NCBI GenBank assembly: GCA_963827685.1
Contig: CAWHBU010000006.1
Location: forward strand, 320,001-384,000
Origin: an uncultured delta proteobacterium
GTDB taxonomy: Bacteria; Desulfobacterota; BSN033; UBA1163
Length of the DNA stretch: 64,000 nucleotides
Direction: 5' to 3'
The translations under genes and the position numbers were made by a program. The notes below the pieces were generated by a model. It searched no databases. It was given only the letters and a program-made list of their open reading frames with translations, and had not been told where the DNA came from. This document shows, one piece after another, positions 1-64,000 of the stretch (positions are counted from its first letter, which is position 1; each line of letters opens with the position of its first letter).

Positions 1-7106: not shown

Positions 7107-8750
7107 TCAACTCACCTGGTAAACGGGTAGAACAATTTCGGCCTTTGTCCCCTTCCCAGGCTCTGAGGTGAAGGTGAACGTACCTCCGTGCTCTTTGACA
7201 ATTCTTGAGGAAATGGATAAACCCAATCCAAGACCTCCTGCATCGGACTTAGTCGTATAAAAAGGGTCTGTAATATGCGGTAAGATTTCAGAGGGTATTC
7301 CAATACCCTCATCTTCCACCTTGACGACAATGACTCGCCTCTTTTCATCATAGAACGTTGACACAAGAATACTTTTTCGTGTATCTCGGAGTGCTTGGCA
7401 AGCATTTTGGATCAAATTGATGATGACCTGCTCGAGCCGTTGGAAATTACCTTTTAATAAAGGTAAATGATTGCCATATTCGATTGAAAAATGATTGGTA
7501 GACTTCATGATCATGTTGGAGAGAAGGGTCACGGCAGACTTTAAAACAGCGTTCACATCCACCGACTGGGACATGTCCGAGGTGTCCCTTCTTACAAAGG
7601 CTCTCAAATTCTCGACAATTTGCTTGATCCGTTTCGACCCATCCAATATCCCTGAAAACAGGGCTGGGATATTCTCACACATCTCTGTATAGCTCATGCC
7701 TCCAATGATAAAATCGCCATTCTTCTCATAGTATTCGTCAAGGATTGGCATGATACTCTTCCATGCCTCCGATAAGAGTGGAGTATTCAACATAATAAAA
7801 TTATTTGGATTGTTAATCTCGTGAGCGACACTCGAAACCAGCGTTCCTAAGGCAACCATCTTACCCGCCTGCATAAGCTGTTGCTGATGTATTTTGGCTT
7901 GTTCCTCAATTTGCTTACGATCGGTTACGTCGCGCGCAATACCCCGAAATCCAATGGGCTGATTTTTTGAATCATGGATCAGTGAGGCAGAGGCCTCAAT
8001 GAATCTCTTTGTACCGTCTTTCCTGATCATTTCCCAATCAAATGGATTGGCGGGTTCCCCCGTTCGATAAACCTCGCTAAAAACTTGAAGCACTTTCTTG
8101 GCAGCCTCCTCGGTCATAAACTGTCGGTTATTCATGCCCATCAATTCTTCTTTAGAATATCCAGAAAATCTGGCCAAGGCATCATTGAAGAAGGCCAGAT
8201 TCCCAGCGAGATCCACCTCATAATATCCCTCCTCAATGCTGTAAAGAGTGGTTCGATACTTTTCCTCACTTTCCCGCAATATCGCTTCTGCCTTTTTGCG
8301 TTCAGTGATATCGCGTCCAACGCCATAAAATCCAGTAGGCCGACCTTTGGAATCGCGCCTTAGTGAAACCGAGGTCTCAAGAATTCTCTTTGTGCTGTCT
8401 TTTCTGACCAATTCCCAGTCGAAGGCTTTGGTAGGGATACCCGTTCGGTAAACCTCTTTGAAAGTTTGGTAAACCTTCTTGGATGTCTCATCATCCATAT
8501 ACTGCCGATTATTCATGCCAATCAATTCATCTTTCGAATACCCGAGAATCTTGCTCATGGAGTCATTGGAAATGATCAGATTTCCGGCGAGATCAACCTC
8601 GTAATAGAGTTCCTCTATGCTTTCGAGAATGGCACGGTATTTCTCCTCACTTTCCCGCAGCACATCTTGAACCTGCCTGAGCTGGCCCGATCTTTTTCTC
8701 AAACGCTCAACCGGTTTTTTTGCCTTGCTATCGGGTAATCTTTTGCTCAT
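7107..8750 (-). CDS. PAS-PAS sensor histidine kinase
   Basis: Two PAS/PAC repeats, AHEINNP, NLIQNA, DEGIGI, GLGLGL. Confidence 0.95.
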   Translation of the reverse strand: MSKRLPDSKAKKPVERLRKRSGQLRQVQDVLRESEEKYRAILESIEELYYEVDLAGNLIISNDSMSKILGYSKDELIGMNNRQYMDDETSKKVYQTFKEVYRTGIPTKAFDWELVRKDSTKRILETSVSLRRDSKGRPTGFYGVGRDITERKKAEAILRESEEKYRTTLYSIEEGYYEVDLAGNLAFFNDALARFSGYSKEELMGMNNRQFMTEEAAKKVLQVFSEVYRTGEPANPFDWEMIRKDGTKRFIEASASLIHDSKNQPIGFRGIARDVTDRKQIEEQAKIHQQQLMQAGKMVALGTLVSSVAHEINNPNNFIMLNTPLLSEAWKSIMPILDEYYEKNGDFIIGGMSYTEMCENIPALFSGILDGSKRIKQIVENLRAFVRRDTSDMSQSVDVNAVLKSAVTLLSNMIMKSTNHFSIEYGNHLPLLKGNFQRLEQVIINLIQNACQALRDTRKSILVSTFYDEKRRVIVVKVEDEGIGIPSEILPHITDPFYTTKSDAGGLGLGLSISSRIVKEHGGTFTFTSEPGKGTKAEIVLPVYQVS

Positions 8751-8956
8751 GGGAATTCCTGTTTTGGAAGATAAAATAAAAAAGGCTCCCTACATGTGTA
8801 TCATGGATACAATGCATGGAGCCTTCATCATTTCCCCCGGGGTTATTTCCTTAAATCTTAAACGGTTTAGAGCGGTGGAACTTTTATCACACCAAAGCCA
8901 TAAGATTTCATGGAAGATACTATATGAAGCATCTATTTGTTGTCAAGTTGAGGAGA

Positions 8957-10018
8957 TCAACGTCTTTTGCGGGAGGGGAGGGAGAGTTGCCTTCCCTCTT
9001 CGGAGTCGGAGATTCCGAAATGCTGGTAGGCCAATTCTGTGGCCTTCCTCCCGTTCTGCATTCTTGCCACAAAACCGATCTTGAGGAGAAAGGGTTCGAT
9101 CATATCGACCAATGTATCCGATTCTTCTTGTAATGTCGCTGCGATCGCCTCAAGACCCACAGGCCCCCCTTTGTAATACCGGATGATAGTTTCCAGGAAC
9201 CTTCGGTCAAGGCTTGTCAAACCGATTTCATCCACTCCTTCCAAACGCAGTGCCTCATCGGCAATGGCTTTGTCGATCTTCCCTTGCCCACGGATCTCGG
9301 CAAAATCCCTGACCCTTTTCAGAAGCCGGTTCGAAATTCTCGGCGTGCCTCTCGACCGCTTGGCAATTTCCTCTGTCCCTCCTTCATCAATGGGAACTCT
9401 TAAGAGGGCTGCCGACCGCCTGACCACCTGGCAGAGTTCTTCGACGGAATAGAAATCGAGGTTCCTCAATATTCCAAAGCGCTCCCGAAGAGGTGCGGAA
9501 AGGAGCCCGGCACGTGTAGTCGCACCCACAAAGGTGAACCGTTCCAACCGATACCGATGGCTTCTCGCATGAGCCCCTTTATCAAAAATGAAATCAATGC
9601 AAAAATCTTCCATGGCCGGGTAAAGGAATTCTTCTACCACCTTGGGAAGACGGTGCACCTCATCGATAAACAGGACATCTCCCCTCTCCAGATGGGTGAG
9701 GATGCTGATCAGGTCGCCTCCTTTTTCGATGGCAGGCCCGGAGGAGGTGACAATGCGGACTCCCAATTCTGTGGCAATGATATGGGCAAGGGTGGTTTTT
9801 CCCAATCCGGGCGGGGAATGAAAAAGGATGTGATCCAGAGGCTCTCCACGTTTTTTAGCTGCCTGGATCGCAATCTCCAGGGTCTCCACCACCTGTTTTT
9901 GACCGATATATTCGGAAAGCTTCCGGGGCCTCAGGTCAAGATAATCTTCAACTTCGGGTTGGATTCCTTCAGCTTCTACCTTTGGATCAGGTCGTCTGCT
10001 CTCTTCGGATTCCTTCAT
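8957..10018 (-). CDS. ruvB: Holliday junction helicase RuvB
   Basis: [30 protein letters not shown]; RBS before ATG 10018. Confidence 0.97.
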
Positions 10019-10049
10019 ATATTCCTCTTCATGAGAAAGATAAAAAATC

Positions 10050-10138
10050 CTTAATCCCCCTTGCCCCCCCTTAACAAAGGGGGTACGACTCGAAACCGAG
10101 GGGAGGTTGCCTGCCTGCCGGCAGGCAGGGGGGGATTT
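10050..10138. repeat. REP-like composite palindrome
   Basis: CCCCCCTTAACAAAGGGGGG hairpin plus CCTGCCTGCCGGCAGGCAGG; relatives at 17452-17545, 19080-19312, 39666-39720, 42521-42558, 57677-57724. Confidence 0.7.
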
Positions 10139-10145
10139 GAACGGT

Positions 10146-10778
10146 CTATGGTGAAATCTCCTTTTGTCCTCGATACACCTCTTCAAACAATTCTTCAGGG
10201 GTAGAAATATTCGGGTTTCTGAGCATTGCCTCTTTGACCAAACGTTGTGCTTCGCTTAACTTATGGCCAAGGTCCTTTACCAAAACTTCCTCCACCTGTT
10301 TCTTAAAGTCCACGACCTCCACATCAAGTGGAATTTGATCCTCCCTCATCAGCGCAAATTTACCAACTTTTCCTTGAAGGGTAGCAATAATCTTATCCGC
10401 TGTCCTTTTCCCAACTCCCTTCAGGCTTTCGAGGGTTTTCGCATCCCTTTCCTCTATCGCCTTGGCAATCTTTGGGACGGGCATCATCAAGGCCTTCACC
10501 GCCGTCGGGGGACCGATATCTTCCACCGTAATGAATTTCTCAAAGAATTCTTTCTCCGGCTCGAAATTAAAACCGATGAGAAGAGGCTTGGGTTGCCGTT
10601 CGGTCTGGTGGTAATAAATATAAAGTCTGACGATCTCTCCATCCTCCCCTGCTCTCTTCGGACTGAAGGTCTGCCGAACAATCGCAGGAAGGAGAATTTC
10701 ATACCCCACCCCATTCGCTAAAACGACAATCCTATCCTCTTCTTTCTTGAGCAACTTTCCTTCGATATAGCGGATCAT
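10146..10778 (-). CDS. ruvA: Holliday junction protein RuvA
   Basis: MIRYIEG...NGVGYEI, HhH motifs (DIGPPTA, GVGKRTA), synteny. Confidence 0.93.
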
Positions 10779-10938
10779 TTCTCTGCCTACGCGAATTCCG
10801 TCTTACGCTTTGTTATCCTTTCATTTCCTTAGATATAGCCACCCACAAAAATCCCAAATTCCAATATCCAAATCCCAAACAAATCCGAAATTCCAATTTC
10901 GAAATTCTAAACGATTATCTATTTTAGAAATTGGTATT

Positions 10939-11991
10939 CGCCAGTTCAATAATGAAGTGCAACACTTAGGGTGACGTAGTATCCTAAGTGTATGGAAAAG
11001 CTAAACTATCAACATCTCTCCAGTGAAGAGAGAGACAAAATTGCATATCTTCACGCACGAGGTAAAAGCATCTCGGAGATAGCCGAGAGTATCGGGCGAA
11101 ACAAAGGTTCCATTTCACGAGAACTCAAGCGTAACCGATCGCCCATCTACAACGTTTACTTGGCCAATAGGGCCCATGAAAGAGCCGTTAAACGAAAACA
11201 TGAATCCGTCCAACGACAGCGAATACGCAATCCTTTGATCCGTAGGTATATCATGAAAAAGCTCAAGCTCAAATGGTCTCCCGAACTGATTTCAGGAAGA
11301 CTTTCTTTAGAATATCCAGACCTTCGTATCAGCCATGAGGCCATTTATCAATTCATCTATGATAAATCGATCCCTACGAAGCAGAACCTGGTGCCCTATC
11401 TGACTCGGGCTCACAAGCGCCGTAGACTCCGTACCCATTCGCACCGGCATAAGACACTCCATATTCCACGACGGATCTCCATCAAAGAGCGTCCCCTGGA
11501 GGTCCAAACCCGGATCCAACCCGGCCATTGGGAAGCTGATACGTTAATCTCCCGAACAAGTAAGGCCGCTTTAGCGGTAGCCCTTGAGAGAACCAGTAGA
11601 CACCTGCACTTGGCCAAATTGCCTGCCAAGACCTCACAGAACTTGCGATGTGCCCTCACTCGCAGACTCAGCCGTTACCCCCAACCCCTTCTCCGCTCTA
11701 TCACCTATGATAATGGTTGCGAAAACGTGGAGCATGAGTATACTAACAAGGTGTTGGGAACCCAATCCTACTTCTGTGAACCCTTCCATAGTTGGGAAAA
11801 GACTTCTATCGAAAATGCCATCGGGCTGATCCGACGCTTCTTCCCCAAGAAGACGGATTTTAATCTGGTTCCCAAAGAACAAGTCAAACGCGTCGAAACT
11901 TTACTTAATACGAGGCCACGAAAATGCCTCAATTATCGAACGCCCAATGAAGTTTTGGGCTCATGTGTTGCACTTCACTGTTGAATGCAGC
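10939..11991 (+). mobile_element. IS30-family insertion sequence
   Basis: IR cores TTCAATAATGAAGTGCAACAC / GTGTTGCACTTCACTGTTGAA; probable 3-bp duplication ATT. Confidence 0.88.
10992..11984 (+). CDS. IS30-family transposase
   Basis: WSPELI, GHWEADT, SITYDNGCE, ENAIGLIRRFFPK. Confidence 0.95.
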   Translation: MEKLNYQHLSSEERDKIAYLHARGKSISEIAESIGRNKGSISRELKRNRSPIYNVYLANRAHERAVKRKHESVQRQRIRNPLIRRYIMKKLKLKWSPELISGRLSLEYPDLRISHEAIYQFIYDKSIPTKQNLVPYLTRAHKRRRLRTHSHRHKTLHIPRRISIKERPLEVQTRIQPGHWEADTLISRTSKAALAVALERTSRHLHLAKLPAKTSQNLRCALTRRLSRYPQPLLRSITYDNGCENVEHEYTNKVLGTQSYFCEPFHSWEKTSIENAIGLIRRFFPKKTDFNLVPKEQVKRVETLLNTRPRKCLNYRTPNEVLGSCVALHC

Positions 11992-12120
11992 ATTTTGGTC
12001 ATTGGTGCTTATTTGAAATTTGGTGCTTTGAATTTGGGATTTCCCTGTTTCTCTTACTCCAATCAATATTACATTAGATTCATCGTCTAACAATATATTT
12101 AATATACCGCGAAACAGGGC

Positions 12121-12606
12121 TTACCAATGAAAATTTTCATTTCTGGAAAGGCCGGTCAAGGCCAGGGCCAGAGCATCCCCTGCGTGGCTTGAGCTGAGGG
12201 GATTCTCGATCCTGAGAATTTGGCGGATCGCCTTCTTCATCTGTTCCTTATCGGCCCGACCGCTTCCGGTCAATGCACTCTTCACCTCCGTTGGTCTCAG
12301 TTCGACCACAGGAATGTCCATTTCTTGAGCCGCAAGGTAGATCACCCCCCTCACTTCACCCAATTGAATGGCTGCCTTAGGAAATTGTTTCAAGACAAAG
12401 ACCTCTTCTAAGGCAAGAAGGTCGGGGCTCCATTTTTCGAGAAGTCCTTTGAGCTCATCATAGATGGTTTTTAAACGAAGGGGAATAGGACAATTTGCTT
12501 CGGTTCGAATGGTTCCCCAATCACAGGCTTTCCCTCCCCGGGGAAGAGCCTCCACGACCCCAAACCCTGTCATCGCTAAACCCGGATCGATTCCAATCGC
12601 CTTCAC
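12121..12606 (-). CDS. ruvC: Holliday junction resolvase RuvC
   Basis: IGIDPG..TGFGV, LEEVF, GSGRADKEQM, DALALA; GTG start. Confidence 0.95.
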   Translation of the reverse strand: MKAIGIDPGLAMTGFGVVEALPRGGKACDWGTIRTEANCPIPLRLKTIYDELKGLLEKWSPDLLALEEVFVLKQFPKAAIQLGEVRGVIYLAAQEMDIPVVELRPTEVKSALTGSGRADKEQMKKAIRQILRIENPLSSSHAGDALALALTGLSRNENFHW

Positions 12607-12713
12607 CAAAAGATTTCTCCAGATGTGAAAAAGCCACCCAATCACTTTCCTTATAGAAGGGGTGGCTTCTAACTTAACTGAAACAGAGATGTTTATCTGA
12701 TAGTTGCATAAGA

Positions 12714-12903
12714 AACGTTGCCAGAGACAGGTGGGTGTGCTGGAAAAACTTTATAGCGGCACTTTTGACCATTTAGCTGCACTGTTATCAGATATTTTGC
12801 AGAAGTCACCATAGGTGAGATCGCATCTTACCTATAAAACTTATAAAAGAACCGCATTATAAAGTTTTGGAAGCACACTCACCTGCCGATTGAATGCAAC
12901 GTT
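12714..12903 (+). ncRNA. Unnamed structured motif, copy A
   Basis: Nested stems and conserved linkers shared with copies at 24105 and 25557. Confidence 0.6.
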
Positions 12904-12908
12904 AAGGT

Positions 12909-13658
12909 TTATGCACTGAGCCGTTCCATCTCCTCTTCGGCAATATCGAAATTGCCGTAGACTTTTGTGACGTCATCAGAATCTTCAAGCCCTTCCATTA
13001 ACTTCAGCATCTGTTCCGCCTCTTTTCCACTCAAACGAACAGTGCTTTGGGGAACCATGGTTACCTCAGCATAGCTGTGTTTGAACCCAGCTGCCTCAAC
13101 TGCCTTTTTCACTTCTTCAAAACTCGCTGGGTCGGTCGTTACTTCAAATTCCTTACCTGAATCCTTCACATCGAGGGCCCCCGCATCCAATGCTACTTCA
13201 ATCAGACGATCCTCATCGACTCCGCTTTTTTCGATGACGATCAACCCCTTTTTTCCAAACATCCAGGAGACGCAACCATTCTCACCAAGGCTACCATTAT
13301 ATTTGGAGAAGACATGTCTGACATCGGCAACGGTCCGATTTTTGTTATCCGTCACCACTTCCAGCATCATGGCCACGCCACCCGGTCCGTAACCCTCGTA
13401 CGTCAGCTCTTCGTAATTGACCCCTTCCAGTTCTCCGGTCCCCTTCTTGATCGCCCTTTCAATATTATCCTTCGGCATGTTCTCTGCTTTGGCTGCGAGA
13501 ACGGCAGTCCGGAGCCTCGGATTGGTATTGATATCCCCTCCCCCAAAGCGGGCGGCAACCATAATCTCTTTGATGATTTTAGTAAAGGCTTTCCCCCGTT
13601 TGGCATCGGCTGCGCCTTTTTTTCGCTTAATCGTACTCCACTTCGAATGTCCGGACAT
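12909..13658 (-). CDS. yebC: YebC/PmpR family protein
   Basis: MSGHSKW...YEGYGPGG...TDNKNRT; synteny with ruvCAB. Confidence 0.96.
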
Positions 13659-13745
13659 CGTTCTTTCCCGTGGGTGGAAAGTGGAAGGTGGCATGTAAAA
13701 TCTTCAAAACCACATTCTGCCTTCTACTTTCCACTTTCTAAAATA

Positions 13746-13820
13746 TGGTGGGCGCTAGAGGATTTGAACCTCTGACTTCCTGCGTGTGAAGCAGGCGTTC
13801 TCCCCCTGAACTAAGCGCCC
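13746..13820 (-). tRNA. tRNA-Val(CAC)
   Basis: GGGCGCT...TTCACAC loop...GGTTCAAATCC...AGCGCCCACCA. Confidence 0.95.
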
Positions 13821-13916
13821 GGTACAAGACCTATTTTATAAGACCTTTCTGAAAAGTCAACCCTCTCCCCCTCATTCTACCAGAGCCGGAAGGACTGTCA
13901 ACGGTTTTTATCCCTC

Positions 13917-15457
13917 TGTGTTAGCAAAGTAGAAATGTCCCCATTAACTGCTTAAGTTAAAATGTCCCCATGGAACAGGAGAAGATACTCATGGGGCAGA
14001 GGGAGTTAAAGAGGTGGCATCTGATGGAGATCGTAAAGGTAGGGAAGATCACCTTGAGGGAGGCTGGAGAGAGGATAGGTGTGTCCTACCGTCAGGCGAA
14101 GCGGATTGGGCAAGCGATCCGGGAGAGAGGGATCAAAGCCTTGGTGCATGGTAACAGGGGACGACCTTCGAACCACCGGCTCAAGGAGTCCTTACGAGAA
14201 AGGGTATTAAAGCTGTCGGAAGAGGTTTACTGGGACTTTAACGATACCCATTTTACGGAGAAACTTCGGGAGTGCGAAGGGATCGATTTGAATCGAGAGA
14301 CGGTGAGGAAGTTACGGCGGGAGGCGGGGATGGCACCCAAGCGCAGGCGTCGGGGACCTAAGCATCGAAAGCGACGGGAGCGAATGGCTCAAGAAGGATG
14401 GATGGTCCTCTGGGATGGGAGTCCCCACCCCTGGTTTGGCCGAGACCTTCCACCTTGCTGTCTGATGGCTGCCATCGATGATGCGACCGGGAAACTGCTG
14501 GCCGCCCGTTTCTTTCCCTTTGAAGGTTCCGCAGGCTATTTCTGGCTTCTTAAAGAGATGATTAAAAAATATGGAATCCCAATGATGATCTATCAGGATC
14601 GCCACGGGTCGTTGCATCGGAATGACCCTCACTGGAGCTTGGAAGAGCAACTCGCTGGCCGACAGGAACCGACTCAAGTCGGATTAGCTCTCGAAGCCTT
14701 GGGGATTGAGCCGATCTCGGCTCTTTCTCCTCAGGCCAAAGGAAGGATAGAAAAACTCTTTGCCACCCTGCAGGATCGTCTGGGAGCAGAACTCCGTTTA
14801 AAAGAAATTGTAACGATGGAAGAGGCCAATCGCTTTTTACAATCAACCTTTTTAAAAGACTTTAACCGTCGCTTTGCCGTCAGACCCAGAGAATCCCAAA
14901 AAGCCTGGAGAGAAGTCCCAAACCATCTGGACCTGGATCGAATCATCAGCTTTCGCTATACGGCTACGGTCGGCAACGATAATACGGCTCGGCTGGGAGG
15001 ATTGGTTCTCGATATTCCCCCTGGCCCTCAAAGAAGATCCTATGCGAAGCTCAAGGTGGAAGCTCGGCAGCTTCTCAACGGATCTTGGAGAATCTACGCT
15101 CAAGATCAGTTGATTGCGAAACATCCTCCTACTTCCCTCCGGGAACCGGTGAGAGCTCTTCCCCGAAAGAAACACCATGCAAAAGGAGTTAAAGATTACC
15201 ACTGGGTCTATCTCGCTTCAGCACCCTCCAGGGAAGGTGACCCTTACCCCCTGCTCATCGAACATCGTTGATTGTAGCGCAACCTGGCGATTCACATTTC
15301 GCTTGTTGCCCATTAATAGGGATCTCTTATGAGAGCTCACTTAAAAAAAAGAAACTCAAATTGAAGTTCATCCACTCACTCAAGGGTCAAGATCAAAACC
15401 CTTGGAGGGGACATTTTCACGTTGCAGTTAAGGGGACATATTGACTTCGCTTAAACA
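13917..15457 (+). mobile_element. ISNCY / IS1202-like element, copy 1
   Basis: TGT...ACA ends with repeated AAATGTCCCC; 15-bp duplication CGGTTTTTATCCCTC (13902-13916, 15458-15472). Confidence 0.92.
13970..15271 (+). CDS. ISNCY/IS1202-like DDE transposase
   Basis: WDGSPH, IDDATG, YQDRH, PQAKGRIE; identical protein at 61889. Confidence 0.93.
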   Translation: MEQEKILMGQRELKRWHLMEIVKVGKITLREAGERIGVSYRQAKRIGQAIRERGIKALVHGNRGRPSNHRLKESLRERVLKLSEEVYWDFNDTHFTEKLRECEGIDLNRETVRKLRREAGMAPKRRRRGPKHRKRRERMAQEGWMVLWDGSPHPWFGRDLPPCCLMAAIDDATGKLLAARFFPFEGSAGYFWLLKEMIKKYGIPMMIYQDRHGSLHRNDPHWSLEEQLAGRQEPTQVGLALEALGIEPISALSPQAKGRIEKLFATLQDRLGAELRLKEIVTMEEANRFLQSTFLKDFNRRFAVRPRESQKAWREVPNHLDLDRIISFRYTATVGNDNTARLGGLVLDIPPGPQRRSYAKLKVEARQLLNGSWRIYAQDQLIAKHPPTSLREPVRALPRKKHHAKGVKDYHWVYLASAPSREGDPYPLLIEHR

Positions 15458-15512
15458 CGGTTTTTATCCCTCCCAAATCCCGATTTAGAAAAGAAAACCC
15501 TCTTACCGTCAT

Positions 15513-15587
15513 GTCATTGCGAGCACCTAAAAGGTGCGTGGCAATCTCTCGGAAAGAGCGAGACTGCTTCGTTCCACTCGCAGCGAC
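15513..15587. repeat. GTCATTGCGAG-type REP-like palindrome
   Basis: GTCATTGCGAG...GCAATCTC...GAGACTGCTTCG...CTCGCAGCGAC. Confidence 0.65.
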
Positions 15588-15726
15588 GGTTCCGTAACCC
15601 GGGACTTGGGGACCGCTTATTCACCGCTCTGAGACGGCTCTATGAACCCTTGAGGGCTAAAGATTTTCAGGTGACCTTCCCCCGAGTTGATGGACACACC
15701 TGAGAATTTGTATCATTGGACAGGAG

Positions 15727-16029
15727 GTGCGTATGGGGGAAAAGAATCGTCATTTCAGCCGTGAGTTCAAACGAGATGCAGTGCAGTTGGTCACAGAGAA
15801 AGGGATGCCGGTAGGCAAGGTGGCCCGAGAGCTTGATATCCATCCCAATCTTCTTCATCTATGGAGGAGGAGGTTCTTAGCTAAAGGGGATAAAGCCTTC
15901 GTAGGGAAGGGCCGTGTAACGCCAGAGGAAGCGGAAATAAAGGGGCTCCGGAAGGAATTAGAAAAGGTGAAGGAAGAGAGGGACATTTTAAAAAAAGCCT
16001 TGGCCGTATTCTCCAAACGAAACAGATGA
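15727..16029 (+). CDS. IS3 transposase OrfA
   Basis: FSREFKRDAV HTH; ERDILKKA. Confidence 0.9.
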   Translation: MRMGEKNRHFSREFKRDAVQLVTEKGMPVGKVARELDIHPNLLHLWRRRFLAKGDKAFVGKGRVTPEEAEIKGLRKELEKVKEERDILKKALAVFSKRNR

Positions 16030-16883
16030 AGTATCGGTTGATAGAAGAGCACAGAGAGACCTACAAGATAAGGAGTATGAGTGAAGTGTTGAAGGTATCC
16101 AGAAGTGGTTATTATGCGTGGAAGACGCGTCAACCGAGCACACGTCAGAAAGACGATGAGGAGTTGCTGGGGCACATACGGGAGATCCACACTCAAAGCA
16201 GAAGGCTCTATGGGAGTCCGCGGATCGCAGCGGAGCTCAATAAGCAGGGTCTTAGATGTGGGAAGAACCGGGTAGCCAGGATCATGAAAGAGCACTCCAT
16301 ATGGGCAGAAGTGAAGAAAAAGAGATTCAGGCGGACTACCGATTCACGGCATCATTATGCCTTGGCTGCAAACTTACTGATTGACCAGAGGCAGACAGAG
16401 GGGGTATGGGCATCTGATATTACGTTTGTGCCCACTTCTGAGGGATGGCTCTATGTGGCAGCAGTGATGAATGTGAAAAGCAGAAAGATCATTGGGCTGT
16501 CCATGAGCGATAAGCTCTCTCAGGAGCTAGCTTCTGCTGCGCTCAGGGACGCGGTGGGCAGGCAAAGCCCCTCTGAAGGGTTGATCCACCATTCTGATCG
16601 AGGCAGGCAGTATGCAAGCTATGCCTATCAGGAGCTTTTAAGAGAATACGGCATGACTCCTAGTATGAGCAGAAGTGGCAATTGTTATGATAATGCCTAT
16701 GTGGAGTCTTTCTTTGGCACGCTCAAGACGGAGTTGGTCCATGGTGAGCGGTACCGTTCAAGGCTGGAGGCGAGGCTTAGTATTTTTGAGTACGTGGAAG
16801 TGTTTTATAATCGTCAGAGGAGTCATTCGGCATTAGGGTACAGGAGCCCAGAGCAGTATGAAAAGCTCCTTAATGAAACTTAA
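16026..16883 (+). CDS. IS3 transposase OrfB
   Basis: WASDITF, HHSDRGRQY, DNAYVESFF. Confidence 0.93.
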   Translation: MKYRLIEEHRETYKIRSMSEVLKVSRSGYYAWKTRQPSTRQKDDEELLGHIREIHTQSRRLYGSPRIAAELNKQGLRCGKNRVARIMKEHSIWAEVKKKRFRRTTDSRHHYALAANLLIDQRQTEGVWASDITFVPTSEGWLYVAAVMNVKSRKIIGLSMSDKLSQELASAALRDAVGRQSPSEGLIHHSDRGRQYASYAYQELLREYGMTPSMSRSGNCYDNAYVESFFGTLKTELVHGERYRSRLEARLSIFEYVEVFYNRQRSHSALGYRSPEQYEKLLNET

Positions 16884-17404
16884 CTATATGTCCACTTTTT
16901 CAGGGGAAGGTCAAGGAATAATTTTGTTATCCCATAACCCAACAGAGCTCCTGCAATGACATCGGTGGGATAATGAACGCCTAAGTAGATTCGAGTCCAT
17001 CCGATGAATGCCGCCACAATGAAAAAAACAACTCGGTATCGCGGAAATCGCTCAGCCAAGAGGGTCGCCATCATAAATGCAAAAGCGGTATGTGCACTCG
17101 GAAAACCGGGGTCGAGAATTTCTCCCGGACCTTTGGAGAGTTTGGAGGCCATCTCCAGAAACAAAAATGGTCTCTGACGTTGAATGAGAAATTTGAGGCT
17201 GTAGATGACTGCCGATTGGGTGCCGTAAAGAAGAACCAAACGGCGAAGAACTTTTCTCTGTCTGGTTATGATCCAACTGAGAATAATAAAGAGGATCACT
17301 GCGAAATGGCTTCCGAGATAGGTGATCCAGGGTATCACCTGATCCAAAACCGGCGTGCTCCACCATCCATTCGCCCACCTTATAAAATCTAATTCCCAAG
17401 CCAT
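16880..17404 (-). CDS. PAP2-family phosphatase, C-terminus replaced by IS3
   Basis: K.....RP, FPSAH, TRIYLGVHYPTDV. Confidence 0.88.
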   Translation of the reverse strand: MAWELDFIRWANGWWSTPVLDQVIPWITYLGSHFAVILFIILSWIITRQRKVLRRLVLLYGTQSAVIYSLKFLIQRQRPFLFLEMASKLSKGPGEILDPGFPSAHTAFAFMMATLLAERFPRYRVVFFIVAAFIGWTRIYLGVHYPTDVIAGALLGYGITKLFLDLPLKKWTYS

Positions 17405-17561
17405 CTTTTGTTTGCCTTCACTATTCGAATAAATAGAAACATCCAAACATATCCCCTCCCCCTTTGACGGGGGAGGGCGAGGGTGGGGGTGGATACGTCT
17501 TATCCCCCCTCCCCACCATCCCCTCCCGCTAGGGGAGGGGAGAAATCTAAGTTGGTTCATT

Positions 17562-18224
17562 TCATATGGAAAGTTGCGGAATAATATCTGCCAGATTCTT
17601 ACCCTTGATGCAGACACTTGCAATCTGTTCAAGATCCTTGCAGGAAGAATTGAACGCGATGCAAAACCCTACCATGCGAAACATGTCCATATCCCCTTTG
17701 CTATCTCCGATGGCGATCACTTCTTCGGGCTTCACTCCAAATTTTTTGAGAATCTTCCTCACCCATTCTGCTTTCTTATCATAATAGACCCGAATCTTGA
17801 CCCTCCCACTCAATAGTCCATTTTCATGAAGGAGATCATTAGAAACAGAGTAATCAAATCCATATTTCTGATGTACCCAATCGGAAAGGAGAGAAAGTCC
17901 GGAGGAAACCAACGAAAGTTTCAACCCTTTCTGTTTGAGGTAATGGATCAGTTCATTCGCGCCCGGGTGAAAGGGAACCGTCTTGACAATCTCCAGCAGC
18001 TCCTCCACCCTCATTCCCTTCCAAACTTGGGCATCGCGCTCACAAAATTCTTCATAAGAAATCTTCCCGGCCAAAAACTGACTCTGATACCGCTCTGCAA
18101 ACCCGTACCACTTTCCCAATCGCTTATGAATATACTCCCAGATGGATCGTTCCTGGGTAAGTGTCCCATCGAGGTCGAAAGTGGCCAATTTAAATGGTGG
18201 ATTCTTTCTCGTTGACATTGGCAA
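17562..18224 (-). CDS. HAD phosphatase, SerB-like
   Basis: FDLDGTL, VSSG, GDSKGD. Confidence 0.85.
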   Translation of the reverse strand: MPMSTRKNPPFKLATFDLDGTLTQERSIWEYIHKRLGKWYGFAERYQSQFLAGKISYEEFCERDAQVWKGMRVEELLEIVKTVPFHPGANELIHYLKQKGLKLSLVSSGLSLLSDWVHQKYGFDYSVSNDLLHENGLLSGRVKIRVYYDKKAEWVRKILKKFGVKPEEVIAIGDSKGDMDMFRMVGFCIAFNSSCKDLEQIASVCIKGKNLADIIPQLSI

Positions 18225-18319
18225 TATTTCAAAAAGAGGTTTTTCTAAGACCTAAAGCTGTAAGCGGAGATAAATTCTTGGGAGGGTGGGTCATCAACAA
18301 TCTTGCAGGGGTCTCAAAG

Positions 18320-18700
18320 TTAACCTTTAGATAACATACCTACCATCTTTATTTCCTTGATCTTATTCTTTTCATCGACATGAACAATGACAGGCTTGTG
18401 TTTGGCAATCTCTTTTTCTTCATGCTGAGAATAACAGCAGATAATGATGAGGTCTCCTACTGAAACCAGCCTGGCAGCAGCCCCGTTCAAACCGATTTCA
18501 CCCTTGCCACGGTCGCCCCTCATGACATAAGTCGAAAATCTTTGTCCATTGGTGATATTGTAGATATCCACTTTTTCATATTCAATGAGTTTTGCAACAT
18601 CCATGAGTTCCTTGTCAATGGTAATGCTCCCCTCATAATCAATATCGGCTCTCGTAACGGTTGCCCTATGGATCTTCGATTTGAGCATACTGATGATCAC
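18320..18700 (-). CDS. panD: Aspartate 1-decarboxylase
   Basis: KSKIHRATVT...YEGSITID, NGAAAR. Confidence 0.96.
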   Translation of the reverse strand: MIISMLKSKIHRATVTRADIDYEGSITIDKELMDVAKLIEYEKVDIYNITNGQRFSTYVMRGDRGKGEIGLNGAAARLVSVGDLIIICCYSQHEEKEIAKHKPVIVHVDEKNKIKEIKMVGMLSKG

Positions 18701-18705
18701 TGCGC

Positions 18706-18826
18706 TTACCTCCCGATGATAGTGTGATCGATGAGTCTAACAGACTTAACCATTGCCGCAACGACCACTACTGCATGTTTCTTACATTCACAACTCTTTC
18801 AGGCGTCTCAGCGTCTCTGATTTCCC
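18706..18826 (-). pseudogene. panC: panC C-terminal remnant
   Basis: EIRDAETPERVVNVRKHAVVVVAAMVKSVRLIDHTIIGR* resembles PanC end (RLIDN); frame closed upstream. Confidence 0.6.
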
Positions 18827-19392
18827 CCTATCGAAAAGAAACGCCTTTCACAGGCTCATTGAAATTATAAGTCCTTTTCTCTCCAAAATCAACTAACTCT
18901 TCCGCTTTCACAAAAGATCAATAAAGAACTGTTACCCTTTATCTGCAAACATTATTCCTTATCGCTTCCACCAACAGGGTACCTTTTTCGTAAGGACGAC
19001 GGACTAATAGGTACCCGATTTCTCTACTTCTGTCAAGGGCGGACGGCCATCCCAATAATAGACATTGACTCAATCCAGTTCCCCCTCTCCCTTGATGCCT
19101 GCCTGCGGGAAGCCGCTTCGGCGAAGGCAGGGGAGAGGGCTGGGTCGCCGACGCGCCATAGCCTGCCTTCGCCGAAACGCTCTCGCTTGCCGGAGAACTT
19201 GTTCGGCCAGCAGGTCGTGCAGGCAGGCCGCTTTGGCGACGGCGCGGTGAGGGTGCATTATCACCTTTTTTATCCCCCTCCCCTTAATCCCCTCCCACCA
19301 GGGGAGGGGAGTTTTTGGGGTTTGTCTTTTTCAATTTCTATTTTTCGGGAGCCATTAAAAGTATTGCCTCAGTTATCCGTGTCGGTGATACC

Positions 19393-20184
19393 TCATGATT
19401 TCAATGCCTTGGCAAAAGAAGAGATGAAATCCCTTACCATGTCGGTTAACTCCGGGTTTTTTAGGTTTTCCTCGATCATCTTCACAATCGCACTTCCTAC
19501 AATGACGCCGTCAGCGAAAAGGCTGATCCTTTTCGCCTGCTCTGGAGTGGAGATGCCGAAACCAACAGCCACCCGTTTTTTGCTCTGCTCCTTTATTCCC
19601 TTGACAGCCCGCTCCAGCTCATCCGGCAAATTCTCCCTCGCTCCGGTGACGCCCGTTACGGAGACATAATAGATGAACCCCTCGCTGCATCGGCTCACCA
19701 ATTTTATTCGGTCCGGCGGGCTGGTTGGAGCGACGAGAAAAATAGTATCTAAACCCGTTCTCCGAGCCTCTCCCATCCATGGCCCTGCTTCTTCAGGAGG
19801 AAGGTCGGGAATGATCACGCCATCAATTCCGCTTTGTCCACAGCCTTCAGCGAACTCCTTTAAGCCGTAGTGAAAAACAGGATTGAAATAGGTCATCAGG
19901 ACTAGAGGAGTGGTAATCCCTTTCAATCTCTCCGCCAAGGAGAATATATCTTTCAGGTTGACCCCATTTTGCAGGGCACGCTGGGAAGCAGCTTGAATGG
20001 TCGGTCCATCTGCGAGGGGATCGGAAAAAGGAACGCCCAACTCAATAATATCTGCTCCAGCCTCAGCCATTTTTAGGACCAATGCCTCTGTCGTCTTGAG
20101 ATCAGGGTCACCCGCAACCACAAAAGGAATTAAGGCTGCCCTCTTATTTTTGAGCCCTTTAAATACCGTCTCAATCCTGTTCAT
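19393..20184 (-). CDS. trpA: Tryptophan synthase alpha
   Basis: [21 protein letters not shown]. Confidence 0.97.
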
Positions 20185-21374
20185 AGCTCCACTCCGATCT
20201 TGGCGGCGATTGAAGGAACATCCTTGTCCCCGCGGCCTGAAAGGTTGACGATGATCACCTGGTCTTTTCTTAAAGCGGGGGCTAATTTAAAGACATGGGC
20301 AAGGGCATGCGCGCTCTCAAGGGCCGGAAGGATGCCTTCTGTTTTTGAAAGGAGGTGGAATGCCTTTAGGGCTTCTTCGTCTGTGACGGTTACATATTCA
20401 GCCCTTTTGTTCTCTTTGAAAAAGGCATGCTCCGGCCCCACCCCCGGATAGTCTAAGCCGGGCGCAAAAGAATAGGTCTCCAGGATATTTCCAGAATCAT
20501 TCTGAAGGATGTAACTCATGCTTCCATGAAGGGTTCCTATTTCGCCGGCACAGAGGGATGCTGCATGGCTTCCCGTATCCACTCCCAAACCCGCCGCTTC
20601 TACTCCAATGAAATGTACGCTGTCTTTGAAGAAGGGATAGAAGAGGCCCATCGCATTGCTTCCTCCCCCCACACAGGCCACTAGATAATCAGGAAGACGG
20701 CCCTCTTTCTCCAGCACTTGCTTCTTTGCTTCCTTGCCAATGATCGATTGAAAATCTCTCACCATCATGGGATAGGGATGAGGTCCAACCACAGAGCCGA
20801 TGAGATAGTAAGTATCCTGGACATGGGTAACCCAATCCCGGATGGCCTCGTTGATGGCATCTTTCAATGTCTTGCTCCCGGATGAAACAGGGATGACCTC
20901 AGCCCCCAAGAGTTTCATCCTGAAGACATTCGGGGATTGTCGCTGGATGTCCTCCTCCCCCATATAAACGACGCATTTCAATCCAAAGAGAGCCGCTGCC
21001 GTGGCCGTGGCGACACCATGCTGACCCGCTCCGGTCTCAGCAATCACCCTCTTCTTTCCCATCCTTTTGACCAGCATCGCTTGCCCCAGCGTATTGTTGA
21101 TCTTATGAGCGCCTGTATGCGTCAAGTCTTCCCGTTTAAGGTAGATCCTTGCCCCCTTCAACTCCTCGGTCAGTCTTTCTGCAAAATAAAGTGGCGTGGG
21201 TCTCCCAACATAGTCTTTCAAATAGGACGTCAATTCACTCCGAAAGAGAGGATCTTTTCTTATAGAAAGGTAAGCCCTCTCTAATTCCTGGAGGGGAGCC
21301 ATGAGTGTCTCGGGGACAAACTTGCCCCCAAAAATTCCAAAATGTCCTCTTCTATCTGGAAGATTTTTTTGCAT
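20181..21374 (-). CDS. trpB: Tryptophan synthase beta
   Basis: [26 protein letters not shown]. Confidence 0.98.
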
Positions 21375-21431
21375 GAATGGTTGCCTCTTTTCTGGTCATC
21401 CCCTGCCCTCTTCAATACAAGGGGATTCTTT

Positions 21432-22133
21432 TCACCTCTTATTCCCATGGAATATGTTTATTTCACTCACAACATCTTTATGCTCGCCTGAACTTCCTAT
21501 GTTACCGGATATCATTTGATCTGTCTCACGCACAATCTTCATGATCTCTCTTATTTTGTTTGGGTCTTTCTTTCCGGGCGAGGTCTCAACACCACTATTG
21601 ATGTCTACTGCCTGAGGTCTCACCGTCTCTATGGCCTCCCTTATATTCTCCCTATTCAAGCCGCCGGCAAGGATGAGCGCATGTGTTTCCTTGACCTTTA
21701 TCGCTAGTCTCCAATCCGAATTTTTTCCTGTCCCTCCATAATGGCCTGCATCGCGTGCATCCATTAGGATAGCCGCTACAGGATAATTTCTTAGTGCTTG
21801 TATCTCTTTTTCTGTCTGGCAAAAAACAGCCTTGATCAGAGAAGATATGGGGAATTGGGCACAGTATTCAGGGGATTCATCCCCGTGGAGTTGAATCAGA
21901 TTGAGACCGCAAAATTGAGCGATTTCCTTGACCTCTTGTATCTCGTGATTGACGAAGACTCCCACTCGAATGATCTCAGAGGGAAGTTTCTGATTCATCT
22001 CTTTTGCCTTCGCCGGCGCTACGTACCTTTGACTCTTCGGATAAAAAATAAACCCAAGAGCATCCACCCCGCACTCGGCAGCCGTACAGGCATCGTTGAT
22101 ATTGGTGATCCCGCAGATTTTAACCTTGACCAT
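21432..22133 (-). CDS. trpF: Phosphoribosylanthranilate isomerase
   Basis: KVKICGIT, QLHGDE, GGTG, LAGGL. Confidence 0.95.
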   Translation of the reverse strand: MVKVKICGITNINDACTAAECGVDALGFIFYPKSQRYVAPAKAKEMNQKLPSEIIRVGVFVNHEIQEVKEIAQFCGLNLIQLHGDESPEYCAQFPISSLIKAVFCQTEKEIQALRNYPVAAILMDARDAGHYGGTGKNSDWRLAIKVKETHALILAGGLNRENIREAIETVRPQAVDINSGVETSPGKKDPNKIREIMKIVRETDQMISGNIGSSGEHKDVVSEINIFHGNKR

Positions 22134-22944
22134 CTGGTCCTCCGATCTGGCTGCCGGAATCCACCAACTCCCTTGTCTTTCTGGCCATATCTTTGCTCTC
22201 CATAAGGGAAGTTCCCACCAGAACGGACCGAATGCCGCTTCTTCCCAACAATTGGATATCCTCTTTATCAGAGATGCCACTTTCACTCACAAGGATGCGC
22301 CCCTTTGGAACCAGGCGGGCCAGATCGAGCGTGGTGCAAAGAGAGACTTCGAAGGTGTCGAGGTTCCGGTTATTGATTCCGATCACTTCCGCCCCGCAAT
22401 CGTACGCCTTTTCAAGATCGTCATGATTATGGATTTCAGTCAGAGGGGTCAGGTCCAACTCCTTACTGAAGACGAGTAATTCTTTCAATTGATCTTTTGA
22501 CAGGATACGGGCAATGAGAAGCACCGCGTCTGCACCATAGAGGTACGATTCCCTGACCTGGATTTCATCGATGATAAAGTCCTTACGCAATATCGGCAGA
22601 GAAATTGCTTTTTTAAGAAGTGGAAGATCATCCAGATTTCCCCCAAAAAACCGATGATCGGTAAGAAGAGAGATAGCTACCGCCCCGGCATCCTCATAAA
22701 TTCGGCCAATCGTGCACGGGTCCATTTTTTCACGGATAACGCCCGCGGAAGGAGAAGCGAACTTGATCTCGGCAATGATACCGATCCGACCTGGCATGGA
22801 GATGGCGGCCTTAAAATCACGCAAACGAGGCAGGTCGTTATTTCTTACGGCGGGTACTCCCCTCTTTTTTAACGCTTCGACCTCAATCTGTTTATGGGCC
22901 ATGATCTCTTTCATCTTCAAGTGCATAAGAAAACCCCTCATCAC
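22120..22944 (-). CDS. trpC: Indole-3-glycerol phosphate synthase
   Basis: IAEIKFASPS, LRKDFI, GINNRNL, VSESGI. Confidence 0.96.
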   Translation of the reverse strand: MMRGFLMHLKMKEIMAHKQIEVEALKKRGVPAVRNNDLPRLRDFKAAISMPGRIGIIAEIKFASPSAGVIREKMDPCTIGRIYEDAGAVAISLLTDHRFFGGNLDDLPLLKKAISLPILRKDFIIDEIQVRESYLYGADAVLLIARILSKDQLKELLVFSKELDLTPLTEIHNHDDLEKAYDCGAEVIGINNRNLDTFEVSLCTTLDLARLVPKGRILVSESGISDKEDIQLLGRSGIRSVLVGTSLMESKDMARKTRELVDSGSQIGGPDGQG

Positions 22945-22950
22945 CTGTCG

Positions 22951-24018
22951 TTAAACGCGGTGCGTGAACTGTTGTGTCAGGGCGGCAAGCCTTTCGAGTT
23001 TTTCCATCGCCTTGCCTGAATCAATGGAGTCTTGCGCCCGTTTGATACCCTCTTTGAAATGGTTATCCAGACCCACCGCCATAAAGGCCGCTGCCGTGTT
23101 GAGCAGGACGATGTCTCTCTTCGGGCTTTTTTGGCCGCTTAGGATCTCTCGGATCACCTGGGCATTCACAAGGGCATTTCCTCCCCGTATTTCCTCCGGG
23201 TCCGCCCTTTTCAGTCCAACTTCTTCTGGGGTCAGGTTAAACGTCTTGACCTCTCCCTGTTTGAGATGAGAGATCCGGGTAGGACCGCAGATGCTGATTT
23301 CGTCAAATGTCCCTTCTCCGCATACGACAAAAGCTTCCTTCGTTCCAAGTCTATTCAGCACATGAGCCATCTTTTCTGTCAGGGCCGGGTCGTAAACCCC
23401 TAAGACCTGGGCAGAGGCCCCAGCAGGATTGGTCAGGGGGCCCAGGAGATTAAAAATAGTCCGGATCCCTATTTCCCGGCGCGGACCGGCGGCGTGTTTC
23501 ATGGCGCCGTGAAAAAGAGGAGCAAAAAGAAACCCGATTCCGATCTCCCGGATGCATGTCTCCACATCAGCAGGGGTGATGTCCAATTTGATTCCAAGAT
23601 CTTCGATCACATCCGCACTTCCGCACTGGCTGGAGACGGCCCGATTGCCATGTTTGGCAACCCTCGCGCCTGCTCCTGCGGCCACAAATGCACAGGCCGT
23701 GGAGATATTAAAGGTGTTGGTGCCATCCCCTCCCGTGCCGCAGGTATCGAGGATGGTTTCATCTTCGATATTGATCTCGTCCCGATCCATGCTTACCTGT
23801 TGATCCTTCGAGAAGATTCTGACCGCCTTTGCCCGCATCACCCGGGCCGCACCGGTAATCTCATCTACCGTCTCCCCTTTCATCCTGAGGGCGGTAACAA
23901 ATGAACCGATCTGGGCAGGCGTTGCTGCGCCGGTCATAATCTCTTCCATAACCTGTTCCATCTCAACCTCTTTCAGGTGCTCCCCTCTGACCACCCTTGC
24001 AATGGCCTCTTTGATCAT
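22951..24018 (-). CDS. trpD: Anthranilate phosphoribosyltransferase
   Basis: DTCGTGGD, FNIST, KHGNR, RTIFNLLGPLTNP. Confidence 0.96.
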   Translation of the reverse strand: MIKEAIARVVRGEHLKEVEMEQVMEEIMTGAATPAQIGSFVTALRMKGETVDEITGAARVMRAKAVRIFSKDQQVSMDRDEINIEDETILDTCGTGGDGTNTFNISTACAFVAAGAGARVAKHGNRAVSSQCGSADVIEDLGIKLDITPADVETCIREIGIGFLFAPLFHGAMKHAAGPRREIGIRTIFNLLGPLTNPAGASAQVLGVYDPALTEKMAHVLNRLGTKEAFVVCGEGTFDEISICGPTRISHLKQGEVKTFNLTPEEVGLKRADPEEIRGGNALVNAQVIREILSGQKSPKRDIVLLNTAAAFMAVGLDNHFKEGIKRAQDSIDSGKAMEKLERLAALTQQFTHRV

Positions 24019-24104
24019 GATTTTGTTCCTCCTCTCGCTTCGGGGTAATGTTTTCCTCAAACAATTGGATTGAGTGAACTCTCCATTACATAAAACATTT
24101 CAAA

Positions 24105-24280
24105 AAGGCTATTGGGTGGGCTAAAAAAGCTTTACAGTGGAACCTTTACCGTCTTGCTACAGGGCTTCCAACCACTTTACGGGAACCACCTTGGGTAATA
24201 TCGCATGTTCCCTATCAAACATAGTGAAGAACCACTTGGTAAAGATTTGGAAGCCCACCCAATAGCCTTATCAATGCAAC
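24105..24280 (+). ncRNA. Unnamed structured motif, copy B
   Basis: 18-bp perfect stem AAGGCTATTGGGTGGGCT / AGCCCACCCAATAGCCTT enclosing the same core as copy A. Confidence 0.6.
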
Positions 24281-24312
24281 ATCTGGGTTACGTCAAACCT
24301 GCTCCCCATCCA

Positions 24313-25512
24313 TCAAACCATTTTTTCTTTATGGTACATTCTGAATAACTCCCGGCCGATAATCATCTTTTGAATGTTAGAGGTTCCTTCGAGATATTCC
24401 ATTCCCCGAGCATCCGCACTGAGCTGGTTGATCAGCTCATTTCTGAAGTAACCTCTTCCGCCCATTAACACCTGCGCCTTGGTGGCCACCTCCATCACCA
24501 CTTGGGAGGCGAATAGCTTTGCTTGAGAGGAGCTCATCCTATAGTAGGAGGTGCCAACTTGCTTCAGGGCATGAAGGCATAACCCCCTCGCGGCGTTGAT
24601 TCGAGTGAACATCTCCGAGATTTGAAAACTGATATCCTGGCTGCTGGTCAAGGGATGATCGAATTGCCTTCTTTGATGGGCATAATGATAGAGTTCGCGA
24701 AAAATCCGGTAAGCCAAACCACAGCAGATGCCGGCAATATGAATTCTTCCCCGATCGATGACATCGAGGGTCAAGACCAGGCCCATTCCTTCATTCCCCA
24801 CCAGATGCTTAGCGGGGACAGGAGAATCTTTAAAAATGAGTTGTCCCGTCGGTAAGATGTTCAACCCGTCTTTATCGGGCAATCCCTTGATGGTGAAGCC
24901 TGGCAAATCATTCTCCACAATAAACACGCTCAAGGAACGGGGGCCCAGGACACCCTTCGTGTTGGCGAGAATGGCATAAAAGCGAGCCAAGCCACTGTTC
25001 GAGATAAAGATTTTCTCTCCATTAAACAGGTAATGCGGACCCACTCTCTCTGCCCTCAAGCCGACGGCACTTGCATCCGATCCTGCCTTTTCTTCCGTGA
25101 TGGCAATGGCTCCAAAATCCCCTTCTGCCATCTTCGGGAGATACTCTTCCTTTTGTTGTCCCGTGCCACTGAGTATGATATCGATCGCGCGTCCATGGGA
25201 TACAAAAATGATGCCCAGCCCCGGAGAAGCGTAACCCAGGAGTTCCATCATAAAGTAGATCTCCTGCTCAGAGGTCTTTTCTCCTCCATATTCCGGGGGG
25301 ACAAAGAGTTTGAAAAAATGCGCCTCTTTTAAACCGGAAACGATTCGATCCCACTCCTTTGGGAAGACAGCTTGGTGGTTCTCTATCTTTGTCTCCAGAA
25401 AAGAATAGGTGGGAAGGATCAACTCTTTAAGGAGAGCAATAAAACGATTCACATATTTTTTCTCCCTCCAGCCGGGATGAAAAGAATCAAAGATATTCAC
25501 CAGATTTTCCAT
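24313..25512 (-). CDS. Acyl-CoA dehydrogenase family protein
   Basis: AITEEKAGSD, NGEKIFISN, RRQFD, MGGRGY, LEGTSNIQ. Confidence 0.92.
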   Translation of the reverse strand: MENLVNIFDSFHPGWREKKYVNRFIALLKELILPTYSFLETKIENHQAVFPKEWDRIVSGLKEAHFFKLFVPPEYGGEKTSEQEIYFMMELLGYASPGLGIIFVSHGRAIDIILSGTGQQKEEYLPKMAEGDFGAIAITEEKAGSDASAVGLRAERVGPHYLFNGEKIFISNSGLARFYAILANTKGVLGPRSLSVFIVENDLPGFTIKGLPDKDGLNILPTGQLIFKDSPVPAKHLVGNEGMGLVLTLDVIDRGRIHIAGICCGLAYRIFRELYHYAHQRRQFDHPLTSSQDISFQISEMFTRINAARGLCLHALKQVGTSYYRMSSSQAKLFASQVVMEVATKAQVLMGGRGYFRNELINQLSADARGMEYLEGTSNIQKMIIGRELFRMYHKEKMV

Positions 25513-25556
25513 CGCCTCAGCCTCCTTTAAATGGGCATAGAATGAAAATCTGTAAC

Positions 25557-25800
25557 ACTTTAGCGCTTTGAAAAATCCGCCAATGTGACACCGGTTTCCG
25601 CTAAGGACGGGATTGGAAAAGTTTTAGAGCGGAAACCTTTTACCGGTTCATTCAGTTGGCTCCAATGGCATGGCAGCGTTTCGCTCACTCTCACCGTTTC
25701 AAAACCGTAAAATATGAAAGACCGCATTCTAAAACTTTGGAAGTCCCGGCCTTGGCGGGAACAAAGGGACAAATGGCACTCCATTTCAAGGCGCTAAAGT
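25557..25800 (+). ncRNA. Unnamed structured motif, copy C
   Basis: Outer stem ACTTTAGCGCTTTGAAA / TTTCAAGGCGCTAAAGT; core GGAAAA-GTTTTAGAGCGG...CCGCATTCTAAAAC-TTTGGAAG. Confidence 0.55.
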
Positions 25801-26357
25801 ACTACGAAATTCTTAATAATAGAGCTCCCGAATGGCGTCAAAATCGATTCCGGATGAAATTGCACCCCTTCCACCTTATGTTTTCGGTGTCTCAACCCCA
25901 TGATCTCCCCTTCCTCTGTCCAGGCGCTTATTTCAAGACATTCCGGCAGCGCCTTTCTATCTACAATAAGAGAGTGGTAACGAGTTGCCTCAAAGGGATT
26001 GGGCAGGCCGCTGTAAATGGTTTGACCATCGTGAAAAATGGGGGAGGTCTTGCCATGTCTGATCCGTTCGGCCCTGATCACGTTGCCACCAAAGGCATAG
26101 CCAATGGCCTGATGCCCCAAGCAGACGCCCATGATGGGAATGGATTGATGAAACTGCCTGATCACTTCAACCGTAATTCCTGCCTCCTTAGGTGATCGAG
26201 GGCCAGGAGAAAGGAAGATAGAAGTCGGTTTTAAATTCCTAATGTCTTCAAGGGAGACGGCATCATTCCGTAGGACGACCACTTCTTCCCCAACCCGGGC
26301 GATATCATGGAAGAGATTGTAGGTGAAAGAATCATAATTATCGATCAAGAGAATCAT
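25794..26357 (-). CDS. trpG: Anthranilate synthase component II
   Basis: IDNYDSFT, GVCLGHQ, RYHSL, QFHPES. Confidence 0.95.
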   Translation of the reverse strand: MILLIDNYDSFTYNLFHDIARVGEEVVVLRNDAVSLEDIRNLKPTSIFLSPGPRSPKEAGITVEVIRQFHQSIPIMGVCLGHQAIGYAFGGNVIRAERIRHGKTSPIFHDGQTIYSGLPNPFEATRYHSLIVDRKALPECLEISAWTEEGEIMGLRHRKHKVEGVQFHPESILTPFGSSIIKNFVVL

Positions 26358-27844
26358 GGCAACCCCTCCTCGGCAAGTTGAATGGCTTTGATAATGGCCT
26401 GGGCCTTGTGCAGCGTTTCTTCGTATTCCTTCTCCGGATCGGAATCAGCGACCACGCCTCCGCCTGCCTGTACATAAGCCTTCCCATCCTTGATGAGAAT
26501 GGAGCGTATCGTAATGCAGGTATCCATGTTTCCCAGAAAACTGAAGTACCCTACGGCTCCGGCATAAAACCCGCGGCGGGAGGGTTCTAACTCTTCGATG
26601 ATTTCCATTGCCCGGATCTTCGGAGCGCCGGAAACGGTCCCGGCAGGAAAAGTGGCCCGAAAGATGTCGAAGGCGTTTTTCTCCGGGGCGAGCGTTCCCT
26701 GGACATTGGAAACAATATGCATCACATGGGAATATTTTTCCACGGTCATCAACTCGGTCACCTTGACCGAGCCAATTTCGGAGACGCGGCCCACATCATT
26801 TCGGCCGAGGTCAACCAGCATAATATGTTCGGCCTTCTCCTTCTCGTCGGCCAGAAGATCTTTTTCCATCTTCCGGTCTTCTTCCGGCGTTCTTCCCCTG
26901 GGCCGGGTGCCGGCAATCGGCCTGAGTTCAATCTGCTTACCTTCCAGACGAACCATCACTTCGGGAGAACTTCCCATGAGGATCATACCGTTCATCTTTA
27001 GATAGAAGAGATAGGGCGAGGGGTTGATGCTTCGAAGGGCGCGATAAACATCGAAAGGTTCGCCATGAATCTCCGTTGAAAACCGTTGCGAAGGAACTAC
27101 CTGGATGATGTCTCCGGCTCGAATATACTCCTTTGCCCTTTCCACGACTTTCATATAGTCCTGCTTGCTGAAATTTGAGCGCAGCGGAGAGGGAGTAAAA
27201 GGCTTCCTCTCTGGAGAAGGAGGGTTATGTCTTTGCAGCCTCGCGATAATCGACTTGATTTTTCCCTGAGCCTCTTGATAGGCTGCTTCGATAGATTGGC
27301 GGGGGGATTGCCGGTCGTCTAAGAACGCATTGATAATGATCTTGATCTTCTTCCTTAAATTGTCGAAGACCAGCAGGGTATCGGTGATCATGAACGAGCA
27401 GTCATAAAGGTCGATGTCCTGTTTAAGTTGCTCTGGAATCCTCTCAAAAGACCTCACGACATCATAACTGAGGTAGCCCACCGCCCCCCCGGAAAACCGT
27501 GGAAGATCGTCATGCTGAACAGGGTGGTAAATCCCCATAAAACCCTGAAGCGCTCGGAGCGGGTCTTTCACCTTACCCCTTTGAACGACTTCACCCTTCT
27601 TAAGAATTTCAAAATCCTCTCCTTTGCTCCGGAAGAGGTGCGAGGACCCGGAGCCCAAGAAACTGTAACGACCCCATTTCTCCCCTCCCTCCACACTTTC
27701 GAGAAGGAAAGAGGACTTTCCATCATCGATCTTCCGAAAGGCCGAGAGGGGTGTCTCCAGGTCATAGTGAATTTCCTCAAAGATGGGAATGAGGTTGCCC
27801 TGGGTCGCCAATTGTTTAAAATCGGATAAAGAGGGAGCGATCAT
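26354..27844 (-). CDS. trpE: Anthranilate synthase component I
   Basis: LLES, NPSPY, PIAGT, EHIMLVDLGRND, GTVSGAPK. Confidence 0.96.
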   Translation of the reverse strand: MIAPSLSDFKQLATQGNLIPIFEEIHYDLETPLSAFRKIDDGKSSFLLESVEGGEKWGRYSFLGSGSSHLFRSKGEDFEILKKGEVVQRGKVKDPLRALQGFMGIYHPVQHDDLPRFSGGAVGYLSYDVVRSFERIPEQLKQDIDLYDCSFMITDTLLVFDNLRKKIKIIINAFLDDRQSPRQSIEAAYQEAQGKIKSIIARLQRHNPPSPERKPFTPSPLRSNFSKQDYMKVVERAKEYIRAGDIIQVVPSQRFSTEIHGEPFDVYRALRSINPSPYLFYLKMNGMILMGSSPEVMVRLEGKQIELRPIAGTRPRGRTPEEDRKMEKDLLADEKEKAEHIMLVDLGRNDVGRVSEIGSVKVTELMTVEKYSHVMHIVSNVQGTLAPEKNAFDIFRATFPAGTVSGAPKIRAMEIIEELEPSRRGFYAGAVGYFSFLGNMDTCITIRSILIKDGKAYVQAGGGVVADSDPEKEYEETLHKAQAIIKAIQLAEEGLP

Positions 27845-27922
27845 TTTTCTAACCTCCTCGTTGTTAAAACAAGCCAGAAAACAACTCCAGCCAGAACCTC
27901 ATCGGTGTGTCTATCCATTCAG

Positions 27923-28189
27923 TAAGCATCCCCCGGCAAAGCCGGGGGTTTTACGATTGCTGGCCCCTCAAAAGGGCCTGGTCGCAATCGGTCAAAATCA
28001 AAACCGAGAACCATTCATTGTTCGGTCTTTCGTAAAAGTTCTTGTTGTCGTCATTCCTGCGAAAGCAGGAATCCAGTTTTTTTCTGGATTCCGGGTCGCG
28101 TTTCACTTGCCCGGAATGACGATCCTACATTCCCGGCACTGTCAACCCCGTACTCGATACGGGCCCCGGCAGAGCCGGGGGGTTACCTA
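27923..28189. mobile_element. IS200/IS605-like non-autonomous element with nested REP-like palindrome
   Basis: Subterminal hairpins CCCCCGGCAAAGCCGGGGG and CCCCGGCAGAGCCGGGG; GTCATTCCTGCG...GGAATGAC at ~28050-28120. Confidence 0.6.
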
Positions 28190-28221
28190 AGTGCTAATTA
28201 AGCAGTTTTTTCCTCCAGTCA

Positions 28222-29346
28222 TTAAAACCCTTGCAAATGGTCTCCCGGAGATTTTCCCATTTCTACTTCATATGGATTTCTTAAATACCTGCGCTCAGTA
28301 TTGGTGAATTTGATCAGCCTCTCCAATTTATTGAAGGCTTCCCCCGAATCGATGGATTGATTGGCCAACTCAATCCCTTCGCCGAGATTTTTTGCCCTTC
28401 CGGCTATCATAAAGACTGCTGCCGCGTTCAAAACAGTGATATCTCGCTTTACCCCTCGAGTGCCCCTTAGGATCTCAACGATGATCTCGGCGTTTTTTTT
28501 CTTATCCCCGCCTTCGATCTCAATGAGCTTTCCCCTTTTCAACCCGAAATCTTTAGGCTTGATGAGGTAGGTCTTTATTCGTCCACCTTTAAACTCCGTA
28601 ACCTTGGTCTTTCCAGTGATGCTCATCTCATCCAAGGTATCTTCTCCGTGGACAACGAGACCCTTTTGAATCCCAAGATTCTTCAAAACAGTGGCCATCG
28701 TCTCTGTCAACCTTGGTTCATAAACGCCCAATACCTGGATCTTTGCGCCTGCGGGGTTGATCAAAGGTTCCAAAAGGTTGAATATCGTCCTGATGCCGAT
28801 CTTCTCCCGGAGTGCAATAATGTGTCTCAAACCACTCTGGGCTAAAGGTTCGTAAAGGAAACAAATACCAATTTCCTTAATGCATCTTTCCAGTTGAGTG
28901 GATGTCATATCCAGATTGATCCCCAGTGCCTCAACGACATCTGCAGATCCACAAAGAGGAGAAACAGATTTTCTCCCATGTTTGGCCACTTTTAGACCCC
29001 CTCCTGCCACCACGAAGGCTGTTGCTGTCGAGATATTAAATGTTTTTGTTCCCTCCGTTAACCCCTTTGCCGTGCTTAGGATCGTTTCCCTTTCGACCGT
29101 GATTTCTTCACGGTCCACGCATACAACATCCTCTCCTCCATTGATCATCGAGACCTTATCCTTGATGACTCTTGCTGCTACGGTGATCTCTTGAGGGGTC
29201 TCTCCCTTCATCCTTAAGGCTGTAATAAATGAAGCGATTTGTGCATCGGATGCACTTCCTTTTGTAATCTCCTCCATCACCTCTCTCATTTCTTCTTCTG
29301 TTAAATCTCTCTTTAAAACCACCTTGCCTGTTGATTCTTTGATCAT
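28222..29346 (-). CDS. TrpD paralogue with degenerate PRPP-binding motif
   Basis: Colinear with TrpD but LSTAKGLTEG replaces LDTCGTGGDG and KHGRK replaces KHGNR. Confidence 0.85.
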   Translation of the reverse strand: MIKESTGKVVLKRDLTEEEMREVMEEITKGSASDAQIASFITALRMKGETPQEITVAARVIKDKVSMINGGEDVVCVDREEITVERETILSTAKGLTEGTKTFNISTATAFVVAGGGLKVAKHGRKSVSPLCGSADVVEALGINLDMTSTQLERCIKEIGICFLYEPLAQSGLRHIIALREKIGIRTIFNLLEPLINPAGAKIQVLGVYEPRLTETMATVLKNLGIQKGLVVHGEDTLDEMSITGKTKVTEFKGGRIKTYLIKPKDFGLKRGKLIEIEGGDKKKNAEIIVEILRGTRGVKRDITVLNAAAVFMIAGRAKNLGEGIELANQSIDSGEAFNKLERLIKFTNTERRYLRNPYEVEMGKSPGDHLQGF

Positions 29347-29391
29347 CCCCTTGCTCCTTTCATTTGGATTTAAATAATTTTCCTTTAAAAC

Positions 29392-29493
29392 AAAAAAGGC
29401 TATGGTCAGAAACCATAGCCTTTTTGAACTGCGTCTGCCTATGAAGAGGCAGAAACAAAAAAGGCCATGGGAGACTAGAAGCCGCCCATGGCC
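29392..29493 (-). terminator. Tandem intrinsic terminators of trp attenuator
   Basis: GGCCATGGG..CCCATGGCC-T6 and GGCTATGG..CCATAGCC-T6 on minus strand. Confidence 0.8.
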
Positions 29494-29513
29494 CTTACTT
29501 CTAATTCAAACGC

Positions 29514-29597
29514 TTATGATGGCACCGGGCAGACCTCCCCCTCTATGTTCTGCCACCACCACCAATTACCCTGTTTGATTCTGAAAATAATCTCCAC
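29514..29597 (-). CDS. trpL: trp leader peptide
   Basis: GAGGA RBS, GTG start, MEIIFRIKQGNWWWWQNIEGEVCPVPS*. Confidence 0.88.
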   Translation of the reverse strand: MEIIFRIKQGNWWWWQNIEGEVCPVPS

Positions 29598-29797
29598 CTA
29601 AATCCTCTTTGTTCAATATTAGCTATTGTTTAACAAATTCCCCCGGGACTTGTCAAGTTTTTTTAAAAAGAGCTCTAAAAACCTGCTACAGGCTCTGATG
29701 AGGCATTTTCTTTAGAATAGAGACCCCCCTCCAGCGCCATCCTGGTCACCGGCATGGGGTTCCCTTCTGCCACGTCCGGTGCACCTACTCGCTCGCT

Positions 29798-30055
29798 TCA
29801 CCGATATATGTCTTTGCGGTGGCCAACCTTCACAATCCAGACAGTAAGTTCATCGTCGTGAATTGAATATACGATCCGATATCGTCCTTGACGGACGCGA
29901 TATCTTTCTTGACCGGTCAACTTCTCGCAGCCTGGTGGGCGAGGATTTTCTGCAAGCGTTTTGATCCGCTGAAGAATCTTCTTCAGATCGCTCCTGGGTA
30001 TTGAAGCAAAATCCTTCTCAACGGATGCTCGGAAGTAGACTTTATATGCGGCCAT
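29798..30055 (-). CDS. RelE/ParE toxin
   Basis: NPRPPGCEKLTG...YRVRQGRYRIVY...VKVGHRKDIYR. Confidence 0.93.
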   Translation of the reverse strand: MAAYKVYFRASVEKDFASIPRSDLKKILQRIKTLAENPRPPGCEKLTGQERYRVRQGRYRIVYSIHDDELTVWIVKVGHRKDIYR

Positions 30056-30290
30056 CTTTTCTCAGCCTTTTGACCATCTCGTCATAGCTGATCAAAGGCT
30101 CTCTAACCCTTGTTTCAAACGCCGCAAGATCCTCGGCGTCTTCTGCAAGGGCTTCTCGGACCGCTTTGTTGACAAGCTCCGATACCGACGTGGATGTCTC
30201 AACCGCCTTTAGACGCAGAGCTTTATGTAGATCGGGTTCAAAGTAGACTGTGGCTCGTTTGGCTTGAGTTGCCATCATAGCACCTCCCAT
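30042..30290 (-). CDS. CopG/RHH antitoxin
   Basis: KRATVYF..DLHKALRLKA...SVSELVNKAVR; overlaps toxin. Confidence 0.88.
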   Translation of the reverse strand: MGGAMMATQAKRATVYFEPDLHKALRLKAVETSTSVSELVNKAVREALAEDAEDLAAFETRVREPLISYDEMVKRLRKDGRI

Positions 30291-30401
30291 TGTAGCTATG
30301 TAACTATAACACTATAACGCCATGACGTCAAGCTCTTCATTTTCAATCTTAAAGCGAACGACCCCTCCCCCGCATGAGATCGTCGTATACAGAAACAATT
30401 C

Positions 30402-30509
30402 TGGGGCCAAATCTTTATCTTTGATTTTCGGTTGATTGCCTTTCCTTACACAAAGACTTTCTTTTCCTTGAGAAACGTTGTCCATTGTCAAGAATAAAGA
30501 TTTGATCCC
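30402..30509. repeat. REP-like inverted pair
   Basis: GGGGCCAAATCTTTAT...ATAAAGATTTGATCCC. Confidence 0.55.
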
Positions 30510-31000
30510 AAAGCCTTACTGATTCGGAATTTTATCTAATCACCTCCTGTATTTTTCAATGCACACCACTTTTTTCTTGACATCCGTGTGCTTGAATGCA
30601 ATCATGACAACCTATCAATCATCGAGCGATGATACCGCTCAATCTTCCCCTGGGTCTACGGAGGGTACGGCTTTCTCCAGGTGTGGGTCATTTTCTTATC
30701 CTTCAAGTAGTCACGAAGGCTTGAAGAGATAAAGCAGGGACTATTATCAGACTGCAGTTTGGGACGGAGATAGACAACCACATGCATCACACGCATTTTT
30801 CTTCTTGCCATGGGTCATTTCCTCCGGTATTGTATCTATTAAACCATAGCTTAGATAAAGCTGTTAAGTCTCCAAATTCATCCGAAACGGAACAATTTCA
30901 ACATATGCGTAAATATATGTTGACTCATATATTCTTTTACAAAAAAACTAATTATTAAATTTTATTGCGATTTTGATTCATAAATCCAAAGGAGTTAAAA

Positions 31001-31888
31001 ATGGGCTATTCAGAAACCAAATGTGAAATTTTCAATGCAGACGACAAAACCAAACTCAACGTTTACGAGTGGATACCTAAAAATAATATTCGTGCTGTTT
31101 TTCTAGCGATCCATGGCGGTATGGCTCATGGCGGAGATTTTGTTACACCGGCTCTGTATTTTCTTGAAAAGGGTGTTGCGACTTATGCGCCGGACCTCAG
31201 GTGGCACGGAACATATCCAAAATACAACGCTGGCGGAAAAGTATTTTTTCACGTTGACAGCATTGATGAGACCATCAATGACATCCATAATTTATATCTC
31301 TGGATCAGGAAGAAACATTCAAGCCTGCCGATTTTTATTTTGTGCCATTCCTACGGAGCATTGGTCTCTCTGAATTACGGGTTGACTGCAGCAAAAGATG
31401 ATGATATTTCCGGTTTCATCGTTTCATCACCCTGGCTTAAAAATATTGTCCAAGTGCCCAAAGCCCTTGAAATAGTGGCAAAGGTAATAGCCAGGATAAA
31501 CCCAAAATTTGCAATAAAACCCAAACCTTTAACCGATAACCTGACTCATGATCCTGTAATCACAGCCCGGCACCACGAGGACGAAAGAATCGGTATTCGG
31601 GGAACCCAGGGCTCTGCAAGCCTCATCATCGAGTTGCCCAAGGCACAAGACTTTGTCATAGAAAATATGAAGAATTGGACAAAATTTCCTATTTTTGCAG
31701 TATTGGCAGGGCAAGATAAACTCGCTGATCCGGCAACAAGTGAAATGGCATTGACACAGGTTCCCCAAAAACTTCTTACACTAAAAAAATATGAAAATAA
31801 TTTTCACGAAAATTTTAATGAAGTAAATCGTAATGAAATATTTAACCTTGTATGGAATTGGATGGGCGATTTTTTGAAAAAACCTTAA
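31001..31888 (+). CDS. Alpha/beta hydrolase (lysophospholipase-like)
   Basis: IHG, DLRWHG, CHSYG nucleophile elbow, QDKL, FHE. Confidence 0.88.
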   Translation: MGYSETKCEIFNADDKTKLNVYEWIPKNNIRAVFLAIHGGMAHGGDFVTPALYFLEKGVATYAPDLRWHGTYPKYNAGGKVFFHVDSIDETINDIHNLYLWIRKKHSSLPIFILCHSYGALVSLNYGLTAAKDDDISGFIVSSPWLKNIVQVPKALEIVAKVIARINPKFAIKPKPLTDNLTHDPVITARHHEDERIGIRGTQGSASLIIELPKAQDFVIENMKNWTKFPIFAVLAGQDKLADPATSEMALTQVPQKLLTLKKYENNFHENFNEVNRNEIFNLVWNWMGDFLKKP

Positions 31889-31924
31889 ACGGAAATCAAA
31901 AGTAGAAATAAAGCAAAGGAAAAA

Positions 31925-32052
31925 GGGTCAGGCCTTGCAATCATACATTTTCATATACGCTCCACCCATTTTATTGCCCGACTCATGGTAGCATAGTGGA
32001 AACCCAGATGTTCGGCAATCTCCTTCAATGTGCTATTGCAAGACTTGACCCC
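31925..32052. mobile_element. RAYT-derived MITE, copy 1
   Basis: GGGTCAGGCCTTGCAAT / ATTGCAAGACTTGACCCC ends; near-identical to 35569-35696. Confidence 0.7.
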
Positions 32053-32071
32053 GCGAGTTTCGGGCCGGGCT

Positions 32072-32434
32072 CTATATTTCTTCAAATTCCTTTAATGTCT
32101 TTTCAGTTATTACATCACCTGTATGTTTTATTTTGGATGATTCTAAAACCATCATCCACGTTTCCTCATCAGCAAATGGCCTATGCTTTTTGCCTTTTGG
32201 AATGACCACTAATTCTCCTGGATTTATTTCAATGATTCCGTCTTCTAATTCGATTCTGAATTTACCTTTTATTATATAGAACAATTCATCTTCATCTTTA
32301 TGGTCATGCCAAACCAATTCACCCTTGACTTTAACAATTTTCACATCATAGTTATCCACCCGACTAATTATTTTCGGGCTCCATAATTCATCAAATTTTC
32401 TAAACTTATCTTCGAGGTTTATTACTTTTATCAT
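32072..32434 (-). CDS. Cupin domain protein (cassette)
   Basis: WHDHKDEDELF..IKG, IPKGKKHRP. Confidence 0.9.
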   Translation of the reverse strand: MIKVINLEDKFRKFDELWSPKIISRVDNYDVKIVKVKGELVWHDHKDEDELFYIIKGKFRIELEDGIIEINPGELVVIPKGKKHRPFADEETWMMVLESSKIKHTGDVITEKTLKEFEEI

Positions 32435-32456
32435 ACTTTTCCTTTCATCTTATCGC

Positions 32457-32514
32457 GCATAACGCGAAGATCAGCGGCACGGTTCACCGTGTCTGCTGGA
32501 TATGACTGTTTGAT
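32457..32514 (-). other. attC site
   Basis: Plus strand GCATAAC...CAGCGGCACGG TTCA CCGTGTCTGCTG...GTTTGAT. Confidence 0.75.
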
Positions 32515-33803
32515 TTAGTTTTTACCTTGTCTAATCTCTCCGCTTGCTCTTGGACTTGAGCAAGTGTTGTGTAGCCCCTATCTAAAAGAGAGACCATGGT
32601 TATGATTACCCAAGCCACCATTAAAGAAAAATCTTCAAGTAATATTTGATCGATATGGGTATACTCAGCGCGATGAACAGCTTTTGATCTCAGTTTATAA
32701 TAGTTCCTTATCTTGCTCTTTAATTGTTCATAATTGCCGTACTCTTCATATTTATACCCCCCAAAAACCAATATGGATGATATTCCACGAGCATTAAGTT
32801 CTGTTATCTCTTTTTTGCTAAGGGTGAAAAAACATTCCACACAAGACCATAATTTAACCCAGGCCGATGGATGCGAGCGGTCTTTTTGAGCCTCGCCAAT
32901 CCAGAATAGGGATTTAACAACAGCCTCCTCCAGTTCATTTCTTGTTTGTTTATCTACTAAGTTGGAAAGCTTTTCAAAAAAGCACACAGAGCTAAGGTAC
33001 TTCAATAGCTCTGGTTCTATTCTAAAATCTTGTTCAGACCTAAAATAACGAGTGAACAAAAGACTTTTTCCTGAGTCTCCCCATCCAAAGCTACTCGCAG
33101 GACCGTACGCATGTGCACAATTATTTATTAGACGTATGTTTATCTTGTGGATAGCGGGACCATATAGAGCGCAAGAATAGAGCCTTAGCACGGATAGCGA
33201 CAATTCGGCATTGTGGTAAAACTTTTCTTGTGCAACTGAACTACTACCTCTTTCAGTTCCAACAATAACCAAGCTGTTACTATATTCTTTCTTTATGGCG
33301 TCATTAATGCGATCACTGACATCGGTAATTCCAGAAATAAGCTTTTGGTCATATTCTCTTATTTCTTTTTTTCCGATAACAATGTTGTCTATCTTATCGA
33401 AAGAAAGACCATTCACCCTACAGACAAACGTATAATTGTCTATCTTTTTAGAAAGTAATATGTCCAGAGGATCTATAAACTCTGCATCATCTGGGATAAG
33501 ATTATCATTTAGCCACCGCTCGATTTCAGCGATCACTCCTTGAAATATATCGTTGTAATTTAGCACATCTCCATATTTTCTGGTCTGATGTATAAAATCG
33601 CATATCCTTCGTAAAGCAACTCTCCCATCTTTAGATAAATAGATCTCGTTCTTATTTACCTTGACCTTCGGGGAAAGGAATCCAATTTCCTTTATCTCGT
33701 CAATAGTTTTGGGAAAAGATTGACCTTTTAATGAAAATATTAGGTCAATATCTCTCTTGATTGATCTTTTTTGCTTTGGTGTTAATTCTTCGTGAAGAGT
33801 CAT
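32484..33803 (-). CDS. HEPN-domain protein (ApeA/MAE_28990-like; cassette)
   Basis: C-terminal WSCVECFF and YKLRSKAVH (Rx4H). Confidence 0.75.
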   Translation of the reverse strand: MTLHEELTPKQKRSIKRDIDLIFSLKGQSFPKTIDEIKEIGFLSPKVKVNKNEIYLSKDGRVALRRICDFIHQTRKYGDVLNYNDIFQGVIAEIERWLNDNLIPDDAEFIDPLDILLSKKIDNYTFVCRVNGLSFDKIDNIVIGKKEIREYDQKLISGITDVSDRINDAIKKEYSNSLVIVGTERGSSSVAQEKFYHNAELSLSVLRLYSCALYGPAIHKINIRLINNCAHAYGPASSFGWGDSGKSLLFTRYFRSEQDFRIEPELLKYLSSVCFFEKLSNLVDKQTRNELEEAVVKSLFWIGEAQKDRSHPSAWVKLWSCVECFFTLSKKEITELNARGISSILVFGGYKYEEYGNYEQLKSKIRNYYKLRSKAVHRAEYTHIDQILLEDFSLMVAWVIITMVSLLDRGYTTLAQVQEQAERLDKVKTKSNSHIQQTR

Positions 33804-34000
33804 TCTTATTAAAAATCTAACGAGCCTGTAGAAAAAGTCACTTTTTTAGAAACTGCTTCTTCTGCTGGATCAAAAATAGGAAATTATTTTCTCCCAGCGA
33901 GAGTTTTTGGATCTGGTAATGGGGTCTTCTGGTAAATTGGTCTGGTCTCAACTGTTTGCAGAGTTTTGGTGATTGTTGAGACCTGACCCTTGGTCCCTTC

Positions 34001-34071
34001 GAACCGCCCGGTGCGGACCCGCACGCCGGGTGGTGTGGGGAGGGGCGGCTAAAAACCGTCCCTTACCCGAT
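34001..34071 (+). ncRNA. Group IIC(-attC) intron remnant, domains V-VI
   Basis: GAACCGCCCGGTGCGGACCCGCACGCCGGGTGGTGTGGGGAGGGG...CCCTTACCCGAT followed by TAGCTC of attC. Confidence 0.9.
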
Positions 34072-35036
34072 TAGCTCATGCGAATTCCATGTTCAACAAT
34101 AAGTTTTGCAAACTGTTCTCCATCAACCAGCTCAATTTTAATGCCTTTTTCTTCAAAGTATTTTTCGGCAGCAGAGGCTGCTTCAGGAGAAATGGCACCT
34201 GATGTAATGACCATCCCCAGATTTGCAGACTCAGCTTCAATTCCTTTAATCAGTTGCTCTACAACATCCTTACCGACAGCTGGTTCTGGTTGCCAATGTT
34301 TTGCCTGTATTGCAATGAGTTGACGGAATGCACCTGCCACACGAAATGTAACAAGTATGTCTGCTCCTTTGTCTTGGCTACGTGGAACAATTCTAGCATC
34401 TTCAGCCCCCAAACCGGTTAATACAGTTTGAATCAGTCTTTCAAAACCAAAGCTATCCATCCGCCCACTATGTAATTCGTTCAAAGTTTCCCTAATAAGA
34501 CGGGTTTGTAAATCGCTTTGAAACGTTGGCGTTTGACCCGATAACGCAATCTGAAGGCACTCCTTTATTTCTTCAAGCAGATCGGTCGCATAAGCACAAG
34601 TACCTTGTGTTTTCATACGAGAGATAAGTGCTGATTTTGCCAAATCACGACGAATTGATTTCTTATCGTTGAGCCATCTGACTGGCCTCCTGTAGGCTGT
34701 GTCATCATCGATCTTATTTGAATCGTATATTGCTGGACCTTCAATTTCTGCAACATAGAACTCAGACCAATAAGGGACAACAACAAGATCTCCCTTATTC
34801 ATCTCCCGAATAAAACGCCACATGTGGCCAGCAGCAGCCCCTGCTTTGCGCAATGTATCTTCACTGGCATAGTAAGTATTCCTTATAATTTCTCGAAATT
34901 GTTCCCATGTCAAATTTGTATCAAGCAGGCCTTCTGCTAATGACCACCCGATTATTATCTGGTTTTCGGTCAATGCCTCTGGTACTCTGTCGATGCCGCT
35001 TGGGGCAATCCGCAAAATAAATGCTTGTTGGTTCAT
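34071..35036 (-). CDS. Mrr-like restriction endonuclease (cassette)
   Basis: FERLI..L..LG, DKGAD, IQAKHW, IELVDGEQF. Confidence 0.88.
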   Translation of the reverse strand: MNQQAFILRIAPSGIDRVPEALTENQIIIGWSLAEGLLDTNLTWEQFREIIRNTYYASEDTLRKAGAAAGHMWRFIREMNKGDLVVVPYWSEFYVAEIEGPAIYDSNKIDDDTAYRRPVRWLNDKKSIRRDLAKSALISRMKTQGTCAYATDLLEEIKECLQIALSGQTPTFQSDLQTRLIRETLNELHSGRMDSFGFERLIQTVLTGLGAEDARIVPRSQDKGADILVTFRVAGAFRQLIAIQAKHWQPEPAVGKDVVEQLIKGIEAESANLGMVITSGAISPEAASAAEKYFEEKGIKIELVDGEQFAKLIVEHGIRMS

Positions 35037-35047
35037 TTGTTACTCTG

Positions 35048-35136
35048 AGCTAACGTCCTTGGCTGACCCGCTGGGGCAGTGAATAACCTCTAGCCAACCG
35101 AGCTATCACCAGTCGGTGTCAAGCCGGTTGTTAGAT
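35048..35136 (-). other. attC site
   Basis: Plus strand AGCTAAC..GGCTGACCCGCTGG...CCAGTCGGTGTCAAGCC..GTTAGAT. Confidence 0.8.
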
Positions 35137-35152
35137 GTTCTTAAGGACGTAA

Positions 35153-35488
35153 TTATGATTGATTTTTCGGATTATCAGTCACTAACCGTATCCACAATGG
35201 CCGACCTTTCTCGTCACGCTGCGTTGGATTGCGTGCGATTTCAAGAAATTCTTTCAGAAAATCTCCATGAAGAGGATGGAAAGGTGGTTCTTTTTGTTGT
35301 TGGTATTTTTGATATTCACGATCAATAGCTCCCGAAAATGCCTGCGCCATCTTGGGATCGTATTGCATGAGGAGTCGAAAAATTAAGAATTGGGAGGCAC
35401 CAATAGATCCGATTACTTTGGATAAGTGATTGATGGTTTTTTGTTGTGTTTGAATAATTTGGATCAGGTCAGCAGTAGGGTCTGTCAT
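35153..35488 (-). CDS. Hypothetical protein (cassette)
   Basis: AGGAG RBS, bounded by att cores. Confidence 0.65.
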   Translation of the reverse strand: MTDPTADLIQIIQTQQKTINHLSKVIGSIGASQFLIFRLLMQYDPKMAQAFSGAIDREYQKYQQQKEPPFHPLHGDFLKEFLEIARNPTQRDEKGRPLWIRLVTDNPKNQS

Positions 35489-35568
35489 GGGAATTCTCCT
35501 TTCTATGTTATTTACTTCTAACGAGCCTGTAGAAAAAGTCTTTTGGACCAGTGAGAAGAAGGAAAAAA

Positions 35569-35696
35569 GGGTCAGGTCTTGCAATCATACATTTTCATAC
35601 CCGCTCCACCAATTTTATTGCCCGACTCATAGTAGCATAGTAGAAACCCAGATATTCGGCAATCTCCTTCAATGTGCTATTGCAAGACCTGACCCC
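35569..35696. mobile_element. RAYT-derived MITE, copy 2
   Basis: GGGTCAGGTCTTGCAAT / ATTGCAAGACCTGACCCC. Confidence 0.7.
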
Positions 35697-35718
35697 GACA
35701 CTAGTGATAATTTTTGTA

Positions 35719-35875
35719 GTCCTAATTGGGCGCTGAGCTGCCACAGCGATTAACCTTTAAAATAGTGGACAGCGAAACGAGTTCCACGTAGATCGCTTTC
35801 ATAATATACTCAACCGTTGCAAGCCATGCTTAACGTACCGACGCTCATCTGGTCAGCTTGAGCGCCTGGTTAGCT
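35719..35875 (-). other. attC site (long)
   Basis: TCCTAAT..GGCGCTGAGCTG...CAGCTTGAGCGCC..GTTAGCT. Confidence 0.7.
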
Positions 35876-35909
35876 GGCAACTTGTTACCTATCTCCCCGT
35901 TCGCTCACT

Positions 35910-36662
35910 TTAATAAATAATATTGTTTTCGTATACAAATTCAGGATTTTGATTGTAAAACCATTGCAAAAACATTTCAGGATTACAAAAGTTTGGCAAA
36001 GATACATTTCGCTGAATCCAACCATTTCGAACATTTATTCCGCCCCAACATTGAAGTAATTCATTTCTAACATAATATTGGCGATTATTGCGGCGTTCCC
36101 CAATCGGTAATAAATATCTTAATCTTCCAGAGTTATTATGATTTGCGAAAATTACGATATCTGTATTTTGTGGATCTTGATAATTTGCCAATCTTGTGTG
36201 AGCGTTCTGATTACGTATATTTTCATGGACTGTATTTGCGAGAAGTACATTTTCAAATCTATACAATCCGAATATTGCGTAATTGAGTGATTGCTGTCTA
36301 TTATCAATCGGTGTAAAGCTCGCATAGAAGGCAATGAAGTTGTCTTGCGACCCTTCAAAATAAGTTAATATGCGTCTTGCTCTTTGACCAGAGTCGCCAT
36401 AGCTAAAGAATCGAAAATCTGGATCGAGATGGCAATTAGCCCCTTGTAGTCGAACTGGAAAAACGAATGTATCTTGTTGCGCAAAATCATAACAAGTTTC
36501 CTCAAACTCATTATAGGTTGTTTCAAATCCTGGCTCGAATATATCTGGATTCTCTCTTTTAGGTTGCATCGGGACGTAACAAAATGACCTATCATCAAAA
36601 CAGGGCGCATTCCAACCACCATACTTTTGATCAATGCCCACCCTAACCAATAATCCTCGCAT
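35910..36662 (-). CDS. Nmad3-like (nucleotide modification-associated) protein (cassette)
   Basis: RVGID..YGG..AP.F.D.SF.YVP...CHLDPDF..FSYGD. Confidence 0.65.
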   Translation of the reverse strand: MRGLLVRVGIDQKYGGWNAPCFDDRSFCYVPMQPKRENPDIFEPGFETTYNEFEETCYDFAQQDTFVFPVRLQGANCHLDPDFRFFSYGDSGQRARRILTYFEGSQDNFIAFYASFTPIDNRQQSLNYAIFGLYRFENVLLANTVHENIRNQNAHTRLANYQDPQNTDIVIFANHNNSGRLRYLLPIGERRNNRQYYVRNELLQCWGGINVRNGWIQRNVSLPNFCNPEMFLQWFYNQNPEFVYENNIIY

Positions 36663-36699
36663 GATAAATTACTCTGTGTTTTTTGATAATTGTGTTGCC

Positions 36700-36788
36700 A
36701 GCTAACAGATATTAGACAGAAAAATTATATTGTAATAAAATAATTCTGCCTATTATTACATGCCTGATTCTTGTCTAACCTGTTAGGA
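36700..36788 (-). other. attI-like unit, copy 1
   Basis: Minus GTCTAATATCTGTTAGC simple site; 89 bp homologous to 39410-39498. Confidence 0.55.
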
Positions 36789-36943
36789 GGGTCAGGTCTT
36801 TTATCTTGGTGCTATCCTTCTATCCTTTGGTCTGATGACATCACTTATTGTGGATGCGTGCCCGCATAGGTGTCGAGACGATTCCACTACACCAATACCC
36901 ATATTTCGTTAGCCCAAAATACCAAGACAAAAGACCTGACTCC
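36789..36943. repeat. REP-like inverted pair replacing an attC
   Basis: GGGTCAGGTCTTTTATCTTGGT...ACCAAGACAAAAGACCTGACTCC. Confidence 0.6.
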
Positions 36944-36960
36944 CTTCCGCTCCCTGATGT

Positions 36961-37518
36961 TTATCCAAAATAATCTTTCATATTAAACTTACTGAGCCAG
37001 TCATACCGTGGTTTGGCAAATAATCTCATTGTTCGCTGGCTTTCATAGAGTTTGATGAGATCCTCCAAACGGTTTTGATAATAAGAGATCTCATGTGAGT
37101 CAGTTAATAAAAGTATTTGAGTTGCCCTTTTGTCTTCCAAGGCTATCCTGCAAAGCTCATTAAGAAAATTGAGCGACCTAATCTCTCGGTCAAGCAAGCC
37201 ATGCTCTATAGCATACATTGGTTCAGTTTGGCCCAAACGAATAAGAAGATAGCTGACCGAGTTTTGTTTGTCATGAATTTCATCGGCTATCTTAGGATGT
37301 TTTCTTATTTCTTCTTTGATTGTTTTCCAATAGTCTTTTCTTTCAAAAACCATCGCCTGATAGTTGTTGAGCAGAGTTAAAAAAGATTGATATTTTCGCT
37401 CTTTGAAATTTGCCTTAATTTCGGTAATGAAAACAATGAGTGCTACTATTAATCCTAACGTAGTAGCAATGTTTGCGATCGTTTGTATTGCACCGGGAAT
37501 TGTTCCCATTTTTAACAA
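36961..37518 (-). CDS. Hypothetical protein with N-terminal TM helix (cassette)
   Basis: IATTLGLIVALIVFI; follows attC. Confidence 0.7.
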   Translation of the reverse strand: MLKMGTIPGAIQTIANIATTLGLIVALIVFITEIKANFKERKYQSFLTLLNNYQAMVFERKDYWKTIKEEIRKHPKIADEIHDKQNSVSYLLIRLGQTEPMYAIEHGLLDREIRSLNFLNELCRIALEDKRATQILLLTDSHEISYYQNRLEDLIKLYESQRTMRLFAKPRYDWLSKFNMKDYFG

Positions 37519-37563
37519 CTCTTAACGGGTCTTAACTGACTATGATAGGTCCGTCATTGATTA

Positions 37564-37627
37564 GCATAACGCCTGCATCACCGGGAGGCCCGATTTTTGG
37601 CCGATCCGGTGCATGCGGCAGTTGGGC
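37564..37627 (-). other. attC site
   Basis: GCATAAC GCCTGCATCACCGG...CCGGTGCATGCGGC A GTTGGGC. Confidence 0.85.
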
Positions 37628-37630
37628 TAA

Positions 37631-38863
37631 TCATTTTGGATCCTCTGCTCCCGCTTGCTCGCCTTTTTCGGGCACGGACAAATTAGGAAGCCCTCGCGCT
37701 TTCCTTAGCTGGTTTATCAATACTGCGTTGCTGGATAGCAAAACTATCTCCACGTCAGCCACTGCCACGGCATAAAGCTGAAAGAACTGCTCCTGCAAAT
37801 GTCTGCCCAAGCTGCTTACTTCTGAGATAAAATCGGCAATATCCTCCCTGTATTTTTCTCTTGCTGCGGTGAGCACAGAGAAAACTAGTATGACCAGTAT
37901 TATCAGAGCACAGAAGAGTTCCGAATAGGAAAGAACTGTTGCCGCAACGCTCACCGGAGCTATTGCAGAAATGCTCGATGGGGTCAACTTGCCAAAACTA
38001 AAGCCCCAGAAACTCCAAAAAGAAAGGGTGTGGTTTGTCGTAAAACTGAGTACGTCAATTTTATATAAGGACCAGTATTCAAGGGCATAGATTAACGATG
38101 TCAACAGAACAGTCGCAAGCCAAGAAATCATCAGGTACAGGTCTGGTTTTCGACTCTTGGCAACTTTAAGGAGTTTCTCGCCGACAATTTCCACGCCTGA
38201 GTTCAAGAGATAGAACGTAAGGCATTGCTGCTCATAATCCTTTGTTCCTGGGTCGTATTTTTCTTTTTTCCACAACCCGTGTTGTCCACCCTCTAGCGCC
38301 ACGCGCACCTTCTTTACGAGATCACCCAATCCCTCGAAAATGCTCGATCGATAGGCTTTTCTCAGACTGCGATACAAATGCATAATGAGATATACGCCGA
38401 GCAAAACCATTGAAGGGATGAGAAGGTAGAAACTTGATGAAAGGACTATGCATATGGCAGAGAGGGCTGCTCCGGTCATGAGAGCAAACCTTGAGCGAAA
38501 AGAACGCAGCAGATCGTAAAGAGCCGGGGCAAATGCAATCGTCAATGCCCAGTTGCGGAAGAAGAGCTTTGGGATTCGCCAAAGAAGGAGAATGAGCGGA
38601 TAGCTAATTACATAAACGAAGAACCGGCGGAAAGGTTTCTTACCTATTCCTATCAGCACGACTGAGATCAGCACCAACAGTGCAAAAAACCTATAATTCA
38701 ACGTCCAGCGTAGAGATGGCAAATACTTCTCAAAAACGTAGACGTCAATATCAAATACAATTACCTTAACAACTATGAAGGACCATAGGATCATGGCGCT
38801 AATCTCTCGCAGCGTCTTCACGAGGCGGTGTTTCACAACAGCATCTTGGGTTTTGCTAGACAA
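37631..38863 (-). CDS. Polytopic membrane protein (cassette)
   Basis: Several hydrophobic helices; FSFGKLTPSSISAIAPVS loosely recalls a channel pore loop. Confidence 0.7.
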   Translation of the reverse strand: MSSKTQDAVVKHRLVKTLREISAMILWSFIVVKVIVFDIDVYVFEKYLPSLRWTLNYRFFALLVLISVVLIGIGKKPFRRFFVYVISYPLILLLWRIPKLFFRNWALTIAFAPALYDLLRSFRSRFALMTGAALSAICIVLSSSFYLLIPSMVLLGVYLIMHLYRSLRKAYRSSIFEGLGDLVKKVRVALEGGQHGLWKKEKYDPGTKDYEQQCLTFYLLNSGVEIVGEKLLKVAKSRKPDLYLMISWLATVLLTSLIYALEYWSLYKIDVLSFTTNHTLSFWSFWGFSFGKLTPSSISAIAPVSVAATVLSYSELFCALIILVILVFSVLTAAREKYREDIADFISEVSSLGRHLQEQFFQLYAVAVADVEIVLLSSNAVLINQLRKARGLPNLSVPEKGEQAGAEDPK

Positions 38864-38908
38864 GACCTAAGCTCCTATTCTTTACGGCCAGATAGAATCT
38901 GCTCCAAA

Positions 38909-38998
38909 GCCCAACGTTGGCCTTAACCAGCGCGGGTAACCACCAATGCGAAAAAAGCGTCAGGCTTATTCCGCGTCTGGTTGAAGGCGTTGTTAGCA
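38909..38998 (-). other. attC site
   Basis: GCCCAAC..GCCTTAACCAGCGCGG...CCGCGTCTGGTTGAAGGC..GTTAGCA. Confidence 0.85.
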
Positions 38999-39011
38999 AA
39001 AAAATAAGGAT

Positions 39012-39350
39012 TTATAACCTATATAGACCTACGTTTTGATTACCGGGTGTGATATCTGTTCCATCATTCAGAATTATTTTGAGAGAAGATGTCTCAAGAA
39101 ATACTATCTCTATGCCAGAGATCATTTCGGCAGCATCTGATACGACGTTGGCAGCAGCGTAGTAATTACCTGAGCCCAAACCTGGAGCGCCGCGCTCAGC
39201 GATAACTCGGTCTCTTGTCGGTTGTGGCAGTTGTTCCAAAATTTGATAGGCTGTCAGATAGGAGCGACCACGTCCGCTGGAATTAACTTGCACGCTTCTT
39301 AGAACAGTTTCAACTTCCACTCTAATGTCTTTTGGCATGAGATTAGGCAT
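39012..39350 (-). CDS. Hypothetical protein (first cassette)
   Basis: AGGAG RBS; GTTAGCA start matches TGCTAAC end. Confidence 0.7.
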   Translation of the reverse strand: MPNLMPKDIRVEVETVLRSVQVNSSGRGRSYLTAYQILEQLPQPTRDRVIAERGAPGLGSGNYYAAANVVSDAAEMISGIEIVFLETSSLKIILNDGTDITPGNQNVGLYRL

Positions 39351-39409
39351 TTCCGAATTCTCCTTTTTTAAATTTCTTTCTTGATGTAGTATTCTCTATT
39401 TCATATCAT

Positions 39410-39498
39410 TGCTAACAGATATTAGACCTAAAAATAATATTATGATATAAAAAATCTACCTATTATACTATTCCTCAGTTTTGGATAACCTGTTAACA
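39410..39498 (-). other. attI-like unit, copy 2 (array head)
   Basis: Same GTCTAATATCTGTTAGC core; AT-rich. Confidence 0.6.
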
Positions 39499-39771
39499 TT
39501 TAAAGGGTTCCTATGGTAACAATCATGGATGTCCGCAATTCCTCCAAAGAGCCCTTTCTGCCCTATCTTACTCCTTTTGCTGTATGCTCCCATACTATCC
39601 ACTTTCACCCTATACGTCAATCTGCATCTTCACTCATACAAACGCAATAAATCCTTTGATATTGACCCCTCACCCCCTCCCTCTCCCCTTGAATGGGAGA
39701 GGGAGGAAAGTGAAGGGGAACTAAGATGTCATTCGTGCTTCGGATCGATGAAAGGAGGGGGGATGATTTTC

Positions 39772-41349
39772 TCAAGCAACCCATAGGGTATGCAGTGACG
39801 TCCCCGTATCGTCTACCATCAATTTTGGGATGTCTTTTTGAAGGTCCCAGGGAACAAAGAAAGTCAGGTCGTCAATCTCCTCATGGAGGCTTGAATCACA
39901 TACCTTTCGCAGCCATTCTTTGATCTCATTGATCATCATGACCACCATACGGTCAATTCCCACCGCATGATTCATCTCCTTCAAATATGGAGAGGTTCTC
40001 AGTTGATCCAGACCCTCCTCCAAGTGGATTCCTTCTACCTTCCTGCGGAGGATGTAAACATTTCCTCTGTCCTGAAGGATCACAAGGGGTGGGTTGATCT
40101 GAACACTTGCCTGGTGAAAGCGCACCCCAGAAATGGTTTCGGCGATTTTCGGGAGGAACCTCTTCTTCTTTTCGATGGAGGAAAGAAAACGAGGAGAGGT
40201 TCTTTCAAAGATATACTCCACCCCGTCGTGACGAAATTCCTTCAACTTCGTCGGGTCAAACCCCAATTCGAGGAGATCTGAAATGTTCATACGGGGAGAT
40301 CGTACATCTCTTTTTCTCTCCTCCCACCAAGAGAGGTAGGGTCGTCTATACAGAGGAAGACCCTCGATATAAAGGGTGGGGTCTTCTTTCAGTTCCTGGG
40401 GGAGATGACCAATGATCTCTTTCTCTCCCCATATCTCAGCCTTCCCTTCTTTCGCCCACCAGAGGGAATACGGCTGAATGGGCAGGTTCTTGATCGGGTC
40501 TGAGATGGAGATTTGATCGAGGGACTCTCCGCCCGTATAACCGAGAAGGGATGCAATTCGTCTGCGGAATCCAAGCACTTTCGTGACGAATTTAGTAAAC
40601 ATGAAATGCATAAAGGGAGTCGAAGTCCTGGTTGAGATTTCCATTTCGAAAAGATGTTCCAATGCCTCGTAGACAGCACGAAATTCCATAATCGTCCGTT
40701 TGACCATGGCCTCGTTGTCTTGCATATCGATAATGGGTCTTCTTTTCTTCACTTTGAAGAGGAGCTTGATCAGCTTTCCCCTTAGATCAGGAACGTTTAG
40801 GGTGGCTGGGATGAAGACCATGTAGTTCTCGTCACCATTGACACGACGATCACCGATCAGCTCTTCGATACACTTCCAACCGAGTTTGGTGTAAATGTCG
40901 TAGGTTGGATCATCGGGCGGGATGATATTATCAAGAAGACAGATGACCTCTTGACCCTCTGCAAAGGCTCTAAAGGTCTGAAGGATCTTTTGGCCCAGTC
41001 CTCTGTTGCGAAAAGGAAGCATGACCTCCACATAGACTAAGTAGTAACAGGGAATGGGCTTTCTGAGGTAGATCATATTGAGGTATCCCAGAACCTCTCC
41101 TTCTTCTGTATGGATCTCAAAGGTGTGGAAGAGATGATGACGCTCCTGGGGTCTTAAGCGCTCCACCTTCGTCCCATGGACGGTCCTGTCGACTAACTCA
41201 TCAAGCCCTTCAAAAGCGTCATAAGGGAACAAGGAGGCAAACTCCCTGGGATGATCTTCCAGGGTTAGATCGATCACTGCAAGAACGTCCTTCAAGCCTA
41301 TGCGTGCTTTCTTAAACCTTTCCCTGATTTCTACGACCTCTGATTTCAT
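39772..41349 (-). CDS. GNAT-domain multidomain protein
   Basis: V...FRNRGLGQKIL acetyl-CoA motif, YTKLGW; long unassigned C-terminus. Confidence 0.7.
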   Translation of the reverse strand: MKSEVVEIRERFKKARIGLKDVLAVIDLTLEDHPREFASLFPYDAFEGLDELVDRTVHGTKVERLRPQERHHLFHTFEIHTEEGEVLGYLNMIYLRKPIPCYYLVYVEVMLPFRNRGLGQKILQTFRAFAEGQEVICLLDNIIPPDDPTYDIYTKLGWKCIEELIGDRRVNGDENYMVFIPATLNVPDLRGKLIKLLFKVKKRRPIIDMQDNEAMVKRTIMEFRAVYEALEHLFEMEISTRTSTPFMHFMFTKFVTKVLGFRRRIASLLGYTGGESLDQISISDPIKNLPIQPYSLWWAKEGKAEIWGEKEIIGHLPQELKEDPTLYIEGLPLYRRPYLSWWEERKRDVRSPRMNISDLLELGFDPTKLKEFRHDGVEYIFERTSPRFLSSIEKKKRFLPKIAETISGVRFHQASVQINPPLVILQDRGNVYILRRKVEGIHLEEGLDQLRTSPYLKEMNHAVGIDRMVVMMINEIKEWLRKVCDSSLHEEIDDLTFFVPWDLQKDIPKLMVDDTGTSLHTLWVA

Positions 41350-41362
41350 CGTTTCTTGATTT

Positions 41363-42442
41363 CTACTGTGAACGTTGAGGATAGGAGCCCAGGAGCTTTA
41401 AGAAAAGGGCGTTCCGGCCCAGGTCGCTCATGACCTCACCAATCGGTGCGTCCGTGGCATGGCCTTCTATATCGACAAAGAAGATATATTCCCACGGCTT
41501 CCCTTTGATGGGACGGGATTCGATCTTCGTCAGGTTAATCCCCTTCTCGGAGAAGGGCTTGAGGGCCTGGTAGAGAGAGCCTGGCGCATGGGAGATTGAG
41601 AAAAGGATGGAGGTCTTATCCTTTCCAGTCCTTGGGCTGGGTTGAAGGCCAATGACCAGAAAACGCGTGTAGTTGTTAAGGTAGTCCTCAATCTGTGATT
41701 CTACAACTCTCAGACCATAGAGATGGCCGGCCAGGAAACTGGCAATGGCTGCCACTTTCCCATTCTCAACGGCCATCTGCGCCGCCTTCGCCGTGCTCAC
41801 TGTCTCGGCCACCTCAACATGAGGGAAGCTTTTTCTCAACCACTTTCGGCATTGCTCTAAGGCCGAGGGATGAGAATAGATCTTTCGGATGTCTTCTGAC
41901 CTTCCACTTTGAGAAAGAAGGTGATGCGAGACCTGAATCATCACTTCCCCACAGATCATCACTTCTGACTCGATCAACATATCTAAGGTTTGATTCACCG
42001 ATCCTTCAGTGGAATTTTCTATGGGCACGATTCCATAATTCGCCCTCTTCCTCTCCACCGCTTCAAAGACCTCTTGGATGCTTTCTTTGGGCTGTGTTTG
42101 AATGGAGCTCCCAAAATATTCGAAGCAAGCTAAGTGAGTGTGGGTGGCGGGTGGACCGAGATACGCCACGGCAAACTCGGTTTCCAGAGAGCGGCACGCT
42201 GAGATGATTTCTCGAAAGACAGGGAAAATGCCCTGCTTGGGGAACCGGCCATTGTTTTGTAAGACCAAGGCCCCGAGAACCTCGTCCTCCCTCTGAGAGT
42301 CGTAGGACTCCATCTTGCCTTCTGATTTTATCTTACCCACTTCCATGACGATCTCTGCCCGCTCGTTCAAAAGGCGGAGGATCTGTCTGTCCACTGTCTC
42401 GATCTTCTGGCGAAGGGGCTTGATCTTTTCTTCTGTCTCCAT
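41363..42442 (-). CDS. pheA: Chorismate mutase / prephenate dehydratase
   Basis: LRQKI..VD..IL.LLNER, PIENSTEG, NYTRF, KIESRP, LGSYP. Confidence 0.95.
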   Translation of the reverse strand: METEEKIKPLRQKIETVDRQILRLLNERAEIVMEVGKIKSEGKMESYDSQREDEVLGALVLQNNGRFPKQGIFPVFREIISACRSLETEFAVAYLGPPATHTHLACFEYFGSSIQTQPKESIQEVFEAVERKRANYGIVPIENSTEGSVNQTLDMLIESEVMICGEVMIQVSHHLLSQSGRSEDIRKIYSHPSALEQCRKWLRKSFPHVEVAETVSTAKAAQMAVENGKVAAIASFLAGHLYGLRVVESQIEDYLNNYTRFLVIGLQPSPRTGKDKTSILFSISHAPGSLYQALKPFSEKGINLTKIESRPIKGKPWEYIFFVDIEGHATDAPIGEVMSDLGRNALFLKLLGSYPQRSQ

Positions 42443-42580
42443 TTCATCAATACGCCTAATCCGAGCAACTAAGAGCTTATCCTTAAATAGTAAGTAATGG
42501 TTGTTCCTAATATCCCGCTTCAAATCCCCCCTCCCCCCCTTTACTAAAGGGGGGGGAAGTTATTTGTGATCTTTCATGCC

Positions 42581-43573
42581 TTACTTTTCAAGGATGGTCT
42601 CCTCAACCTGAACGCCGAAATGCCTTCCTGTCTTCTCACGATAGACGAGAACCTCGCTCCCCTTTTTGAGATCGATGAGCGAAACCGCTTTCCCGGAGGG
42701 ATCGGCAAGACAGATCGTTTCTGCATTCTGCAAGATGACCGAAACGGTCTGGCCCCTTTCCTCAGCTTCCACCAAAGCCAGGGGGCGCCTTTCTATCTTC
42801 ACCCTTCCTACCACGGCCGGATAACTTTTGCCTTTAAAATTTACGACTAATACCCGATCGCCAGATCTGATCTCTGAAAGATATTTTGTCTGCCCGTCGG
42901 CCAGGCGAATATAGGCATGCACGGGTCCTGCATTCACTCGGAAAGGCCGGGTATTCACAAAGGGATTCTCGACACTTTCGGAATGAACCAGGAAGAGGGC
43001 CTGGCTGCTATTCCCGACCAACATCCCTTCGCCAAGGGTCATTGAAGTGCACGTGTCCACGCAGACCCGATCCCCCAGGCCAAGTGGCTCGATGCGTTTA
43101 ATCTTGGCCGGCAAAAGTTCGAATGTTTCGCTCTTGCTTTTAAGAAGCTGGACGATATGCCGCACGGCATCAGGGTCAGGATTATTGATCACCACTCCAT
43201 CCACTCCCTTTTCGAGGATGCCCAGAGCCGTCTCTCCTCCTTTTAAACTATCAACCTCGACGAAGAGGTTATTCGCCTTACTCAACAAATTCTCCAGAGG
43301 GATGATCGTCCAATCGACTCCTCTTACCACCACCTTCTTAGAAAGACTGAGGGCAATGACCTCTTCTTCGTCCTTTTTCTCCCTGATCTCTTTTTCCACC
43401 ACATCGCGGCCCAATACCAAATCCCCGTCCTCGGCCACGGTCGCGATGATGCCCATCTTCCTCACCTCTGATCTCATTCCAGCAGGGACCCAGAGGGCAT
43501 CGGCCCCAGCCTCCACGGCAACCAAGGCGACCTCCTTGCTCCAGGGTACGGCTTTTACCCATACCTTTTTCAT
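42581..43573 (-). CDS. 3-dehydroquinate synthase II (AroB')
   Basis: [37 protein letters not shown]. Confidence 0.93.
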
Positions 43574-44370
43574 GCCTTCACCTCTAACTTCCTTCGCTTT
43601 TCTTCAAACACGGTGCTACTGTGAACAATTCTGCAAATGGTTTGAACCATCTTCTCCGGGTCCTTGTGCTGGAAAACGTTTCTGCCAATGGAGACTCCTG
43701 CTCCCCCTGCGGCCATCGCACCCTTGATCATGTCGATGATATCCTCATCGTTACCCATCTTCTCCCCACCTGCAATGACCACCGGAACAAAACATCCTTC
43801 CACCACTTCCCTGAAGCTATCTGCAGAACCCGTATAGACCACCTTGATAATATCTGCTCCCAGCTCAGCTCCTACTCGAGCGGCATGTTTCACCAGTTTT
43901 ACGTCATATTCATTCCGCACCTTGGGACCCCTCGTGTACATCATTGCTAAAAGCGGCATCCCCCATTCGGAAGCCACCTTAGCGACCCTCCCCAGGTCCT
44001 CTAACATGGATCTCTCATCTTCCGATCCGAGGTTCACATGGATCGAGACTGCATCCGCTCCTAACTTGATTGCCTCTTCCACCGTGCATACAATGGTTTT
44101 GGAGCTTGGATCAGGCGCCAGCTGTGTGCTCGCAGAGAGGTGAACGATCAACCCCACATCCCTTCCCTTTCTCCTGTGACCCGCCTCAACCAATCCCTTG
44201 TGGAGAATAATGGCATTGGCTCCTCCAATCGCTACGGCATTAATCGTCTCTTGCATATTGATCAACCCAGCGACTGGCCCAATGGTCACTCCGTGATCCA
44301 TGGGAACGATGACTGTCTTACCTGAATTCCTGTCCATGATACGTTCCATACGAATCTTTTTCCCAATCAT
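43570..44370 (-). CDS. 2-amino-3,7-dideoxy-D-threo-hept-6-ulosonate synthase (AroA', class I aldolase)
   Basis: [31 protein letters not shown]; adjacent to AroB'. Confidence 0.9.
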
Positions 44371-44397
44371 GATTCCTTTCCTCCTTTGTCCAAAATT

Positions 44398-44471
44398 AAA
44401 AAAGCCGTGAGAGGAATTTTCCCACGGCTTAAAATAAAAAGGCCGTGGGTAGTTTCGATCTACCCACGGCC
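44398..44471 (-). terminator. Tandem terminators of aro attenuator
   Basis: GGCCGTGGGTAG..CTACCCACGGCC-TTTT and AAGCCGTGG..CACGGCTTTTTT. Confidence 0.8.
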
Positions 44472-44492
44472 TCCACCAGCTAAATCTAATTT

Positions 44493-44588
44493 CTAACGAT
44501 CAGCCAGCCGCAGCGGGTAGACTTGGGCATAATAAAACCAATAAAAGTTAAACCCTCTGCTAAAATTGAAAAGACGAAGCTGATCCAC
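44493..44588 (-). CDS. Aromatic-rich leader peptide
   Basis: GTG start, [31 protein letters not shown]. Confidence 0.8.
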
Positions 44589-44692
44589 CTTCCACCTTCT
44601 ATTCAAAAGACTTCTAACACAGCCCAAATGCTTTGTCAAGAAATATGTTCGAAAAACCATTTCGCACCGATGAGAACCGAGAAGGAGTCCCT

Positions 44693-45202
44693 TCACAGAC
44701 GTGCCAAGATCAATAGATTTGTCCCTTTATCCACGTCCTGGCCTTCCTTCACCAGGACCTCTTTCACTTTTCCTTGAATCGGAGAGGGGATAGGCATTTC
44801 CATCTTCATGGCCTCGATAATGATGAGTACCTGGTCAATTTCTACTGTCTCTTCTTCCTCAATCAGAATTTTGATCACTTTACAGGCCAAGGGTGAGGCC
44901 AAGACTTCTTTCTCAGGTATACCAACTGCTTCTTTTCCGGGGAGAAGTGCCATCTTATCCGGCCGAAGGATTTCCCCCCGGTAATTCCCTCCTTTTATGA
45001 AGGCCTCGTAGACATCCCCTTCCTCCACGATATCCACTTCATAGGATTTTCCGTCGCAGATCATGGAGAAAAGATTGTCTGAGACCTCCAAGACATCGAC
45101 CAAATGGGTACGATCCATAGAGGAAATTTGATAGAGGTGATCTCCCAATGGCTCCACTTGAACGGAACAAATCCCTTCCTCTGTTTTAATTTTATATTCC
45201 AT
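44693..45202 (-). CDS. Biotin carboxyl carrier protein
   Basis: EAMKME motif. Confidence 0.9.
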   Translation of the reverse strand: MEYKIKTEEGICSVQVEPLGDHLYQISSMDRTHLVDVLEVSDNLFSMICDGKSYEVDIVEEGDVYEAFIKGGNYRGEILRPDKMALLPGKEAVGIPEKEVLASPLACKVIKILIEEEETVEIDQVLIIIEAMKMEMPIPSPIQGKVKEVLVKEGQDVDKGTNLLILARL

Positions 45203-46633
45203 GCTCGGTCTCCTTCTGATCTTTCTCATAGGCCCGGATGGCAGCGGCAATACAGGCCAACTCCTGGAAGGAATCATGGGTCTCCCTTTTCTTTTGGAAA
45301 TACTCCTCCTCGAGAAAGTGGGTATCGAAATCTCCCTGAATGAACCGTTGATTGTTGACAAGCCAGCGGTGAAAGGGAATCGTGGTCTTAATCCCCTTGA
45401 TGACTAATTCCTGGAGAGCTCGATCCATTCGCAAAATGGCCTCTTGGCGATTTCTTCCCCAAACAATGACCTTGGCAATGATGGGGTCGTAGAAGATGGG
45501 AACCGTGTACCCTTCATAGATTCCAAGGTCCACCCGCACTCCGGGCCCCCGGGGATCTGAAGCCTCTCAATTCTACCCGTGGAAGGCAAAAAGTTGTCTT
45601 CGGGATCCTCCGCATAGATTCGGCAAACCAGGGAGGCCCCAATGGGTTCAACATCCTTTTGGGTCAGAGGAAGTTTCTCACCTTCCGCAATACGGATCTG
45701 GGCCTTCACAATGTCCACTCCGGTCACCATTTCCGTCACCGGATGTTCTACCTGGAGTCGGGCGTTGAGTTCCAAGTAGTAAAAATTTTTCTCACGATCC
45801 ACAAGGAATTCCACAGTCCCCGCCCCACTATATTTGATGGCGATGGCAGCAGAGAGGGCCACCCCGGCCATTCGAAGGCGGGTCGTATCATCTAGAAAAG
45901 GAGAAGGACATTCCTCTAAGATCTTTTGGTATCTCCTTTGGATAGAACATTCCCGGTCGAAGAGGTGGATGATGTTGCCGTAATGATCCGCCAAGATCTG
46001 AAACTCGATGTGGCGTGCATTCGGGATATATTTCTCCAGGTAGAGGTCATCGTTTCCGAACGACGCCTTGGCTTCTGCCCTGGCCACATTCATGGCTTGA
46101 AAAAGCTGAGCACCCTGATCCACCCGTCGGATCCCCTTGCCTCCCCCGCCCGCAACCGCTTTGATCAGAACTGGATATCCTAAAGCATTCGCAGCCTCGA
46201 GAGCCTTCTCCTTATTGTCCAGGGGACAGTGGCTTCCCGGGATCACAGTGATTTGTGCTTGGGTCATATTGGATTTAGCCCCCATCTTCCTTCCCATGGT
46301 TTCCAAGGATTCTCCGGAAGGACCGATGAAGGTGATCCCCTCCTTCTGGCACGCTTGGGCGAATTCCCGGTTTTCTGCCAAAAATCCATATCCCGGATGA
46401 ATGGCATCTGCTTTGGCTTCTCTGGCTATATCTAAAATTTTATCTCTTGCGAGGTAAGTCTCATCGGAAGGCCCGGAGCCCAAGCTGTAAGCCTCGTCTG
46501 CATAACGGACATGTAACGCCCCGCGATCCGATTCGGAATAGACGGCCACTACCGAAATCCCCAACTCATGACAGGCACGAAGAATACGAACTGCAATTTC
46601 TCCTCGATTGGCAATGAGTATCTTCTTAAACAC
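45192..46633 (-). pseudogene. accC: Biotin carboxylase with single frameshift near 45541
   Basis: ANRGEIA, HPGYGFLAEN, RLQVEHPVTE; PGGP continues as VRVD...YDPIIAK in another frame. Confidence 0.85.
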
Positions 46634-46827
46634 GACTTTCCCTCCCTTCTGATCTCTATAATCCTACTTTTGCTCTCTACAATTCAAATCTTTTTGCTTT
46701 AGGGTCTTCCTCAACTTCATTGCCCAAAAAAGGTTTAAGGATTCCACGGTTCAAATGATGTGAAATGAACCACTCGATTCCTTGACCCCTCGAATCCTTA
46801 TGATTGTATCAACTTTTTGAAGACGAT

Positions 46828-47976
46828 TCATATCTTCAAGCTATCCGCTATCTGCGAGGCTACGGGTGGGCATCCCTGAATAAAGGTACCCCGGCTTTTC
46901 ATCTTCGATGTACAGTTTCCTATCAGGATCGTTCCTTTCGGAAAAGCATTCAGGTGTTTCCCAATTCCGATATGAATGTTCTCATCCTCCAAACGATAGT
47001 CCGTAAGCCTTGAACGGTAATCTTGAAGAAAGACCAACAGCGTTGAAAGGCAGGCGCTGCACGATCCCTCATCATGGATGATGAGATCAGGAAAAAGAAT
47101 AGATAGTTTGGAGGGGGAAGGATTGAAAGGAAATTCCCATTTTAAATAATCCTTGGGTTTGATAGAAATCTTTTGAAGTTCGATTTTCCCCAACCCTTTT
47201 TCAGCTGATAGCTTGAGGTGAGGGACTGCCTCTGGGCTTAAGCCCATCAGCCGGGCAGCCACCGCATCGGTTGAAAGGGCATTGTTGCCAACGAGGATCA
47301 TTCCCATCTTCTTCACTTGCCCATAAGCCGGCCCCATCCCTTCCATCCCCACAGTGCCATCAATGATGGCTAAATGGGGGGAGAGGACCGAAGCCATCTC
47401 TGAGATGGCGATATCCAATTCTTTATGACCCCTGGTGATCTTCTTATCACAACGGAGTTGATGGAATCTCGCCTTTTCTCTGCGCCATAATAAACCTTTC
47501 ATATTCTTGATGCTCAGCGTGACCTGGGTGTGCATGTGGGTTTTCATCACCGGGACAGAAATAATGAAATCGAACTCCTTTAGCACAGCAGGGATTTTAA
47601 TCTTCTTAACAACTTTTCCTCCTGGGATCGTTATCTCCATTGGATCCCCCTGATCCAAATCGAGAAGCTCAACCTTTTTCTCTTCAGAGATCCCTTTCAA
47701 CCCCGTCACTTGAAACGCCTCTTTCGCATTCACTCCAAAGATACAACTCTCACCAATGACGATGCGGCGGACTCCTCTCTCTCTCAGGTGGTCGATGGTA
47801 GCAGCGACCACCTGGGGATGGGTCGTCACTCCGTCTCCAGGGGAGGCCAATCGGGCCGCATTGGGTTTGATCAGGACATTCCTTCCCTTCAGATGGGATA
47901 AGGGAACCTTTTGAAGTCCACGTTTTGCCGTGCGATAGGGATTTTCCCCTTTCGAAACGATCACCAGAGGTTCCAT
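46828..47976 (-). CDS. DUF362 family protein with C-terminal Cys cluster
   Basis: VLIKPN, TTHP, PVMKTH, LSIKNMKG, MEGMGP, CSAC, GNC, GCPP. Confidence 0.85.
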   Translation of the reverse strand: MEPLVIVSKGENPYRTAKRGLQKVPLSHLKGRNVLIKPNAARLASPGDGVTTHPQVVAATIDHLRERGVRRIVIGESCIFGVNAKEAFQVTGLKGISEEKKVELLDLDQGDPMEITIPGGKVVKKIKIPAVLKEFDFIISVPVMKTHMHTQVTLSIKNMKGLLWRREKARFHQLRCDKKITRGHKELDIAISEMASVLSPHLAIIDGTVGMEGMGPAYGQVKKMGMILVGNNALSTDAVAARLMGLSPEAVPHLKLSAEKGLGKIELQKISIKPKDYLKWEFPFNPSPSKLSILFPDLIIHDEGSCSACLSTLLVFLQDYRSRLTDYRLEDENIHIGIGKHLNAFPKGTILIGNCTSKMKSRGTFIQGCPPVASQIADSLKI

Positions 47977-47995
47977 TGACACATTCTCCACAAAC

Positions 47996-48069
47996 AAAAA
48001 AACCATAGAGAAGTCCTCTATGGCCCTAAAACAAAAGGGCCATGGATTTTAATCACCCATGGCCCTTTT
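47996..48069 (-). terminator. Tandem terminators upstream of DUF362
   Basis: GGGCCATGG..CCATGGCCC-TTTT and CCATAGAG..CTCTATGG-T7. Confidence 0.75.
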
Positions 48070-48085
48070 GACAATATACTATCAT

Positions 48086-48151
48086 CTAAGCGCACAGGTG
48101 AATGGCTTGACGATAATAATAATCAAACATCCTCTTAGTCCCTACATCCAT
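48086..48151 (-). CDS. Putative Tyr-sensing leader peptide
   Basis: MDVGTKRMFDYYYRQAIHLCA* downstream of TTGACA-17-TATAAA. Confidence 0.6.
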   Translation of the reverse strand: MDVGTKRMFDYYYRQAIHLCA

Positions 48152-48199
48152 TTTTTTGCCTTTGTAATTTTATAATTTATTAGAGAATAATTGTCAAGA

Positions 48200-48353
48200 G
48201 TGAAGCTCTCCGGCCACAGGCCGGGGCTTCCCGGGCACGCAGTGGCGAGCGGAAAGCGAGCAAATGAAATATCGTTTTAATTGTGCCCCTTAACCCCGCC
48301 TACCTGCCTACCGCAGGCAGGCAAGGCGGGGCTTGCGGGGCACTTGCCGGCCA
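48200..48353. mobile_element. IS200/IS605-like non-autonomous remnant
   Basis: Hairpins CTCCGGCCACAGGCCGGGG and CCCCGCC...GGCGGGG with nested CCTGCCTACCGCAGGCAGG. Confidence 0.5.
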
Positions 48354-48475
48354 AAAACCCTTGCCCGCCCCCAGTTTTTCCTTATCCTTTCCAGGCCGGG
48401 TGGCTTGCTCCTAAAAAACTCAGTACTTCTAAAAAACTGGGAGAGGGCAAGTTAACAGACTTTCATATGTCGAAG

Positions 48476-49333
48476 TTATGGCAGTTCCCGCGGCCTCTGG
48501 CGTTGGCGGTAAGCCTCAATATAGCGTCTTGCACGTCTATCGCGGCCGAGCATCAGATCAGCAGCCAGAATGGCTGGCCGCACCTGCGCTACATCCACAA
48601 TCAGGCAGGTAACCCCTGCGGCAACAGCCATGACGACGAAGGCACTATTGAGCAAGTCACGATCAGGCAAGCCAAAAGAGACATTGCTGGCTCCCAGTGT
48701 CAGGTTTACTCCCAATTCGGCCTTAATCCTTCGAATCGCTTCTATGACGGCTGGTCCGGAGCTGGGATCGGCTCCTACAGCGAAAGTCAGACAATCGATA
48801 ATTATGTCCTCTCGAGCAATACCCACTGTCTCAGCACGCTCGACTAATTTATGGGCAACGGCTACCCTCCGCTCTGAATCCTTTGGAATCCCCTTGTCAT
48901 CTTGCACCAAACCAATGACGGCTGCTCCATATTCTTTGACCAAAGGGAGAACTTTGGCTAAGGAGTGTTCTTCACCCGTCACCGAGTTAATGAGCGGCTT
49001 GCCTTTGTAGACTTTAAGAGCTGCCTCTAATGCCTTAGGATCAGCACTATCAAGGCACAGAGGTATATCTATTGTGTCGATCACTGCCTTCACTGCCAGG
49101 GGAAGGAGGGTCACCTCATCCACACCGAATGTCCCCACGTTGATATCAAGAATGTCCGCCCCGGCTTGTGCTTGAGCGAGGGCTTCTTTACGGACCATCT
49201 CCAGGTCGCCTGCCTTCAAAGCTTCTGCTAGTTTTTTCTTGCCCGCAGGATTGATCCTCTCGCCAATCAGTGCTGTGGGCTGGTCATCACTAATGATGAC
49301 TTCTTTCGTAGGGCTTGACACTCTGGTCTCCAT
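48476..49333 (-). CDS. Pterin-binding methyltetrahydrofolate:corrinoid methyltransferase (MT2/AcsE-like)
   Basis: IGERINP, DILDIN, LCLDS, INSV, GASNVSFGLP.R. Confidence 0.88.
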   Translation of the reverse strand: METRVSSPTKEVIISDDQPTALIGERINPAGKKKLAEALKAGDLEMVRKEALAQAQAGADILDINVGTFGVDEVTLLPLAVKAVIDTIDIPLCLDSADPKALEAALKVYKGKPLINSVTGEEHSLAKVLPLVKEYGAAVIGLVQDDKGIPKDSERRVAVAHKLVERAETVGIAREDIIIDCLTFAVGADPSSGPAVIEAIRRIKAELGVNLTLGASNVSFGLPDRDLLNSAFVVMAVAAGVTCLIVDVAQVRPAILAADLMLGRDRRARRYIEAYRQRQRPRELP

Positions 49334-51183
49334 CAGTCCATCTCCTCCCTCTTGCCATCTCTCATCCTATATCGTCCTAAGTAACTCGCCTGAATGAACG
49401 TCTGCTCAAAGTTAGGAGCACTGCCTAATTCAATATACTTGACCCCGGAGGCAATGGCTTGGGTCTTCGCCCGCTCGCTAAGGGAGATCAGAGCGAGCTT
49501 GGCTCCCATGCCAGCCGCGTTTCCTACCTGCCGAAAGCGGTTGAGAGGCAGTGATGGCAACATTCCAATGGCCACTGCACTGGCCACATCGATGTAGGTG
49601 CCAAAAGCTCCGGCAATGATCACCTGCTTCATTTCCTCTTCAGAACAACCGTTCGTTTCCAGAAGCACCTGGATGCCGGCGCGAATGGCTGCCTTGGCCA
49701 GCTGCAATTCTCTCACATCGCGTTGAGTGATCGTGATGGCTGGCTGCCCACCCCGTTCCTCCTCACCCACCAACACAAACTCGCGTTGCCCCTTGGAGGT
49801 ACGGACACGTGGATGGTTGTCCATGATCCTACCTCCTTCATCCAGTATTCCAGCCAGATGAAGCTGAGACAGGGCATCAAGTATTCCAGACCCGCAAATA
49901 CCAATGGGCGGCGCTTGATTTATCGTCTGGTACTGAACGCTACCATCTGCTATTCGTAATCGTTCGATCGCTCCTGTGGCAGCCCTCATACCATCCTTGA
50001 TATGACCTCCTTCGAATGCAGGGCCGGAGGCACAGGAGACGGCAGTGATCTCCCCATGGTTGACTAAAGAGACCTCGGTATTCGTCCCGATGTCCAGAGC
50101 CACGATTGGCCCTGCCGCCTGTTCGACTTCCGTTGCCAGCAACATCGCCACGTGGTCGGCACCAACAAAACCAGCGATGTTAGATAAAAGATGAACATAT
50201 GCCCCTGGAGCAATACGTAAGCCCAAGTCCCTTGCCTTAACGTCCAGAGCCCTGCTGACCGCAGGGACAAAGGGAGAGAGAGCAAGTTGCCTGACGGGTA
50301 AGCCGAGAAAAAGGTGGTGCATGGCTGTATTGCCTACGACCACTGCCTCAACAATCGCCTCTGTGTTGACGTTGACCTCAGTACACAGGTCAGCGGAGAG
50401 CTCGTTGATTGCTTCGACAGCCAACTTCTGTATCCGTACGCCTTCATCCGGCGATTGAATGACAACAGTCATACGGCTGATGATATCCTCCCCAAGGCTG
50501 ATCTGGGGATTCATGATTCCTTTGGCTGCTAAGGTCCTGCCGTCGCTCAGGTCAACCAGATAGCCGGCAATCTTGGTTGTGCCCAAGTCTATGGCTAAAC
50601 CCAATGGGTGGCTTGTGCAGGGAACGAGAGCTACCACTTCGTCATTGCGAACTGCAGCCTGGCACTTCCAGTCCCATGACCGCAACTGATCAGAAAGGAC
50701 ACGGAGGGCACCAATATCCACTTTACTGCAGTGTAATGAGTGCTGCTGGTTTAGTGCATCGAGCAGGCGATCGGCATCAGCATGGGGGGCAGACAGGGAA
50801 GGAGCCGAAAGTTGTAAAGCGTAGGCACGGACAGGCGGCTCCGGCTGGACGGCTATCTCTAATCCCTCCACCTGGATCCGCTGTGGGGTTGTCATTGACT
50901 CGGGTGGCACAGTCAATTTGCAGTCACTGATAGGATAAGTCTGACAGGCCAGACGCCAGCCCTCTTTCAATTCTTGAGATGTAAAGGTCTCCAGTTCGTT
51001 TGATGTTGGTTCTGAGACCGTTCCACTTAGAACTTGCACCTTGCATGAATGGCACGTTCCTCTGCCTCCACAGATGCTACTGATTCCCACACCAAGCCGG
51101 CAAGCACAAGCCAAAAGAGACTCGTTCCTCTGACACTTGCCTCTTCGGCCAACTGGCTCAAGATCGATTATACAAACGGCCAT
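49333..51183 (-). CDS. ASKHA corrinoid reductive activator with 2Fe-2S domain (RACo-like)
   Basis: CGGRGTCHSC, RLACQ, DLGTT, DIGTNTE, AGAFG, GNAA. Confidence 0.9.
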   Translation of the reverse strand: MAVCIIDLEPVGRRGKCQRNESLLACACRLGVGISSICGGRGTCHSCKVQVLSGTVSEPTSNELETFTSQELKEGWRLACQTYPISDCKLTVPPESMTTPQRIQVEGLEIAVQPEPPVRAYALQLSAPSLSAPHADADRLLDALNQQHSLHCSKVDIGALRVLSDQLRSWDWKCQAAVRNDEVVALVPCTSHPLGLAIDLGTTKIAGYLVDLSDGRTLAAKGIMNPQISLGEDIISRMTVVIQSPDEGVRIQKLAVEAINELSADLCTEVNVNTEAIVEAVVVGNTAMHHLFLGLPVRQLALSPFVPAVSRALDVKARDLGLRIAPGAYVHLLSNIAGFVGADHVAMLLATEVEQAAGPIVALDIGTNTEVSLVNHGEITAVSCASGPAFEGGHIKDGMRAATGAIERLRIADGSVQYQTINQAPPIGICGSGILDALSQLHLAGILDEGGRIMDNHPRVRTSKGQREFVLVGEEERGGQPAITITQRDVRELQLAKAAIRAGIQVLLETNGCSEEEMKQVIIAGAFGTYIDVASAVAIGMLPSLPLNRFRQVGNAAGMGAKLALISLSERAKTQAIASGVKYIELGSAPNFEQTFIQASYLGRYRMRDGKREEMD

Positions 51184-51393
51184 TCTCTTCCTATTTGGGT
51201 TCTATTTTGCTTCTCCACTCACGGATGTTTTCTATAAGGACAGGTCTTCCTGAAGCTACTCGCTTGATAGCCATGCGATTGTACCCATTCAATACATCAG
51301 TGAAACATGACCTCCTTCAAATTAAACTAAAGCTTGGTCTACTTGCTCTTGGCTCTTTCAATATGCACACGACGATATGAACAGGGCTTTGAA

Positions 51394-52137
51394 TTACGGA
51401 TGAGGGGTAATCCCCAACTTAACAAGCAGGCGTGTGACAAATTCCGGTCCATCCGGTTCATACGCAGGAAGAACCCATGGCATATCCCTCAACGCCTGTA
51501 GCATGGAAGGCAGCAAGTCAAAAGGGATAGATACAAGTTGGAGACCTTCCGGAAACAACTTCCTTCGTCTCATGCCGTGGCCAAGACCAGTCACAGTGTA
51601 ATTCAGTTCCCCAGTAAGATATGGATAAATGTAAATCCATGCGCATCCGATCGCAGGCGAGAACTTGCTCGACCACATTTCCCCCGTTCTATAGCTCATT
51701 GCCCTCAGTAAAATTTCTGTTTGGTTGGTCTTGGCGAGGATGATCAAGACATCCGGCTCGAAGGGGAGTTTGTCCAACGGGGAAAAGGCAATATAATTAA
51801 CCACACCTCTCCCTATCTTTGGGATATAATGGTACAGTCTACCGGCGGAACGCGGCTCCTCGAAGATCTTTAACCCGGCTCCGAATGCTCCACTGATAAA
51901 AGGTCCTGGGGCATCTGCCTGACCTAATATATACAGGCCAGCCTCACAGGTATGGTTTTCTGCGTCGGCAAAAAAGGCATTCCCTTTCTGTGCTCTCTTG
52001 AGCATTTCGCAGAGAGCCATCTTTTCGTCGAGCCTCTCGACCTTGTCCGGCCGTTTGGCCAGGAATTTGACGCCTACAGGCGGTACGTCGAAGGCAAATT
52101 TGTCCAATATAGCCAAATCTTTCTTAGTAAGAGTCAT
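51394..52137 (-). CDS. DUF169 family protein
   Basis: PVGVKF, CEM, HTC..G, FEPDV. Confidence 0.75.
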   Translation of the reverse strand: MTLTKKDLAILDKFAFDVPPVGVKFLAKRPDKVERLDEKMALCEMLKRAQKGNAFFADAENHTCEAGLYILGQADAPGPFISGAFGAGLKIFEEPRSAGRLYHYIPKIGRGVVNYIAFSPLDKLPFEPDVLIILAKTNQTEILLRAMSYRTGEMWSSKFSPAIGCAWIYIYPYLTGELNYTVTGLGHGMRRRKLFPEGLQLVSIPFDLLPSMLQALRDMPWVLPAYEPDGPEFVTRLLVKLGITPHP

Positions 52138-52370
52138 TTAAACCACCTATTGGATGAACAGCAAAATAGCTCGATAGATATCTTTCATTCCAAATCGTAA
52201 TACCTAACGTACGGTAGAGATGAGCTTATCCGACAGAATCATGTTAACTGTTGCATAGCGGGGAGAAATGGTATCCTTTTCGACCGGTAATACCAGAAGC
52301 TATTTTTTGCTCTTTAGTTTCATTGGAGGTTTCCGGGAGCTCTACATACATAGAGCTCCCGAGATCATTG

Positions 52371-53624
52371 TTACTTGCGGGTATAGATGTTGCGTAGGGG
52401 GTAGATACCCACTTTTACCACCTTACCCTTCTGCACTTGGTCAATACGTACCTTATCAACACCCTGGATCTGACCCGGGCCATAGCTCAGCGGTGTACTG
52501 CTTATATCACCGGTGTCAAGCTTTTTAATCTTGTAAAAGCCCTGCTCCAACACGTCTTCCCGCGTGAGCTTTTCAAAGGGTACCTTTTGCACGGCCAACC
52601 GTAACGCCTCAACCTGGATCATGCCCTCAAGGAAACCTCCCTCATACATGATGTGATTGACAAATTTGCCGGGGTGAGACCTCTTCTGCGCTTCGATCAT
52701 GAACTTTACACCTGGGGCAGGATCGTCCCAAGAGGGGAAGCTACCAGCGCAGACATAACCGTCGCCCAGCTCACCCATCGCTCCTGCAAACACGACAGCG
52801 TGACCAGGCGAGGCGACGCCAAAGGTCATCTTGTAGGGTTGATAGGGTCCCATCCCCAGCCTGACCATCTCCTTGACCGTCGGCTGTGAACCGGGGTTGA
52901 TCATAACGCCAAGGGCAAGATCAACACCCTTTTCTTTGAGCCATGTAAGTTGGGTGGTTGGTGGCGAGGTAGGCACGAGAGGCACATACTGGGTACCCAC
53001 AAACTCATAGCCGATCTTCTCGAGATACGCCTTCATCTCCGGTATCTCAATCGACCTGCCCATGGCGTTATCAGCGGTCAGGTAGGCAACCTTTGGCTTT
53101 CTCGCTCCCTTCCAGTTTTCTTTAAACCAGTCGGCGATAGCGGCCAAACAATCGGTATAAATGGGGTAATAGGTGAAGATACTTTGAGGCGGTGTCAGGA
53201 GGTACGGTCCGGTGGCCATACTCGTGGCGCCCATATGGTCCTCCCATAATCTGTCTTTAAGTGCCAGCGCTATCGGTGACCCCGATATCCTGTAGACCAG
53301 CATACCCTTAGCCTTGAGCTCCTCATAGATTGGCAGCGCCTTAGCAGGTTTGAGCTCATCATCCCGCCACATCACTTCCAAGGTGATATCGGCGGGAAAT
53401 TTCTCTTTTCGCCACGGAGCCAATTTTTTTGTCTCATTTACATATTTGACATAATCCTCAATGGCAGACAGCACTGCCGCCGAATCCTCAGCAAAGGGCC
53501 CGGTTAGCGACTGAGTGCCGCCGACATAGAGTGTTTTTGCGGCATGGGCGCTAACAGACAATAACGATGTTGCCGCCATTAAAACCATTGTGCTAACTGC
53601 TAATATCCATCTCATTTTAGCCAT
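52371..53624 (-). CDS. Liv-type ABC substrate-binding protein
   Basis: Signal peptide, SLTGPFA; operon context. Confidence 0.85.
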   Translation of the reverse strand: MAKMRWILAVSTMVLMAATSLLSVSAHAAKTLYVGGTQSLTGPFAEDSAAVLSAIEDYVKYVNETKKLAPWRKEKFPADITLEVMWRDDELKPAKALPIYEELKAKGMLVYRISGSPIALALKDRLWEDHMGATSMATGPYLLTPPQSIFTYYPIYTDCLAAIADWFKENWKGARKPKVAYLTADNAMGRSIEIPEMKAYLEKIGYEFVGTQYVPLVPTSPPTTQLTWLKEKGVDLALGVMINPGSQPTVKEMVRLGMGPYQPYKMTFGVASPGHAVVFAGAMGELGDGYVCAGSFPSWDDPAPGVKFMIEAQKRSHPGKFVNHIMYEGGFLEGMIQVEALRLAVQKVPFEKLTREDVLEQGFYKIKKLDTGDISSTPLSYGPGQIQGVDKVRIDQVQKGKVVKVGIYPLRNIYTRK

Positions 53625-53771
53625 GTCCTTCCTCCTTTCCAATCTAATGTATGATTTCGTTTACACCCCCAATCAACCTCGTTCAAACCTTAAACCTTTG
53701 CACCTCCTTTCCCTTCTTTAATTCTAAAAACGATACATGGGGCATTCAGTGAAATTGTATCTCACCGCCTC

Positions 53772-54827
53772 TCACTCTGATACTTCATGGGAGAAGGGCC
53801 AAAGCCTGAAGTAGGCCTTGATCATCTCCCAGCGGTGATGAAGCCCCCGGGGTTCAAAAATGAGGAAGAGGATGATGATCAATCCGTGGGAGATGAGGGC
53901 CAACGAGGCGGCTGCCTGGGGAGCAACGGCTGCGGATAGAATGGGGCCCGCCATGGTAACCAGCTCATCCAGCAGCTTGAGGGCAACGGCACCAAAGATA
54001 GCCCCCGTCATACTGCCCATACCTCCCACGATGAGCATCCCCAGATACCAGACTGAATCCATAAAGGGAAACTGGTCTGTACTGGCGAAACTAAAGTAGT
54101 GAACGAGCAGTGACCCGGCCACTCCGGCATAGACACAGCCGATGAAGAATGCCTGTAACTTATAACTCCAGAGACTAATCCCCATGACCTCAGCCGCCAG
54201 GTCGTTATCACGGATGGCGATGAAGGCCCTGCCTGCCCTGGTCCGCACTATGTTTTTAGCCAGGAGCGTGGCCAGGCAGGTCAATACCATGACCAGGTAG
54301 AAATAGTTGGCCTTGGAACTTAGCACGATGCCACCTATCGTGGGTGTAGGTACGCTTAAACCATCAGGACCACCGGTGATGCTGCGGAGTTGGATGATGG
54401 TCCAGATGATGATAAACTGTGCGGCGATGGTCGCCATGATGAGGTAGAAGCCCTTGATCTTTAAGGATGGCAGCCCGAAGATCAAGCCTGTTATGCCCGC
54501 AGCAAGGGCAGCACAGGGGAGGGCCGCCCAGAACGGCAAGCCAAGCTTGGCGCACAAAATAGCCGAGGTATAACCACCGACTGCCATAAAGCCCGCATGC
54601 CCTATGGAGATTTGACCGCAAAATCCGGTGAGAATATTGAGCCCGTGGACGCTGATCACAGCAATACCCATCATGGTCATTATGGTCAGCATCCTGTCAC
54701 TGGAAAAGAGGGGGCAGGCGAAAAGAACGATGAGGAAGGCAAATAAAACTCCCCGGTGCAGCTTCGTGTGGAAGATAGCCATATCCTGCGCATAATTCTC
54801 GTGGAAGCTTCCGGAGCGTAGGCCCAT
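53772..54827 (-). CDS. Liv-type ABC permease (LivM-like)
   Basis: GQISIGHAGF, GRAFIAIRDN, VGGMGS. Confidence 0.92.
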   Translation of the reverse strand: MGLRSGSFHENYAQDMAIFHTKLHRGVLFAFLIVLFACPLFSSDRMLTIMTMMGIAVISVHGLNILTGFCGQISIGHAGFMAVGGYTSAILCAKLGLPFWAALPCAALAAGITGLIFGLPSLKIKGFYLIMATIAAQFIIIWTIIQLRSITGGPDGLSVPTPTIGGIVLSSKANYFYLVMVLTCLATLLAKNIVRTRAGRAFIAIRDNDLAAEVMGISLWSYKLQAFFIGCVYAGVAGSLLVHYFSFASTDQFPFMDSVWYLGMLIVGGMGSMTGAIFGAVALKLLDELVTMAGPILSAAVAPQAAASLALISHGLIIILFLIFEPRGLHHRWEMIKAYFRLWPFSHEVSE

Positions 54828-54830
54828 GGG

Positions 54831-55718
54831 TTAAACCCTTTCTATCCTGGACAGACCAAATAGCCCGTACGGCCTGAAGATGAGCACAATAATCATAACA
54901 AAAAATGGGAATACCTTAGCCAGTCCACCGCCGGGCAGGAGTGGATCCAGGTACCCGGCCGCTACATTCTCCAGCATACCCAGTATGATTCCGGCTACAA
55001 TGGCCCCGCCGATGGAGTTTGCCCCACCCAACAGCACGACGGCGAATGCTTTGAGGCCGACTTCAGCGAGTTCCATATTCGCGCCAGAAACGCCCCCCAA
55101 AAGGATACCGCCGATGACACCGACAACAGAGGCAATAACCCATGAGACGGCATAGACTGTCGTTGCCCTGATACCCACACTCTGCACCACCTGCAGATCC
55201 TCGGCAGTGGCCCTCATCGCTAATCCAATCTTTGTATAGCGAAAGAAAAGCATGAGTATCGTGACTGTAGCAATAGACACGATGAGTCCAATCAATGATT
55301 CTGAGGGTACGGATATCGCGTCTACCTTTAGGGTTATTGTCGGCAGTAATCCATGGTAAGCCTTATATTCGGCACCCCAGATCAGGGTTGCCAGCCCTTC
55401 CAATACCGTGGCGAGGGCTATGGTCACCATGATGATCGCAAGTATTGGTTGACCCACCAGAGGGCGGAGGGTAAAGCGTTCTATTGCCAGGCCCATGAGG
55501 ACTGCCGTGGCGATCGCCATGCCGAGGGCGGCCCATATCGGTAGGCCGAACGGCACTAAGAAGGTATAGCCGAGATAGCCACCGATCAAAACAAAGTGTC
55601 CCTGGGCAATGTTAAACACCTCAGAGCATTTAAGAATGATCACAAACCCTATAGCAATAAGGGCATAGATCATGCCGAGAGCAAAACCAGTTACGACTAA
55701 TTGGAGAAAGAAAGTCAT
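54831..55718 (-). CDS. Liv-type ABC permease (LivH-like)
   Basis: YALIAIG, FNIAQG, GLAMRA. Confidence 0.92.
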   Translation of the reverse strand: MTFFLQLVVTGFALGMIYALIAIGFVIILKCSEVFNIAQGHFVLIGGYLGYTFLVPFGLPIWAALGMAIATAVLMGLAIERFTLRPLVGQPILAIIMVTIALATVLEGLATLIWGAEYKAYHGLLPTITLKVDAISVPSESLIGLIVSIATVTILMLFFRYTKIGLAMRATAEDLQVVQSVGIRATTVYAVSWVIASVVGVIGGILLGGVSGANMELAEVGLKAFAVVLLGGANSIGGAIVAGIILGMLENVAAGYLDPLLPGGGLAKVFPFFVMIIVLIFRPYGLFGLSRIERV

Positions 55719-57646
55719 AAGGCAGCCCCTCCAACAGACTTGATGCTTAGAATCGTCTTGATCGTCTCCACTCGGCTACCCCGGTATCTGACCTGAGCTT
55801 CTATGGGCACCTCGGTTTTATCCTCATAGATCGCATCGATCAGCTCGCGGTAGCGCTCTTCCAAAAATGTCTTTCTCAGCTTCCTGTTTCGGGTGAGCTC
55901 ACCTTCATCAGGATCGAATTCCTTGTGTAGATTGACATATTTCCTTACCCTGGCCCCAGGAGACAATGTGCTGTTTATTCGATCGATCTCTTGCTCCACC
56001 AGCTCATAAACCTCCGGCTTCTGGGAAAGCTCGGCGAAGGTACTATAAGCCACCCTCCTTTGTCCAGCCCATCTGCTGACATTCGCATAGTTAATGACGA
56101 TGATGGCCGAGGCGTACTCCCTCTTTGGACCGGCGAATACCCATGCGTCCTTAATGTAAGGGCTGAACCTCAGTCGGCTCTCGATAAATTGGGGGGCCAA
56201 TTTATCGCCACAGGCTAATTCGACAAGGTCCCCTACCCTATCCACAAATATAACGTGCCCTTCCTCATTAATGAAACAGCTATCTCCACTACAAAACCAC
56301 CCATCTTTCAGCACCTCAGCCGTCTTCTCCGGATCCTTATAGTAACCGACAAAAACACCAGGCTGCCGATAGATGAGTTCACCGTTATCGGCTATTTTTA
56401 CCTCTGTCCCCTCGTGAACAGGACCTACGGTCTCTAAACGGATATCATCATCCCTGGTGCCAGTGAGAGCTCCTCCCTCCGTTGTCCCGTACACGCTTTT
56501 GAGAGGAAGTCTTAAAGCATGGTAGAAACTGAAGGCATCGGAGCTGAGCATAGCACCGGTGGTATAGCAGATCCTGGCATTTGACAGACCAAGGCTGCTT
56601 CGGATGGGTCTAAATAGGATGATGTCAGCCAGGGGATAGAGTACTTTTAAGAACAGGTTTGGCTTTTTCTTTTGAAACTTTGGAGCGGCCACCTTATAAC
56701 CAATTGGCATGAGCAGGCGGAAAGCGAACCTTTGGATGGCGTCAGCGCCAAGAATCTGTGCCTGAAGGGTAGCGGCCTGACTTTCCCATATCCGAGCTCC
56801 GTAAAATACAATGCTTGGTTCTGTTTCCCTCGTGTCCCGCTGTTGGGTTTCCGGCGCTTCAGCAAAGTTCAGGATGCACCCCGATAGCAGATGGCAGCCG
56901 ATCCCAAACCATTGCTCGGTCATCCAAGCGGGTGGCAGGTAGGGAACAACATTATCATTCTCATACCATGGATCGAGATGTAAGTGATAGTTGGCGCCTG
57001 CCCTCATCGTCTTATAGGTGTGGACAGCTCCTTTAGGTACGCCGGTGGTTCCAGAGGTGTAGACCAGGGCGCAGATATCATCCGCTTTGCCGGTTTCCAG
57101 ATTCTGTTCAAAGAGTCCGGGGTGTTCTTCTTCATATTTTTCTCCCAGTTGCAGCAATTGCCTGTATCCCATCAAAATGGGATCATGATAGTGGGCGAGT
57201 CCCTTATAGCTCCAGTAAGTTAGCTTCTTGAGTAGGGGAAGCTCATCCTTGATTTGGAGAAACTTATCCACCTGCTCCTGATTTTCAACGATAGCAAATC
57301 TCGCCTCGGAATTTTCGGCGATGTGTTTTATCTCCAATGGAGTTAAATCTGAATACAATCCCACTGAAGCTCCATGGTTAGCCTGGGCTGCCAGCTCAGC
57401 ATAATACCAGTGTGGGGCATTGTCTCCAATAATAAGCAGCTTATCTCCAGGTTCAAAGCCGAGGGATAGCAAACCAAGGGCCAGGTATTTGACATTGAAA
57501 TAGTAGTCCTTCCACGTATAAGGCTGCCAGATACCGTAACGCTTATAACGCATGGCTCTATGGCCATCCCCATACTTCTCATAGTTATATTTGAGTACTT
57601 TGGGCCAGGTATCACCCTTTTCTCTGTAGACTTGGTCCGTAGTCAT
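55715..57646 (-). CDS. Long-chain acyl-CoA synthetase-like AMP-binding protein
   Basis: YTSGTTGVPKG, YGTTE, GWFCSGD, GELT...KLR. Confidence 0.9.
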   Translation of the reverse strand: MTTDQVYREKGDTWPKVLKYNYEKYGDGHRAMRYKRYGIWQPYTWKDYYFNVKYLALGLLSLGFEPGDKLLIIGDNAPHWYYAELAAQANHGASVGLYSDLTPLEIKHIAENSEARFAIVENQEQVDKFLQIKDELPLLKKLTYWSYKGLAHYHDPILMGYRQLLQLGEKYEEEHPGLFEQNLETGKADDICALVYTSGTTGVPKGAVHTYKTMRAGANYHLHLDPWYENDNVVPYLPPAWMTEQWFGIGCHLLSGCILNFAEAPETQQRDTRETEPSIVFYGARIWESQAATLQAQILGADAIQRFAFRLLMPIGYKVAAPKFQKKKPNLFLKVLYPLADIILFRPIRSSLGLSNARICYTTGAMLSSDAFSFYHALRLPLKSVYGTTEGGALTGTRDDDIRLETVGPVHEGTEVKIADNGELIYRQPGVFVGYYKDPEKTAEVLKDGWFCSGDSCFINEEGHVIFVDRVGDLVELACGDKLAPQFIESRLRFSPYIKDAWVFAGPKREYASAIIVINYANVSRWAGQRRVAYSTFAELSQKPEVYELVEQEIDRINSTLSPGARVRKYVNLHKEFDPDEGELTRNRKLRKTFLEERYRELIDAIYEDKTEVPIEAQVRYRGSRVETIKTILSIKSVGGAAL

Positions 57647-57734
57647 TATCTTTACGATCTTCCTCAATAATTTTTGATCCCCCCTCGCCCCCCCCTTTAG
57701 AAAAGGGGGGATGGGGGGATTTGAAAATTATTTT

Positions 57735-58529
57735 CTAGGCCAGCCACCGCTTCCTTCGCCGGTAGTGCTTAACTTCACGATAGCTCTTTTTGGAGCCAAC
57801 TGCCGATAGTCCCAGATAGAATTCCCGAACATCCTCATTGTCCCTTAACTTCTCAGCCGGGCCGGATAGAACTACCCTGCCATTCTCCATCACATAGCCA
57901 TAGTCAGCGATACCCAGGGCTGCCCTGACATTTTGCTCTACAAGGAGTATTGACATCTTTTGCTCTGCGTTGATTCTCTGGATAATTTGATAGATGTCTT
58001 CCACCAGCAATGGGGCAAGACCGAGTGAAGGCTCATCAAGAAGCATGAGCTTAGGACGTGCCATGAGCGCTCGCCCTATCACCAACATCTGCTGTTCCCC
58101 GCCAGACAGATAGCCGCTCACGTGGCGGCGGAGGTCTTTAATCTTAGGAAGGTAACCGAAGACCAGTTCCAGATCCCTCTTGACTCCAGCCCGGTCTTTG
58201 CGGCAGTAAGCACCCACCAATAAATTCTCTTCAACACTGAGGTGCTCAAGAACCCTTCGTCCCTCCATGGCCTGGCTTATGCCCATAGCGGCAATATCCT
58301 CAGGACCATACCTGTCTATTCTCTTGCCGTCAAATTCAATGCTGCCGTCCGTCACATCTCCCTCTTCTGTCTTGAGCATTCCTGATATTGCCTTTAGTGT
58401 CGTCGTCTTGCCCGCGCCATTGGCCCCGAGCAGGGCAACCATCTTGCCGTCACCTACCTCGAGTGAAACGCCTCGCAGCACCTGAATTACATTCATATAG
58501 ACAACTTCAATATTGTTTACTTGGAGCAT
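57735..58529 (-). CDS. ABC ATPase (LivF-like)
   Basis: GANGAGKTT, LSGGEQQM, LDEPSLGLAP. Confidence 0.93.
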   Translation of the reverse strand: MLQVNNIEVVYMNVIQVLRGVSLEVGDGKMVALLGANGAGKTTTLKAISGMLKTEEGDVTDGSIEFDGKRIDRYGPEDIAAMGISQAMEGRRVLEHLSVEENLLVGAYCRKDRAGVKRDLELVFGYLPKIKDLRRHVSGYLSGGEQQMLVIGRALMARPKLMLLDEPSLGLAPLLVEDIYQIIQRINAEQKMSILLVEQNVRAALGIADYGYVMENGRVVLSGPAEKLRDNEDVREFYLGLSAVGSKKSYREVKHYRRRKRWLA

Positions 58530-58553
58530 TATTCCTACTCTACATGAAAGAAA

Positions 58554-58646
58554 TCAGGAGTTAGAATGCAGAATACAGAATTCAGAATAAGAATCTTAAT
58601 CTTTTGGCCTTCTCTCCTGGATTCTGTCTCCTGTATTCTGGATTCT
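58554..58646. repeat. Heptamer-repeat inverted element
   Basis: CAGAATN repeats followed by complementary ATTCTG repeats. Confidence 0.6.
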
Positions 58647-58703
58647 TTCATCTTTCGTTATAACCATAGTCGTTTATATGAAAGAAGGGATTACGGTCCA
58701 TGC

Positions 58704-59525
58704 TTATTTTCCTTTCCCTAGGTAAGCACTGATCACATCGGGATTCATGCTAATTTCAGCAGGAGTGCCCTCGGCAATCTTGCGGCCGAAATCGAGGACG
58801 ATGATCCTGTCCGCAATGTCCATCACGACCCCCATATCATGTTCGACGAGGATAATACAACGAATGCCATCCCTCAGGACGGGTGTATCAGGATAGGTGG
58901 CTCCTTGACCTTCGAATACATCAATAATAAATCGAGCAATATCCTCCTTCTCCTCCAGGTTCATCCCTGCCATAGGCTCATCAAGAAGCAGAACCTTCGG
59001 CTCCAGGGCTAACGCCCTTGCCAGCTCCACCCTCTTTCGCATCCCGTAGGGAAGAAGGCCAACGACCTTTTTTCTAATGGGAGCGATCTCCAAAAAATCG
59101 ATAATCTCTTCGACGGTCTGGCGGTGCTTGATTTCCTCGTTAAGTGCCCATCCAACGTATAGCCCGCCAGCGATGAAGCTTTGCCGCATGAGCGCGTGTC
59201 GAGCGGCCATAATGTTATCTTGAGTGCTCAGTCCGGTATAGAGTTCGATGTTTTGGAAGGTTCTTGCAATGCCGAGTTTAGCCAGCTTGTCCGGCCGCAT
59301 CCGGGTAATCCTTTTTCCATCGTAGTATATCTCGCCCCTTTGAGGTTTATAGAAACCGTTGATGCAGTTGAGGAGGGCAGTCTTGCCAGCACCATTAGGC
59401 CCGATGATAGCAAGGATCTCTCTATCCCTGATCTCCATGCTTACGTCAGCAAGGGCACTGACACCGCCAAAGCTGAGCAAAAGGTTATCAATCCGTAATC
59501 TGACTTGACAAGCTGGCTTTTTCAT
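58704..59525 (-). CDS. ABC ATPase (LivG-like)
   Basis: GPNGAGKT, ARTFQN, LDEPMAG, VEHDM. Confidence 0.93.
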   Translation of the reverse strand: MKKPACQVRLRIDNLLLSFGGVSALADVSMEIRDREILAIIGPNGAGKTALLNCINGFYKPQRGEIYYDGKRITRMRPDKLAKLGIARTFQNIELYTGLSTQDNIMAARHALMRQSFIAGGLYVGWALNEEIKHRQTVEEIIDFLEIAPIRKKVVGLLPYGMRKRVELARALALEPKVLLLDEPMAGMNLEEKEDIARFIIDVFEGQGATYPDTPVLRDGIRCIILVEHDMGVVMDIADRIIVLDFGRKIAEGTPAEISMNPDVISAYLGKGK

Positions 59526-60012
59526 GAAGTAAGAGTACTACAGACTACCTAAATATTCCAACTTTTTTTAGATTTGTATTCGTCACATACAATAAAACAG
59601 CTTTGCCCTGAACAACGAGTATATCTTTGTAGGCAGTTGCCATACCGTCTAGCGGACCATTACATCTCAAATTTCTAACCAGTCGTTATGCTTTTTGTAA
59701 AATGTGACCGCGTCTCCCGCTGTTACGTTTATCAAATCCTCCTTATTGAAGTTCGTCCTTGCGGAGCGGCCAATTTTTGCAGGAGTACCCTTTGCCAAGG
59801 CTCCTTCGCATACCATTTTGCTGATTTCCGCACATTTCACACGGGAAAGCACTGGGGACGTAATAGAGGCGGTGAAGGTGCCCTTCTTGCCAAGCTTCAG
59901 AGTCCCCGGTACGATCCGAAGTGTAGCCGGAATGATCACCACGCAGGTGAAATCCGCAGCACCGCCGATAATCCCCTCTCCCCTTGAGATCTCACCTCCA
60001 TAACCTGTGGGT

Positions 60013-60315
60013 TCAAACCGTTTTACGATCTGCGTACCGAACAGTAAGACTCCCTTCTGTCTCCAATTCTCCATCAAAGAGACCGACATCTCCAGACCTA
60101 AGCCAGCCATTGTTCCAGAAGGCAGCCCGCGTATCTTGGGGATTGTTAAGGTAAGCCTTCATGGTATCATGCCCACGAATACAGATCTTACCTTCCCGGC
60201 CTTGTTCCAACTTATTCTCATCCTTGCCCCTGATCTGAACCTCCACACCGGGCACAAATGAATCAATTTCTAACCTATTGGAAATATTCATAAAATGTTT
60301 TGAAAGCCTATCCAT
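60013..60315 (-). pseudogene. Acyl-CoA ligase remnant
   Basis: GKICIRG..TMKAYLNNP..T....NGWLRSGDVG fragment only. Confidence 0.7.
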
Positions 60316-60342
60316 AAAAAAATTCTTGGAATGGCAAATTTT

Positions 60343-60376
60343 TTGGTATAATATTAGACCAATCAGTATTTGTCAA
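60343..60376 (-). promoter_or_regulatory. sigma70 promoter with FadR/GntR-type operator
   Basis: TTGACA-17-TATTAT overlapped by palindrome TTGGTATAATATTAGACCAA. Confidence 0.65.
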
Positions 60377-60392
60377 GAAAAATATTTTCTTG

Positions 60393-61822
60393 TGTCAAGC
60401 CAAAATAGAAATGTCCTCTTCTTACCAAAATAGAAATGTCCTATTCTTCAGATTTGAGATTCTAAGAGTTTTTCTCTGTTATAGGGATGTTTCCTAATCT
60501 TGAACTTCCTCCAAGGATGATCAGCCGGAGGAATGTAAGTCTTCCTCCTTCTCACAATAGCCGGCTGTTTCTTCTCTCTTAGTGGTCTCTCAGTGATCTC
60601 TTTAAATCTCAAAGCTCGACCTTTATGGGTCATGACCATTGATCCGTCGATTCGATCCTGAACCATCACCTTGGAGGCCTTGATCGTATCCTCAACCTGA
60701 TAGAGCTTCCTGTTATGAGCCACCGTAAAGTCATTTCTCAGTGCTCGCTCTGTCTTAATGCATAAGATCGCATCCAGATCCACCCCCTTAGGTAAGGGCC
60801 TGTGGAAATCGTCTTTCTCCTGGGGCCAAACAGAGAACCTCTTGTTATAGAGAGGAAGATATTCCTCTAAGAACTGATTGCCTTCCTCAATCGTCCTGAT
60901 CCCTCTTAAACGCATCTCCTTGACCAGCCTGTCCTGAAGGGTCCGAAAGAGTCGTTCAATCCGCCCCTTGGCCTGCGGCGAATGGGCATGACTGACCTCT
61001 ACCCCCAACTCTTTTAAGGCCCTCTCAAACTCACTTAACGGCCCCACGTCATTTAACTCGTCCTCGATCGTTGGCTTGGCCGTCGACTTATAGGTCGAAT
61101 GCTTATCCAAATACACCTTCATCGGTAAACCGTTTTTCTTGATATAACGCTTGAAGCTATCCATCGCCGGGATCGTCCCCTCATACTCATAGAACCTCCC
61201 AAAGGCTTCCCCGGTAGCATCGTCAATATAGCTCATCAGAACACAGGGGCCACCTCTGTCCTCAAACCAAGCGTGATGGGACCCGTCCATCTGTACCATC
61301 TCGCCGTAATGATGCTTCCGCTCCCTCCACTGACGATGCCTCCCTCTCTTGCGGCTCTTCTTCCAATCCCCCGCCTCGATGAGCCACCTCCGTAAGGTCT
61401 CATCACTGATCTCTATCCTACCCCTTTCCAGAAGCTTCTCCGAGGCCAGGGTCGGCCCAAAACCCTTGTACTGTGCCCGGTAAAGTCGGATCACCCTGTC
61501 CTTAATCTTATAGGGTATCCTCCGGTTTGATGGCCTCCCTCTCGATTTGTGTATGACTCCCCTGTTCCCTTCATTCCTGATCCGCTTCACGATCCTCCGA
61601 ATTTGCCTACCACTCAAGGAAAGAATCTCTGCTGCCTCTACCCGCTTGATGACCCTCTCCAGGACCTTCTGGATGACATGTAACCGCTTTAACTCTCCCT
61701 GACGTACCATGATCATGTCCTCTCCTGCCATCATGCCCTCCTCTGAAAAAGGGCATCTTAGCATGTCGAAAAGAGGACATTTCTAAATTGGTCAATTAGG
61801 ACATTATCATTTTGGGATTACA
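60393..61822 (-). mobile_element. Second ISNCY / IS1202-like element
   Basis: 24-bp imperfect IRs TGTCAAGCCAAAATAGAAATGTCC / GGACATTATCATTTTGGGATTACA; 15-bp duplication AAAAATATTTTCTTG. Confidence 0.9.
60448..61734 (-). CDS. ISNCY/IS1202-like transposase
   Basis: QMDGSHH, IDDATG, YLDKH, PQAKGRIER. Confidence 0.93.
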   Translation of the reverse strand: MMAGEDMIMVRQGELKRLHVIQKVLERVIKRVEAAEILSLSGRQIRRIVKRIRNEGNRGVIHKSRGRPSNRRIPYKIKDRVIRLYRAQYKGFGPTLASEKLLERGRIEISDETLRRWLIEAGDWKKSRKRGRHRQWRERKHHYGEMVQMDGSHHAWFEDRGGPCVLMSYIDDATGEAFGRFYEYEGTIPAMDSFKRYIKKNGLPMKVYLDKHSTYKSTAKPTIEDELNDVGPLSEFERALKELGVEVSHAHSPQAKGRIERLFRTLQDRLVKEMRLRGIRTIEEGNQFLEEYLPLYNKRFSVWPQEKDDFHRPLPKGVDLDAILCIKTERALRNDFTVAHNRKLYQVEDTIKASKVMVQDRIDGSMVMTHKGRALRFKEITERPLREKKQPAIVRRRKTYIPPADHPWRKFKIRKHPYNREKLLESQI

Positions 61823-61835
61823 AAAAATATTTTCT

Positions 61836-63376
61836 TGTGTTAGCAAAGTAGAAATGTCCCCATTAACTGCTTAAGTTAAAATGTCCCCATGGAACAGGAG
61901 AAGATACTCATGGGGCAGAGGGAGTTAAAGAGGTGGCATCTGATGGAGATCGTAAAGGTAGGGAAGATCACCTTGAGGGAGGCTGGAGAGAGGATAGGTG
62001 TGTCCTACCGTCAGGCGAAGCGGATTGGGCAAGCGATCCGGGAGAGAGGGATCAAAGCCTTGGTGCATGGTAACAGGGGACGACCTTCGAACCACCGGCT
62101 CAAGGAGTCCTTACGAGAAAGGGTATTAAAGCTGTCGGAAGAGGTTTACTGGGACTTTAACGATACCCATTTTACGGAGAAACTTCGGGAGTGCGAAGGG
62201 ATCGATTTGAATCGAGAGACGGTGAGGAAGTTACGGCGGGAGGCGGGGATGGCACCCAAGCGCAGGCGTCGGGGACCTAAGCATCGAAAGCGACGGGAGC
62301 GAATGGCTCAAGAAGGATGGATGGTCCTCTGGGATGGGAGTCCCCACCCCTGGTTTGGCCGAGACCTTCCACCTTGCTGTCTGATGGCTGCCATCGATGA
62401 TGCGACCGGGAAACTGCTGGCCGCCCGTTTCTTTCCCTTTGAAGGTTCCGCAGGCTATTTCTGGCTTCTTAAAGAGATGATTAAAAAATATGGAATCCCA
62501 ATGATGATCTATCAGGATCGCCACGGGTCGTTGCATCGGAATGACCCTCACTGGAGCTTGGAAGAGCAACTCGCTGGCCGACAGGAACCGACTCAAGTCG
62601 GATTAGCTCTCGAAGCCTTGGGGATTGAGCCGATCTCGGCTCTTTCTCCTCAGGCCAAAGGAAGGATAGAAAAACTCTTTGCCACCCTGCAGGATCGTCT
62701 GGGAGCAGAACTCCGTTTAAAAGAAATTGTAACGATGGAAGAGGCCAATCGCTTTTTACAATCAACCTTTTTAAAAGACTTTAACCGTCGCTTTGCCGTC
62801 AGACCCAGAGAATCCCAAAAAGCCTGGAGAGAAGTCCCAAACCATCTGGACCTGGATCGAATCATCAGCTTTCGCTATACGGCTACGGTCGGCAACGATA
62901 ATACGGCTCGGCTGGGAGGATTGGTTCTCGATATTCCCCCTGGCCCTCAAAGAAGATCCTATGCGAAGCTCAAGGTGGAAGCTCGGCAGCTTCTCAACGG
63001 ATCTTGGAGAATCTACGCTCAAGATCAGTTGATTGCGAAACATCCTCCTACTTCCCTCCGGGAACCGGTGAGAGCTCTTCCCCGAAAGAAACACCATGCA
63101 AAAGGAGTTAAAGATTACCACTGGGTCTATCTCGCTTCAGCACCCTCCAGGGAAGGTGACCCTTACCCCCTGCTCATCGAACATCGTTGATTGTAGCGCA
63201 ACCTGGCGATTCACATTTCGCTTGTTGCCCATTAATAGGGATCTCTTATGAGAGCTCACTTAAAAAAAAGAAACTCAAATTGAAGTTCATCCACTCACTC
63301 AAGGGTCAAGATCAAAACCCTTGGAGGGGACATTTTCACGTTGCAGTTAAGGGGACATATTGACTTCGCTTAAACA
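61836..63376 (+). mobile_element. ISNCY / IS1202-like element, copy 2 of 13917-15457
   Basis: Same ends and ORF; 15-bp duplication AGAAAAATATTTTCT (60376-60390, 63377-63391). Confidence 0.92.
61889..63190 (+). CDS. ISNCY/IS1202-like transposase
   Basis: Identical to 13970-15271. Confidence 0.93.
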   Translation: MEQEKILMGQRELKRWHLMEIVKVGKITLREAGERIGVSYRQAKRIGQAIRERGIKALVHGNRGRPSNHRLKESLRERVLKLSEEVYWDFNDTHFTEKLRECEGIDLNRETVRKLRREAGMAPKRRRRGPKHRKRRERMAQEGWMVLWDGSPHPWFGRDLPPCCLMAAIDDATGKLLAARFFPFEGSAGYFWLLKEMIKKYGIPMMIYQDRHGSLHRNDPHWSLEEQLAGRQEPTQVGLALEALGIEPISALSPQAKGRIEKLFATLQDRLGAELRLKEIVTMEEANRFLQSTFLKDFNRRFAVRPRESQKAWREVPNHLDLDRIISFRYTATVGNDNTARLGGLVLDIPPGPQRRSYAKLKVEARQLLNGSWRIYAQDQLIAKHPPTSLREPVRALPRKKHHAKGVKDYHWVYLASAPSREGDPYPLLIEHR

Positions 63377-63573
63377 AGAAAAATATTTTCTATTCCCAAT
63401 TTGCTTGTTGGCCAGTATTTTCATAATCTTCAAATGTCTGAAGGGAAAGAAAAAATCGAGCGATTAAGATAGCAAAGGCCAGAAGTTTTTTGTTAGACAA
63501 TTTTTTTTAGGATTGATATCTATGTAGATCTCCATTTCGAAATCGATACTTCTCACAATCTGAAGGGGGTAAG

Positions 63574-64000
63574 ATGGCCAGATTTAAGCCTATCAGGCAA
63601 CTTCGACTTTCAGAAGAAATTGTCGCACAGCTCAAGGAATCTATTTTGCTGGGCCATTTCAAGGCTGGAGATAAACTGCCAGCAGAGCGAGACTTGGCAG
63701 AACAGTTTCACGCGAGTCGTGTGGTGATTCGGGAGGCTCTTCGGAAATTGGAGAATTCTGGATTTATAGTTACTCGGCAGGGGGCTACCGGTGGCGCTTA
63801 TGTGACCGATCTGACATTCGAACACCTGGCCGATGCTTTTTTAGATTTATTCTTAGCCGAAAAGATTTCCATTCCTGAAATGCATCAGGTGAGAATTCTT
63901 GTGGAACCCAAAGTGGCCCGATTGGCAGCCTTGAAAGTCACCCCAGAATACATTCAACGGCTGAAGGATGCTTTAGAGGCCGAGGAGCTCCCTATATCAT
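63574..64000 (+). CDS. FadR/GntR transcriptional regulator (partial)
   Basis: Not in ORF track; MARFKPIRQLRLSEEIV...GDKLPAERDLAEQFHASRVVIREAL...RQGATGGAYV. Confidence 0.92.
   Translation, partial: MARFKPIRQLRLSEEIVAQLKESILLGHFKAGDKLPAERDLAEQFHASRVVIREALRKLENSGFIVTRQGATGGAYVTDLTFEHLADAFLDLFLAEKISIPEMHQVRILVEPKVARLAALKVTPEYIQRLKDALEAEELPIS

Follow-up and report, generated by a model that had tools for sequence, protein, structure and literature searches.

The 64,000-nt window (the whole stretch of DNA that was analysed, in whose coordinates all window positions are given) contains three stretches that share a folded architecture while their stems differ in sequence, and the question raised by this locus is what kind of element they are. 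In the original prediction, they were described as a three-copy motif and interpreted as an unrecognised ncRNA or ssDNA element with a fixed scaffold and a variable, possibly guide-like, insert. All three structured stretches (12714-12903, 24105-24280 and 25557-25800) were confirmed in + orientation, and the shared architecture was seen in alignments. Common to the three are P1, a GGAAAA-like loop, P2, GYGG, A(C)CTTT, a variable part, CCRC, a 2-nt bulge, P2', TTGGAAG and P1'. The element limits were revised to 12696-12907 for copy A, 24079-24287 for copy B and 25552-25805 for copy C. The repeat family is real and undescribed, and its identity is ordinary, namely that of a MITE with IS1380-type ends; the transposon reading, in which A, B and C are copies of this non-coding MITE family, is considered likely.

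Copy A is a whole element of 212 bp on the + strand that belongs to the subfamily with IS1380-type ends, and it was delimited by its terminal inverted repeats (TIRs) and by an element-free allele in the contigs of three sequencing runs. The TIRs are TCTGATAGTTGCAT (12696-12709) and ATGCAACGTTAAGG (12894-12907). The same 4-mer, TTTA, is found on both sides as a target-site duplication (5' copy at 12692-12695, 3' copy at 12908-12911), and a single TTTA is found in the empty allele. The core of A (12726-12892, +) was identified by a covariance-model match of 169 bits, by its fold and by pair counts. Within this core, P1 is formed by 12726-12741 with 12872-12887, the loops are GGAAAAA (12742-12748) and TTTTGGA (12865-12871), and P2 is formed by CTTTATAGCGG (12749-12759) with CCGC-AT-TATAAAG (12852-12864), the apical variable domain lying between its arms.

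Copy B is a whole element of 209 bp with IS1380-type ends (+ strand; core at 24106-24272, 176.3 bits), whose 5' end, CTCTCCATTACAT, is degenerate and whose target duplication has decayed (TGAA / TTAC). In copy C (254 bp, + strand), the core at 25598-25762 is enclosed by different ends (GTAACACTTTAGCGC... / ...GCGCTAAAGTACTAC). A possible 8-bp duplication with 7 of 8 letters alike surrounds C (GAAAATCT at 25544-25551 and GAAATTCT at 25806-25813), and a sister copy has none; orthologous copies of C are present in the relatives G010 and G004. All three copies are short and without a coding frame of their own, as is the rule for MITEs. Only one open reading frame (ORF) within the copies reaches 60 aa, a 74-aa frame that runs across C and is not conserved as a protein feature.

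The motif had been called unrecognised, and this held in a scan of Rfam 15, in which the copies gave no match at gathering score and, at E ≤ 10, only chance-level, microRNA-like and other matches. Gathering-score matches in the window were limited to a tRNA and a group II intron domain, both located elsewhere; the latter is the catalytic domain of such an intron, at 34002-34071 on the + strand (44 bits, gathering score 40). A description of the element was not found in the literature searched, and the ISfinder tables may bear on the family assignment.

Each copy had also been placed just past a minus-strand stop codon, and this was observed at all three sites. The yebC stop (12909-12911, TAA on the - strand) lies within the 3' target duplication of A, the acyl-CoA dehydrogenase stop (24313-24315) is located 25 nt past B, and the trpG stop (25794-25796) is inside C. 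Copy A is situated between yebC (12909-13694, -) and ruvC (12121-12645, -). C and B flank the acyl-CoA dehydrogenase gene (24313-25512, -), which is itself placed between trpG and trpD of the trp operon. The final three codons of trpG and its stop are inside C (25794-25805), and the insertion of C re-terminated this gene. In the genomes G041 and G043, trpG adjoins trpD and the dehydrogenase gene is absent there, and in G052 and G021 the dehydrogenase gene stands directly before trpD, with a short spacer that has no element. From these layouts, the elements are therefore additions to operon spacers and not parts of the operons. MITE insertions would explain the odd spacers in the yebC-ruvC and trp operons, one of them supplying the last codons and the stop of trpG. 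A second trpD-like gene was observed at about 28300-29364.

A covariance model was built from copies A, B and C. It gave 47 matches in the 5.2-Mb genome, which came to 42 places on nine contigs after subtraction of five weak reverse-strand echoes; the original count of three copies was thus far exceeded in the own genome alone, and relatives have hundreds more. When 40 relatives were searched, all 24 same-family genomes (11 genera) had 2-63 matches and none of the 16 genomes from other families had any. Four of five further family members were matched, the exception being G060 (95% complete), and 70 model matches were obtained in G042. A strict pattern scan, with one genome per species, returned at least 115 stretches. 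Among the 80 matches listed, nearly all came from metagenome-assembled genomes labelled Thermodesulfobacteriota, Deltaproteobacteria or Syntrophaceae, one was labelled Syntrophorhabdus, and five carried other phylum labels, several of these on short contigs. As far as was searched, the element family is confined to one family of uncultured bacteria labelled Thermodesulfobacteriota or Syntrophaceae. Such repeats are to be reckoned with as a reason why assemblies of these genomes are fragmented.

The surroundings of the 42 copies were then considered. Copies beside a recombinase, reverse transcriptase or nuclease gene had been suggested as a point to look for, and no such gene recurs within 4 kb of the 42 copies. 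After clustering of the ORFs of at least 90 aa within the same distance, no protein family was tied to the element, and the biggest cluster of neighbouring proteins comprised four loci at varying distances. Of the 42 copies, 24 are antisense to both of their nearest long ORFs and 10 are sense, 5 have convergent neighbours and 3 have divergent ones.

Marks that favour the transposon reading are found at the ends. The TIRs CCYNNNNGTTGCAT...ATGCAACNNNNRGG are present on A, B and relatives, and the similarity of flank-aligned copies stops there. With up to 2 mismatches allowed, the TIR pair was placed in 29 of the 76 aligned copies; by the pattern used it was not placed in the other 47, some of which have other end types and some degenerate ends. 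A 4-bp direct target-site duplication was perfect in 13 of these 29 copies and matched in three of four letters in a further 10, and the 13 perfect cases were reached by none of 2000 flank shuffles (null mean 2.3). Because non-palindromic cases occur (TTTA, TAAA, GTTA, TACA, TCCA), the duplication is direct and not inverted. The duplicated target is T/A-rich (TTTA, TTAA, TAAA and similar) and is often a stop codon or a short spacer behind a gene. In the A/B subfamily, a core of about 165 nt is joined by short spacers to 14-18-bp TIRs that start with CC, and two deletion derivatives, one of 47 bp flanked by TTAT and one of 66 bp flanked by TTAA, retain the ends and the duplication. A target duplication of 7-10 bp was considered and rejected, as over 41 copies it was no better than in shuffles, despite one 9-bp case (L032).

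Out of four DNA runs examined, an empty allele of A was recovered from three public ones, two of one study (X2 and X4) and one of another (X3). Their contigs join 12652 to 12907 through 37 letters, with a single TTTA left, and the 37 joining letters are a diverged version of 12653-12691. This allele matches the state expected before insertion, and its source is related strains that need not be identical to the one analysed here. An empty site with a single target copy was obtained for A only, the B and C spacers in other genera being short and too diverged to align. The TIRs, the duplication, the empty allele and the common ends are the marks of a double-strand DDE-type transposon derivative. 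The identification as an ncRNA or ssDNA element gave way to these observations, namely the TIRs and 4-bp duplication of A and B, the empty allele of A and an IS1380-family element with the same ends.

Metagenome contigs also skip 1246 bp (15670-16917) and about 1780 bp (17491-19273) of the window. The former corresponds to an insertion sequence of about 1260 bp with 15 copies in the genome, and related strains are thus without the insertions at these two places as well.

The full-length element with matching ends was located in G042. It is a 1541-bp insertion sequence (L247:618-2158) with TTAA/TTAA flanks, whose left end, CCTTAACGTTGCATAAAA, matches the MITE consensus end at 18 of 18 positions and whose right end, CCTGACAGTTGCATAAAA, is similar. 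Its 497-aa product scored 224.6 bits on NF033539, the IS1380-family transposase (NCBIfam cut-off 180). MITE copies in the same genome are flanked by TTAT/TTAT and TAGA/TAGA duplications. In the IS1380 family, ends start with CC and 4-5-bp repeats are made on insertion; this was also observed in the further IS1380-family copies of relatives, which have CC at the start and 4-5-bp repeats on their flanks, like the MITE. Matches to PF13701 were found in 28 of 55 genomes of the taxonomic family, and the L247 element is among those so identified. The MITE and the L247 insertion sequence have only about 19 terminal bp in common, and the covariance model gave no match on the latter at E ≤ 1. Judged from the two sequences, the core of about 165 nt is not derived from this insertion sequence.

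In the own genome, an IS1380-family transposase was not found, the one PF13701 match scoring 19 bits, below the cut-off. Among its multi-copy insertion sequences, none has MITE ends, as determined by TIR-pair scans and from the ends of all multi-copy repeats, and the 1.1 Mb of loci scanned also yielded no autonomous partner. Several candidates for a partner were set aside. The one at C2:31355 is a gene with a metallo-beta-lactamase fold, the orientation of an IS30-like element that has a GTTGCA-like motif is wrong, and the ends of the ISNCY and IS30 elements next to A differ from those of the MITE. Insertion sequences abound in this genome, where more than a dozen types are multi-copy. The ISNCY-family insertion sequence (13917-15465) encodes a 433-aa transposase (NF033594, 370 bits), has 8 genome copies and adjoins a tRNA gene (13749-13820, -), and the IS30-family element is found at 10936-12041.

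The elements may have been moved by an IS1380-family transposase supplied in trans, and since the own genome is without one, the copies there are probably now immobile. In a passage of one source, IS1380-family members are described as mobilising adjacent DNA by misrecognising terminal structures or using alternative ends (PMC9330008), and a passage of another places IS1380 transposases as the prokaryotic outgroup of piggyBac (PMC10813416). The use of alternative ends by an IS1380-family transposase would be a plausible route by which a foreign core came to lie between such ends.

The unusual part of these elements is the folded core, which is kept by compensatory change and is common to several end types. 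Copy A folded at -75.6 kcal/mol on the + strand (z = -9.0) and at -71.6 kcal/mol on the - strand (z = -8.2), with 0 of 200 shuffles as good in either case. With RNAalifold, 45 pairs were predicted from the three copies, and at 20 of these both partners had changed. The claim that stem pairing is kept while the sequence differs was upheld by a 78-row alignment, in which 17 of 17 P1 pairs were changed on both sides. In this alignment, which was fitted to the model, includes two reverse-strand rows and leans towards the model structure, 94.7% of cells were paired in P1, 93.1% in P2 and 98.7% in GCGG/CCGC; two inner helices of the model were weakly supported (53% and 73% paired). None of 500 shuffles of the alignment reached any of five measures, and slid controls paired at 40-50%.

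The core has the shape of a long rod that consists of P1, a purine-rich internal loop, P2, GCGG/CCGC and the variable apical domain, and its conserved loops are GGAAAA / TTTGGAAG. A K-turn or a CsrA site in the GGA loops was weighed on visual inspection, and neither is claimed. P1 was resolved into 13 sequence clusters that have almost no letters in common, yet all of them pair. Stem sequence drifts both between and within subfamilies, and the stems are kept by compensatory change. Within subfamilies (changes were taken from clusters of at least 5 copies), 47 double changes restored a Watson-Crick pair, 10 did not and 1 led to a wobble, and 78 single changes were counted. In slid controls, with partners moved by 1-2 columns, there were 14-26 doubles vs 147-160 singles. 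From the counts of double and single changes, complementarity is therefore actively kept, either by selection or by arm-to-arm conversion of the palindrome.

Additions to the core were observed at two places, the GGAAAA loop between P1 and P2 (J1/2) and the bulge of P2. In several own-genome copies, the loop holds differing extra G+C-rich hairpins of about 30-65 nt (for example G000:C4:112910-113154, C6:294318-294579, C2:1045039 and C2:524296). A separate 34-nt palindrome with a CTTCGG loop, CCTGCCTGCG.GAAGCCGCTTCGGCGAAGGCAGG, is found at 19100-19133 (and 19160-19240) of the window and has at least 33 copies in the genome. It lies inside P2 of at least 8 element copies, always between TTTAnA and GCGG, and forms the centre of at least 5 other palindromic repeat families; the metagenome-contig depth at its site is very high. 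An inner element with GGAA...GGAA around P2 as its target duplication was considered as well and rejected, as 0 of 48 rows with a non-GGAA 5' word repeat the same word on the 3' side.

The same core is also found within elements that have other ends, namely C, types T3-T6 and further types in G018, G052 and G059. Besides the C type (GTAACACTTTAGCGC), the end groups of the own genome are GAGACTGTGTCG..., GGAAGGTGTGAAAAAATTG... and AATGCCTCAGTC..., and the GGAAGGTGTGAAAAAATTG... ends resemble IS5-family ends. A target duplication was not recovered for the other end types (7 of 8 letters at C, none at its sister copy), and no more is claimed for these types than that they are elements whose ends differ; they are not proven to be MITEs. 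The single T3 copy without a core (C1:98237) has kept part of the 3' loop and shows GCT microhomology, and so looks like a deletion. Insertion of the core into empty palindromes was considered as well and is tentatively set aside on this ground.

The spacer between the dehydrogenase gene and trpD (about 24060-24300) has three occupants in three species of one genus. These are copy B in the own genome (G000), the core in GAGACTGTGTCG-type ends in G010 (L273), and GAGACTGTGTCG-type ends around a GTCATTGCGAGC...-type palindrome, with no core, in G004 (L274). A palindrome similar to the GTCATTGCGAGC... type is present at about 15510-15590 of the window. A stretch like the 5' end of type T6, ATTGCCTCAGTTATCCGTGTCGGTGAT, was seen at 19364-19390 with no core behind it, and may belong to another element that uses those ends.

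Against the MITE account, neutral decay predicts neither compensatory change within subfamilies nor conserved asymmetric loops. A functional structured RNA or ssDNA module, captured and amplified repeatedly by the ends of different insertion sequences, is possible, though doubtful; the core would in that case be modular mobile cargo and not the debris of a transposon. Its purine-rich internal loop and P2 would then bind a host or element-encoded factor, and IS1380-type ends and at least one other end family would have served as carriers, a version of events to which we give a small chance.

The core might also be a functional structured RNA of the + (model) strand, that is, a mobile ncRNA gene family for which transposon ends are only the vehicle, and this appears unlikely. 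The conservation of the core across elements with different ends argues for it, as do the sequence-conserved unpaired loops beside a sequence-free, always-paired P1, the compensatory changes within subfamilies and the stable extra hairpins tolerated at fixed sites (the J1/2 loop and the P2 bulge); with no Rfam match, such an RNA would be new. The excess of G.U over A.C on one strand points the same way, with 124 vs 29 cells in P1, 17 vs 8 in P2, and 40 vs 23 when events are counted (binomial p = 0.04). Against this, no sigma-70-like promoter or intrinsic terminator was found by scanning in or beside the three window copies, both strands fold about equally well, and both orientations relative to genes occur. 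The asymmetry is also gone among singletons (21 vs 18), and arm-to-arm conversion can keep palindrome arms complementary without an RNA. The original assignment of the folded strand, as antisense to the host genes, is thus weakly supported: its G.U excess on the + strand was recovered, and the near-equality among singletons and the occurrence of both orientations speak against the call itself.

The variable segment, for which a guide-like role had been proposed, is the apical domain, which is similar among members of a subfamily and differs from one subfamily to the next. The complementarity reported for A does exist as a 9-nt match of 12786-12794 to 12694-12702, but the supposed flank is the degenerate 5' end of the element itself. 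Across copies, complementarity to their own 80-nt flanks was near chance: matches of at least 9 nt were found in 3 of 74 copies vs 1.8 expected from the flanks of other copies, and matches of at least 8 nt in 16 of 74 vs about 7.9. We do not think that the elements are guide RNAs.

It is very improbable that the motif is an ssDNA recombination site of attC- or REPIN-like kind, for which a tyrosine or HUH enzyme would be the mover and the dehydrogenase gene between B and C the cassette. A conserved structure with drifting sequence and some strand asymmetry would suit such a site, and the one gene that lies between B and C is indeed missing from the trp operon in G041 and G043. The direct 4-bp duplication and the TIRs common to a DDE-type insertion sequence largely refute it, however, and the copies are dispersed and not arrayed, the ends of B and C differ, the dehydrogenase gene stands directly before trpD without an element in G052 and G021, and no neighbouring enzyme recurs.

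A cis-acting RNA of the host operons on the - strand (a leader, riboswitch, terminator or transcript stabiliser) is hardly credible: each of the three window copies does occupy an operon spacer, ahead of ruvC, the dehydrogenase gene or trpD, the - strand folds well and a T run follows P1 on that strand in B, but the neighbour genes are unrelated across the 42 copies, 10 copies are oppositely oriented, the T run is not conserved between subfamilies, no terminator was found by scanning at the element edges, related strains live without copy A and the wobble bias points to the other strand. A riboswitch or T-box leader on the - strand was rejected on the same two grounds of unrelated neighbour genes and both orientations.

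With the MITE reading retained, the elements were compared with known systems. They are like the MITEs of DDE insertion sequences (IS1380 family, piggyBac relatives) in being short, non-coding, multi-copy and intergenic, and like IS1380-family MITEs in particular in their TIRs, identical over 18 bp to those of a full-length element, in the 4-bp T/A-rich direct duplication and in the empty allele. They are unlike DDE-derived MITEs in that the interior is a conserved folded module with compensatory evolution and not the deletion remnant of an insertion sequence, that the core also occurs between other ends, and that the host genome has no partner. Transposable modules and mosaic non-autonomous transposons, such as TIMEs and the TMos of ISPme1 and ISEcp1, likewise carry foreign DNA between ends recognised by a trans-supplied transposase; theirs carry genes and are kilobases long, whereas the cargo here is a non-coding hairpin of 165 nt in tens of copies.

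ERIC, Correia/NEMIS, RUP, BOX, bcr1 and REP/BIME repeats are family-specific high-copy imperfect palindromes in operon spacers, and they fold as long stem-loops once transcribed. In comparison with their general description, the element here is likewise a family-specific high-copy palindrome of operon spacers. It is unlike ERIC, Correia, RUP and BOX-type repeats in that the stem sequence is free while the loops and P2 are fixed, and in that several end types enclose the same core.

The IS110 bridge RNA, the omega-RNA of IS605/IscB and HEARO are similar in combining a structured scaffold with a variable segment tied to mobile DNA. Unlike them, the elements here have no adjacent recombinase or nuclease, no Rfam match and near-chance flank complementarity, and they do have a target duplication. 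Integron attC sites form cassette arrays beside an integrase and have no target duplication, whereas the element copies are dispersed over nine contigs and have a direct one. In REP/REPIN systems with RAYT, a Y1 transposase is flanked by the copies; these are palindromes of 20-40 nt without target duplication, whereas the element here is about 210 bp long, with duplication and no recurrent neighbour.

Our best guess for the core is that selection, acting on the element, maintains its fold as a compact hairpin. Such a hairpin, formed in ssDNA or in a read-through transcript of either strand, would juxtapose the ends or render an insertion into an operon harmless, and the conserved loops and P2 may serve as a site for a host factor. 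If the fold is functional, the core would be a non-coding module spread by several transposases, and would offer a handle on the structure-dependence of MITE success. With the transposon reading, the identity of the three motifs is settled: they are members of a MITE family not described before, from an uncultured lineage related to syntrophs, for which an IS1380-family element is a plausible driver, and there is no need to seek a riboswitch or guide RNA at these loci.

One further hairpin, GAAGCCACCCC...GGGTGGCTTTTT (- strand), was observed at 12629-12676, between copy A and the start of ruvC. Its match to rli31 is weak (28.5 bits vs a gathering score of 80) and probably due to chance, and the hairpin is kept in the empty allele of A.
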